A stretch of 64,000 bases of DNA from Curvularia clavata. Its lineage: Eukaryota. Below, piece by piece: positions 1 through 64,000 of this stretch (the stretch's first letter is position 1; each line of letters begins with the position of its first letter). Under the pieces are notes generated by a model. The model worked only from the letters and a program-made list of their open reading frames with translations, was not told where the DNA came from and searched no databases. The stretch spans positions 3,906,001-3,970,000 of the forward strand of contig CP089277.1 in the NCBI GenBank assembly GCA_023920165.1, read 5' to 3'. The translations under genes were made by a program, and so were the position numbers.

Positions 1-303
1 TCCCGGCTGCACGTCTGGTGTGAACTCGAGGATGCATACTTCGTAGCTCATATGTGCATACCAGATTAGCGCTGTTCGTGCAAATGAGTCGCACGCATCG
101 AAGCTGGGTGCGATGTGCTCTGAGTGTCGGAAGGCGAAGAATACTAGGATGCCGAGGAAAAAGGTGGATAGCTTTCGGCCGAGTGGTGTGGAGGGAGGAA
201 AGGCGAGAGTGTAGATGGCATAAACAAAGGATGCCGTAGCTGGAATAAGTACAGGTATGGTATCGACTGGCTTCCAGTCGGGAATTACGTGGCGGCCAGG
301 CAT
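1..303 (-). CDS. 5' part of a membrane protein, truncated by the window edge; possibly MBOAT_2/Tri7-like O-acyltransferase (product tentative)
   Basis: ATG at 303 (minus) opens a stop-free frame to position 1: MPGRHVIPDWKPVDTIPVLIPATASFVYAIYTLAFPPSTPLGRKLSTFFLGILVFFAFRHSEH...ALIWYAHMSYEVCILEF, with several hydrophobic segments. Absent from the ORF track because it has no stop in the window. Family call is by impression only. Confidence 0.6.
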   Translation of the reverse strand, partial: MPGRHVIPDWKPVDTIPVLIPATASFVYAIYTLAFPPSTPLGRKLSTFFLGILVFFAFRHSEHIAPSFDACDSFARTALIWYAHMSYEVCILEFTPDVQPG

Positions 304-1339
304 TTTGAGGACGTGTACGCGTTATGCGTTGCACTGCTGCGATTTGGTGTGGTGCAGTATGTGTAGAAGGTAGAAGTAGTAGTGAGGGAATTACGGCATT
401 TTGTGCAGGCTGGCTTTTGCACGAGATGAACCTGGGTCCCTCGTTTCCTTGCCCGTGGTACGCTGTTGTGGGCAAACGCCTGAGGTGGAGTTAGGAAGGC
501 GGGCTCGTCCAATTCGCTTTCCTGAAAATGAAATCACTTGCACGCGTGGCGCAGATGATTTCACGATACCTCAAAAATAGCCCACCGTGTAGCTACCCGC
601 ACTCTTTCACTGGGCTGGTAGTGTAAGCACTGCTTCTGAACAGATTCGAAGTCGCATAATAAAGTCATGATAGGCGTTCACTACGTGAGAATAGGGAACT
701 CTGTATAGATGATAGGCTAGTGGTTTGGATGAATGCATTTCATTCAAACGTAAGCCAGTCTATCCAAATCTCAGTTCTTGCGGATGTTATATGAACTCAT
801 GAAGGCCATGCGGCTCAAAGCGATGCAAGAGCAAGCTATTTGGGAAGTTTACGCCGGCCAATCTCCATATCATTCTTATCCAGGTGCATTATCATACATG
901 GACATATTGGGTGCTTGCGCTCAAGCATTTTTGCTCTTCGTTTTGTATTATCAGGAGCGCGAACCACGATAGGTAACTGATTGTTTCATCCGAAAAGAGT
1001 CGCACGTGCTGAATTGTTTCAATGGAAGAGGGAGTCAGGTGATACCATTTCTGACGTTTGCAATGCTATCTGTTGTTAACTAAGCTGTTCAAGTACCCTG
1101 AATTGCTCGTGCTTCTATCACTTCCTTCGTTCCTAGAACATGACTAAGTTCAGAACCGTCCCTCTTACTATGAGTGAAGGTATCATCGTTGGTCGACTGT
1201 GTGCCCTTTAAATTCTATTTTGTAAGAGTATGTTGACTTTCCAAGGTATGTATTATTTTGAGACTATTATTGAAGTGTCTCAACTCTAGTATACTATCAT
1301 CGTACCCACACCATTACGCGAGTGCGACCAGTATCACGC

Positions 1340-2940
1340 GTACCGCTAAATCGAGAGCCTCCTAGGAGAAGGAGACATTGATCATCCTATAAGGTGTCAA
1401 GGGAAGAAGACCAATCCCAGACTACCAAATACCTAGCAAGTAGAAGCACTGCTCTAGTAGCGGTTACTCGGTTGATCAACTGCCGTTGAGGAAAGAACAA
1501 GTTAACCAGAAAGAGTAATCCAACATAGCGGAAACACGATCATGTCGTTAATACGGATGAACAGGGATGATGATGCTCAGCTTGGGGCATCATTGAGACA
1601 CTATAGGTGTCTTATTTATTCTCTGCACTGACAAATCCCACAGCTAACACTCGCGTTTGTATTTCTGCTTGATGTATGGGCACCTTACAGGAAAAGCTGT
1701 ATATCTATGATCCCCTATTCTGACCGGCGTATTCTTTCCGCCCAGATAAAGGAGAAATAGAGGGAAGAAGCAACCAAGCCTTGGCAAGCCACATTCGCTA
1801 GACGGGTGCAATCACCGCCACAACACGGTCCCGCCTCCCAAGAAATCGCCAAGTGGGGGAACAAATGAGTCGTAGAAGAGCGAGTAAGCACACGAACAAT
1901 AAGAACCAACAAAAAAGGGACTCGCAACGTTCAGGCACCTCTAGTTCCCTTCCGATGCAACAAAGACACGTAGAAAATAGGGGTTCTTGCCTACCGACGG
2001 TTGCGGAGCCGAAGTGTAACAGCACCGTTGAATCGCTCATCCCTGCCCTTTCCTCCGCTACAAAGATAGGACAAGGGGTCAATGACTACGCCACGGTTGC
2101 CCAGAGCGGCCACTTGGCTAACGGAGCGGGCGAGGACACGCATGTGTCGGCAGCCGAAGCTACGGGACAAGATGTTGAATGCCGCCGAGAAAATCATCAA
2201 TTCCGAATCGGAATCGAAAGGGGAGCAAGCATTGTGCAAGAATAGATAGAAATCCTATATTTGCCAACTGAATGCTGACGTGCGGTCAAACTCGCCCTGT
2301 ACTACAGTACTAAACGGCCCCCCACAAGCACCGCTACCTACTATTCTCGTCACCAACATTACATGTCACCAGCCACACCCCGCCTTACTTACCCGGTCGA
2401 TCCATTCCTATCCTGCATGTCCAGCCTGGGCCGCCAGTTCCGCCTCCAGCCACACAGAGCAGTACCAAGGCGGAAAACCCTGGTACCAGCACAAGACCTG
2501 TCCCAGTCCCGCAGCCTGTACGCAATATCGCCAAGTGCTGCTACCGCATGCAATCTAGTCTAGCGTGTCCTATAACCTATTCCCGGGAGACATGCAGCAA
2601 GAGAACCAGGAGCGGAACACGCCGCAGCGGCTAGGTAGAGCAGACCCAGAGAATCTCCCCCTCCTCCAAGGCTAGTAAACAGATGCCTAGCTAAGAAAAG
2701 CGCACATGTGTGCATGCATGGCATAGCGTGTATGGAATTTTTAGCCTTGGCAAGGAATACCCATCCTATGCGTATGCAGTCGAGGTCACAATCTGTGAAG
2801 GACCAAGAGAGTAGTACTGAAATCAGGACCACAATGTAACGAGAATTACATCATCAGGCATAGTAAGACGGCCTCAGCAACGCCAACGTTGCTTTAACGT
2901 AAAAAGTCGGACAAGACTAGCTCATAAAGCATAACGTGAA
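1340..2940 (+). pseudogene. possible decayed coding relic, boundaries approximate
   Basis: Protein-like reading segments are broken by TAG/TAA where Gln would fit: IESLLGEGDIDH..NT*QVEALL**RL, ILSAQIKEK*REEATKPW, Pro-rich QPGPPVPPPATQSSTK..RSG*VEQ. The frame changes between segments. No family recognised. Confidence 0.25.
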
Positions 2941-3617
2941 AACCATACAATTCTATTAGGACACTGTTTCTTTCAACTGAATGGCTCTTAGACCTGTTCA
3001 CTCTCGTGCCGAAAAGTCTGATCTCATCAATCTACCGCATTCGTGGACTTACTTGAAACACAACGGCCAGAATGACCGACTCTGGTGATTAGGTGGTACC
3101 GGTGTACCCTTCTGCTTCGGCTCCGCCCGAGCCACACCATTCTTTTTACCTACCAAGGGCTTCACCGGTTGCTTCGTCTTCGGAACACCCGATTCTAACT
3201 GTTGTCAGTTCCGGTAACTCTTACCAGCGATAGAATTTCCTCTTCGTCTTGAAGCCGACGAGTAATTAGCCAGGGAGCGACCAGAGTTTGATCATCTCAG
3301 CTATAGACTTCATCTCATGAGCTCCTTGACTTTGCGTAGACTTGGTATGCAGACCTCCCGTTCGGGTCGAGTGCGAGATCTGCTTCCGGAGGAATAACAA
3401 AGCCACAAACCCACCTTTTAGCATAGAGAGATCGTGTGCAAAGTGAGAGCGGTGTACAACTTCGTCTAGTTACGCCAACCGCGGGGCCGAGTTCAGAGTA
3501 GATCACTTATCACAGAGATAAATGCGACGTCTATACATTCAGCTCTGCAGCATCTTGTCTACCACCAATCCTTGCCTACATCTCTTTTTCCCTATACTTA
3601 CATACACCGACGTTACA

Positions 3618-4167
3618 ATGCAGCTGTCACTCTTCGCCCTCCTCGCCCTCATTGGCACTTCAGCAGCCCAGGTGGTAGTATGCACTGCTGTTGACGAAGG
3701 CGCATATTGCGTTACAGAGAGTGTAAGTTGCATCAAAAGAAAGCGGGAGAGCAAGTCCATACTAACCTTACTACTAGGGAAAACTAGGCAAGTGTGTAAG
3801 TGCAGACTACCCAGAAGAGTAACACATCCAAAAAGCTAACATGAAGCCATAGGACGTACGTATCTCCGCAACTCAACGAACACAGCTAGCACCAGGCTAA
3901 CTAAAGCGCTACCTGCGCATACTCGAACAGGCAGTATGTACCTCTCGCATCTCAATTGACGTTGCAGTGATCATTAGACTAACCAATACGCTTCCACTTG
4001 TAGGACAAAGTAAGCATTTCCCTGACTTGGTTAATGAAGCCGTTGAACTTGGAGAAAACACCATACTAATCAAAGCGCCTGCTTGTGCGTGCTGGAATAG
4101 TTTGTGAGTACTTGGACATGGTCTAAAGTGAGATTGGTCTAACGACTTCTAGTGCGTGGCCAGTTAG
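3618..4167 (+). CDS. micro-exon gene for a small secreted cysteine-rich peptide (50 aa: MQLSLFALLALIGTSAAQVVVCTAVDEGAYCVTESGKLGKCDADKFCVAS)
   Basis: Exons 3618-3722, 3778-3795, 3853-3855, 3931-3933, 4004-4009, 4101-4103, 4153-4167. Six introns have consensus donors (GTAAGT, GTAAGT, GTACGT, GTATGT, GTAAGC, GTGAGT), CTAAY branch sites and YAG acceptors. All are phase 0. The product has a signal peptide ending SAA|Q, four Cys and stop TAG 4165-4167. Confidence 0.8.
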
Positions 4168-5655
4168 AGACTTTACCGCCTATCTACCCAAGAAATGTCC
4201 CGGATGGAAAAGATCACAGGCTCTTTACGGGGGGATTGAAGCTCGTCCGACTAGGCTAGGAGTGTGAGAAGCTGTGTATGAGGACGAGAATAATCAGATG
4301 TTGATATGCTTGTTTTCTGTCCACTTTACCGGCATTTGGAGGAGAGTTGGAGAGGGTTACGTAGCAAGGCGCGGTATTCTGCTACCAGTATAAAAATACA
4401 TTCTAATCGCCCCAACGCGGTACCTTGTGTAGCCACATGTGCTAAGAAGAGGAAACACCGCAGACGCAGACGCTGTGCCTCTGTCTTCTTACCTGCTTGC
4501 ACACCGTATATATAGTACTCACCGCAAGCTTACGGCCATCCTATCTTACCCTCGATACCCCTACCACCCATGCACCCCTTCATCCCGAACCTTAACCCGC
4601 CAGCCGCACATAAGCTGACCTCATCCACATTTTGACTTCCCGCTCGACCCCTACCCACTCGTCCTAAATTAATCTCCCATCTAATATGTAATCAGTGGGC
4701 CAACAAGCATGGCCGAGCAAAACCGTCCAGCAAGCCAAACAAGGGTACGTGCATCGCGAAGGAACGTATCTAGACAAAAAGAGGTTGACAAGGGTACGTT
4801 GTGGATGTGTGTGGGGGTGTCCATACTACCCATACCTACGTCATTAAGCATGCACTTGCGGGAGGTGTTGCCAAAAACCATGTTTTTTTTTCCACTCTGC
4901 TCCAGCGGGATCTTTCGTAGTTGGATTCTTGGCCGAGGCATTTCTGCTAAAATCCGTGCATATGCCGGTATTGAATAAGTTTTATTTTATGCAAAAAGAC
5001 GTAATGACTCTCTCTCTGTTTTGGTTGACTTGTTGTGTAGCCGCTCTCTCGGGAATAAAACTACGATTCTGCCGCGTGACTGGACAACAGACCCGCCCGT
5101 GTTTAGCGCAATTTTTTTCCCGCTACGTATCTCCACGTTGGCTGGGGAAGAAAGCGAGATTAAGAAAACAGGGTTGGTTAGTGACCCGGAATGGTAGAAG
5201 CAAACAGTATGAATGACATCATATCACCAAGCCCATTCAAACACATGGACAACCGTTGGATTCAATGTTTTGATTTTGGTTGGAAATTAATAGTTTGGCG
5301 GGTTTTGTTCGAACGCGCTTTTTCTACATACAGGAGTGTGCTGTGCCGATCGTTCTGAGATGCAGGCAAGCAAACGGTTTGCTCCATCTAGGTTCGCATT
5401 GCATCTGATGTTGTTTGTCAACTCCTGTTTAGTCCAAATGAAAAACTCCATGAAAATGCAAATAAGACTGGTATCCGCCGATAATTGGAAAAAGACCCCA
5501 AACAAAAGAAATCGTTACCCTGAACAAAAAGAAAAGAACAACAGAAAAAAGTATCTTGGAGATGGGACCGGACCGCTGCCGGAGGTTCTCATTTGTTTCT
5601 CCGGGGCGTGGTTCCGTGGTTGTTGATAGTTGTTTGATAAATCGTGCATGGCTGC

Positions 5656-7095
5656 TTAGGCCATGTTTGCGGCGCCGTGCTTCTCGTCCTCATTCTTCTC
5701 AAACATGGTATCCTCCAGCCACTTGGTAGCTTTGGCGCACTGTGCGTCGACATAAGTGGTCCAGAGATGGGCAATGGTGTACTCGACGACGAAAAAGAGG
5801 GGAATGGCAATTGTCCAGACGAGCCAGTTGGTGGTCCTGGGAATATAGTGTTGAATAGCCTCGCCTTGGCCGTCCTTTGGCTCCTCAACGTAGTAGGGCG
5901 CGGTGCTGAATCCGTAGATCAATCGTGCAAGGCCAACCTTCATGACCGTTCCGTGCGTGAGGTAAACGGCAAAGCTGTTGCGACCGACCCACATGAAGAG
6001 CTTGTTGGAGAAGATGCTCTGGAGAGAAGGCGACAGCCAGATGCCAGTGACCATGAGATCCCATCCGATGGCGGTCCAGCGCTTGGGGTAGCTTGCCGCG
6101 CCTTGGGGAATGATGTAGTCTCCAATGTTTTTGAGCTGGACAGACCAGGTAGCCCACTCCCAGTGCTCTCCGGGGTAGCACGCCACATACCAGCCGAGGA
6201 TGATGAGGAAAGCTGTAGCAAATCGGCGGGCCTTGACGCGGGAGTTGATGAAGTCGCGGAAGCCCCTCTCGGATCCGACGTCGCAGAGGATGACACCGTA
6301 AAGGAATTGGCACTCAAAGGTTTCTACCACATGTTAGCCGAAAATTGGGTGTTTTGACAGGTGTGACATACCCTTCTCGGGGCTTGTGCGCATCCAGTAC
6401 CAGAGGAACAAGACGACACAGGTGAAAAGGCGCATGCGGAACTTCATGAAAACGGTGGCGAACAAGAGGATGTATATGAGAAAGGCACCCTGAAGCAGAG
6501 GCAGGAGAGCCCATTGGTGATCGTCGTATTCGTTGTTGGAACCAGACCAGGAGCCCTGGAAGTTCCTGATCAATCGTGGGATTTCGGTGTCGAGGCCGCC
6601 AATGTTGTGAGGAACGGAGCGGCGGAACCAGTGCGAGTCACTGAGGTGGGCGATTTCAAAAGCGCCTAGCTGAGCAAAGGTCCAGGCAATAACGAGGGCA
6701 ATGGTGGCGGGCATGATCAATCGAGGTGGGCGGCGGAAGGCCGACTTGCCCAGTGTCTCCAAGGCGGCCGGGATGTTTCCAGACTTTGCCTGTCGGAGAG
6801 GCTTGATGGCGCAAACATAGCCAGTGAGGAAGGCGAACATGGTTACGCCGATACGGCCTTGGAAAGGCAAGCGAATAAAGGGCAGTTGAAGCAATTGGGG
6901 AGCTGCGTTCTCGCTATCGCGCGGCGACCAGAGGCTGTAGTCCCATGCCCGGCACAAGTGGGTTACGACGACCCAGAAGGAGGCTACACCACGAACACCC
7001 TGGAAATGGTTAGATGTGAGAAGAATGGGGACGATAAGATTAGGTCGACTGCGTACCTCTACCCAGGTGACATTCTGGCGACCACCCGACGACAT
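5656..7095 (-). CDS. acyltransferase 3 family multi-pass membrane O-acyltransferase
   Basis: N-terminal 'WVEGVRGVASFWVVVTH' (DGLRG-type motif), 'FAFLTGYV', 'RRPPRL', C-terminal 'GRNSFAVYLTH'. Introns 7000-7056 and 6324-6371 join ORFs 6334..7194 and 5656..6330. An upstream in-frame Met (7188/7194) is possible. Confidence 0.9.
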
Positions 7096-8387
7096 CTTGC
7101 CTGGACCGGCGGCAGGCTCTAAGGGAGTTGCAAGGCTGGAGATGGTGGCGCGAGCGAGCGACAACGGTGCCTTTGTGATCAAAGACATGTGCATGCAGAA
7201 GATTGCTGGGGGTGCTCAGCGAAGGTAAGGAAACAAGGATGGAAAAGTAGGAAAGAAACAAGAGCGATTGGAAGCAACTATAGCAGCTGCATTGGAGTGG
7301 GTTAAAGTTGGACCAAGAAGGAAGTTAAGGCATCATCGGGGTGCAAAGCAAGTTGGCATGGGCAAAGACGGCTTCTCGGATGGGGCGTCTTGGCGGGATA
7401 TCGAAGTGTGTCGAGCCAGGCCCCAGTGTAATTGGCTGTGGGTTGAAAGGGGGAACAAGCGCCGATTGTGCATGGGGGGCCGCGTCATAATGCTCGGCGG
7501 GTGTTGAAAGGCGTCCCCACCGGTTTCAGGGCATGGAAGCTTGGCAATCAACAGCCGCATGGACAGGACAGGCTGTGGCGGTGATGCGGTCAAATCAATC
7601 TGTCCCACACAAGTTGCCTTCTGGCGGAGCGGTGCCGAGTTCCGCTCAGCCCAAGCACGACGGCGTGGCGGGCCTCTTGGACGCCCCGTGCTGCTATGTG
7701 TGTGGGATGGATGTTGGTGTGCTTGGAGTGCCATTGTGTGCATGCATGCAGCCTGTCATGTGGCGCAAAGACGACGCGGTTGAGCCACATGAGGCCTGAG
7801 TAGGGGCGGGATCGTCGACCACATTAGCCAGTTGCCGCTGTTTGATGTGTATCGAGGCCGCGCAATGGTGGGTGTAGATAGATGGCCCTGTTCCCCCGGA
7901 GGACGAGGCGTACGTGTACACGGGCACGCAACTGTCGACGCAGCCCGTCGACGCGTTGTCGTTGAAATGAGAAAAAGGGTGAGAGAAATGAGGCTCTGCA
8001 GAATGCATGCGGGTGCGGCTCTTGCCTTGCTCTTGGCCTTGGAAGCAGTAGGCGCGCCCTTGGCCCCCCACCTGCCAACAACAACTGCAGTCGCACCTTC
8101 CCTCCAGCCTCCCAGTGGCGCGCCCTAGCTTAGCCCGGCGCCACAACCACACGACCACAACACAACAGACCACACCGCACCAGACGACGCACCATTTACT
8201 CGCAATGTGCTAAACACGTCCACTTCGCCCAAGCAATCCAGCAATACCATGTCTCCGCCGTGTCCTTGGCACCATCAGCCCTGATGTCATTGCGTTGCTT
8301 TGCATTGCTTGCTTTCTTGCTTATCTTCTCCCAGCCCAACTACAGCCTCAGCTACGCAAAGCTACTCTACATTGGCCGCTGCATGCC

Positions 8388-9587
8388 CTAGTGATTCTTC
8401 TCAACAATCTCCTTGGCAAAGGCTGCAAAGTCGCGCCTCTCGTCCACCTTCTCCCACAGATTCGGTTGCGTAAACACCGCCAGCGTGTTCCTAGCCACCT
8501 GACCTCCCCCAGCCCCCGCTGCAGCGCCCCGCACAAAGTGAGGTACTGCCTTGAATTTGCCCTTGGTGATAATCTCCAGCGCCTCGCCAGTTTGGAACGC
8601 CAGACAGTCGCGCGGAATGCTGACCTTGGTCACGGCTCCTGTGCGCGAGTGGATGTAGAGACCCGCTTTCGGGTCTGGGGATCGCTCCAGTTCCTCGAGC
8701 GGTGCAAAGGATGCGCCCGTCTGCGGCGGATTCGCAGCTTCATCCACAAACATGGCCGATGTCAGCCCGGTCAGGCACCCATGGTCAAGGTGTGTAGCAC
8801 ACCAGTCATCCTCGTCCCCGCTAGAAATTTCCGACTCGGACGCAGGACTGGGGAAGTAATGTAACAGTCGCGCCTTGGTCGACACGCTCGTCTTGACTAC
8901 ATGCTCGAGGTACCCCCTCTGGTAGCCCTCAATGTTGGCTTCGGCGTACTTGTCGCATGCTCGGGCTACCAGCGCAGCAATGTCGATAATCAGCGTGCAG
9001 AGCTCGCGGAAAGTCTCTTCGAAGCCTGGCAGCAGATGCTCCGAGGGCCACACGTTAGGTGCCGTGTACTCTGGGAATGAGGGGTATTTCTCGGCCACTG
9101 CCTTTTGCTGCTGCTCAAACCCAGGCGCGCAGTTCACGTAGTAGGAGCCTTTGAGCGTGTCATATTTGCCATCTTTCAACGTCTCTTTGCCGCATGACCA
9201 TCCAACCAGCCACTTGGACGCGGGAGACTCAAGTTTTGCTGATATGCGTCAACTCTGCATCGTCAACTCGGCACATGGATGCTTACCCAACTCCTCTTGA
9301 GACAAGTTTCCAAGAGCAGATGCGTATGACAACAGTCTGTGGCGCAGGCCATGGAATTTGGCAGGAAGGTCCTTGACAACAATAATGCCCAAGCTTGCGG
9401 GTCCAAATGCCTCCTCTAGCAATGTGAAGTCGACGTCATCTGCAAATGCCACCATCAGCCATTTTTGTCCCTTGCCTGCGTGCACCTGCAGACACACTAC
9501 AGCCACCAACCACTACTTACTGTTGCGGAGAGCATCGAGTCCGACAGCGACAGCGCTCTGGCTCACTGCAGCGTTAGCGTTGGCCAT
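8388..9587 (-). CDS. 2-oxoglutarate/Fe(II)-dependent dioxygenase (clavaminate synthase/IPNS-like fold)
   Basis: Three exons: MANANAAVSQ.. / ..LEEAFGPASLGIIVVKDLP.. / ..LVGWSCGKETLKDGKYDTLKGSYY... Has HxD (THLDHGCLT), distal His (AVPHFV) and 'RNTLAVF'. Two canonical introns. Confidence 0.9.
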
Positions 9588-9796
9588 GTTTATTGCTCAA
9601 AAGATGCTTAGGATCCGACGACGACGATGCACTACGTCGTTGATTCTGTCACTTTATCGTCCTTCTGTAGCGCACGACTGGGGCTGGCCTGACCTTGGAG
9701 TGCGACCGGCACCTGCCTGATTTGCCCCAGCCTCGGCCATCTCCGATCTCTCAACTCCGACGCCACACCTTACTACCACGACCAAGTACCGCCAAC

Positions 9797-10664
9797 ATGC
9801 CCAAAGCACTCCATTTCAAAGGCGACAAGAAAGTCAAGAAGCGCAGAAAGGTTGCCGAGCCATATGATGCCGACGACGCACACTCGAAGCAGGTCACGAC
9901 CACCGCGCCTGCAGAGGCCGAGAACGACGATTCTTGGGTCAGCGCAGATGTGCCCAGCGACATTTCCGGACCCGTTGTCATAGTTCTCCCAACAGACAAA
10001 CCGGCCTGTCTGGCATGCGACGCAAACGGCAAGGTTTTTGCTAGCGAATTGGAAAATATCATCGAGGGCGACGTTGCGACTGCCGAACCGCATGATGTGC
10101 GTCAGGTCTTTGTCGCGAATCGCGTCGCAGGTACAGAGCAGTTGAGTTTGAAAGGCCATCACGGCAGGTACGACGACAGCCTAAGCATTCGAGGGCCTTG
10201 GCTATTGCATGGCATCTGACTTACTCGTCTCTAGATACCTTAGCTGTGACAAGTACGGTGTCCTGAGTGCCACCGCAACTGCAATCTCTCCCGAAGAGAC
10301 CTTTCTCGCCATTCCCGTCCCTGACAACGCCTCTGCATTTTCGCTGCAAACTGCGCGCGACAAGTTTCTCAGTGTACACGAGTCCAAGGCCGGCCCTGAG
10401 CTCCGCGGCGACGCAGAACATATTGAGTTCCCTACTACCCTCCGTATACGCATGCAGGCGCGCTTCAAGCCGCGCCTCAAAGCAAGCAAGGAAGAAAAGG
10501 CAAACGCCAAGGTTAGCCGCAAGGAGCTGGAAGAACAAATCGGGCGCCGCCTCGATGACGCTGAAGTCAAGAAGCTGCGCAAGGCTAAAGCCGAAGGAAA
10601 CTTTTACGAGACAGCCCTGGATATGAAAGTAAAGTCTAGCCACGACAAGTACGCCAGCATGTGA
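9797..10664 (+). CDS. FRG1: FRG1-like (fascin/actin-crosslinking fold) nuclear protein
   Basis: MPKALHFKGDKKVKKRRK N-terminus, 'AEPHDVRQVFVA', 'LKGHHGRYLSCDKYG' across one intron, 'RIRMQARFKP', and C-terminal 'LDMKVKSSHDKYA'. Confidence 0.9.
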
Positions 10665-11474
10665 AGGGAAATAGAGCGATCTAGCCATTCTCCTCCCACG
10701 CGGGGACAGGCATGTCCATGACAGTGCTAGCCTTGACAAGAAAACGATCAAGCATCTTTTCTCCCCCGCCTTTTCGTGCGTGTGTAAACGCCACACAATG
10801 CATAAACCACAGATCTTGAGATCTTAACCGCAAACAACGTTACCAGGCCTGCGCGGTCCGACCTTATGCGTTATGCTCTAGATGCTGTTTCGAAGCACTA
10901 GCGCCATACGTACTTCACCCTTTGTGCCTGAATGGCTACGAGCACGTTTTTCTTAATGCGATACACAACTAACCCCGCATTTACACTGCCCAAGACTTGC
11001 GTGGGATAGACGAGGTGGACTCGTATGTTGGTATGCGGATTTGGTAATGGGAAGGCGGACACGTCAGACAGATATTGCTCGCGACGAGTTTGCGGCTTAA
11101 CTCGAGGCAACTGGGTAGGTAATACGATAGTCAACTCGTGATGTAGAGTCACGGCAATAAAAATGGTTTTACTACACACGCGTGCGCATACGTACACATG
11201 CACTTACACATACACATCCGTGGAGGAGCGTTAGACTAACACGTCTCCCTTGTTCTTAGAAGATATGCCATGATGAATCCTCGCCTTGAACTAATTGCCC
11301 ATCTACAACTTTTGTTTCTCTTAGATACTCTCAACACCAACACACCAGGGGAATATATCATATTTCTCTCTGGAAGAATTGTTCTATTAACAACACTTGG
11401 GGTCTGTTTCCCCAAAGGAATCTAATAGGTTATTGACACCCACCAAGTCCTCATCTATACACCCTTCACACTCT

Positions 11475-12626
11475 CTAAAACTTATACACCTGATCCTTGC
11501 TATAACCCAGCTCCTTCAGGTAGCCCTCAAGCTCGCCCTGATCCGAGGGGCTCTTCTTACCACCGCTAATCGCCTTGTACATGCCCGGGGGACCGCAAAC
11601 AAACAGCTTAATCTTCTCTCCTTCCTTTGGCTCTGGCAGCACCGTCTTGAGCAGCTCCTTTGTAATGTAGCCCTTTCCGCCCTGCCACTGCTCAGGCGGG
11701 TTATCCAGGACGTAAAAGGCGCGGAAGCGCTGAGGGTACGTGTTCTCTAGTTCTTCAAACTCGCGCTTGAGCAGGATGTCTTGTTCCGAGACGTTGCCGT
11801 AGACAAGCGTGACTTTGGTCTTGTCCTCTGGGTTGCGGAAAATGGCGCGTGCCGTTTGCCACATGGGTGTGATGCCAGTGCCGCCGGCAATCAGAGCAAT
11901 GTGCTCGAACTTGTTGGGTTGCCATTGGAATTTGGGAATGGGGCCCTTGATGTCCAGGCGCTGGCCGGGCTCCATGCTGTGCATGTGCTCAGACATGGGG
12001 CCGTTGGGGTACGCCTTGATGATGAAATCTACGGTGCCCTTTTGGTCGACGTCGCTGACGGGAGTGTAGGGTCGGATGACGGGTTTCTGCATCTCGGGGC
12101 CCTTGTACTTGGTGATGACGGCAGCTAGATGGAATTAGTATGTCTTCAAACAATCGTTCCCTATAGACATACAAGCTACAGGCAGGCCGCTCTCCATGTC
12201 TTCCTCGGGAAGCTTAAAGGTAAGCTTCTTGGTGTTGTGGTTGATGACCTCAGACTTGTCCAGCACAAGCGACAAGAAACCTTGGTCTCCTCCAGTGAAT
12301 GCCTTCTTAGCAGCGGCGCCGGTCGAAGAAGGGATCTTGTTGGCCTCCTCGGACGGCGGCGCTCGACCCTGCTGTCCTGATGGCGAATCACCTCCCCTCA
12401 AGAACAGATAAGCGCCAGAGAGACCAGCAGCAGCAATTCCTGTGTACAAAACACCATTGTTACCACCGCTCTTGGGCTGCTCAGATGCATATCGGCGGAC
12501 TTGCTATTCCCACACGTCAGTATTTGTCCGGCGACTTGGAAGATTTGTAATGCGCAGAACAATGAGAAAGTTATCGCGTACCTGGTGCAGCGTCCTGGCC
12601 GGGCGGAATACCTGTCTGGCAAACAT
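11475..12626 (-). CDS. MCR1: mitochondrial NADH-cytochrome b5 reductase 2
   Basis: Presequence [17 protein letters not shown] segment, FAD motif RPYTP, NADH motifs AGGTGITPM and CGPPGM, C-terminal VYKF. Two introns. Confidence 0.95.
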
Positions 12627-13705
12627 GGCGAGACGAATTGGTATGATTTGATAGGTGGGTGAGGGTCAATGGAGGTGTGGAAGGGAAAGAGGTGATGTTA
12701 TCGAGGTACTTTGCGCTCGTTGTGAGCTAACGCCAAGCTGCAAACGTCATCGGTTGCTGACATGCCCCGAAGTCCGGACTCTGTTCTATATTCCCCGACG
12801 TATCCGTGCCCAGCCACCAGGCATTGCGGCAGATGAGTTACAGAATACCTACATCATGAATATAGGTGGCAGATTAGTATAGCCTTGAATGTATTGGATC
12901 CATAAGAAATGCTAATCATGTAAATGAAAGAATTCATGTAAAGGATTTCACCATGCGAAGTTTGAGTAAAGCTGCTTCCAACGATGTACTGTTGGACCTG
13001 CAACGTTTCGCTCAAGGATTGTGAAATCCAAGTTACTTATTTTTATATGTGTTCAATTTATCTATCTAGGCACAAAAAGTACTTTGAGGGCCTGGTATTC
13101 AAGGGAGCTCTGGTGAAAGAAGGTAATTGGTTGGACGGAATTTCGTATTCACCCCACTCTAGACGTTTTTAACAACATGTAAGACTATGAAGAATGCTTT
13201 CTCGTACTATGTGTATATTTCCATCTATGAAGGATGAGTATGTCCACAAAAGTCTATTTCAATCTCACCAGTCATGTCGTCTAAACAGTGCTCTCGTCAT
13301 CTGATATGTGTTTCTCTCAAAAAGGCTACCCCCAACCTTTCATTGCCTATAGCGTTGTTGTGTGATACTACATTGCCCTTCACATTTTAATTGCAAGTTG
13401 TTGTGTGACCAAATACTCTTTCCAGCAGGTGCATTCTTCACAAATTATGTTTTCCAAGTCACTGGTATACAAAAACGCTGTGACATTCACCAACCAAGAG
13501 ACCCTATTCTCACACCCTCTTCATTCACGGTTTCCAGAAGAGCCAAATATATAAAGTCCGCTCACCTTACTTCTCCAAGTTCTATCTACATACACATTGC
13601 TTTAGCAACACAACTCCAACCCAAGCAAACAACCCATACAGCACTGTAACCTACACCTACACCAAACCCAAGCAAACAAATTCCCCACGCACTACACTAA
13701 CAACG

Positions 13706-13972
13706 ATGCCCAATAACAACTACCCCACTTACCCCCGCGGCAGCTTCATGCAGCTCCCCAACCAAGGTTGGAGCCTTCAGCCCATAGGTCAACCCGATAG
13801 AGACCTGTATACTAGCGGCGGATTCTAAAGTATACCGTGGTCTAGGCGGCAGAAGGATGCGAATCTCTCTGCTGATCGGAGTACGGATCACTGGGTTGGC
13901 TCGGGCGGGCAGTGGACGAGGTATCAGGGCCCGTATATGGGGGGTAGTGGGTGGAAGTGGGGACCGAGGTAA
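13706..13972 (+). pseudogene. small Gly/Trp/Gln-rich gene with one internal stop, or a 40-aa peptide gene
   Basis: TATA-like AAATATATAAAG at about 13545 and a CAA-rich leader precede ATG 13706. The frame reads MPNNNYPTYPRGSFMQLPNQGWSLQPIGQPDRDLYTSGGF*(TAA 13826)SIPWSRRQKDANLSADRSTDHWVGSGGQWTRYQGPYMGGSGWKWGPR*. Confidence 0.4.
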
Positions 13973-14347
13973 GACAGGAGGTGAGGGAGAGAGAGAAAAG
14001 AGAGGTAGTGGTATATACGTGAGGCATGCGAGAATTAGCGAGGAATGAGAGTGCTCTGATAGGCGAACATTGTGTTGCGATTTCGATATATGATTGATGT
14101 GTGATTTGTACTTATGTAGTATTATTTGAGTATATGCAATTCACTATACAACTGCAGAACTTGTAAAGACCATTCAAGCATTCAACTGGACTATGGTATC
14201 TCATTGCAAAAATTGACTTGTTAACCAAATGTATTTCATACGACCGCCTTTGTCGTGTCAATCGCTGCAACTCTATGCTATATCAAATGAGATCCTTATA
14301 ACGCCAAATATGCACTAGCTATACACGAGCTATACACGATTCAACAC

Positions 14348-17049
14348 TCAGTGCCCTATTCCTCCAGCAACCCAGTTCATAAACTCAGGGTCGTTGGGAT
14401 TGGGGAAAAGCCCCCTGTCCTGCTGGGGCTGTGCTTGTGCTTGTTGCTGTGGTATTGGTATTCCTTGGTTCAACTGCTGCTGCTGCTGCTCCTGTTGTCG
14501 TCTTCGCTCTTCTTCCTGGCGCCGCTGTCTTTGTCTTCGGTAGTAGAGAAGAAATGCCAGAGCTCCACTCAGAGCCAGGATGACGAGTGATTCAAGTATG
14601 TCCGAATCTATGTCGTCGCCGTGATAGCCATCTCCGTAGAAGTCATCGGCCACATCGTCATAATCATCGGCTACATAGTCGTCCCAGCCAGCAAGCTCAG
14701 CTTCCAGGAAAGCGTTGAGCCATTCAGAAAGCGTCCAGTCTTTCTTGACTACTAGAGGCGCGTTAGTATAATAAGCGTTATGTATCGATATATAACATGA
14801 CCTACCCGGTTCTTCCTGAATGGATTTGATGTTGCCGTTCGTGAAGGTGTTCCACCAACTGCGGAATCTCAACTTGTACAGAGCCAAAACCACAGGTAAA
14901 TAGGCCTCGCGCGGATTGGTCTCCAAGGCCAGATCATAGTGTCTTTTTGCGAGATGGAAATCTTGTTCAATGCCAATGCCATTCTCATGCATCCAGCCAA
15001 GGTTCCACAAAGCCTGCGCACTTCGCATGGTTTCTGCCGCTGCTTGGTAGCAAGCTGCTGCCTTCTCTTCGTCAGCTGGTGTGCCAATGCCCATGAGATA
15101 GTAGTCTCCCATTTTGACCATGGAGTCGACGTTTTTCTGTTCGGCAGAGCGTGTCCAGTAGACCAAAGCCAGAAATGCGTCGCTTGCTAGTGTCGCCTTT
15201 CGCTTCATGAACGGCAGTAAAGAGTCGAATGAGAATTGAGGCTTTGCCTGATCAAGAAGGTAGGCCACGTTGGCTTGTCCGATCTCGAAGCCTTGCTCAG
15301 CTGCCAGCATGTAGTTGACGAGCGCTTTCTCTAGATCGCCCTTTGCATAAGCTTCGTTGGCTTCCGGGAAAGATGTCGACACAAGCTCGGCTTTCTCTGC
15401 GACCAGCTTGTAGTATGCAGCTGCAACATGACATGACTTGTCGCGCCCAACACCATTGTGCGTCATTTCAGCTAAGTAGTAAAAGGCCTCCAGATGGCCA
15501 TGCCTAGCTGCGAGTTCGAAGTACTTGATAGCGATTGAGACGTCTCCTTGGTCTAAGAACAGTGCTCCAAGCCTCACTTGAGCCACTGCCAGATCCTGGT
15601 CGGCGGCAGCGCCAAAAAGTTCTGCAGCCTTGACAGCGTCTTGTGGGACACCGAGCCCCTTCAGGTACATGAGACCCATGGAATATTGGGATAGCGCATC
15701 TCCTAGCTCCAAGCCACGCCTGAACCACTTCTTTGCAATGTCGAAGTTTTGAGCCGTTCCCTCGCCTCGCAAGAACATTCGACCAAGATATCCAGCAGCT
15801 TTCGCCGCCAGCTTCTCGGTGGTCGGTGAGACATTGGCATTTACCTTACCACTCGGAGTCCAATACATGCGAGCGAGCTCGAGGAATCGTTTCTTGGCCG
15901 CTGGGAGATCTCGTTTCAGAGTTCGGGCACCATCATAGTTCAATTTGGCAAGGTTAAAAGTAGCTCTTGCGTCACCCTTGCGAGCCTGGAGGTCCATGTA
16001 TTCAAACACGTCATCGAGTGAGGAGAAGGCATCGGATTGAACGCTGGCCACTTTGGCGTTGGCTCCGGAGCTACTTGCGCTCGCGCCCTCGCCGTACACA
16101 CCACCTTCGTCATCAGCAATGTTGTATGACTCTCTTGGCATGGAGTGCCCGCCCGGTGGTCCAGATCGCAGATATGCGATGGCTTTCTTGGCAGCTTGCC
16201 GGTAAAAGTACACGGCCTCCTCGCAGTTACGCGGCGTCGATATGCCGGCCGAATGTCTATACGCAACAGCCATTTCTGATCGCACATCGCCACCTTCAGC
16301 ACCCAGAGTGTAGTACAAAAGCGCCTTGGCCTGATCCTGCTTGACCGCTCCACCAATGCCTGTCGCGTGCATGAATCCAACCATATGCTGTGCCGAGGCG
16401 TTTCCGTTCAATGTGGCAAGCTCGTGGTAGCGTCGGAAAGCTTCAGAGTAATTGCGCGGGTGAGTGAAGTTGCCGTAAAAGTTCATTTCAGCGAGCAAGA
16501 ATAGGGCATCGGGGTTCTTCTGGGCGGCTGCCTCTTCCAGCAATGTGACGGCCTGTGCGAGTGGCTGGCCCAGTTTCTTGGGCTGCGGGTTTGTTGTCAA
16601 CAGCTCCTGCTGTGGTGGACCGTTCATAAACAAGAGGAAGAAGACTTCTTTGGCGTAGTATGCGCCTGCGCCCAGTATTCCAGATTTCTTGTCAAAGTTC
16701 CACCATGGTGCCGCTGCCGGTTTGATCTGGCGGAGAAGCGACATGGCCTCATCAAAGGCCAGAGTTCCTTGGTGCGCATTTACGCCTTCGTTTCCAGAGT
16801 TCCCCCATCTTGACTTCCATGCGTCTTTGCTCTGTCCTGGTGAGCCATGGTTTCCTGTTGTTTGCCCCGCACCCAACGGTTTCTGGTACGCATCATCTGC
16901 TTCACGGTCAAGGTGCGATTTCGAGAATACGGTTAGACAGATTGAAAGAAGAACTGTGTGTCTGGTCGTCAGTCAGAGGCTAATCCAGGTCGCATGCGTT
17001 GGTGCATACCGAAGAGAAGCGGCACGAGCCGCTGGAATCGTGGCCTCAT
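14348..17049 (-). CDS. HRD3: ERAD ubiquitin ligase subunit Hrd3/Sel1L (Sel1 repeats)
   Basis: Spliced N-terminus MRPRFQRLVPLLFVLLSICLTVFS (signal peptide), many Sel1-like repeats (e.g. AQALWNLGWMHENGIGIEQDFHLAKRHYD), C-terminal TM, Q/R-rich tail ending WVAGGIGH. In-frame intron 14752-14805. Confidence 0.95.
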
Positions 17050-17580
17050 TGTGGGTAACGGTTGAAAAACAAGATTGCTGGAGGAAAGAAACTCATCATG
17101 TCATGTCGGAGGGTAGAGAGCGAGAGAGCGAGTACTCGGCGCAGTCGTGGTGAAGTTACCTGTAGAGGCCAGCTTTCCACTATTGAGGCTCGGGTGGCAG
17201 TCGCGCTCTGCTAACTTGTCTGGCCAATGAGCGTTGACGTCACTAAATTACACGTCGCATAGCCACGCGCAACGGTGCCTGAGTTTGTCTAGGCTGTCTC
17301 TTGCGTTTTTCATGATTCACTATTATTTCCATCTCGACTAGTACCAGCTTCGACGTCAAATGTAAGCCTGTCGCTTTACAAGTGCCATCTTCTCGGACGA
17401 AAGCCCGCGGGATACGGCAACCGGTCTATTTCCGCATTTGTAATCCGTCGAGGCACTAGGATCCCTGCACGTATCATAATGATTTCGATCTTTGACGCGT
17501 TGTTCTCCGCCATGTATCACTGTCTCTCTCTATCTTTATCCATTGTCGATTTATGTGAACTGCCTCGCTGATCCTGCATC

Positions 17581-19467
17581 ATGGCCGTCTCCAATGGTAC
17601 CACAGAACGAGAGCCTTTGCTCCAACCGTCAACATCGCCGAGCTTATCTGAAAGATACGCCAAGGATGAGCAAGCGTACATTTCTACAACTCGGGGTGCT
17701 TTGATTGTCGCATCTGTCGGTTTACTGATATTCCTTCAAGGTATGCCATGGTCGTCAATTCCTTTTGCGTCATGTTTGTGCAAACCACGTGTTCGAGGCT
17801 TCTACCCAATACAACATGGTCTTCCATTCCATACACATGGCCATAGAAAGAATCCATTCACGTGACATCAAGGAGAAATATAGAATAAGAGACCTAACTA
17901 CAGCCAGCTACCAACATCTCCATCCTTACCACGACTCAATCTTCAATTGCCGCCGACCTAGATGCTTTTGAGAATGCGAGCTGGTTCACATCCTCCTACC
18001 TTATCGCCATGTCGTCTCTGGCTCCTCTCATGGGGAGGCTGTGCCAAGTCTTCAGCCCACGACTATGCATGTTCTTCTCTACCATGATGATATGCATTGG
18101 ATCCGTCGTAACTTCTACGTCCATGTCATTTGAGCACTTCGTCCTTGGTCGTGTCATCACTGGAGCTGGCGGTGGAGGTATCTTCATCGTTGCAAGCATC
18201 ATGGCAATCCAGATGACGAGTCCAAGGCGACGAGGCTTGTATATGGGTCTCGCTAACACTGCAATGACGGTCGGCGTCTCGCTCGGCGCGGTCATTGCAG
18301 GTGCGCTCGAGCCTAGAATCGGATGGGTAGGTCTCTGCTCTCTTGTGTACACATATGTCTTGGCTTGGCTAACACGCGAAGAAACCTCTTTTCGGCATTC
18401 AAGCGCCTCTGAGCTTCGTTGCAGGCTTGTGTCTGTTGTTCTCTATCCCGGCAAGCCACACGTCCAATAACATTAAATATACCGGCCTCTCTGTCCGCGA
18501 AAAGCTTACCCGCATCGACTATTCTGGAGCTCTGCTTTTGACCACTACCATTGTCTTGTTCCTTTTGGGTTTGTCTGGTCCAAAAGTCCTTCCCACGCCC
18601 ATCATTCTATCAGCCCTTGCTCTTCCGGTCTTTGTGCTCAACGAAGCCTATGTCGCCAGCGATCCAGTCATTCCAGTCTCTGTCCTACGGTCTCGTGGGA
18701 CTCTACTGACTTGTCTCGCAACGACTGGCTTCATGATGGCTCGGTGGAGCATCCTCTTTTATACTCCGGTGTACTCTCTTGCCGTTCGAGGTTGGGCGCC
18801 TGCCGTTGCCGGATCGATTCTTATCCCAACAAATGCTGGCTTTGCCTCTGGCGGGCTGCTTGCGGGAATTTTCCACATCAAGCGCACAGGAAGTTTCTAC
18901 CTTCACACTGTTGTTGCCATGGCGCTGTTCCCGGTGTCCATGACTGTGCTCGCTTTCATTTCAACGCCCACAAGTCCGTGGGCATTGTATGTGGCCATGG
19001 TCTTCCTCAATGGCCTCGTTACAGGAGCTGCAACAAACTACGCACTTGTCCATCTCCTTCATCTTACGCTCCCAGAAGTCCATCCCATTGTCATTTCGCT
19101 TCTGGCCACTTTTCGTGGTTTCTCGGGTTCGTTTGGTTCGGCAATTGGCGGCGGATACTTTGTTCGTGTGCTGCACAAGTCTTTAGACGAGGGTTTCGCA
19201 CGTGCTGGGCTGAAGAACCGTGGCGAGCTAACTAGGCGACTACTAGGAAGCCCGGCACTAGTGGGTAGGTTGGATGGTAAGGACAGAGCGGTTGCCGTTG
19301 GGGCATATGGAGACGCTATTAAGGCGTTGTTTCTTTGTGCTGTGGGGTTGTCCATCATCGTTGTGCTCTTGCAAGCCGGCACCGGCTGGAAGGAGCCAGA
19401 GAAACCTGAGGAGCAGAGACGGGAAGAAGAGGAAGAAGCTGAAGGTAACGCACCTATTGGTGCCTGA
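17581..19467 (+). CDS. MFS transporter (VBA/Fnx-like vacuolar or drug:H+ antiporter family)
   Basis: N-terminal acidic dileucine 'TEREPLL', many TM helices, 'WFTSSYLIAM', 'GRVITGAGGGG', 'RRRGLYMG', 'RIDYSGALL'. Two introns link ORFs 17581, 18009 and 18427. Confidence 0.9.
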
Positions 19468-20272
19468 GTATGATACTGTCAATTGGAGGTGAGTTAGCTT
19501 TGTAATATACAATTTAGACTTGACTGTCATAGGGGAAATATATCTGCACATTAGAAACAGTAGAATGGCTTCGCCACAAATTCCCTTAACTTCGAAGAAA
19601 ACATAGTTCCCAACATGTTGTCCAGATAACATGGCTCGTCTCCCATTCTCAATTTCGTCATTACGAGTCTGAAGCCAGGTCATGCACCACATTCACCTTC
19701 ACCATTCACGCATAGCAGAAGCGATTGCGTTTGTTCGTCCTGCTGACATCATACCTGCCGAGTAGCCCTCTCATTATTCCATCGCCTTCCGTGCCTGTCC
19801 CCCGGCACCTTCCCATACTGCTTCGGTTGTTTGCTGTTGTTTGCGCACGTCCCCCCGAAGCCTCGCAGCTGTCTATGGACGATATATCGCCCTTGGCCTC
19901 TCTCTCTCCTTCCTCACCCGGCGCACTCAAGCAACGTCCAAGGCTTGCTGCGTCCTATCCAGACAACTGCTGCCTCCCTTGACAACACCACCGCACGCTC
20001 TGAACAGCACAACGTAAGTATATCTCGCTTCAGCTTTCACTGCGTTTGTCTCTTCACTCTGAGCACTTCAGCTCGAGCACTTTACTTTAACAACAAACAT
20101 CCACAAAAGAATCATCAGAAAGTCTTTGTGCTGAGCAACAGCTTCGTCTGGGGCTTTGGCTGAAGGGCATCAAAGTGCTGGCACTCATGCTTGCGTTCAT
20201 CGTCTCCCGTCATCACAGCTACTGACTTGCATAGAAACACACGTACTTGCTAACAGCTGCAAGCTCTTCACC

Positions 20273-21397
20273 ATGGCTCGTGGCAAGACTGCCATAGCTA
20301 TGGCTTTGTCGTCCAACCCTTACCCTAAACCCAAGGCGCATGTCCCTCGCTTGACCCTATGCGAGGTGTGCGACCGGGAGTTGCCTACCAAGGACTGGCC
20401 CGCCCACAAGAACTCCAAGAAGCACCGTGAGGCTGAGGCCAAGGAGCGTGAAAAAACGATCAAGAGCCCTTTCGGTTTTGGCGGCGATGCCGTTGGCTTC
20501 GGTAGCAGCACCGAGTCTGCCAACGCCAACGAGTTCGGTTTCGGTGATGCCTTTGCCAACACTGCCACCACTGATGGCAATGGCTGGGACGCTGGTGTAG
20601 ACTTCTCTACTACCAATTCTAACAGCAACAACAACAAGAGTAGCGGCGGTGACCAGCGTGCCTGCTTCAGCTGTGGCGGAACCGATCATCAGAGACGCGA
20701 TTGCCCTCAGGCTTCCAACAACCAGGGTTGTTTCAACTGTGGCGAGACTGGGTATGTTGTATCATGACATGTTCGAAACAATTTGCTGATTCGTAACTAG
20801 TCACCGCAAGGCTGATTGTCCCCAGCCGCGCAAGCCTATGGCTGGCGCAGCTGGTGTTTGCTTCAACTGCAACCAGCCAGGGTATGTGTCTTCTTGTCTT
20901 TACTATGATGGCCTTCACATTGAAATATTTGAACGGAATTCTTATTAACTTTCACCAGCCACAACAAGGCCGAGTGCACCGAGCCCCGTGCCGGTGGAGG
21001 CAGCGGCGGCGGTGGCCGTGCCTGTCACAACTGCGGCGAGGAAGGCCATATCTCCTGCGACTGCGAGAAGCCCCGTGTCATGAAGTGCCGTAACTGCGAC
21101 GAAGAGGGTCATGCGGCTCGTGAGTGTCCCAAGCCTCGCGACTGGAGCAGGGTCAAGTGCCGCAACTGCAACGAGTACGGTCATGGTGAGAAGCGCTGCC
21201 CTAAGCCTGCTGCCGAGGCCACCGGTGACGAGACCATTGGTGGTGACTGGGGCAATGCTTCCGCTCCTTCCAATGCCACAACTGGTGGATGGGGTGATAC
21301 TGTCACCGAGACGACTGGAAATTGGGCCGACGACACCGCGGCTGCCGAGGACATCTGGGGCGAGCCAGATGTCCCTGCTCGTGTCACAGAGTGGTAA
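20273..21397 (+). CDS. CCHC zinc-knuckle nucleic-acid-binding protein (CNBP/Gis2-related) with an N-terminal C2H2-like finger
   Basis: After removing two introns there are six Cx2Cx4Hx4C knuckles (CFSC, CFNC, CFNC, CHNC, CRNC, CRNC). Also CEVCDRELPTKDWPAHKNSKKH and G/W-rich low-complexity ends. Probable 5'UTR intron from 20014 (GTAAGT). Confidence 0.9.
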
Positions 21398-21852
21398 GTG
21401 ACATTAGTGGCCTGACCTACGAGGTTTGTTAGCGGCGGGTTTCCGATCTAACGCAACATACACTATGTTCCCAACGGCGGTGGATTTCAGCGTAGTGGAT
21501 GTGCTAGTGGGACCTCGGGGCGTGGCTAGGACTTAGCTGAGCGACTGTGGAGGATGATAGTGGTGGGATTTTCAGACGACATTTGCACCCACATCAAGCA
21601 TAGTACGGTCGTGTATAGCGTAGCGAAGATGTACAAAATGCTCTTCGAGGGATGCAAATATAAAAATTCATGATTCATATACATCCTTCGACTGTGCTTG
21701 ATGACAGTGTACTGTCAAATTTGTGAGATTGATGACAGAATCACGGAACGTGCAATGAACGACAAGGCCGGATGAAGAGAGAAAATAACGTCTATATTCT
21801 AATACATCTGGAACCAAATTTTTCACAAGTCCATCCCCTTAACATTCCGAAT

Positions 21853-24532
21853 CTAAGCAACACCCAACCGCAGACTGACGGCTCGTCGGTGAGCCTCCAA
21901 CTCCTCGACACGCGCCAGCTCCATGACGGCAGGACCGACATTCTCGAGACCTTCCTTGGTAAGGTGAGAGCTCGTGATGTGTTTGACGTACGAGGCGAGA
22001 TTGACACCCGAGTACTGCTTTGCATAACCGTAGGTCGCTGTTTTCAAGAAAAATCGTTAGTATACAGGACTAACAAACAAGAAAGGGGGAGAAGAGAAGA
22101 GACTTACGTAGAGAGTGATTGACACCAGCAGAGTAATCACCCACACTTTCTGGTGTCCACTGCCCGATAAACACGCTACCGGCATTCTCGACCATTTCAG
22201 CCACCTTCTCTGCGTCTTCGACTTGTAGGATAAGGTGCTCGGGCGCATATTGGTTGCTGAGTTGCATGGCTTCCTCCATGGAGGCGACGCACAAGGTGAA
22301 GGAGTGCTCGATGGCGCCGCGGACGATATCCACACGCGGCAGTGCGGTGGCCTGCTTGTGCAGCTCGTCTTCGATGGCGACAAGCTGGTCTTGGTTGAGT
22401 CCGACGGCGATCAAGATGACTTGCGAGTCGACACCGTGCTCGGCCTGGCTGAGAAGATCCGAGGCGACAAAAGCTGGGTTGGCAGATGCATCCGCAATGA
22501 CGAGGACCTCGCTGGGTCCCGCGGGCATGTCGATGCTAACGCCTGCGTTTGTGTCGTTGGAGACGTGCATCTTTGCGGCGGTGACGAATTGGTTGCCAGG
22601 GCCGAGGATCTTGTCTACCTTGGTCACGCTTTCAGTGCCGTAGGCCATGGCGGCAACGGCTTGCGCGCCGCCGGCGAGGACAATGGATTCTGCGCCGACC
22701 TTGTGAGCGACATAGACAACTTCGGGAGTCACTTGGCCGTTGGATCTGGGTGGTGTGGCGAGGACAATCTTCTTGCAGCCGGCTACCATGGCAGGTACAC
22801 CGAGCATGAGCGCAGTAGATGGAAGCACAGCAGTTCCACCAGGTACGTACAAGCCTACTCTCTCAATGGGACGCGCGAAGCGAGAGCATACGATTCCAGG
22901 CATTGTCTCGACTCTGAGCGGCTTATCCTCCTTTTGCGCAGCGTGGAACTTTCTGATGTTTTCAAACGAGACATCAATGGCTTTGGCTGTCTCTGGTGCG
23001 AGTTGCATGAGCTCTGGAGGGAATGGCGCCTTGAGTACGGGCGAAGTCAATGATGTTGCCTTCTCGAACTTGTGCGTATATTCCAGCAATGCAGCATCTC
23101 CACGCGTCTTGACAGCCTCAATGATAGGACGGCAGATACCCAGAATCTTATCGGTGGAGCGTTGAGATGGTCGTTGTAGCGCAGAAGCAATAGTCTCTGG
23201 GGTTTCTTCGGCGGTAACGTATCGCTTCATGGCGATGCGGCCATCCTTAATACCGGCTGGGTCGTCCTTGCTCTTTGGCACTGAAGCAGCCTCCTTGACC
23301 ATTTCTTTGGTGCTTGAGTCAGCCGAAGCGCCATTTGTCGCTGGCTGCGCAGCAAAAGCTGGCTTTGCGTCGCCTTGCCGCCTCTTGACCTTTATGCTCT
23401 TGGCATCGAGATTGCGCTCGACGTCTTCCAACGATACTCCAGCAGCGACACACTTGGTCAAGGCAAAGTAGAAGAGATCGGCCGCCTCGAATGCAACTTC
23501 TTCTTTGGTATTGGCATCGCAAAGCTCAGTGGCTTCCTCGAGAATCTTGGCTCTCAGTAGCTGTGAGTCATTGAACAGGCGGGCGGTGTATGAGCCTTCT
23601 GGGGCCGACTCCTTGCGGCTCTGCAGAGTCTTTTGCAGCTTGGACAGTCCGCTGTAGTCGCCGAAGCACGTGGGAGTCGCCAGGTGGCAGAAGCCCCGAC
23701 CCTTTTGTCGGACGACAAAGCGCAGGCAATCACTATCGCAGTCTAGGGACAGCGATACCAGCTCTTGGATATCGCCACTGCTTTCGCCCTTGTACCACAG
23801 GCCCCGCTTCCGACTTTGGTATACGCCCCGTCCTGTCTTCAAGCTTTCAGCTACGCTCTCGTGGCTACTATATACGAGTCCGAGGGCGACGCCCCGCTCA
23901 TCCGTCACAAGGGTAGTGAACAGGCCATCGGGTCGGTCGCTCTTCGCATTGGCCATGAGCAGCTTAGCGACGCTCAATGCGCCAGGCTGTTTGGCGGGGT
24001 CGACGGTGAGATTTTCGGCGGGGACAATGGGGACTGCGGTCGTGTCTGCAAGTCCCAGCACAGTGTCAATGTCTGGGCGCGCAAATGAGACGAAAGCGGT
24101 CGCGTTGGAGTCCTTGAGCGCGGCCTTGACTTGGTCGGCATTTTCAACCTGATCCAGGTAGACGCTGGTTTGCGCATTGGCGGCGCCATCGACGAGAGGG
24201 TTTGCTGTGTTTCCTGCCAGGCATAGGACGGTCCTGTCGTTGTCGATCTTCAGAGCCTTGAGCTGGTCGGATTGCTCGCGAGTAACAAAAACCTTTGCGG
24301 CGCCGGCATCGAGGAGGGAGACAATGTCGTCGACGGATGTGAGAGCGGAGACATGGAGATAGTTTGTGAAGCGGCCGACTGACTGCTTCAGATGGGCGAG
24401 GGTTTGGTCGATGTTGTCATTGGTGACTCGGACGAAGACATTGGCAACAAAAGAAAGGGCCTGCGCATCAAGGCCCTGGGTCTGGTCCTTGTATGTGGCC
24501 AGGTCAATGGCAGCAACCAGCGCGGCGGCCAT
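21853..24532 (-). CDS. HIS4: trifunctional histidine biosynthesis protein (PRA-CH / PRA-PH / histidinol dehydrogenase)
   Basis: 'YQSRKRGLWYKGESSG', 'DCDSD..FCH' (HisI); 'SYTARLF..KILEEA' (HisE); 'YVPGG', 'GPGNQFV', 'DMPAGPSE', 'APEHL', 'GDYSAGVNHSLPTYG' (HisD). One intron near the 3' end. Confidence 0.98.
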
Positions 24533-24593
24533 TTTGTACAATGTCTTGTGTGTGCCTGGAGCAATGGGATGCGCGGGCAATCACAGCAGCAGA

Positions 24594-24649
24594 GAGTCAG
24601 ACAAGCATGAGTCGACTGCTGGAAAAAGTCCAGCCAGGCCGACTGACTC
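24594..24649. promoter_or_regulatory. cluster of Gcn4/CPC-1(CpcA)-like elements upstream of HIS4
   Basis: GAGTCA 24594-24599, TGAGTC 24608-24613 and TGACTC 24644-24649 lie about 60-120 nt upstream of the HIS4 ATG. HIS4/his-3 is a known cross-pathway-control target. Confidence 0.55.
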
Positions 24650-25060
24650 CCGACTTGAGCTGCGGGGTCCATCCAATCTGCCCCGCCATGTCCATGACGC
24701 CACCGCCACTATCCGCTGCACCTCTGCCTCGGCCTACGACACCGCAGTGCATCCTCAACTCGATATTCCTACTATGTAGAAGCAAATGAAACTGATTTAC
24801 TCGTGCAAGTAAACGAGCCTTGTGTATTCCTATCAAGGCTTCACCCCGCAAGAGTTGTCGGGCATCCGTCGGCATGGCCTGGATAGTCTCGCTTCCTTGT
24901 TCTGTAATCCATGAGTTGTCTCGTATGCTCAATGCTGCAACATCCTGCGCATATCATCTGATATGCGTATATAAAGCCTGTCCGTGGTCTCCTTGAACAT
25001 GCAGTCACTTTCGCCTCTCATCTCCCATCTCCACAGCCCAACCCACGTCTCACCACAAAC

Positions 25061-26306
25061 ATGTCCTACTCCCCGCCAGACTCTGCGAAGCCCTTCACCC
25101 TCAACATCCCAGACAAAGACCTGTCCGAGTGGAGACAACTCCTCCAGCTCTCCAGGCTTGCCCCAAAAACATGGGAGGGTAGTCAACAAGACCGTCGCTT
25201 TGGTGTAACCGACCAGTGGCTCTCCGAAACAAAAGACTATTGGCTCAATAAGTACGATTGGCGTGCAACAGAAAAGCATATCAATTCCTTCGCAAACTAC
25301 AAAATGCAGATTGAGAGCGTGGACTTGCATTTTGTCGCTCTCTTTTCCCAAAAGAAAGATGCCATTCCCATCATGTTTATGCATGGCTGGCCTGGAAGCT
25401 TCATTGAGTTCCTGCCCATGATGGAGTTGATCAAAAAGAAGTACTCCACCAAGGACTTGCCTTACCACATCGTCGTGCCCTCACTGCCGGGATATACTCT
25501 CAGCACCTACCAGTCCATTGACAAAGGGTGGACTCTCGAGGATTCTTCTCGCGTCATGCACCAGCTCATGTTGAACCTGGGCTTCAATAAGTATCTCGTC
25601 CAAGGAGGAGACGTAGGAAGTTTCACGTCGCGAATTATTGCTGCGAAATATGACGCTTGCGTTGGCTTACATGGTAAATCAAGACACAGATTACTCACTG
25701 CTTCGACGCTAATGTCACCAGTAAACATGCTGTCTACTACCGCCAAACCAGACGAAAATACCGCCATGACCGCTCAGGAGCAAGAGACACTGGTCCAGGC
25801 AAAGAAGTGGTTAGCCTCAGGCACGGCTTACGCCCAAGAGCACGCTACGAGGCCTAGTACAATTGGCCACGTGCTGAGTTCGAATCCACTCGCAACCTTG
25901 GCATGGTATGTGTTGTTGTTCCTTGGGGATTCGCATCAAGATAGACTAAGCATCGTCTAGGATTGGAGAAAAGATGTTGGAATGGACAGACGAGGACCCG
26001 CCGCTCGACACTATCCTGACCAATGTCTCGCTTTATTGGTTCACGGCTTGCTTCCCCTCCTGTCTGCACCCTTACCGCATCCTGTTTGGCCCAGCCCGTC
26101 AGGAGATGCCAACGACGGACAAGCCATTGGGTTACTCGGTCTTCCCAATGGAATTGCTAATAGCCGTCAAGAGTCTTTTGGAAAAGGAAGTCAACCTGGT
26201 CTACTACAAGCGCCACGAGCGGGGCGGGCACTTTGCGGCCTTGGAGAAACCAGCGGAGCTGTGGGCGGATGTCGAGGAGTTTGTGGGCACGGCCTGGAAG
26301 GTATGA
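25061..26306 (+). CDS. epoxide hydrolase (EHN + alpha/beta hydrolase)
   Basis: 'PFTLNIPD', 'YDWR', HGWPGSF oxyanion motif, 'PSLPGY', QGGDVGS nucleophile, 'GGHFAALEKP'. Introns at 25674-25721 and about 25906-25960. Confidence 0.95.
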
Positions 26307-27584
26307 GACCACCGATAGGCATGTCACAGCGAGCGTGCACTGTCGACCGACTGACTCGACAAAGGGCTCTTCTGCGTCGTCGAGATTATAGTCGCCCGGC
26401 AGTTGTTGGTACATTGGCCAAAGAGTACATAGGAGAAGATTGGCGTGGCATCGCGTAGGTACTAATCAGGTAGCTCAGGGTATTTGGTACAGGACGCTAG
26501 GCGACAAGTGGGAGGTAGACGCCACCGTACAAGTATCCATCCCTTTTGCCGCGCGTCTTAGCCCCAAGCCTCCCGCTACATCGCATTCGCGCCGTGTCTT
26601 GACCATCTCTATCATCAAGGCGACTGGAACGAAGCCGCTACTTACAAGCACTACTTCTAACCGCCACCCACTGCCCCCAACCATCTACTGTCTACGCATC
26701 CCTAAACACGGCCATCTGTGTATGTCGTAAGCGGATCGCATCCGTATCTCGGCCCTATTGCTCCGAGGCATGACGCAAAGACACACATGTCCCCCGCCTT
26801 TCTCCGCACCATCCCGGACCCCCTTCCTGGCGAATGCACCGACATTTTTTCATGACTAGCAAACGCCCCGACCCGATGGCTTGTGCCAGTGCAGAGTATG
26901 AAAAACTATCATGGCCTACATACACCATTCTCGGACATGGCTAGAGTACTGGTAGGACTTGTTTCCGTGTGGCTCTCAACAAACTTTGCTCCAGAATTGG
27001 GTCCGCCATCGGACTAGCACGAGCTACAGCCTGTCACTTGAGCCCTAACTGCTCTAAGTTGCGGTTTGGCTTTTCATCGGCGGAAAGTTTGGCGCAGCCT
27101 TTTTTAGATAAGCATTGATGTACGAAGTATGTCCGCCGATGAAGTACCTTGCCGCCGGTGCAGGGTCAACTCCACCCTCAGGAAAAAAACAAAGAGGTTG
27201 TTACCAGGATCGTCCAAGACTTTTTCCCCGTCTCAAGCCATCCCGGTAGGAAGCGTCGTGGACCACTAAGCCCATTGGATAGTTAATATATTCCCAGGAA
27301 CCCCGCTACTCCTGTTCCAGGTTTCTGCATGTCCCCACGGATCTTGACGTTGTTTTTAGCCGTCGCGGTAGCCTGTTGCCGCCCGTCGTCCCTGCATGGG
27401 TACCGACATATACTCGGTCCAGGCTCCGGATATGCATTGATCCCACTTCTCTCAAGCCACAATAGTGACGCTAATCATCTGCCGTGTCCAAGTCCCCAAT
27501 TTTGGAGGCCCATAAAGAGGAGACCCAACCTGGGGTATTCCGGTCGAGACAGTGAAGCTATCGTTCATCATCCCATTCTTCAAG

Positions 27585-29246
27585 ATGAGGCTCCAACAAT
27601 CACTCAAGGCCACTCTGCTTGGCGCATCGCCCGCTCTCGCTTATCCTCAGACGAGAGGTACTGCCGACTTCAGCTCAAAGTGCGCAGACCTTGCCTCCTC
27701 TCTTGAGATTGACGGCGGTGTGGTTCACACTGCTGAGTTCGTCGCTGCGGGTACCAACTTTACGGCACCCGTTTACGATGAGACATGCGCCGCTCCAGGT
27801 CAGGTCGTCACGGCCGACATGTGTCGAGTCGCCCTCTATGTCGCGACCTCTGAGCGATCTGGCTTCAACATGGAGGCATGGCTGCCATCCAACTGGACAG
27901 GACGATTCCTGTCGGTTGGTAACGGCGGTTTGAATGGATGTATCGGTTTCAGTGACTTGACCTACACTGCCGGGCTAGGTTTCGCGGCCGTAGGAACCAA
28001 CAACGGACACAATGGCACAAGCGGCTTGCCATTCCTGAACAATCCCGACATTATTGAGGACTTTGCGTACCGAGCGTAAGTTTAATCTTCCTAGACTGAG
28101 TCATCTTTGCTAACCATTCTCAGTCTACGCAATGGTGCCCTTGTCGGAAAACAAATCACCAAAGAATTTTATGGCCAAACCCAGGACAAGGCCTACTACC
28201 TTGGATGCTCAACTGGTGGACGACAGGGCTTCAAGTTGGCTCAAGATTTCCCAGATGAGTGGGATGGTATCGTTGCCGGTGCCCCTGCTATCTCTTTCAA
28301 CAACCTGACATCATGGTCTGGTCATTTCTACCCCCTCACCGGCCCACGCAACTCATCGAGATGGGTCTCAGAAGCAAAATGGGTGACAGTTCACCTTGAT
28401 ATCTTGAAACAGTGCGACAAGATTGATGGTTCCCAAGACGGTATCCTGGAGGACCCACTACTTTGCAAGTACAATCCCTCGGGTCTGGCTTGCAAGGGAG
28501 GCAACAACACCGATGCTTGCCTGACACCCGATGAGCTCTCTACCGTGAAAGCTGTCTACTCACCACTTCTAAATGCCAAGGGAGATTTGGTGTACCCACG
28601 CTTCAACCCCGGCGCTGAAGTCATCGGTGCTTATGCTGTTTTCAATGGACAACCTTTTCCTTACAGCCAAGACTGGTTCCGCTATGTCATTTACAACGAC
28701 ACTACTTGGGACCCTCTTACACTGGGTCCTCAAGACTACGACAATGCTGCACGACAGAACCCTGCAGGCATCGAGACTTTCAAGGGAGATCTGAGTGGTG
28801 CAAAGGAGAGTGGCACGAAAATCCTCCACTGGCACGGTACTGCCGACTTCATCATCTCCAGCGACAACAGTGCCAGATACTACGAGCACGTCCGCTCTAC
28901 CATGGGCCTAGAACCCAACAAACTTGATGAATTCTACCGTTTCTTCCACGTCAGCGGCACTGGCCACTGCGGAGGAGGAGATGGTGCACACGCCGTCGGA
29001 CAATCCATCGACGAAGTCAACGGCTATGACCCCAAGCACAACATTCTCATGGCTATGGTGGACTGGGTTGAGAAAGGCAACGCACCCAAGGCCATCACCG
29101 GTACTAAGTTTGTCAACGACACGGTGGCGCTTGGTGTCGACTTCGAACGCACACACTGCAAATACCCCAAGAGCAACTTCTACAAGGGCAAGGGTGACCC
29201 TAAGCTTGCTAAGAACTGGAAGTGCCAAGATGTTATTAGGGGATAG
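27585..29246 (+). CDS. secreted tannase/feruloyl esterase (FaeB-type)
   Basis: Signal peptide, 'EAWLPSNWTGRFLSVGNGG', GCSTGGRQG nucleophile, 'WHGTAD', 'GTGHCGGG' (CS-D-HC motif). One intron at about 28076-28123. Confidence 0.95.
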
Positions 29247-30240
29247 GGTTATGTTTAGATGTCGTATTCGAAAAAGATATGAGGAACGACCGCGTTACGA
29301 ATTGATAGGCGCAACAATAGTTAATGAAAAGCTTCTTTCAGTTCCACAATTGCCCGCAGAGCTGTACCCTCGGGTTCTCATCATGTTTTCTCTATCCTTT
29401 AGCTTCGTTGAAAGGGTAAGGTGCTGTAAGACTGCGGACCGCACCGCTCAGCACCCATTCCGCCTGTCAGCCGCACGACGTCATCCCGCTACTGTGCACC
29501 CTGATGACGAACGTCTGAGAGACCCCTAGTATATCTAGGGCAAGCCCAGCTCATCACCTCGTAGCCTAGAAGCATAGGCCGCAGAGTAGGAGAAATCCGA
29601 AGAAGGCTTAACGATGGACAGTTAGCACATTTAGGTGATTTCGGACCGGGACCTGCATGGATCAAGAGCGACGCTATCTGCTTACGTAGAACCAACACAC
29701 GTTCTGCAGACGGAGCTGGATGCCTCTTTAGTCCATCCCGGCAATATACGAATCGCGCAAAATTTCAGGAGCATTCCTACTGGATGGCATATATTTGTTT
29801 CGCGACGTTGCAAAATCCGGAACAGCCCGAGAATGCTGCCGCATCTCAGCTATGACTGGCACGATGTTGCAACTGCTGAACAGAACAACTCCTCAAGAAC
29901 ATCACCAAGGGGACTTCCTACTGAATGGTGAGACTGCTTACAAACCCATGTTCTGGATTTCAACATTTCTCGGGTCAACGGCGCCCGTTTCGAATACCCC
30001 GCAAAACGCTTACGGCGCCATGGCGGAGATGAGAAAGTCCAAGCCTTTAACACCCTGGGCATCTCGGCCGTCAGCCACCACGCACCTAGACTATCAGGTG
30101 CAAGAAAATAGCACCTAATATATAAAGAGCGCCTCTCGCGTCAGGAACCAATATATAGTCCACGCGTCGCTTCCAAAGAAACCAATATTTCAAGGGTTCT
30201 TTCCACGGAGACATCATCCAACATCCAACATCCAACAACC

Positions 30241-30798
30241 ATGCTATTCACCATTCCGATTGCAGTGCTCGCCTCCGTAGCTGCAGCCCTGCCAGCCCCC
30301 CCACCAGCCCCCGGTTCACACATTCTCAAATCACTAGCCGGCAGTTACTCTCTGGTCAATACCTCGAGCACGCTCAACAACGTACCTATCCCCGATGCCA
30401 CATACGGCGAGCACCCCGTCGGCATGCTCATCTACACAGCCACAGGCTTTATGAGCGCAACCCTCACAGCTACGGAAAAAGAATTCCGTCCCTCAGTGCA
30501 ATTCCCCTTCCAAGCAAATGAGACGGATGCCGACTGGGCGCTCGTCGGAAAACATAGCATTGGGTATTCGGGTCCGTTCAGAATCAATACGGCGCTCCCA
30601 GCGACGGCGACCGAGGGCCAGCTGTTCCATGGACCATTGACGGTCGCCAATGTGCCAACGATGGTGGGACAGGAACACAGGAGGAATTACACGGTTGTGC
30701 GTCAGGAGGAGGAGGGCAAGATGGTCACGTACTTGAAGATTGGGAGTGAACGCGGGGGTGGGTTCCGTGGTGTGCTTTGGTGGAAGCGATTGGACTAA
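30241..30798 (+). CDS. secreted lipocalin-like domain protein (Lipocalin_5-type)
   Basis: Signal peptide MLFTIPIAVLASVAAA; 'LAGSYSLV..YGEHPVGMLIYTATGFMSA..YSGPF..VGQEHRRNYT..LWWKR' fits the lipocalin-like beta-barrel pattern. Intronless; TATA-like runs at about 30119 and 30151. Confidence 0.8.
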   Translation: MLFTIPIAVLASVAAALPAPPPAPGSHILKSLAGSYSLVNTSSTLNNVPIPDATYGEHPVGMLIYTATGFMSATLTATEKEFRPSVQFPFQANETDADWALVGKHSIGYSGPFRINTALPATATEGQLFHGPLTVANVPTMVGQEHRRNYTVVRQEEEGKMVTYLKIGSERGGGFRGVLWWKRLD

Positions 30799-33700
30799 AT
30801 CTGCTTCCTTTTTGGGGGAAAGAAAATAGATTCATGAGAATAGATGGTCTTGCGCTTTACTGCAAAGCGCAATTTTTTCTTCTAGAAAGATTCTTGCATC
30901 ATGAGGACATGGTGGTCTTCCAATTGCACCGTTTGCGGACTTGCATTGTCTTCTGATCAAACATGTTGGTCGACTGGGATGGGTTACTAGCGCTGCATTG
31001 CGTCTCCTGACTAGGGGTCGCGATCCCAGTCTCATATCAAGCCATGTAATATCGATACTTTGGTTCAGTTAAGAACAGGCTGCGGCGAACAAGAATATCA
31101 AATTTCGGATATCGCATTAGATTAGGGGAATGGTCCCCATTTTTTTGTTGGTTCGCTAGTCGTAGGGGCGTCGTACGACAGCATTTCGGAACTGCCTCAT
31201 CAAGGCGCGAAGAGTGTCGGATGATAAGATGCAGAATACTGTGCTTGGTGCTGGGATGGGATGGCGGCTGTATGCGCCAAGCTTTATGCACAATAAGATA
31301 ACTAAGAAACAACATAACTATTTCACATGATGACATAAGTTTCATTGATCTTGTAAACACGCTTGGGTTGTTTTAGGGCGTTTCATACATAGTAGTTGTT
31401 TTAGAACCAGACCACCGTCATGTCACTTCTGTCAATGCGGCAGCGTTGATACGGAACGTTACCCAATACCTATCCTCCTAGATGTTATGCTCGTATAGTA
31501 GTCGATTATTTATGCTCAAATACTACGTAACGCCATCTGCTTCCACAGTGCCAGCATATTCTAGGTTTTAGTTGTAGATTAATAGCTTGTATTGCGCTCT
31601 TTACAGGTCGCTATCCAAGAACAGCGCTTTTGTGTTGCTTTCTTTGCTCTTGATGTCTTGAGAAATGAATGTCACTAGACTCAAGCCATGCCGTGGCTCA
31701 ATGTGTGCAACGAGCAGAATCCGAAGCAATAGCCATCCGTAGTTCAGCGAGTATAATTTCTCCTGCTCAAATCTGTGCCATACAAATTATATTAGCCAAA
31801 TCCATACCCGCTTTAACACCAAACGATAAAGTTATGGAACAACAGTGCCGAAATATCATATGTCATACGTAGAGGTGGTGTATACGTTGTTGGAACCGTC
31901 GATCACGTCTCCTTGTCGAAACGGCCCATCTAATAAGCACAACAATCCACAGGCTAAACAAAACAAGGTTTCTTTTTGCAGCCAAAGCTGTGATTACAAC
32001 GATATGGGGCGTTTTTGTGACGTTTGAATGACAAATATTCACTGACAAAGCTGACTAATTCTATATCACCCAAACTAATAAATCTCTTAACCCAAGACTA
32101 CGGTCGCTGGTACTGTGTTAGAAGAATAAGTGAAAGTAGAGGTGAACTGACCAATGTTTTCCTCGCGCCGTTTATTAAGCTTTCTTCGGGGTTTCGGAAA
32201 AAAGCCTTACTGGATCATATCCAAGTACTATTAAAATCGCCCAGTTAAGCAAAAGATGATATTAGTTTGGAATATGAAGCTTCTCCAACCGTAGTAGCCC
32301 ATACAGACTTTTTGGTGCAGTGATCAAGTCCAGAAAGCTTAAAAACGCAGGAAGCGACAAATACTGCCCTTTGAAAAGAGAGAAGAAATGGGGAACAGGG
32401 GACAGGTGGAACAGATATGAGGCAACTACCACTAAAGCGTTACTTCATAAATCCATTTTGCTTTTCTTCTCGCACCATAATCTTTACGAGAGCCCACTCA
32501 AAGCAACATCCGCGCCAGAAAGGTGGTCAGTAATGGACGGTACTGAGCAGAAGAGATGCATGTTTCCTTCACCTTGATATCCCATCAGCCCAGAAGTCTG
32601 GGCGGGATTGCAGCACATTAGGCTGAAGCCAGCGTGACACAGCGTCTCATTGAATGAAATTCTCACGGCGAATGATTAAGACAGCTCACACTGTGCTTGT
32701 GACTGTATAATGCTATTTGATAATAGTATAATTCACGCATGCTTCCCTTACAAGTGTCTTCCTGATCACGCGACAGTATCCTTGAAGAGACACGTGGAGG
32801 AATGTAAATCGGAAGGCTTTTGTCCATATTACGACACAGCCAGTAGCATTCTAGGAATGACCTTCCCACGCCGGGAACCTGGAAATCGTCTGTCTTATAC
32901 ATCCTTGATGGTACTAGTGAAGTGAATCAATCACCAATTATGACTGCTAACTGGCCAAGGTCTGACAGGCGTCCCAGCCATTCGGGCACTCCGCGTGGAA
33001 GAACTTGGGATAGATTTGGGGAAAGTTCCCGGCTACCGTAAGCCCCACGGATCGACCGTACTGTCGGGGCTCTAGACGTAGCCATTCAAGACCGGTTCGT
33101 GTGGCAAGGGTGGACATAACCCCAATCACTCTCCGAAGTCGCTCCAGACTAACCAGCAACATCCATTCTCGTGCTCGAGCTGAAGAATTCACGCACCAAT
33201 AGCGCAAGGGAGAGCGAGATAATTCCCAAAAGAATATATTGTGGCGGTAAGAAATCGATGATCATCAAACAAGCCGTCCATGAAGACTGTCCAGGTTTAG
33301 ACACCCCAATTTCTTCATTAGTAAAATTCAAATTTTACAGCTACCTTCCCACGGCCTTGTTACCCGAAGCCAGTTGCACAGGGAGTGAAGTGTCATATGG
33401 TGTGACCTCCAGGATGTGCCAGCGCCACACACTCTCGTCTCTTTTGTCGATGTGGACGACTTTCCCTTGAAATTTCCTCAGAATTGAAAATCGTAGAGTG
33501 TGCTACTAGGGCTGATGACATCCATTCGTTTCACGACCTATAATTGTACCTGTAGTCACAAACTTGAACTCGTCTGGAATCTTAATCGATAGGGTTTGAC
33601 AGATCGCTGGGGCCTCGCTGAACATCTGGGTGCGTGATAATAGTCTCGGTAGACGCCATTTAGTAGCCTGCAAGTGCGGCTGAAGCAGATACATCTGGGA

Positions 33701-34569
33701 AAGCATCTAGCCAAATGCCAATGTTGCCAACCGAGATGTCGCAATCCTTGGCGTTGATTGCGTTCATCATGTCGTCCCTCCCCATCAGAACCCAGCAATG
33801 CTAAGACAACAAAGTCTCGGCGTTCCGCTCCTATTTCACAGTTGCAGTTTAATGCGTCTTGTAAACAACACACTAATCAGCAGTTTTGCATGCGAATGAC
33901 GTTGGATACTAGGAACAGAGACTTACTGGTACCCATCGGATTCAGATGCAGCTATCAGAGCCAACCAGCCACCCTAGTTCCCCCACATGGTTTGCCCGCG
34001 TTTCGCAAGCCACTGTTGTGTTTTGTGGAAGCCCAGACCGTATAAGCTCAGCCTTTCAGTCGGCCCAGCCTTTCCAAGGTTTGGGCCTTCGGTCTGCTAA
34101 CACGTTCCATCCCACTCAACGTAAGCACGCCATGTTCGGGCGCTCTGGGGTGACAACGATGCTGTCCTGTGATTTGCACAGAATGCCGCCAGTGACACTC
34201 CTCCGCATGCCAAGTAGGATATGCCGTCTTGATAGACTCCGCTCACAGGAGGCTATATCAAAATAAGATACGTGGGGGTTGTGCCTCCCCTTTAAGTCTG
34301 CGATGGCACGGTGCTTTATCGGCAGCAGCACTCGGAGATTCCTAGCTTTTCTCCTTGTCAACTGCACAAAAAAAATCGTTATAAACTTGCGTCGTCTCGT
34401 ATCAGGCCAGGCTACTTGGGTATTCCCAAAACCTCCTGGTTCTACCTGCCTCCGGATCTTTTACAGCAACTGAGCTTGGCAGTGGCTGCGAAACACCTTC
34501 GAAAGTTTCGGGCCGTCGATATATCCAAGACTTCTGACGGTGTGCCTACACCTATCATTCGCGCACAAC

Positions 34570-37142
34570 ATGGCGTCCGCGGGTCGCACAGCAGCCAAGG
34601 TGCTTGGAATCAACCTTGACTACAGGAATGAGCCCGAAGTCTCCGGTTCTGCATCTATCGCCTCTGTCGAGACATGTGAGTAGCACAGCTTCATTGTATG
34701 GCTGAAGCTGACTGAACCTAGACGTTGAGCGCGAACCGACTGCAATAGAATGGCTTTCCCAGTTCAAGCCGTCAGCGAGCGGCATTCAGCGCTATCTTAG
34801 GAGCCTCTTTCCGTTTTTGGACTGGATTTTTCACTACAACTTGACGTGGCTCTTTGGTGACGTTATCGCTGGTGTGACAGTGGGATTCGTTGTCATTCCT
34901 CAGGGCATGGCATATGCTCTGTTGGCAAAGTTGCCTCCTGAGTATGGACTCTATACCAGCTTTGTCGGTTTTATTCTCTACTGGGCTTTCGCTACCTCCA
35001 AGGACATCACAATCGGTACTGTTGCTGTGATGAGCACCATCGTCGGCAACATTGTGACCAAGATCCAGGCAACACAACCGGAGATTGATGCGGTAGATAT
35101 TGCCAGAGCACTTTCTGTTATTGCCGGTTCAGTCCTATTGTTCATTGGTCTCACTAGGCTTGGAAGAATCGTGGAGCTTATCCCATTGGTTGCCATTACG
35201 TCTTTCATGACGGGTGCCGCCATTTCCATTGGAGCAGGTCAGGTCCCTACAATGATGGGCATATCTGGCGTAAACAGCCGTGGAGCTACGTACCTTGTCA
35301 TTATCGACACACTAAAAGGTCTTCCTCGCACAAAGCTCGATGCTGCTATGGGTCTTAGTGCCCTTGTCATGCTATACTCTATTCGAGCCGTATGCAACTA
35401 CATGTCGAAGAAGCAGCCATCGAAGCAGAAGCTTTGGTTTTTCGTGAGTACATCCCATATGATGCGAATATACACAACTAACCAGCACACTAGATCAGCA
35501 CGCTGCGCATGGCTTTTGTCATCTTGCTCTACATTATGATTAGCTGGCTTGCCAATAAAGACATCAAGGGTCTTCATAAAAACACAAAGGTGGCCAAGTT
35601 CAAGATATTGGGTCACGTCCCTCGCGGTTTCCGACACGCTGGTGCTCCAAAAATGGACCAGAAGATCCTTTCAGCCGTTGCTTCGGATATCCCAGTAACT
35701 ATCATTGTTCTGATCCTTGAGCACATTGCTATTTCTAAGTCATTCGGTCGTATTAATAATTATGTCATCAATCGTAAGTACCATGCATGGAGTTTCTGTG
35801 GTCGAAAGCATACTAAAACTGCTCTCTAGCATCGCAAGAGCTTGTCGCTGTCGGTTTCACGAATGTACTCGGTCCATTCTTGGGCGCGTACCCAGCCACT
35901 GGTTCTTTCTCTCGCACTGCCATCAAGTCTAAGGCAGGTGTTCGCACACCACTGGCTGGTATATTCACCGCGATCATTGTCCTACTGGCACTGTACGCTT
36001 TGACAGCAGTCTTCTTTTACATCCCATCGGCTTCTCTAGCAGCTATTATCATTCACGCTGTTGGTGATCTCATTACACCTCCCAATGTCGTCTTCCAATT
36101 TTGGGAAACGTCGCCGCTGGAAGTCGTCATCTTCTTCGCTGGTGTCTTCGTCACAATCTTCACGAATATCGAGAACGGAATTTATGTCACCATCGCTGCT
36201 TCTTTCGCGCTGCTGCTCTGGCGCCAGCTTTTTACACACGGTGCTCTTCTCGGCAAAGTTAAGATCTATCGTGCAACCCCAGAGACAATAGCACACAAGG
36301 AGGATGGTCATCTCGCTTCTGGGCCAGAGACCTCTGTCCGTGAAGCCTTCATTCCCATTAGTCGCAAGGACGGCTCCAACCCACTTGTGGGCATTGAATC
36401 GCCGTATCCTGGTATCCTCGTTTACCGGTTCACGGAGGGCTTTACATACCTCAACCAACAGGGGTATATGGACGAACTCGTATACCATGCGCAAACCATT
36501 ACCCGACCCACAACAATGGATAAATACACCAAGCTCGGCGACCGACCTTGGAATGACCCCGGTAAGATAACTTCATGCAACTTCCCCTCTCAAGCACAGA
36601 TTGCTAATTTGCATCTCAAAGGCCCACGCCGTGGACAGCAGATCAACTACGACGACAACCGGCCCATTCTCCGCGCCATCATTTTGGACTTCAGCGCTGT
36701 CAACAACGTCGACGTGACCTCGATCCAAGGTCTGATTGACGTGCGCGCACAGCTTGATCGTCATGCCGCACCCGAAACCGTAGAGTGGCACTTTGCATCC
36801 ATCAACAGCCGCTGGACCAAGCGGGCTCTGACAACAGCTGGGTTCGGATACATTGACCGTGAGCGCTTCGCAGCACGCCAGCACTGGAACCCAGTCTACA
36901 GCTACGTGCCTCTTGACAGCGCCACGTCCAAGTTGCAGGATGAAGAGGCTCAGGATGTGCATGCTGTCAACCGCAACAAAGGCTTACCGACGGGCAAAGT
37001 CACTACTGTCCATGGACAAAACAGGCCTTTCTTCCACATCGATGTCGCGGCGGCGGTTGAGAGTGCCATCGCTGGTGTCACTAGTAGGTCAGGAAGTTCA
37101 TCAGAAGTTGGCCAAACAGAATACACTACCAAGCAGGAGTAG
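34570..37142 (+). CDS. sulfate permease (SulP/SLC26 with STAS domain)
   Basis: 'LFPFLDWIFHYN..GDVIAGVTVGFVVIPQGMAYA..PEYGLYTSF', 'ATGSFSRTAI', STAS 'ILDFSAVNNVDVT'. Four introns, including 36562-36621. Confidence 0.96.
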
Positions 37143-38834
37143 ATACCTAGATGGGACGTAATTATATAACGTTTTGTTTTTTTTGGTTTCCGCATCTCTT
37201 GGTTGATTTATTCTTGCAATATAATCTTGATTCCAACACACGCATCTGACCTGTCCCCATGGAGTGGAGTTATGTTCATGCGTACTTAACTATGCGCCTT
37301 GTCCCTTACTTCGGCATCCTGTTGCACACATCTCAATGCCGACGCAGCCCTGGGTATCCTTTCCCGTGCCAGAGTACCGGGACCCCGGAGCTTGGTAGAC
37401 CGTAGACAACGGGGTAAGAAATCCATGTAATTGTTGAGGTGGTTATGCAGGCAACTGACGGCACGGACGGCTCGTGGGCCGCAAAGGGTGGGGATGGTGA
37501 TGAAATGTTTCCAACGCTACTCCTAGAAGGGATGGCAGATTGGCACAACGTTGGGAGAAAAAAAAAGACGATCAGGAGGTAACTACGCGAGCCAAAATGA
37601 CTCGTGTGGCAGTTTTGTTTCCTTTGTTCTGCCCCTTTGCGAGGCTCGCAATTACTACCAGTGATTGCTAGCTAGAGATGACAGACGACGCAGGTTCAAC
37701 CACACCGTCCTCGGACAATTGATTGCATGCATATTCCCAGACAAGCTTTGCCTAGGGCAAGGTCAGGTGCACCAGGACCGCATTGCCGCCATGTACTGCG
37801 CTATCGACTGGCCGATACTCCGAGGCGACCGTTGAAAAAATGACCACATTATAAATTAAACCTGAGTGAGGCCAACCAATCACCCCTTTTACCGATCAAC
37901 GTTTCCCCAGACGATGACATCCAGTGTAGAAACCCTTGGTCAAGAAGAAAAAAAAAACTAGGTATGATTCTGAAACAGCGCTAACAGCGGAATGCGTACA
38001 TCCATTGCCTGTTTCGTTGTCCCGAGCATCTTTGCTAAGGGCTTGACCCAAATGAATTGGCCATTAATGGGCTTTGCTATAGTTTTCTTTGGTGTGGCCA
38101 CAGTATATGGCGTTCAAGCTTTATGCATGGACGTTGCTTTAAGGACGGATCCAACATGTGAAACAACTCGTGTATGCACCCCGCGTTGTCCTTTGAGGAA
38201 GCCTTTGCCAAAAACTCGGGACCCTGTTTATCGTCTCCGGTACCTGCCGAACCCTGGTAGTTGATCAGCACGCGACATGGCCGCAATACTGCCGGTAATA
38301 TGAAAACATAATCTACCATAGTGATGTAGAGAGAGCATTTTGCTGATCCAGGTGTATAACAGAGTGGCGAACAGGTTTTGGGCTTACGAGTAAACTCATT
38401 CACATTCTGATGGAAATTAGTCTCCACTAGTTCACATTAGATATGCGAACCAAAACGGTAGTGCAACGAGGTATTGCGCATGCCTAATTCGCATCCTGGG
38501 GGCTGACTGCGTTGTTTGGAGGGGTGAAGCGTCAAGTATATTGAAGGCTTCCAGGTACCGAGTAGGTTTGATTGCACGAAAACTACTAGTAGCAGCTGGG
38601 GGACAAGCTGCTAGGGCTGTTCGTCATCAAATTACGGTGGCTACGCAACTGGATCGATCTGGGTAGAAACTGTGGAGACAGAGGTCTAGAAGGCTTCCGT
38701 CATAAGTTCAGTCTTGGACAGCGTGAAGGTCTATATAAGAGTGCCAGTGAAGCATATTTGATAGCCACTCAGCTCAGACTCACAGCTTGCACACAGCAAA
38801 AAACCCGGTTGAAAGCCTAACGAACTTACCCAAC

Positions 38835-39574
38835 ATGGTGTCCCTCAAGCAACTTTCCCTTGTCGCCCTCGCCACTGGTCTCGCCGCGGTCGATGCTCAG
38901 TCGACTGGAAAGACAACCCGTTACTGGGACTGCTGCAAAGGGTCCTGCGGATGGGCTGGCAAGGCCAGTGTGAGCCAGCCCATTAGGACATGTGACAGGA
39001 ACGACAACCCCCTTTCCGACGTAAACGCGAAGAATGGATGCGAGAGCGGTGGCTCGGCATACATGTGCACCGACCAATCACCCTGGGCAGTCAACGACAA
39101 CCTCGCTTACGGTTTTGCTGCTGTGAAGCTGTCCGGAAAGACTGAGGCTGACTGGTGCTGCGCTTGTTATGAGTGAGTGGATGCGCAATATCAACGCTGA
39201 AGTATAGCGGCTAATATCTCATGTCTAGGTTGACCTTTACATCGGGACCAGTATCGGGTAAGAAGATGGTTGTGCAAACCACCAACACAGGCGGCGACCT
39301 TGGAGACAACCACTTCGATCTTGCTATGCCCGGAGGTGGTGTGGGTATCTTCAACGGCTGTACCTCACAATTTGGTGCACCATCCAGTGGCTGGGGCCAG
39401 CAATATGGCGGCATTTCGTCACGCTCCGAGTGCGACAGTTTCCCACAGAAGCTGAAGGCTGGATGCTACTGGAGGTTTGACTGGTTTAAGAATGCCGACA
39501 ACCCATCCGTCAGCTTCAAGGAAGTCAGCTGCCCGGGCGAATTGACATCCAAGACTGGCTGTATCAGGCGGTAG
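38835..39574 (+). CDS. GH45 endo-beta-1,4-glucanase, catalytic domain only (no CBM1)
   Basis: Signal peptide, [12 protein letters not shown] signature, '[14 protein letters not shown]', '[13 protein letters not shown]', 'GCYWRFDWF'. One intron; TATA CTATATAA at about 38731. Confidence 0.97.
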
Positions 39575-40782
39575 AGAAAGGACGGAGGAACGATAAGTGG
39601 CTGAGTGCAAGTGCCGCTGTTTATATCCATGGCTAGCACAAAGCAGATTTTATGTATATATGAATCTCGGACGGTAATGACCCAAGGTATAGCAATTGAT
39701 TCAGTTCTGATCAGCACCTGTCACCTTTTTTTTAAGATGCTCGTGTTCATGACACAACCAGAACCGACATCAGAGCAAAAGTGCCGGGTGTTCTCCACAC
39801 CGCCTGGGGATATGCGTATTCGAATCTAACCATATCCTAATGAGCCACTGGGCCCAAGCAGGTAGGTAGGCCTAAAGAGGTGGAGAATAGCCTAAAAAGA
39901 CGCCGAGGACAAATGGAAGGACGAAAGAAGGAAAAGGAGGGGAAATGGGGTTTCCGCAACGGGGACAGGGATGTGCTAAGAAGAAGAGGTCGTCGGGCAG
40001 GTGATTGTGAAGAAGATTCCCGTTTGGGAGACGCGCGTTGGGAGTAAGATGAAGACGATCGGCGGTGGGTAAGATGAGGCGGTGGACACAGACAGAGAGC
40101 ACTGTTAGGGCGCTTTGCCTGGTTGGGAAGGGTGAAACAAAAATGACGCAGCCGCCGGAATGCGGCAGGAGCAACACCAAAAGTTCAGCACCAACCACTG
40201 CCGAGCATTCGGCTTTGCTGACCCCATCACCCTCGGCCGGTGCTGAGCACTGGATATGCATGGCTGCCCCCCCGCATCCGCTGAGGCAGTGATTCACCAA
40301 CAGCAGCCATCCCACACGTTTCAGGCGTCCTCTTAACGGTCAGGTCAGCACCGCCGCGAGTTAACACGCCAGCGTCCATGAACCTTGGACATGATATTCG
40401 TTGATCTCACTCGCACGGCATGACACGAGGTCATGGAGCCGGCGTCAACCTGAACCCACTTCAAAGGCATGGATCGCCACGCCGCCTCGGACACTTGCGC
40501 ATATGTTCTTGACAACAGGTGATGATCTTCGCGGCCTCCACGCTGCTCACGAGGGATACATGTCCTCCCTGAAACCCGTCTTCCTTTCTTATTCACACAT
40601 ACTTGCGTACAAAGACTGCTGCTGCGAACCCCTCCATCCTCTTGCCAAAGCCGCCAGCTTCCCATGGCTACGGCGCCTCTCCTCCATTCTCTGTCACTCC
40701 ACCAGCTCGCCAACACACTCCTTTCCTAATTTTGTCGTCTGCGGTTCAGCCCGGTGCTGCTCCCTCCATCGCTTAGACCGTC

Positions 40783-42198
40783 ATGCCTCACCGCAACCTC
40801 ATATGTCGCCTCCTTTTCTGCGCCATATTTTCTGTATCCGTTCTTAATATCTTTACCAAAGCCTCTGCGCCATTGTTCCACCAGTCCGGAAGACCCACTG
40901 CACGTCAAGGTGTCTCGGACGTTTTCTGCCCTCGGTCTCCGCTCGCCAATGATATCTTGGTCGTCCTACGAACAGGAGCTACCGAGTCCCTCGAGAAGGT
41001 ACCGGTACACTTCCGGACCACATTACGATGCGTACCCCACTTTGTCATACATTCAGACCTCGACGAAGAAATCGAAGGCCATGCTGTTCACGACGTCCTC
41101 AAGGGCGTCAGTGACAAGACCAAACAGGAAAGCGATGACTTTAAGTTGTACCACCAATTGCAACAGCATGGGAGACGCGGAGTAAAGCAGCAACAAGTCA
41201 TGACGTCCCTGTCCGGGTCCTCAAAGGGCGATTATCTCCGCACTGACAACGCTGGATGGCAACTGGACAAGTGGAAGTTCTTGCCCATGATTGATCAAGC
41301 AATCCAAGCGAAGCCCGATGCCAAGTGGTATGTCTTCATTGAGACAGATACATACTTGGGCTGGAACAATCTTCTTGAATACCTCTCCAATTTCGACGAC
41401 AGCAAGCCTTACTACATCGGCAAGCACCTCTTCATCAACCAAGTCGAGTTTGCCTACGGTGGTGCCGGCTTTGCTCTCTCCAATCCAGCCATTATGAAGA
41501 TTTCCGAACAGAGATCCAAGCATCTAGCCGAGTACGAAGAGTTTACAAAGACACACTGGGTGGGAGATTGCGGACTAGGCAAAGTCTTCGAAGACAGCAA
41601 GATTCCGCTCCATCGCGCTTTCCCCCATCTACAGGGTGACTCTCCAGCTACCCTCAACCCAGCTACTTCCAAGATCGACCGCGACCTATGGTGCTACCCA
41701 GCAATTACCTACCACCACGTTTCACCAGCCGAGATTGAGGAGCTGTGGGAGTTCGAGCAGGACTGGTACAGACGACACCAGATTCTCCTGCGCCACCGGG
41801 ACATCTTCATGGAGCTTGTTCGGCCCAAGATCGACACACTAGTCCTAGGGTGGGACAACATGTCCGCCGACAAGGAATACAACGCCCACGACCATTTCGC
41901 AGCAACAAACGAACTCGAAAGGAACGCCTGGAAGTCGTTCGAGCACTGCCGCAATCTCTGCGAAGAGCAGACCGACTGCATGCAATTCTCTTTTGATGCC
42001 GGAAGCTGTGCAGTCTCAAAAACATTCAAGCTGGGCTACGCAAAGCCCAACGGCCGCATCAAGAGCGGCTGGATGCTCGACCGCGTGGATACTCTCTTCC
42101 GGCAGCTCGAAGACCGCTGCGGCTTGCGGGATTGGTTCGCACCCAATGAAAGCCCGTCGAATAGCGAGCTCAAGCTGAGGAGGAAGCGTGCGATATAA
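40783..42198 (+). CDS. glycosyltransferase family 31 (Fringe-like) with a C-terminal Cys-rich PAN/apple-like segment
   Basis: N-terminal signal anchor, 'LRTGATE', 'GWQLDKWKFLPM', 'AKWYVFIETDTY', 'FAYGGAGFALS', 'TYHHVSP', C-terminal 'CRNLCEEQTDCMQFSF..SGW'. Single exon. Confidence 0.9.
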   Translation: MPHRNLICRLLFCAIFSVSVLNIFTKASAPLFHQSGRPTARQGVSDVFCPRSPLANDILVVLRTGATESLEKVPVHFRTTLRCVPHFVIHSDLDEEIEGHAVHDVLKGVSDKTKQESDDFKLYHQLQQHGRRGVKQQQVMTSLSGSSKGDYLRTDNAGWQLDKWKFLPMIDQAIQAKPDAKWYVFIETDTYLGWNNLLEYLSNFDDSKPYYIGKHLFINQVEFAYGGAGFALSNPAIMKISEQRSKHLAEYEEFTKTHWVGDCGLGKVFEDSKIPLHRAFPHLQGDSPATLNPATSKIDRDLWCYPAITYHHVSPAEIEELWEFEQDWYRRHQILLRHRDIFMELVRPKIDTLVLGWDNMSADKEYNAHDHFAATNELERNAWKSFEHCRNLCEEQTDCMQFSFDAGSCAVSKTFKLGYAKPNGRIKSGWMLDRVDTLFRQLEDRCGLRDWFAPNESPSNSELKLRRKRAI

Positions 42199-43161
42199 GC
42201 ATTCGGGCACCCTCATTGTGCCGTATTTCAAGGCACCACACTATCATTTTACGACTTTCTTTTCTTTTCTTTTTTTTCATATTTACACAAAGAGATGATA
42301 CCCCCAACAATAAACACTCGCTTACCTACTAGTATCTTACCAGCATCACGGTGACTGGGTTTTATATAGTCCATGGCCGCACTGCGCGAGCCGCGAATCA
42401 ATAAGAATTAAATAATAGGAATTGGAACCTTGTAGGTGTAATTAAAGAACAAAAAAAAACATCATGGTGCCAAAACTACATGTTAATTGTCCTAAAGTTA
42501 GTGTGTATCAGTTGACTTGCACCAACATGCAACAGGCTCGAACAAAGGTAGGTGAACTGCACGACTTGGACCCTTATCTTCGATGTTTGAAAAAAAAAAC
42601 ACGCACGGGAAAAAGCAAAACAAGCGGGAAGCAAAAGGTAAGTGAAGTTCACACTACAAACTGTCTCGTTTACTTTTTTTTTCTTCTCTGGGCTAAGAAC
42701 AGTCGCTACTACTATACATCCATCACCGATATATTGGAACATTCGAGTCAGAAAGAATCCATCATCAGGTAGGTATCCGCGCCGAACAAGAAGAAAAGCC
42801 AAGAGAGGTGGCGGGAGAGAGAGGAGTACGCTCTGCAGGTGTATCTAATTTGGGTCGACTTCGTCACGGTTATTCCATTGGACCAAGAGAACTAAGAGTC
42901 AAAGAGAACATGGCTGTGCCTTCGCTTATTCGCTGGGTGTAAAACAAGAAAAAAAAGGGGACGGGAAAGAAAAAAGACACCCCTCCAGTCCATAGGCGCT
43001 TTCATCAAGTCGCACTTCCATTACCCCTTTTGGGCTGCGGTTAACTAGCAAAGTATATTATTAATGCACAGAGTGGTAAATTAGAGAGATAAAAAAAATG
43101 AGGAGGAAAACATCATGTCGAGGGAAAAGAGTACAAAGAGCAATCTCTTTGGTTGCTGCTC

Positions 43162-46100
43162 TTACGTTGCCACTGCCGTAGCAGTGCTGTCATGCTTGTG
43201 GTCCGCAATATGGTCACTACTATCGGCATACGCCAACAGCGCTTTTGCATCATCAAGTCCTGAAATCGCCAGGCCTTTCTCGTCTTCTTCATGAATGGTG
43301 CTCTCTTGGAGGCTCTCTTTTGAGTATTCGCTCTTCCGCTCAGCATCGACCAGGCTGTTCTCACCGTCTTCATCCATGAGATTGGGAGGACGCTGGCGCA
43401 TAGCCCGGGCCTTTTCGAGCGAAATGGTCTTTTGTTGGTATGTGGTGGTAAACGGTAGCGTTTCGTCGCGGTCAATGGTTGCTTTCATCAAGGCAGCCAT
43501 CCAAAGTCGCCCGACGGCCAGGCTGTCCACCGCAAAGTAATGCACAATTGGCTTAGTGAATTGAACACCCTTTTGTAGGCCTGCGCGAGGTGGTACCAGC
43601 TTGAAGATGAACATGCCCGACATATCGCTCTCTATGCCCGGAACGCCTTTGGCGCTATCTGCCGATGCCGCAGTTTGGATAGTGGCATTTTGGGGCGAGG
43701 TTGGAGAAGAGGCCGCACCGGTCAATGACGCGTGTAGTCCAGTCATTCGCTCATCGTTTGCTGGTAATACGCGATGTGACGAGATGTCGATTAGACCCTT
43801 CTCTTCAGTGTCGTTCTCGGTGTAGTAGTAAGCAAGACGTCGACCACGCAACACAAACAGACGTGTCTTCCACGTTGTCATGAGACTCGACGACTTCTTC
43901 TTCATCCAACCGCTGTAGTCACAGTTCTCCATGGCCTGCTGAGGGGTGATTTGCTGGCGGCCTTTGAGGTAGGCGCTGGTGCCATGCTTCTTGGTCTTCT
44001 TTCGCGTATCTTTGGTGCTGGTAGAGCTGCCGGTGAGGCGTCTGCTAGGATCCGCCTTGTCCAGTTCGATGCTCTTGGACGCCGAATTACCAGACGGTGT
44101 GCTAGAGCCAGTTCGTGAGGGCGATTGCATTGGGGAATCCTTGTGTGATGTACTAACATCTGCAGCGCTCGCGTTAGCCTTCTCTCCGCCGGTAATCGCG
44201 TCGGATATAGCTCGCAAGCCCCTAGATTGTGATCCTTTCTTGCTGCTAAAAAACGATCGTGTATGTGATTGAGAAGCAGGAGATGGTGAGGCACGGCCGG
44301 TACTCGATGTTTCGCTACCAGGGACATGTGGGGAATTTGCAATAGCATCAATACTGTGCGAGTCGTAGGTGAGCTTGGTCACTGTTGGGTGCATATCGGT
44401 CTGTGGCTTGAGGGGCCGCACAAAATCAAATGCACTGGAGCTGCGTTCGCTCTTAATACTGGTGCCATAGTACTGTTTCGCGGCGCCTGAGATGGGCGTT
44501 GCTGCGCGCAGAGCGGAATCGGCACTGCCAATCCTGCTGTGGCGTTGACTGTACGACATGCGCCGTCCAGCCTCTGTGCTGTAGCTGGCATTGCGAGAGT
44601 GGCTGGGGCTTTCTCTTTTGCGCAAAACATTCCTGTTCTTCCGGTTGTCAATCTCCCCACCAGAGAAGTAACCCCTGTCGATCTCGGCTGGGGCCAATCC
44701 AGGCTCCGCAGCGTCAAATGAAGCTCCGTTGACGCTCGAGGCGTGTGTGTGATGTGAGGAAGAAGGCCGACCGAGATCTTGCGACGACTTTTGAGGGGAG
44801 CCCATTGTCCAATTGCGGTCGAACGACGGTGTCTTTCTGTGCGGGTTGATTGCTGTAACCTGGGACTTGATCATACCCGCTGTACTAGGAGTAGACGGCA
44901 CTTGATTGTAATCCACAGAAGAATGGCGTCTGTTGTGGTTCATACTTCGGACGGATGCAGCAGAGGGACGGACGGGCGACCCGATAGGGGGAGAGGCGGG
45001 CGTGTGCTGAATTAGTGGGGATGTGGCATCCTTAGCGGACGATGGGCCCGCCGACGAGGTTGCTCGCGGGATGTGTTGGCGACTAGTGCTGCCTCGCGAG
45101 CTAATGCTTTCCCTAAGCGTCGGTATGCGTGGAAGGACGGCGCCTGTGGACGCGGCTCGGTTTCTTCCGCCCTCGATTGGAAATTCATCGTGGTCGTCCA
45201 AAGACAGAGCAGCTCTAGTAGCTTCCTTTGCATTCTTGACTTCGGACTGCAGCGCATTGATCTTCATCCAGGTGCGCAGCCGCGGGCCCATGGGTCCAAG
45301 GTCAAACTCTTGCATAAAGATGAAGTTGCGATCCACGCCCAACAGGGCCTCGCCATCAATCTCTTGATCCTTGAACACTTGGCAATGCTTCTTCTCCACA
45401 CCCACGTCTTCCAGATACTCGGCTACGCGGGCAGGCGACCATGTCTTGACCTCCTCCTCGGTATGCCAATTTTGCTCCTCCTCGTCGGTCTCCTGGCCAT
45501 TGATGTAGGAGAGGCGGTGGTGGCTGCTATACTCGCTTTCCGAGTCATTGGCGCGGAGTTCCTTGGTCACGGAATTGTGTCGTGGAGTGTTCATGCCGGT
45601 AATGTGCTCGTCAATGACGCTCAGTGTTTCATGCATGACGGGGCTCCCTATGGTCTGGTCGTCGGGTGGGGTCTCGCCGTTTAATGTCATGCTGATACTT
45701 CGAGGGGCGCTCTGTGCTGACGCTCTCCGTGTTGTTTCTGCTCCTTGGGCGATGTGGAGTGGCTCGGTGGGCGCTGACTTGAGTGGCGACGGGGCGGTTG
45801 AGGATGGTGAGGGTTCTGAAATTGCCATACCGGGCGGGCCCGATGCGTCTGAGGGTGGTCCAGAGAGCTGCGAGGGGTTGCGCGAGAGCATGGTGGGGAT
45901 AGGTGTGGGCTTAGGAGCGGGGCGTGTGTAGACTGGTGGTGCATTAGATGTGCTCATTACAGCCGCAAATACAGGCTTGAAGGGAGGGGTTTCCATGCGA
46001 GGAAGACGGACCTTCTGGGAACAGGCCGTTTTCGCCGGTTTCAGTGTTCTTGCCCAAGAACCAGCCATCGCCAAAGTCGTCGTCGCGCTCAATGAGCTCG

Positions 46101-46275
46101 ATGCGGTCTCCGCGCCGGAGACTCAGCTCGTCGGGGCTGCGGGCGACAAACTCGTCTGCGGCGCCATGTCAGTCGATGGGTCTAGCATGAATGGGAGTGG
46201 GCGCAGGAGAGACTTACGGACTACAACGAGGGTGTCGCCGGGGCGGCAGCCCTCGGTGTGGGAGCGCTGGGCCAT
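43162..46275 (-). CDS. BOI1: polarity scaffold Boi1/Boi2/Pob1 (SH3-SAM-PH)
   Basis: Introns 46156-46217 and 45933-46011 restore an SH3 domain (HEFVARSPDELSLRRGDRIELIERDDDFGDGWFLG..GLFPEVYT). SAM domain (WSPARVAEYL..EIDGEALL) and PH domain (SGWMKKKSS..WKTRLFVLRGRRLAYY) follow. Confidence 0.92.
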
Positions 46276-47088
46276 GGGTGCGGCAGCTCTCGAGGCGTGG
46301 TTGGAGAGGGGCGGGTGTGCAATGCAGAAGGCAGGATGGATTGGTAGTGATGGGATGCAGCGGCGGCAGTCACCCGTCAGCGGAAATGCTTCATGAGGGC
46401 ATCCTGTAGCACTGGGGCTGTATGGCGGGCAGAGAGGCGCCGTGGGTCGGGGCGAGAGGCGATGGCAGCGATGGCAGTGAGGGCAGAAGTGAAGGTGGAC
46501 TGCAATGCCTGCCCAGAGTCGTGGCTCGCCCAGATTAGGTGGTGGGCGGGCAAGCTAACCTTGTGAGGGCCGTGGCCAGGCCAGGATCAACCGGACCTGT
46601 GCCAGCAGACGAACAGAGCGTCCTTGTCACGATGGCGAAATAGTATTGTATTGCTTGCCGCTGGTCCCACCAAAAGCGATATCGTCTCGTCGGTTTCTGC
46701 ATGTTTGCAACCGTCCGTCTCTTTTTCTCCACGCGCGGCAGGCGGCAGCTGAGGCCAAGAGAAGGAAGGGGTTTGCTGCTTGCCCTGCGTGTCTCTCCGT
46801 GTTTGCATCTTGTTTTGTTTCGTTTCCTCTGACTGACTGACTGATGTTTACATAAACACGTGCCCGCTTCCTGCCCTGACTCGCTGCTTCCCTCACAGGC
46901 TGATCGCTCCTGCCCTCGCTTGCTCTGTCTCTCTCTCTCTCACTTCAACCCCCCGCTGTCGCGCACGTGCCCGCGCGATGGACCCACCCCTCCCGCTCGA
47001 AACAAACCGTCCACGGTTGAGTCCGTCCACGTCCACACCAAACATAGTCTCCCTCACATACCGACCCGAATCTTGCTGAGGGTGTGCC

Positions 47089-49905
47089 ATGGTCTCTGCC
47101 GGGCAGCCCCCGCCTCCGCATGCCACCGCGCACACTCTGCATCATGCTCTCGGGAATCTGGGTGGCAGGCAAAAAGACTGGATCGTGTTGCCGTCGCATG
47201 CCCAATTGCTCACTCAACCCACCACCATCCCTGTGCCTCCTACCAAGCGTCGTGGAAGACCTCGCAAGGCTCCTGTAGAGAATCAGACTCCTACGCAGGC
47301 CGTAGACCCGACCCTTCTGTCCACGTCTACACGCCAGCCAGAGCATCAGCAAGCTTTCGTCTCATCTTCTCAGCTACCAAATACCGCTGCCTCTGCGCCC
47401 GGCCTTCCTACAGTCCTTCCATCCCAGACACCCAGTGAGAGCGTGGCGAGTGCCGCCGCCCCAGCACAAGTGCCAGCACCATGGCCAGCCAACTCGGGCA
47501 ATGCCCTTACTCCAGAAATAATTCCAGAGCAGGTGAACATCAATACAGTGCATTTTGAGCCAGTTAGGCAAAACTCAACAGATGGACAAGTCCAACAAGC
47601 ACGAGTTCGCTCACATCTTCCTCCAAATAATCCGGTGCAGACCAGCAGCAGCCCAGTACTAAGACAGAATCCTTCGGCTTTGAACCAAACAAGCGGCCAA
47701 GCGCCAGTGCTCAATCAGCCCACAGACATACAGTTGCATGCCCTAGGGCCGAATCGGACAGCAGCCCCATCATACAGTAGGCCAGGCCTCCGGCCAGCGT
47801 GGTACACAAAACAGGACTGTTTAGATGCTCTTCAAAGGTTTCAGTCCTCTATTCCCGCATCACCTGCTCACGCCAGTGACAGAATGCGAATGGCTGTGCT
47901 ACGGGATGCAGTCGACAGGCAAGACTGGGCTTACTTGACCATGCATCAGTATTACTGTATGCTCACCACATGTCCTGCGAACTTGCCTCATTCTCTGACA
48001 AACGCGCCGACTTTACCCCACGCGTTGAGGCTATTGCACGACGTTCTTCAACCGAATCACACACTGAGTCCTACCGTCTTGTACTTCTTCTCCCATTTCC
48101 CGTTCCCCTTGCAAACAATTCGTGCCACGTGGGGTCCAATCTTCGAGCAACAGATGCATCTATTCAGCTTATTTGTATCTCGCTCGTCAAATTACGAACA
48201 GCTAAGGCAAATATGCGACCAACGTCGTTACCCGCCGCTTGCACGAGAGCTTAGTACCACATTGGGCATCGGGTCGGTAACTTTCCAACGTCTTGTATTT
48301 ACTGCTTTTTACCGGCACATCTGCCGTTGGATACCCTTGAAACCCGCCCTCAAACATTTCGAGGCTCAAGCTCTTGCGATTTTCCAGCAAAATCAGGCCA
48401 TATGTCTTGAATCTCGGTTTGGCTCGGCCTCTGTGCAGTCTCAGGAAGAGATTACTCTGAATCAGGTTGCTGGCCGACAACTCAGAGAGATTATCGAACA
48501 ATACGGAATCGCCCTCCGAGAATTGGGTCTTCCGTCGGCCTCTCCGTACCAGCAGCACCGCCCACATCAACCACAGGGCAATTTTGTGTTGCCATCTAGC
48601 CTCAACAGCCAGATGAGTCATCTCCCCTCGCAGCCTGTTGTCCATCGGTTTACTGGATTGGCTAACGCACCATCTACACCCGTCAATCCAAATATACTAC
48701 CTCAGCCAGCTACCACACGAGCAGCACCGCCTGCTGAAAGTCACAACAAGTCACAGACATCCCTACTCCCCCCGTCTGGACGTAAACAGCCACAACAGCG
48801 GGTACCTAATCCCTCCAGATTCTCTTTGCACCAGGCCAATCTACGAAGCCCAGTCCTCTGCGCCCCTTCCGGTTCTCCGTCTCTCTATACTTTTCACGAC
48901 GGATATGTCAAACCCCCCACGCGGCTATCGGAACCAGGCCGTACAATAGAAACATGGACATTTGCCATGTCACGTGAAGAGATGCAAGTCCTTTGCAAAA
49001 CTGCTCGCCAACCCATGGGCGCTCCTGGCACTAGGAACATCAACGAGAACAGCAAACTGGCAAGTCTTCGTTGTATCAAATGGAATCAGGGAGTAGAGAT
49101 GCCCAAAGAGCATGCCTGGGCGACAACGGAGACGTCATGGATTCCGTACTTGTATATCAGCTTAAACGATACACCTCTCCAAGCACGCAAGAAGCTTCAT
49201 CATGGCAAGGACCTCCCCATCGACGTGACAGATCTGCTTTGCGAAGGCGAAAATGTGCTCAAGATGACTGTCATGGCAGACTCAGGCGACGCGTCCCATC
49301 TCAACTACCTCATCGCCATCGAAGCCATTGGCGTTGTCGCGCACGAGAGCATCAAGCACCGCTGTCTCAGTCAAGGGCGTGTTTCCGCAGAAGAAGTCCT
49401 ACAAGGCATCAAGACCAAGCTCTCTGGTTCCGATGGCGACGACGAAATCAGCATTGTCGAGAGCAACATGACAATCGGGCTACGTGAGCCTTTCAGCCAA
49501 GCCAAAATGTGTGATATCCCCGTGCGAAGCAGAGCCTGTCTGCACAATGACTGTTTCGATCTCGATATCTTTCTGCAATCGCGAGCACGCAAGGGCGACG
49601 CTTCTGTAGCAGATCAATGGAAATGCCCCATCTGCGGCGTCGACGCTAGACCATACACGCTTTTGCACGACGGCTTCATGGAGCTTGTCAAGCAGCAGCT
49701 CGAAGCACAGGGGCTGGCTGACACGCGGCATATTGTCGTTCAGCAAGACGGGTCTTGGAAACCTAAACCAGAGGCTGCAGAGAGCGGTACGGGGGCTCGC
49801 GAGGGATCTGCGGGAAGAGCCCCCACGCCCGTTTCTGCGCGCGCGTCAGTATCGCGGAGATCGTCGATGGTGGCTAATGTCGAGGTGATTGATCTTAGCG
49901 ATTGA
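47089..49905 (+). CDS. MIZ/SP-RING zinc-finger protein with N-terminal AT-hook
   Basis: 938-aa ORF with AT-hook KRRGRPRK, SP-RING 'EPFSQAKMCDIPVRSRACLHNDCFDL..WKCPIC', and SIM-like C-terminus 'VEVIDLSD'. Confidence 0.9.
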   Translation: MVSAGQPPPPHATAHTLHHALGNLGGRQKDWIVLPSHAQLLTQPTTIPVPPTKRRGRPRKAPVENQTPTQAVDPTLLSTSTRQPEHQQAFVSSSQLPNTAASAPGLPTVLPSQTPSESVASAAAPAQVPAPWPANSGNALTPEIIPEQVNINTVHFEPVRQNSTDGQVQQARVRSHLPPNNPVQTSSSPVLRQNPSALNQTSGQAPVLNQPTDIQLHALGPNRTAAPSYSRPGLRPAWYTKQDCLDALQRFQSSIPASPAHASDRMRMAVLRDAVDRQDWAYLTMHQYYCMLTTCPANLPHSLTNAPTLPHALRLLHDVLQPNHTLSPTVLYFFSHFPFPLQTIRATWGPIFEQQMHLFSLFVSRSSNYEQLRQICDQRRYPPLARELSTTLGIGSVTFQRLVFTAFYRHICRWIPLKPALKHFEAQALAIFQQNQAICLESRFGSASVQSQEEITLNQVAGRQLREIIEQYGIALRELGLPSASPYQQHRPHQPQGNFVLPSSLNSQMSHLPSQPVVHRFTGLANAPSTPVNPNILPQPATTRAAPPAESHNKSQTSLLPPSGRKQPQQRVPNPSRFSLHQANLRSPVLCAPSGSPSLYTFHDGYVKPPTRLSEPGRTIETWTFAMSREEMQVLCKTARQPMGAPGTRNINENSKLASLRCIKWNQGVEMPKEHAWATTETSWIPYLYISLNDTPLQARKKLHHGKDLPIDVTDLLCEGENVLKMTVMADSGDASHLNYLIAIEAIGVVAHESIKHRCLSQGRVSAEEVLQGIKTKLSGSDGDDEISIVESNMTIGLREPFSQAKMCDIPVRSRACLHNDCFDLDIFLQSRARKGDASVADQWKCPICGVDARPYTLLHDGFMELVKQQLEAQGLADTRHIVVQQDGSWKPKPEAAESGTGAREGSAGRAPTPVSARASVSRRSSMVANVEVIDLSD

Positions 49906-50582
49906 AAATGTGTGAGTATACTGCTTCCTTCCTTTTTTTTCTTTCACTTTTGCACTTCAGCACCTGGGCGTTTGTAATCACCGAGAAGTCAAAAGGCAAA
50001 ATCACTTTCATGTATCCGGTATCAGAAGGCGTTTGTGTATTTATCTTGTTTGGATGGAGATTTTGTTAGGTGATGATACCCCCCTTTCCCCTGGTTTTGA
50101 TGTACGAATCTTTTGACGAACAACTGTACGATTTTCAGGCTCTTTTTTCTCTCTCTCTCACAACTGTAGATTTATCTATGTAGGCATTGTAATACTTGAA
50201 AGGAATGACTGAACTTGTTCCCGCCCGTTTGATTCTACGCCTGCGTTTGCATGTTCATGTGTGTCAAGGAATTCTAGAGTAAAATGGATATACTAATGTA
50301 TTCTAACTATCTAAATCGCTTGCGCGTGCCCTTTGCTCTATATATGGTCATGACGTTAAATCTGGTTTGGCGGACGACTACGCCAACCGCCGCCGCTTCT
50401 TCTAGGGAAACCTAGCGCTGGGCCAGGTATACTAGAAGGCGGGGGGAAATGAAAAAAAAAAAAAAAACTAAACCTGTTTTTTTTTTTTTCGTCGTCGCAG
50501 AACGCGCACCGCGTGTCGCTGCATCTTTCTCTCAAAGTCTGGGGTACTCCTCATGTTTCCAACACGAGAAGAAAGTGGGCGC

Positions 50583-51818
50583 TCAACGCTTCCTCGCCTG
50601 CTTCTCTTCACACGCGACCGGCGCAGCATTGAACCCATACACATCGACATCGTGACAACTCGGCAACCGGCCACTCAAAGCAACCTCCCTCAGCAGACTG
50701 GGTCCCCGTCCAAGATCGACATCGCCGCCAAACACAACGCAGGCGGCTTCTTCTAGCTTCTTTGCGAGCAGCTGCCACGCGCGACCGTGGCCCGTTGCGC
50801 CGTCGCAGGCCTCGTGCATGGCGCAAGAGCGACAAGAATACGCTTTGAGAAAAGCGTGGCACATTTCGTGGATCATAGTGCCTAGGCGGTTGTGCAGGCG
50901 TAGGATGTCTGGGTGGTAACTGGGGGTGCCGCAGCCGCGGTAGAGGGTAGGGTGGATGAGGATCTGGGTGCCAATCAAGGGGTTAAAGAGGGATTTGCCA
51001 AAGCAGTCGCGCTGGTGCTCGGGTAGGAAAGAGAAGCCTGCAGTGAGAGTGGCGTTGTGTGGGGGCACGCAGCCGGAGAAGAAGACGCGGTTGAGGTGGT
51101 TGAAGAGGGTGGAGAGCTGGGCGACAGAGAGGGTGTGGCGCATGTCGAGGCCTGTGATTTGGGGGTGCCATGTCTTGAGGAGGCTGCGCAGGTGGTGGAC
51201 CGCTGGGGTAATGTGCGCTGAAGGGTGGAGGTAGGTCGCGTCTAGCCATGCCATGTGGTGTCGTACCAAGGCCATGGCTTCGTAGTCGCCTCGAAAGCGC
51301 AATCGTAGGTAGGATCCCGGACTCACATTTTTCGGCTGATTCTCATATGACAGTCCTTTGGAGCGCTGGTTGCGGCTTTGGGTGGTCAGTTGGTCTTTGA
51401 TAATCCCATGGGATTTGGTGGAGCTGATTTTGTAGAGCTTGGGCGCGCACTCGTCGCAGTCGCAGGGTACGTCTGCTTCTTGCACGTCTCTCCTCAGCTC
51501 ATCGAGGTTCCGTGGCGCGTCGGTAATGTCTGCTTCGGCTGGTGGCTGTGGAATGCGTCCGAGGATGCGGTCTTCGACGAAAGATAACTTCGGGTCCAGG
51601 GAAATGAGGGGCTCGAGAAAGGGAAGTAGATAGTGCCATTTGGAAGGGCCGTGGCATATCTCGCCTTGCTCGTGATCTCGTATCTGTTGTCTGGTGGTGG
51701 GTGTCTTTGGATGGCCGAGGATGAGCCTTGCAATTCGCCGAAGGGGATGAAGACGTCTCCTCCTCTTGACGGTGGGATTAATGGCCGAAGTATTGCCTGA
51801 AACGGGAGGGTTCCCCAT
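50583..51818 (-). CDS. SprT-like zinc metalloprotease domain protein
   Basis: 411-aa intronless ORF with 'LFNHLNRVFFSG', HExxH in 'TMIHEMCHAF', and third-ligand motif 'GHGRAW'. Confidence 0.75.
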   Translation of the reverse strand: MGNPPVSGNTSAINPTVKRRRRLHPLRRIARLILGHPKTPTTRQQIRDHEQGEICHGPSKWHYLLPFLEPLISLDPKLSFVEDRILGRIPQPPAEADITDAPRNLDELRRDVQEADVPCDCDECAPKLYKISSTKSHGIIKDQLTTQSRNQRSKGLSYENQPKNVSPGSYLRLRFRGDYEAMALVRHHMAWLDATYLHPSAHITPAVHHLRSLLKTWHPQITGLDMRHTLSVAQLSTLFNHLNRVFFSGCVPPHNATLTAGFSFLPEHQRDCFGKSLFNPLIGTQILIHPTLYRGCGTPSYHPDILRLHNRLGTMIHEMCHAFLKAYSCRSCAMHEACDGATGHGRAWQLLAKKLEEAACVVFGGDVDLGRGPSLLREVALSGRLPSCHDVDVYGFNAAPVACEEKQARKR

Positions 51819-52699
51819 GGGGTTGCTGTTTTATCAGAATCTGGCGTTTGAGACTTGACATGGAAGAGGAGAAAGAAGGAATAGGACAATATTTCTTTGC
51901 CGGGGGCATGGGCCCATGATGACCGTTGGGCAACCGCAATACGACCGGAACCGTGAGGCGGTCAAGCGATAAGATTGATGCATCCCGGTCACCATGTACC
52001 TTGTGGTGTGTACAATGTCCAGCTATGCAAGCCATGCAGAGCGCACAGACGGTTAGCGGTCAAGGGTTGGCAGGTCTTGCGGTACGATACAACCGGCTCC
52101 GAAGGGATGGTTAGGTCCCAGGCCGGGGCATCATGGTGACTACTATGAGTGGTTTACTCTGATACGAATCGCATGCTTGCCACTTTTTTTTTCTCCTTAA
52201 TTCGGCGAATTTCGCCATAATACACACGTCGCGTGTAGATAGGAGTATGTGTGCACAAGACCGACTCGGAACTCCTGCCCCTGGCTTTTGGACGCCGGTG
52301 CCGAATTGAGCCCGCCGCAAAAGGCTAGCGCAAAGAAGAGATGATTTCAGCAGCGTCGCGCCACGTGGCTCTGTGCTCAACGTCCTTCAGGGTCTCAACG
52401 TCGCGCACGTGCACCCGGAGCCGTGCCATGTTTTCCGCTTCAATGAGAGCAAGGCGGAACACAGGCTTGGGATCCGTCATGTTGCAGCAACCAGGTGTGC
52501 GCTGTCATGAACCCTTGTAGCCTTGTTGGCACTGGGCGTCGAATGCGACGGGAGGGACGGGAAGGACCAGGAAGCTCCCATCAGCCGTGGGGCTTCTTTG
52601 TCGGCAATACTCAGCTCTCGCCAATAAAGCAGTGGATGGAGTTGGTTGGCGCAAAAAGGGATACAACGGGGCCAATAAGCTGAGCCTTGATGCAAGTGG

Positions 52700-53110
52700 T
52701 CACAAAAAGTCAGAGCGAGCGACATGCAACCACGGTGCCAACAAGGTCCATGGCGCGTGAATTAATACTTGGATGCGTTTCTCGTCTACGGGGATCCGGT
52801 GAACTGGGCCACGCTTAGCTGAAAGCAAAAGCTGGGCGATGTCCCGAAAAGAAAAAGAGGAAAGTTGTTCTGGGGAGATCTGCTTCACCAGGGCTGTGGT
52901 GCTGAAGGAGACGCGAAAATCTCCTTGCAGATCTTCCGTGTCCGGGTATGCAGCCCAGACATTGGCAGCCTGAGAGAGAACATGGCTGGCGAGTTCACTT
53001 TGAGACAATTTCGCTTGGGTTAGTAGTGTATTGGCGTTTGGCAGGCGATGCTCTGCTAGTGTGTTGGGGTCACAGGCAACATGAATAGTGAGTGGAGTCG
53101 AGGGAGTCAT
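52700..53110 (-). CDS. hypothetical protein (about 136 aa)
   Basis: ATG at 53110 with a pyrimidine-rich leader and protein-like composition. No motif recognised; may be non-coding. Confidence 0.3.
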   Translation of the reverse strand: MTPSTPLTIHVACDPNTLAEHRLPNANTLLTQAKLSQSELASHVLSQAANVWAAYPDTEDLQGDFRVSFSTTALVKQISPEQLSSFSFRDIAQLLLSAKRGPVHRIPVDEKRIQVLIHAPWTLLAPWLHVARSDFL

Positions 53111-53586
53111 GGACAAAGAGCGATGGCAGGATTCGGGGAAAGGGAGCAGGAGAGAAAAGGCATCTCGAGGCTTTGGGGGGGGGGATTAATGAAGCGAGCT
53201 GCAACAGGTCGCCAATAGAGCCGGGCGTGGGAGCGCTGACTTGGGTACAAAGCCGTGGGTGGGCGACGGGGAGGCGGCTGAAGGGTTCAGGAGACGGGAG
53301 GGAATAAATTGGAGTGGTTTGGGTGAAGCAGGAACAGCGGATTCCGGTGGCGATTCAGTCAAGCGAGGACGGCAGGTGGCGTAGACCAGGCTTCTGGGAC
53401 GGCTTCTGGAGGGCAGACAGCCACGTCGCAGGCCGATCGCCAGTAGGATGCTAGCAGGGAGGCCAGGGCAATATCTGGGGGCGGGCCTGGTGGCGACGGG
53501 CAGTGTTGCCAGAAGGGTGGGAGAGTGGGAACCGCGGGCTGTTCGCATGTAACGTTGAGAGCGATGTTACCCCAAGCCCTGTTAGC

Positions 53587-53612
53587 GTCGAGTCGAGTCG
53601 AGACGAGTCGAG
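53587..53612. repeat. short (GTCGA)n tandem repeat
   Basis: GTCGAGTCGAGTCGAGACGAGTCGAG. Confidence 0.6.
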
Positions 53613-54180
53613 AGCGAGGCAGCGCGGCCGTGGCATCGGATATTGGACATGGGAAAGTGAAAGGGGCAGCCGGGAGCTGGTCAGCGCCACGGACTGTCCA
53701 AACGTGTGGGTGGTGGTGATTCAGCTGCGAAGACATGGATTGCAGGCTTGCAGCGGCGGCAGAAGCCGTGTGTGCCTAAGAGTGCCGATCGGCTTGGAAG
53801 GTTGCGCCATGCAGCAGCAGGGTCGGGGAATAACGAGGGACGACTGGCCAGAGGTTGAGGGCGTTGGGTACGGCCAGAGACGGCCCCTTTGCTGAGAGGA
53901 GAGGCAGACGGGCGCCTTTGCCTCTATCAGCTCTCTGCCGCGCTGTCGGGCCAGTGACGGGCGTGTGGGAAAGCCAGCAAACAGGGAGTGGATCGAGGAT
54001 GCATGCTTCCTGTGCGCTATTCCCGCGCCCCCGGCGTGCCGCCAAGCCCCGGCCCATCGCCGCCATGCACACAGACACACACACTCGAGCTCGTCTTATA
54101 GCATCCTGCGCCGCCGCCCTCGCCCTCGGCCTCGACATGCCAGCACCACCTCAACCACCGCCCGACCCATCGCCACCATC

Positions 54181-54860
54181 ATGTTCCGCGACTTCTCCTT
54201 CGATCCCGTCCCGCCGCCCGCCTTTGCTGTCTACGAGGCCGAGCGCGCCGCCATGAACGTGTCGCCCACATCGACGTCGTCATCGCCACCCGCCCTCTCG
54301 CACCAGGCGCCTCGCCCGCCCACGCCGCCATGTACAATCAGAGACCTCGCACTTCAGCTCGATCACCACTCACTGCGCATCGACTCGGCCCTTGGCTGCG
54401 GCCCGGCTCGTCCGCCTACGCCTGGCAGCGACAGCGAAGAGGGCGCGCCGTCTGCCCACTGTCGCTCGCAACAGGACCGCCCCACCTACTCGCGCATCGC
54501 CGCCTCGGTCCTGCGAATGCAGCGACAACAAAACTCGCGCCTGCAGTGCTCCTCATCACATGCCCGCGACATCTCCCGCCTTGTCAAGATGATTGAGCAC
54601 GAGAAGCAGTGCACAGTCAGCGCCCCATCAGCCCCGCCTGCTCCCTCTAGCCCATCTGCTCCGCTCGCCCTATCCGTCGACGACGAGGCCCTCGACATGG
54701 ACTACGACCTCCCCGCCAAGCGCATCGAGGCCGTCATCGCCACCCCAGTCTGGAGAGCAAGCGATCGCCGTGAGAGCTGCGTCCGCGTCACCAAGCCGGT
54801 GCGCATGCGGAAGCGCTCCAAAGAGCACGGCGTGAGCAAGCGGCCGTCATCATCACAATT

Positions 54861-54898
<38 letters not shown>

Positions 54899-54909
54899 CG
54901 TCGTCATAG
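54181..54909 (+). CDS. hypothetical low-complexity Pro/Ser-rich protein
   Basis: ATG in good context (ACCATCATG) starting MFRDFSFDPVPPPAF, C-ending codon bias, basic C-terminal stretch and poly-Ser tail. Confidence 0.7.
54861..54896 (+). repeat. (ATC)12 microsatellite encoding C-terminal poly-Ser
   Basis: Perfect ATC run 54861-54896 just before stop TAG 54907-54909. Confidence 0.95.
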
Positions 54910-55472
54910 CTGCAGTCGACACCACCATTCTACATTTACCTATATGCATAGCCGCGGCGTTTCTGGACATGTCTGTTTTTGTTTTCATCGCAATATACCA
55001 CTTGATCTTTGTTGGGATACTATGGGCAGCAACCAACTGGGCCTGGTTGCAAGGCACGTCTTGGGTTATGTGTCCATCTCACTGCATAGTACATACTACA
55101 TCATGTACACTGGTTGTTTTTGGGAACTGCTCCCTGCGGGTTGAGCCAGGCGTTGTTGTTGGGCGGATGCCACGTGCTTAGCACCGTCGCTGTATCCGCC
55201 TTCTGTATCAATCTAATATCACTTTACATTAACCACGTATCCTTTGTCTTTGCTCTCTTGTCATGTGAAAATGCTGCCCAGTCCAGCCCTACGTTACCCG
55301 CATCATGTGCGTCTTGCGAACCTGCAGGCTGGTAAATTTGGGACCCACCCGGAACCGCCTGTAAATCCTGCCAATCCCGAACCGCCTGCGGACAACGGCC
55401 TTGCATCTCGAAACCTCAACACGACCGTCGCCTACAACCGCCATTACAGTTCCCGCCACCGCTGCCGCTGCC

Positions 55473-56327
55473 ATGTCGTTCCGGCAGGCACTGGCCCCGC
55501 GCTCAATCCACGTACGCATTGTGCCGCGCCCCGCCAATCTTTCAGAGAGTCGCGAGATCTATCGTGTGCTGCAAAAGTTTGGAGAAATCAATACCTTCAA
55601 GTCACTGCGGGTGCGTACTCTTCTCCTCTCAACTTGCTTTGCCAAGGAAATCCATCTGACCGTCTTCCAGTACGAATACCAAAACCCAGCAGAAAACTCT
55701 GCATTTGCCATCTACCGCGACGAAAGATCCGCCCAACGCGCTCTCGATGCTTCACCCCTTCGCTTCTCCTTGGAAAAAGTTGGCCCCTCCACCACCAATC
55801 CAAACCAGTTCCACTCTGCCGAAGAGGAAGAAGGAGGGGCAGAGGGCCATGACCAACTCGGCGCCGTCACCGAACAAACCTCCCCCGACCAAGGCATGGA
55901 CATGATGCTTCGGCCCTCACAACTTGCGAACCCCTCCTTGCGACCTGCATCCACGACCAAGCCAACACCTCAGCCAACACCTATGCCCTTCGAATCATCT
56001 CCCGCATCGCCGAAACAAACCACGCAGACCAAATGGTTCCAAGTCACACTTGACCGCTCACGGGTGGTACATCAAGACTATATCGAGCGCCAACCATTCT
56101 GGAAGCAGTTCAGCCCTATGAGGAGCATGGCCCAAGAGGATCTGGCCAAGACAGTTCCCCATCCCGGACTCAGCGATATCAGCAAACGGCCACCCAATGC
56201 CCATCGTACTCCCGCTCGTGTGCTCAGAATCATGAATGATTACGTCGAAAACATAATGCCCACACCTCGGGGAATTGCCGATGGCGACCATGATGATCAC
56301 ACATTTGAGCGAACACGAGAGCGTTGA
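55473..56327 (+). CDS. hypothetical protein with an RRM-like N-terminal segment
   Basis: MSFRQALAPRSIHVRIVPRPANLSESREIYRVLQKFGEINTFKSLR|YEYQNPAENSAFAIY, with intron 55611-55670 (GTGCGT..CTGAC..CAG). RRM-like call is by impression. Confidence 0.75.
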   Translation: MSFRQALAPRSIHVRIVPRPANLSESREIYRVLQKFGEINTFKSLRVRTLLLSTCFAKEIHLTVFQYEYQNPAENSAFAIYRDERSAQRALDASPLRFSLEKVGPSTTNPNQFHSAEEEEGGAEGHDQLGAVTEQTSPDQGMDMMLRPSQLANPSLRPASTTKPTPQPTPMPFESSPASPKQTTQTKWFQVTLDRSRVVHQDYIERQPFWKQFSPMRSMAQEDLAKTVPHPGLSDISKRPPNAHRTPARVLRIMNDYVENIMPTPRGIADGDHDDHTFERTRER

Positions 56328-57981
56328 AAACAGACATTCATGTTGAAGACTCAGTGCTCTACAGTGCACAGATATACCGCCGATTTGCGCTTCTCGCCTG
56401 ATTGGCCCTCGATGTCAGTCAAACTGCAACGTTTCAGGACAATGACAGACTCGGCAAAGTACACCACTACATGTTAAGCGATCACCCCTTGATCATCTTT
56501 CTGTATACTCCAGAATGGCCACCAAGACTGCTCAACTGCCATGGTTGCACAGCACGATGCTTCAAATGGAGTACATAGAAGTCGGGCTGAGCGTAGTATT
56601 CGGACCTGTGGCTACTGATACAGCAATAACTGCTTAATGACTACACAACCCAGTGCAGTCAACCCGCTGACGCAGCCACAATGTCTTTATGGCTAATGCG
56701 CTAATCCATATGGGCATTTTTGAATCCTCGGTGTTTCTCGCATTAACCCCTCCACCTTACGGGCATGAGTGAACTACACACGTATATACAACGATGCCTA
56801 AAGTAAACGCCTAGCCTATGCAAGTTTCACCACTCGTTCTGCAAGAGTCGTTCACATAGCAAAGGCTTTCGATTGCATACTGCGTCTGCAAACTAGTCAT
56901 CGATATGAGGTCTTAGCTGTCACACAATATTTTTCCATCTCTGGCTACCCTATCATGCCATGCAAACACATCATCATAGGGGGCATACACGCCAGTTACG
57001 TCATTCCTCGTTGGAAGCAATCTGCCATAGGTAGCCCCGCGCTCGTATACAGATTTTTTATATCACATTAGAGAATATCCACCGACCGAGACCCGCAGTT
57101 GCTGAACGGATGTGGTGGTGCTGCTAAAGGGAAAAAAAAGCCTTGTAGTTCCCGGTAATAACCATCAAATCTGCCGCGCCCGAATGATCAAATGATCCGG
57201 TCCGGTGCAAAGGCAAATAAATGAGCTTCTCTTTTTGGGGTGATCAAACCGCCTCGTCGCTTGTCCCCCCAGGATATCACACGGCAATCTCGGCTCTTAG
57301 ATAGTGGCGCCCGTCTCTTATTAGTGGATCCAAGACTGCCCTCACTCTCATATCGCTATCCTAACGACGCTACTCGACGCTTGGAGCAAGGGTCAGCTAG
57401 TGCAGAATACCTGCTGTTTCATGGCCGCTTGGCTCCCGGCCTGGCGCGAAGCCTTCCGCGCTGACTGCAGATGAGACACAGTCCCTGAAAAGAGGGTAGA
57501 GACAGTCGAGCGTCTTGTCTGCGATACCTTTTGCAACGCCATATGTCTGCTCTCTCGTTATAGGCCATGTCCAACGCAACGACTTATGCTCAACATAAAA
57601 AACCCAGCATAGCAATGCCTGGCAAACGCTCAGGAGAGCGGGCCTATGCTGTGCGATCGGCGGGTACTGTTTGTGGTTGCAGGCCCGTTGGACCAATAGC
57701 GACGCGCAGGGAGCATTCCCGCACCAGACGACTCCTTAAATCTTGTCAGGCTGTGCACCCCAAATGGCCTCCGCCTTCCGAATCTCAAAACGCCCTTCTG
57801 ACGCTCCCTTGACCAAAGACCATTCCCCCTCGTTTTCCTTTTCTCCTCGTGAGAGTCCACTCATTCAGCGTCCCAAGCGCATCCACTCATTCCTTGATCC
57901 AAACACCAACCTCTGCGCGTCTGGCTTACGCGCGATACCACACTCCTTCGGTATACATTCGCGCATACGATAATCGCAAAC

Positions 57982-59197
57982 ATGAAATCATTTGCTGTTT
58001 CTGCGGCTGCGCTCATCGCTGGCTTTGCCTCCTTGACGGCCGCCCAGACGCACACGGATTGTACGCTCCATCCGCGCAATTACCACGTGGTATAGGTACT
58101 AACGCCGGTCAAAGGTAACCCGCTCAACAGGACAGGATGTCCCGACATGGAGGCCCTCGGCGGAAACGTCACCTTCAACTGGAACAAGACGGGCATCCCC
58201 AACGACGACAAGATCTGGAAGATGCCCAACCAGGGCAAGATCGACTGGGTCGAGAAGGGTGCGACCTTCACCATTGAACGATCCGGCGACTCTCCCACTG
58301 CAAACTCGGTCTTCTACATGCTTTTCGGACGCCTCGAGATTGTCATGAAGGTCGCCACCGGCACCGGAATCATTTCCAGCGCCATCCTCCAGTCTGAGGC
58401 GCTTGATGAGATCGACTGGGAGTTCATCGGCGACAAGAAGAAGATTCTTACCAACTATTTCGGAAAGGGTGATACTTCGACCTACGACCGTGGCCAAGAC
58501 TTTGAGCTCGACTTTGCGCCACAAGAAGATTTCCACAACTACACCATTGACTGGACCAAGGACCGCATTGAGTGGTGGGTCGACAACAAGAAGATCAGGA
58601 CTCTCACACCCGATGAGGCCAAGGGTGGAACACGCTACCCCCAGACGCCCATGAACATCCGCCTTGGTGCGTGGGCTGCAGGTGACCCAAGCAAGAACGA
58701 CCCTGGTGTCGTTGAGTGGGCTGGGGGTGTAACCAACTTTGACAAGGGCCCGTACACCATGACGATCCAGTCCGTATATGCACAAGACTATACGAGCGCC
58801 GCCAAGTACTCGTGGGAGAACATGGACTCAACTGGTGACTGGCAAAAGGTCAAGGTCATTGCGTGTGTTCTGCCCCTCATTTTTGCGACATGGCTCGAAG
58901 CTAACATTTCACAGGGGAAAGTCTGAGGTGCTTGAAGAAATCCAGTCTCCTCACGGAGTCAGGAACCGTTACCACGCTTTGTCTGCAGGTGCCAAGGCAG
59001 GCATTGCCATTGGTGCCGTTTCGGCCTTTGCTATCGGCGCACTTGTCATGCTCTTCTGCTGCATCAAGCAGCGTCGCGCCGGTAGGAAAGAACACGAGGC
59101 CCTTCTGGCTGCCGAGGCGAAGGAGGCGGCTGAGTTGAACGCGTACAAGTCGCAGATGCAGTCTGGCAAATTCGCCGTCTCCAGCAACCATGTCTAA
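57982..59197 (+). CDS. GH16 Crh-family chitin-glucan transglycosylase with C-terminal transmembrane helix
   Basis: Signal peptide and QTHTDCNPL after intron 1, catalytic DEIDWE, 'FHNYTIDWT', 'PQTPM..GAWAAG..EWAGG'. The last exon encodes AGIAIGAVSAFAIGALVMLFCCIKQRR. Confidence 0.93.
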
Positions 59198-59637
59198 AGG
59201 CCCTCCAAAGGCACCAGCACGTTGCCATTGTACAGTCTTCAGTTCTTAGCGATTCTCTTTGCCACCGATGGTTTGCAGCTTCTTGAACAGTAGTTGTCCT
59301 TGTTTCGTAATGTCATTGTCACGATTTGTTGATTGCCGCGTACACTTAGACCCTCCACGTGCGCACATCCCTATACCCCTTGCTGCGATCCTGCCAACGA
59401 GGGCTTTTTAGCTTTACATTTATTGTCTCCATTTCATACTATAATGCAGTACCACTCGACGTTGTTTTCAGCCCTAATGCGGCTCTGGCATAATCCCAGC
59501 TGTGATGCATATGCTAGTCGATGACGTCGATAGTGAGATCCTGGCATGCATGTGACAAAAGACGAGATCTTCTCCGCAAACCCCGGACACACGGAGGGAC
59601 GGCGCGCGGCCTGCGCCGGCTAACTCTATGCTGGCTG

Positions 59638-59643
59638 CCTCGG
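59638..59643 (+). promoter_or_regulatory. putative FarA/FarB site (CCTCGG)
   Basis: CCTCGG about 83 nt upstream of the acyl-CoA dehydrogenase ATG. It is the known core for Aspergillus FarA/FarB fatty-acid regulators, but a single hexamer is weak evidence. Confidence 0.4.
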
Positions 59644-59725
59644 CATGTGCGCAGTGGGCCACGACCTGTCCTGAAGAGAATCGCACACTGTGATTTCTAT
59701 TCTTTTTCACCCCCATCTCACAGCC

Positions 59726-61191
59726 ATGGCTTCATTCTCACGATCCCTACGGCCGCTTACCCGCGTTGCTACTGCCTCGTCTCGTTCGCTTCGGCCAGCA
59801 GCTCGCCCCGCCCCGCAGTATGTCCCCAGACCAAAAACAACAACGGATGAGCATGAGGAGAGGAGGAAGAAAAAAAAAGAAGAGAAAAAGAAAAAGGCTG
59901 ACATGATGGCTGTTTAGAATACGATGCCTCTCCATGACCCCGTCCCGACGAGAAGCCGTCGATATTTCGGACGTGCCGCCGACGCCCATCACCCATCTTT
60001 CAGAGACTGAGATGCTCATGGGCGATTCCGTGTCCAAGTTTGCCAACGATGTTGTCCTGCCCAAGGCGCGAGAAATGGATGAGGCCGAGTCAATGGACCC
60101 TGCCGTTGTAGAGCAGCTGTTCGAGCAGGGACTCATGGGTATTGAGATCCCTGAAGAATACGGTGGCTCGGGCATGAACTTCACGTCAGCCATTATTGCC
60201 ATTGAGGAGTTGGCGCGCGTTGATCCCAGTGTAAGCGTCCTGTGCGACGTGCACAACACGCTGGTCAACACCGCCATCATCAAATGGGGCTCGGAGAAGC
60301 TCAAGAAGGAGTGGCTCCCCAAGCTGGCCACCAACACAGTCGGCTCTTTTTGCTTGTCTGAGCCCGTGTCCGGATCGGACGCTTTTGCGCTGGCCACCAA
60401 GGCCACGCGGACAGACAATGGCTACAAGATCAACGGCAGCAAGATGTGGATCACCAACAGCGTTGAAGCCAACTTCTTCATTGTCTTTGCCAACCTGGAC
60501 CCCAGCAAGAAGTACAAGGGCATCACTGCCTTTATTGTTGAAAAGGGAACGCCCGGCTTCTCTATTGCCAAGAAGGAGAAGAAGCTCGGCATCAAGGCCA
60601 GCAGCACCTGCGTCCTCAACTTTGACGATGTCGAGATCCCAAAGGAAAATCTGCTGGGCAACGAGTTCGAGGGCTACAAGTACGCCATTGGGCTTCTCAA
60701 CGAGGGCCGCATTGGTATCGCCGCACAGATGACTGGTTTGGCGCTTGGTGCGTGGGAGAACGCTGCAGGGTAAGCCCTTCCGTGACTATCTAGGCTGTGA
60801 ATGGCCAGACGCTAACAGGTGCAGCTACGTATGGAATGACCGCAAGCAGTTCGGCCAGCTTGTTGGCGAGTTCCAGTCAATGCAGCATCAGCTCGCCCAA
60901 GCCTGGACTGATATCCAGGCTGCTCGCGCCCTTGTCTTCAACGCTGCGCGCAAGAAGGAAGCCGGCGAGGACTTTGTCATGGACGCGGCCATGGCTAAGC
61001 TCATGGCATCACAAGTGGCTGGACGCGTGTCAGGACAAGCCGTCGAGTGGATGGGTGGCATGGGCTTTGTAAGGGAGGGTCTCGCTGAAAAGTACTTTAG
61101 GGACAGCAAGATTGGCGCCATCTATGAGGGAACAAGCAACATCCAGCTGACGACCATTGCAAAGCATTTGCAGAAGAAGTACACCAAATAG
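59726..61191 (+). CDS. mitochondrial short/branched-chain acyl-CoA dehydrogenase (ACADSB-like)
   Basis: Arg/Ser-rich presequence, 'FCLSEPVSGSDAFAL', 'INGSKMWITN', 'KLGIKASST', 'LNEGRIGIAAQ', 'RKQFG', 'RDSKIGAIYEGTSNIQ'. Two introns. Confidence 0.96.
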
Positions 61192-62221
61192 CTGATCCGG
61201 ATGAGGTAATCTACCAATAAATAAACAAAAGATCCCCCGCATGACTTGAGGGCCATGGCGTGTCCTGCCACTTGTTCACTGTTTTCCTTTCTTCTGTGTT
61301 TTGTTTTTCTTTTTTGCCTGGACAGTGGACGCTGCTGTGCCAATGCGGAATGGCGTGGGTGTATGTACTCCAGTAGATCGCGGGCTCGCTTCAAGCATCC
61401 TGGGGATCACGGGCGATATCACATCATGGCCACGGCTTAGTGCCAACACCGCAACACGACAAGGAAGACCAGGTTCCGTAGTGCCGCCGCCGATGAGATT
61501 GCATGCTGCAGACCGAGAGCAGCCGCAGCACCGTGGCTTTTGCATGCCGATACGAGTCACCGTATCTGTGCCAGTCGTAGGAGCGAAGAGAGACAGCCGA
61601 GCAATAACAGATTCGCAAACCATGGTCACTGCGCACATGTGCGGCTGTTGAGGGGCATGCGACTGCGATCGTGTCTCCCCACTGTCGACCCACCAAGACG
61701 CCAGAGATTTGTAGCGGGCAGCCCGGCACCGCAGCAATCAGCCCAGCCAGGTCTACCCATGCGCCTTGAATCGCGCCAACGCCTGCGCCCGGAAAATATC
61801 GCGAAGAACCATGGTCGACGCTTTGGAACCGCCCGGATCTCCCTATATCGTCATACCTGCGCCGGGTGTGAAACGCTGTTGCACATCTCTTCTGGCCATC
61901 TCATTCTGCTGTCTGTCACCTTTTTTTTTCCCATGGGCTTTAATTGAAGTTACTCACATAATCCCACCCTCTCCTCCTTCTGCTCCCGTTTCCCTATCAC
62001 ACCCCTGCTCTCCTTCTTTCACAGTCCCGCTTTCTCGCGTGACGGTGGCCCACAACGCACCACTTCCTTAACCCCATCTGTTACAGTGCCTCAACGCCAT
62101 CGCTTCCGGGCTGTCGGAGTAGTTCCTTCCCTCCAAAGCCACATTGAATGAAGAGTTTTGACCATCCTCCGGCATAAGTCGCGGTTGGGTCACCTCATGG
62201 TCGCCTAACCCGTCGCCCAAC

Positions 62222-64000
62222 ATGGCGCCCGATTCCAAGGCTCAAGACGACGACTCTCCAGGTGCCAGTCGCATGCACTTGGGTCTAGAAAGCGTCCTGC
62301 CCACAAGTCTCCTGGATATGCACAAGTGCGCTGGCAATCTTCCCAAAGAGAACAAGCCAAAGTCGTCTCCACGCTCGCGGCCACCTGCCACCCCACAGTC
62401 CAGCGTGTCACGATCCGTATCGTCCATGTCAGGTAGCTTCATGCTAGATCACTGGGGCCGCTCGTCATCCCATACTCCGCAGCACGAACACGATGGAGAA
62501 GACGCTCAAAACCCACGTCCCAAGGAGGACGATGCACCCCACGTTATAGCTAATTGGGCGCATCTATCTTACCTAAAGGCCCAGCGCAGCACGCTGCGCG
62601 CCGAATTAAAGGCTCACCAGATTGCAGGCGCAGAAGCGAAGCGATCAGTGTCGTCCTTGCGTCGCTTGGCCTTTCGCATGGCCGTCAATATATCTGTCAA
62701 GGAAAAACAGATTGCGACTACTGCACGCAACCTCGCCAAGAGCAGATCAAACAACTATTTAGAAAGCAAAGATGCACAAAAGAGAGTCGAACAGTTGCAG
62801 AGAGCGTTGCGAGTCGAAGAGGGCCGCAACAAGGAGATTCTTGAAGCGTTGGAGAAGGCTTCAATGCTAACACTTCAATGTGAGTAGACCGCGCTACGGT
62901 GCTGACACTTCTAATCAGTGATACAGACTCGACTCCAAAAGAAGAATCTCGGCATCGACCTGGGGACGTTTTCCTCTCTCCGCCTCCATCTCCACCCACG
63001 CGTTCGAGTGTTCCAGACAGCCCCTTTGGCTCTCCGAAAACACCGACACGGTCGTCTGCATCTCCATGGCATGATGCCAACCTGGAGCTCACTCCACGCC
63101 TCGGAAGTACGTTTGAGATACGTACGTCTGATAGCCGCCTGATAAGAGCCAAGCGTGAATCAGACCAAGCTCTTGCTGCATGTCGGAGCCGTATCGAACA
63201 ACTGCAGCGTGAGTGTGCAGAGAGCAAAAAGGATGGCAGGCTTCTAGCAACAACCAGAGATGACTTGGAACGACAGATACAAAATCAACAATCCCAGATT
63301 GCTAATCTTGAGCAATCAAAAGCCAGCTTGGCTCAAGAGTTGGAGGCTATGAAGCAGGAGTTGCACACCGTGGTAGACTCGGAAGAAGACTTGAAGCAAA
63401 GGCTGCAGGACAAGATTAAGGAGCTCAGCGAATTCGAACAGAAGACTACGGAGATGAGGCATACGATTGACCTGCTGCAGAAAGAGAAGGCTGAACTTGA
63501 TCAACAGGTGCAAGCTCGAGATGCACAGGTAAAGCAACTTCAGATTCACACTGCTACTCTGGAAGAGAAGCTAGGGTCCTTGCGTGCCGAACTTGAAACT
63601 TTCCAACAAAACGAATCATCGCTGCGAGACAATCTTGCAGAAAAAGAAGAAGAGTGTAAAGATCTGCAAAAGCTAGTTGACCAAGGGTTGGAACGCATCC
63701 AAAGCCTCGAGCAGAAGATGAACACACATGAGACGGAAGCTGCAGAGCACGTCCGAAAAATTGAAATTGGGGCAGGTGTCATTGCCAAGCTCCGTGAACA
63801 AGTCCATGATTCAGATGCTGTTAGCAAGACCACCCAAGATGCATTAGCTGAGGCAACGGAAGAAGTGGAGCATCTGCAGAAGAAGTTATCCACCGAGACT
63901 GACGCACATATGCGACTAGTAAAGGAACTTGAAGACGTGCAGACTGGAAAGGGCAAGATGGAACATGAGCTCTGTGTCACGACGGAACTCTTGGACCAAG
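62222..64000 (+). CDS. long coiled-coil protein, 3' truncated by the window edge
   Basis: ORF 62222.. is followed by an intron at about 62880-62926 (GTGAGT..CTAAT..CAG), then an open E/K/Q/L-rich heptad frame to the end of the window. Confidence 0.8.

Follow-up and report, generated by a model that had tools for sequence, protein, structure and literature searches.

A putative secreted four-cysteine peptide gene of a Pleosporales fungus, with a coding region that appears to be assembled across a run of single-codon exons

We have analysed a 64-kb stretch of DNA (referred to below as the window, within which all positions are counted) and describe here a locus on its + strand at which a small peptide appears to be encoded in seven exons, three of them one codon in length. 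We rebuilt the model from the lengths given in a preliminary description of this DNA, which had proposed a hidden gene with exactly this splicing, and found positions, lengths of exons and introns and signals for splicing all to agree with it; the rebuilt model, together with a joined contig from sequencing run X9 that is described later, upholds that proposal. The coding part of exon 1 (3618..3722, 105 nt) is covered by X9 record 12, which has 0 differing letters there, and contains a signal-peptide-like segment of 17 aa (3618-3668), the predicted first codon of the mature peptide (Gln, at 3669) and the codons for Cys1 and Cys2. Intron 1 (3723..3777, 55 nt; GTAAGT..TACTAAC..TAG) follows, and the joint of 3722 to 3778 lies inside X9 record 12. 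Exon 2 (3778..3795, 18 nt) supplies 6 codons, the last of which specifies Cys3, and was placed from the sequence and the X9 contig. The next four exons are exon 3 (GAC; 3853..3855, 3 nt), which is present in its predicted order in the loose end of the X9 contig, and exon 4 (GCA; 3931..3933, 3 nt), exon 5 (GACAAA; 4004..4009, 6 nt) and exon 6 (TTT; 4101..4103, 3 nt), each of which was placed from the sequence and the X9 contig. The introns around them, assigned from the sequence, are intron 2 (3796..3852, 57 nt; GTAAGT..GCTAAC..TAG), intron 3 (3856..3930, 75 nt; GTACGT..GGCTAAC..CAG), intron 4 (3934..4003, 70 nt; GTATGT..GACTAAC..TAG), intron 5 (4010..4100, 91 nt; GTAAGC..TACTAAT..TAG) and intron 6 (4104..4152, 49 nt; GTGAGT..GTCTAAC..TAG). 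The coding part of exon 7 (4153..4167, 15 nt) consists of the Cys4 codon, three more codons and the stop codon TAG, and the loose end of the X9 contig reaches 4165.

In this model every exon length is a multiple of 3 and all six introns are in phase 0. The donors are GTAAGT, GTACGT, GTATGT, GTAAGC or GTGAGT, the acceptors are TAG or CAG, and a branch motif, CTAAC or CTAAT, is found in every intron at 9-30 nt before the intron end. The joined coding sequence of 153 nt is open from the start codon, ATG 3618 (in the context ACAATG), through the stop codon ending at 4167, which gives an intron density of one per 25 coding nt. The 5' untranslated region, in the part covered by the spliced contig, extends from 3585, where X9 record 12 begins, to 3617; part of the 3' untranslated region lies at 4168..4340, with AATAAT at 4289, and X9 record 13 covers 4174-4340 of it with 0 other letters. 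These outer limits are those of contigs, which cannot show where a transcript starts or ends. A motif scan also found a TATA-like ATAAAT at 3518..3523 on the + strand, about 65 nt upstream of 3585, which may have a promoter role. An in-frame ATG at 3522-3524 (+), 96 nt upstream of 3618, overlaps this element and would lie outside an mRNA starting near 3585; were transcription to begin further upstream, initiation at ATG 3522 would add 32 residues and place the hydrophobic stretch internally.

The peptide gene stands alone in the interval from about 2500 to 5600, where no long open frame with a Pfam match was found, and this gap contrasts with the gene-dense rest of the first 14 kb. Pfam matches beyond the gap correspond to an Acyl_transf_3 gene (5656-7215, - strand), a weak 2OG-Fe(II) oxygenase-like match (8388-9248, - strand), an FRG1-like gene (9671-10664, + strand) and a cytochrome b5 reductase gene (11475-12503, - strand). 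The frame of the Acyl_transf_3 gene is in two parts, on either side of a 48-nt intron at 6324-6371 (GTATGT..GGCTAAC..TAG). The cytochrome b5 reductase gene has a 48-nt intron at 12125-12172 (GTATGT..TACTAAT..TAG), removal of which leaves one stop in 327 codons, and the introns of these conserved neighbours are of the same style as those of the peptide gene. Within the gap, at 5004-5216 on the + strand, there is also a 70-codon open frame, basic in composition and with 4 Cys and a leader-like hydrophobic N-terminus, whose status as a gene is without support; 6 of its first 8 residues are the same as at the start of the peptide leader, a resemblance that tblastn places at chance level (E = 30).

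A protein search with the cytochrome b5 reductase returned 2,965 proteins at E <= 1e-30 among 3,595 candidates. Among the 120 matches listed, the best was a JGI protein with 94% identity and none reached 100%; the best named ones, at 88-91%, were from Stagonosporopsis, Neodidymelliopsis, Plenodomus, Didymella, Coniothyrium and Parastagonospora, all of which we take to be Pleosporales. The fungal origin that had been proposed for this DNA is borne out by these matches.

Of the 15 public sequencing runs listed for the locus, four (X9, X12, X13 and X14) were aligned as contigs over positions 3450-4400. We observed the unspliced locus in parts of X12, where a loose end is adapter-like, and in X14, and X13 covered only 4094-4400, again unspliced. 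Record 12 of X9 is one 187-nt contig of depth 4.4 in which 3585-3722 is joined directly to 3778-3796 and is followed by 27 more letters. These trailing letters run consecutively through exons 3, 4, 5 and 6 into the beginning of exon 7, just as in the joined coding sequence; the 27-letter string is contiguous in that sequence after exon 2 and nowhere contiguous in the window. The preliminary description had suggested that its model be checked by a search of reads for a junction string, and the string is present, in this one contig of one run. The coverage by X9 is limited to 3585-3722, 3778-3796 and 4174-4340, with 100% identity in each, and its depth is 0 in each bin that lies wholly inside an intron. 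Its longest record has 7,259 letters, as compared with 40,462-112,880 letters in the three DNA-like runs X12, X13 and X14. By these measures X9 behaves like a transcriptome, with an RNA label that is a guess, none of the 15 listed runs being on record as RNA, and with an organism label that differs from the one common to the eight best holders. Logan contigs are built from 31-letter words. With words of this length, single words span several of the junctions, so that the reads themselves would have to carry them. It should be noted that contigs cannot reveal minor isoforms or strand. No alternative splicing was seen in the sole transcript contig, which has all of the exons, contigs being a form of data that drops rare variants.

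To gauge the role of chance, we scanned both strands of the window for a loose intron pattern of donor, branch and acceptor, a single match to which is no evidence of an intron. The pattern matched 35 times on the + strand and 33 times on the - strand. Mononucleotide shuffles gave 48.9 +/- 8.9 matches (n=200), so that the real window is the poorer in such matches, and outside real introns there seems to be a depletion of intron-like sets of signals. Eight of the 35 + strand matches fall within the 550 nt of the peptide gene, a count that includes two overlapping alternative-donor versions, and the matches of the gene form a chain of 6 in which each gap is a multiple of 3. The longest chain in each of 500 shuffles was 1 (220 shuffles), 2 (268) or 3 (12), and never 6; when in-frame gaps were required, one chain of 3 was obtained in the 500 shuffles. 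On neither strand of the window was there a second chain, even of two units. Since the shuffles reach a chain of 3 at most, and X9 holds the spliced form, we reject a chance arrangement, and the earlier argument that six consecutive in-frame intron sets are unlikely to arise by chance is sustained.

The six introns were also compared with each other. Introns 3 and 4 are alike over their first 22 nt, of which 19 are identical, and introns 3 and 5 over their last 42 nt, of which 31 are identical; the local score was 22 in either case, just above 21, the highest of the 165 scores obtained with 55 control sequences, which were intron-like and drawn from the window. Introns 4 and 5 gave a local score of only 13, and global identities among the introns (52-63%) were within the control range (mean 53%, maximum 69%). 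At most these sequence likenesses hint that local duplication of a unit made up of an intron and a codon may have enlarged part of the array. Introner-like elements of Dothideomycetes occur as many near-identical intron copies across a genome and have unusually stable secondary structure. None of the six introns has a further copy in the 64-kb window, where other matches are at best of 11-16 nt with E >= 0.25, and the minimum free energy z-scores of the six introns ranged from -1.39 to +2.37, values that do not indicate unusually stable folding. With neither copies nor unusual folding, we reject, within what the window can show, an origin from introner-like elements.

Run X14 carries two haplotypes over 3537-3929, one of which is that of the window and the other diverged. 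The diverged haplotype is about 6% different in the introns and more so in the 5' untranslated region, and the X14 sample contains either two strains or two close species. Between 3717 and 3929 we observed 11 substitutions and a 2-base insertion, all in introns 1-3 and none in exons 2-3. Expressed by position, changes affect 0 of 27 exon positions and 12 of 186 intron positions, a difference that is not significant, about 1.5 exon changes being expected. Three of the substitutions fall in splice signals and leave each consensus intact: 3850 T>C in intron 2 changes TAG to CAG and keeps a YAG acceptor, 3859 C>T in intron 3 changes GTACGT to GTATGT and keeps the donor consensus, and 3899 A>G, also in intron 3, changes CTAAC to CTGAC and keeps the branch consensus. 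The 2-base insertion is located in intron 1, where it would wreck any read-through frame. On the 5' side, the diverged contig departs from the window after codon 11, as a loose end behind 3650; by hand translation this loose end is in frame, with a leader two codons longer that rejoins the known sequence at Gln-Val. Length differences that break the frame within an intron but preserve it in coding sequence are what a coding gene would be expected to show, and they are represented here by one case of each.

Translation of the joined frame predicts a precursor of 50 aa, composed of a 17-aa signal-peptide-like leader and a 33-aa mature peptide. The leader averages 2.91 on the Kyte-Doolittle scale over residues 3-12, has S at -3 and A at -1, and is followed by Gln at +1; it is without a basic residue, and its likeness to a signal peptide was judged by inspection. 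The predicted mature peptide has a mass of 3,397 Da, a pI of 4.44 and a net charge of -2.3 at pH 7, with 5 acidic and 3 basic residues. Its Cys residues are at mature positions 5, 14, 24 and 30, a spacing of 8/9/5. Thus, the signal-peptide-like N-terminus (by the same inspection) and the four-Cys pattern that had been read from this locus were both recovered on the joined peptide, while the suggestion that the product is antimicrobial-like is weakened by its charge and pI. The peptide has the leader (by inspection), the small mature size and the several Cys by which small secreted cysteine-rich proteins and candidate effectors are recognized, and does not have the net positive charge of cationic cysteine-stabilised antimicrobial peptides. 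The Cys spacing is, we presume, loosely reminiscent of RALF peptides; the mature peptide is acidic, and we make nothing of the likeness.

The position of the exon boundaries relative to the Cys codons is exact. The Cys3 codon is the last of exon 2 and the Cys4 codon the first of exon 7, and the four tiny exons between them therefore encode precisely the five-residue loop between Cys3 and Cys4, with D, A, DK and F contributed by exons of 3, 3, 6 and 3 nt, respectively. Loss of any one of exons 3-6, or of all four, would keep the frame, the stop codon and the four Cys. Retention of one intron would lead to an early stop with three Cys in 5 of the 6 cases; for intron 4, there is no stop within the frame examined.

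We searched for relatives of the peptide in several ways. A word-index search with the spliced peptide among proteins of 27-88 aa yielded no candidate. Against 1.84 billion representatives, phmmer with exon 1 as the query produced 1 hit (E 4.4e-4), to six stretches of a 4,612-aa protein that align with query residues 10-30, and this we take as a hydrophobic or repetitive match and not as a relative. There was no usable match in the ESM Atlas, no PDB sequence at E <= 10, and no Pfam family (0) for the exon-1 read-through frame. In tblastn of exon 1 against the window only the self-hit was obtained, the next best match having an E of 0.68, so that no paralogue is seen within the window; and metagenome contigs contained 0 stretches that fit either of two degenerate patterns, drawn up for part of exon 1 and for exon 2 plus its splice sites. 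By the word-index and phmmer searches, then, the expectation that public protein sets hold no matching protein was confirmed, and the proposal that the gene belongs to a family loses ground, there being no paralogue in the window and nothing among the 1.84 billion representatives beyond the one non-credible hit. The gene had also been called unannotated. The peptide is indeed absent from the protein collection, but this carries little weight, since the cytochrome b5 reductase of the window is absent too (best match 94%): without a 100% match for that enzyme the genome seems to have no proteome in the collection, and absence of the peptide says little about its own annotation. It does say something about relatives, in that exon 1 appears to be shared with no annotated protein found.

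Considered together, these observations lead us to put at roughly 80% the probability that the locus is a true nuclear gene, expressed by a fungus of the Pleosporales (Dothideomycetes), that it is spliced as modelled and that it encodes a tiny secreted peptide with four Cys. According to this model, a primary transcript covering at least 3585-4340 would lose six short, canonical phase-0 introns, and the resulting mRNA of about 360 nt would contain the 153-nt reading frame. Intron definition is the mode by which fungi recognize introns. All six introns have a full donor, branch and acceptor set of their own, and each should therefore be removable by itself. Where an acceptor and the donor that follows it are only 3 nt apart, there is no room for two adjacent spliceosomes, and by this argument from geometry the introns would be taken out one after another, in a manner like recursive splicing except that one codon is left per step. 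To judge from its sequence, the product would be a secreted, disulfide-bonded, extracellular peptide, probably with two disulfides in its mature form and possibly with an N-terminal pyroglutamate. Because the peptide is anionic, a role as an effector (directed at a host or at microbes) or as a signalling peptide would be more likely than one as a membrane-active antimicrobial peptide.

Of the other ways in which the locus might be understood, the one to which we give most thought, while holding it to be unlikely, is a regulated skipping of the four tiny exons in combination, by which up to 16 variants of the Cys3-Cys4 loop would be made within a constant Cys frame. The symmetry of all of the internal exons, the harmlessness of skipping one of exons 3-6 or all four to frame, stop codon and Cys count, and the exact fit of the tiny exons to one inter-cysteine loop are what such a system would require, and they match the description of schistosome micro-exon genes (MEGs) in a report on those genes (PMC4350168). 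Were it so, the locus would be an independently evolved fungal counterpart of the schistosome MEGs and, with its tiny exons used alternatively, a new fungal way to vary a secreted peptide. However, the sole transcript contig contains all exons and is unbroken over all junctions, where an abundant second isoform would normally be expected to break a de Bruijn contig, and the signals of all six introns are strong. A defensin-like antimicrobial function for the peptide is to our minds less probable again. The product is small, appears to be secreted and is probably disulfide-bonded, which is in favour of the idea, but its negative net charge (-2.3), pI of 4.44 and excess of acidic over basic residues (5 and 3) speak against this function, as do the number of Cys, four and not six, and the lack of a match in Pfam (exon-1 read-through frame), PDB or the ESM Atlas.

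The remaining two alternatives concern whether there is a peptide, and whether there is splicing, at all. Conceivably the locus is transcribed and spliced as a non-coding RNA, the short frame being incidental and no peptide being made; a frame of only 50 codons for which no homologue was found would fit such an RNA. Yet 5 of the 5 internal exon lengths are multiples of 3, for which the chance is about (1/3)^5, and the frame opens with an ATG in the context ACAATG and a hydrophobic leader (2.91 over residues 3-12) with small residues at -3 and -1, and has an even number of Cys. The X14 relative, moreover, differs by two codons, in frame, in the leader and by a 2-base insertion in intron 1. We regard the non-coding reading as very improbable on these grounds. 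Fainter still is the prospect that the joined form in X9 is DNA, that is, an intron-less genomic copy, processed or ancestral, in the organism from which X9 derives. That the RNA label of X9 is only guessed, and that its organism label (B) is not that of the eight best holders (A), would suit such a copy. On the other hand, the 100% identity of X9 is confined to 3585-3722, 3778-3796 and 4174-4340, and the contigs stop where a transcript would, without flanking or intron DNA; in an assembly whose longest record is 7,259 letters, a retrocopy with identical untranslated regions and no flanks is far-fetched. We accordingly retain the view that the locus is an expressed, spliced gene for a secreted peptide.

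If this gene functions as modelled, a fungal spliceosome is able to join successive single-codon exons, set between introns of 49-91 nt, into a correct message, and the locus offers a compact natural substrate (about 750 nt) for work on the order in which introns are removed when they flank an exon shorter than the spliceosome footprint. It would also be a secreted-peptide gene that is invisible to ORF finders and to standard gene predictors, and by reason of such invisibility the catalogues of small secreted proteins and effector candidates of Dothideomycetes may be systematically incomplete. Small secreted cysteine-rich proteins and effector candidates of Dothideomycetes have a leader, small size and an even Cys count, are without homologues and occupy gene-poor positions. 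The peptide described here has the same features; at 33 aa it stands at the very small end of the range, and it is acidic.

With regard to splicing, several known systems resemble the locus in part. Recursive splicing acts at zero-length exons. The likeness to it, and to fungal stwintrons (spliceosomal twin introns), is that a donor comes almost directly after an acceptor and that removal has to be stepwise; the introns of the peptide gene lie side by side and leave a codon at each step, unlike the nested stwintrons. The human RPS24 gene, according to two reports (PMC12207440, PMC12686416), has three consecutive microexons of 3, 18 and 22 bp, and so resembles the peptide gene in having several microexons in a row, one of them of 3 bp. 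Splicing in the animal case is by exon definition, with long introns and regulated alternative use of the exons, whereas the peptide gene, in a fungus, has introns of 49-91 nt and has been seen only in the form with all exons.

The preliminary description had termed the gene MEG-like. In the published description of schistosome MEGs (PMC4350168), the greater part of these genes' coding region is in micro-exons, variants arise through alternative splicing, and the genes are restricted to platyhelminths. The peptide gene agrees with that account in its symmetric, tiny internal exons (18, 3, 3, 6 and 3 nt) and, going by inspection of its leader, in a small product that looks secreted, and to this extent the term is apt. 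It does not extend to the distribution of coding sequence, of which only 48 of 153 nt (31%) lie outside exon 1 and 105 nt (69%) within it. Alternative splicing is documented for the MEGs, and none was seen here in the one contig, which has all exons and belongs to a form of data that drops rare variants. No sequence similarity to schistosome MEGs was found.

The closest precedents are in the fungi themselves. A long-read annotation of Coprinopsis cinerea includes 89 gene models with an exon of <=3 nt, and 26 of its genes together account for 27 exons of 3 nt (PMC12230235); CYP621A of Fusarium has a 1-nt exon (PMC12940212); and a paper of 2024 (PMC11121469) speaks of functional microexons as not having been described before in filamentous fungi. 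Single 3-nt exons in fungi are thus already known. Our literature searches, which covered listings of papers and few of the subscription journals, turned up no published fungal gene for a secreted peptide in which single-codon exons follow one another. Exons of at most 3 nt between canonical GT..AG introns, and apparently present in mature RNA (the X9 contig), occur in the peptide gene at 3853-3855, 3931-3933 and 4101-4103. The peptide gene is like the published fungal genes in that canonical short introns flank an exon too short for recognition on its own; the published cases are RNA-confirmed, and gene predictors miss such exons or break the models. The published genes have single micro-exons, at most two per gene by the published counts, within ordinary and often conserved enzymes such as P450s, whereas the gene described here has three 3-nt exons and one 6-nt exon in a row, in a 153-nt orphan frame that is predicted to specify a secreted peptide.
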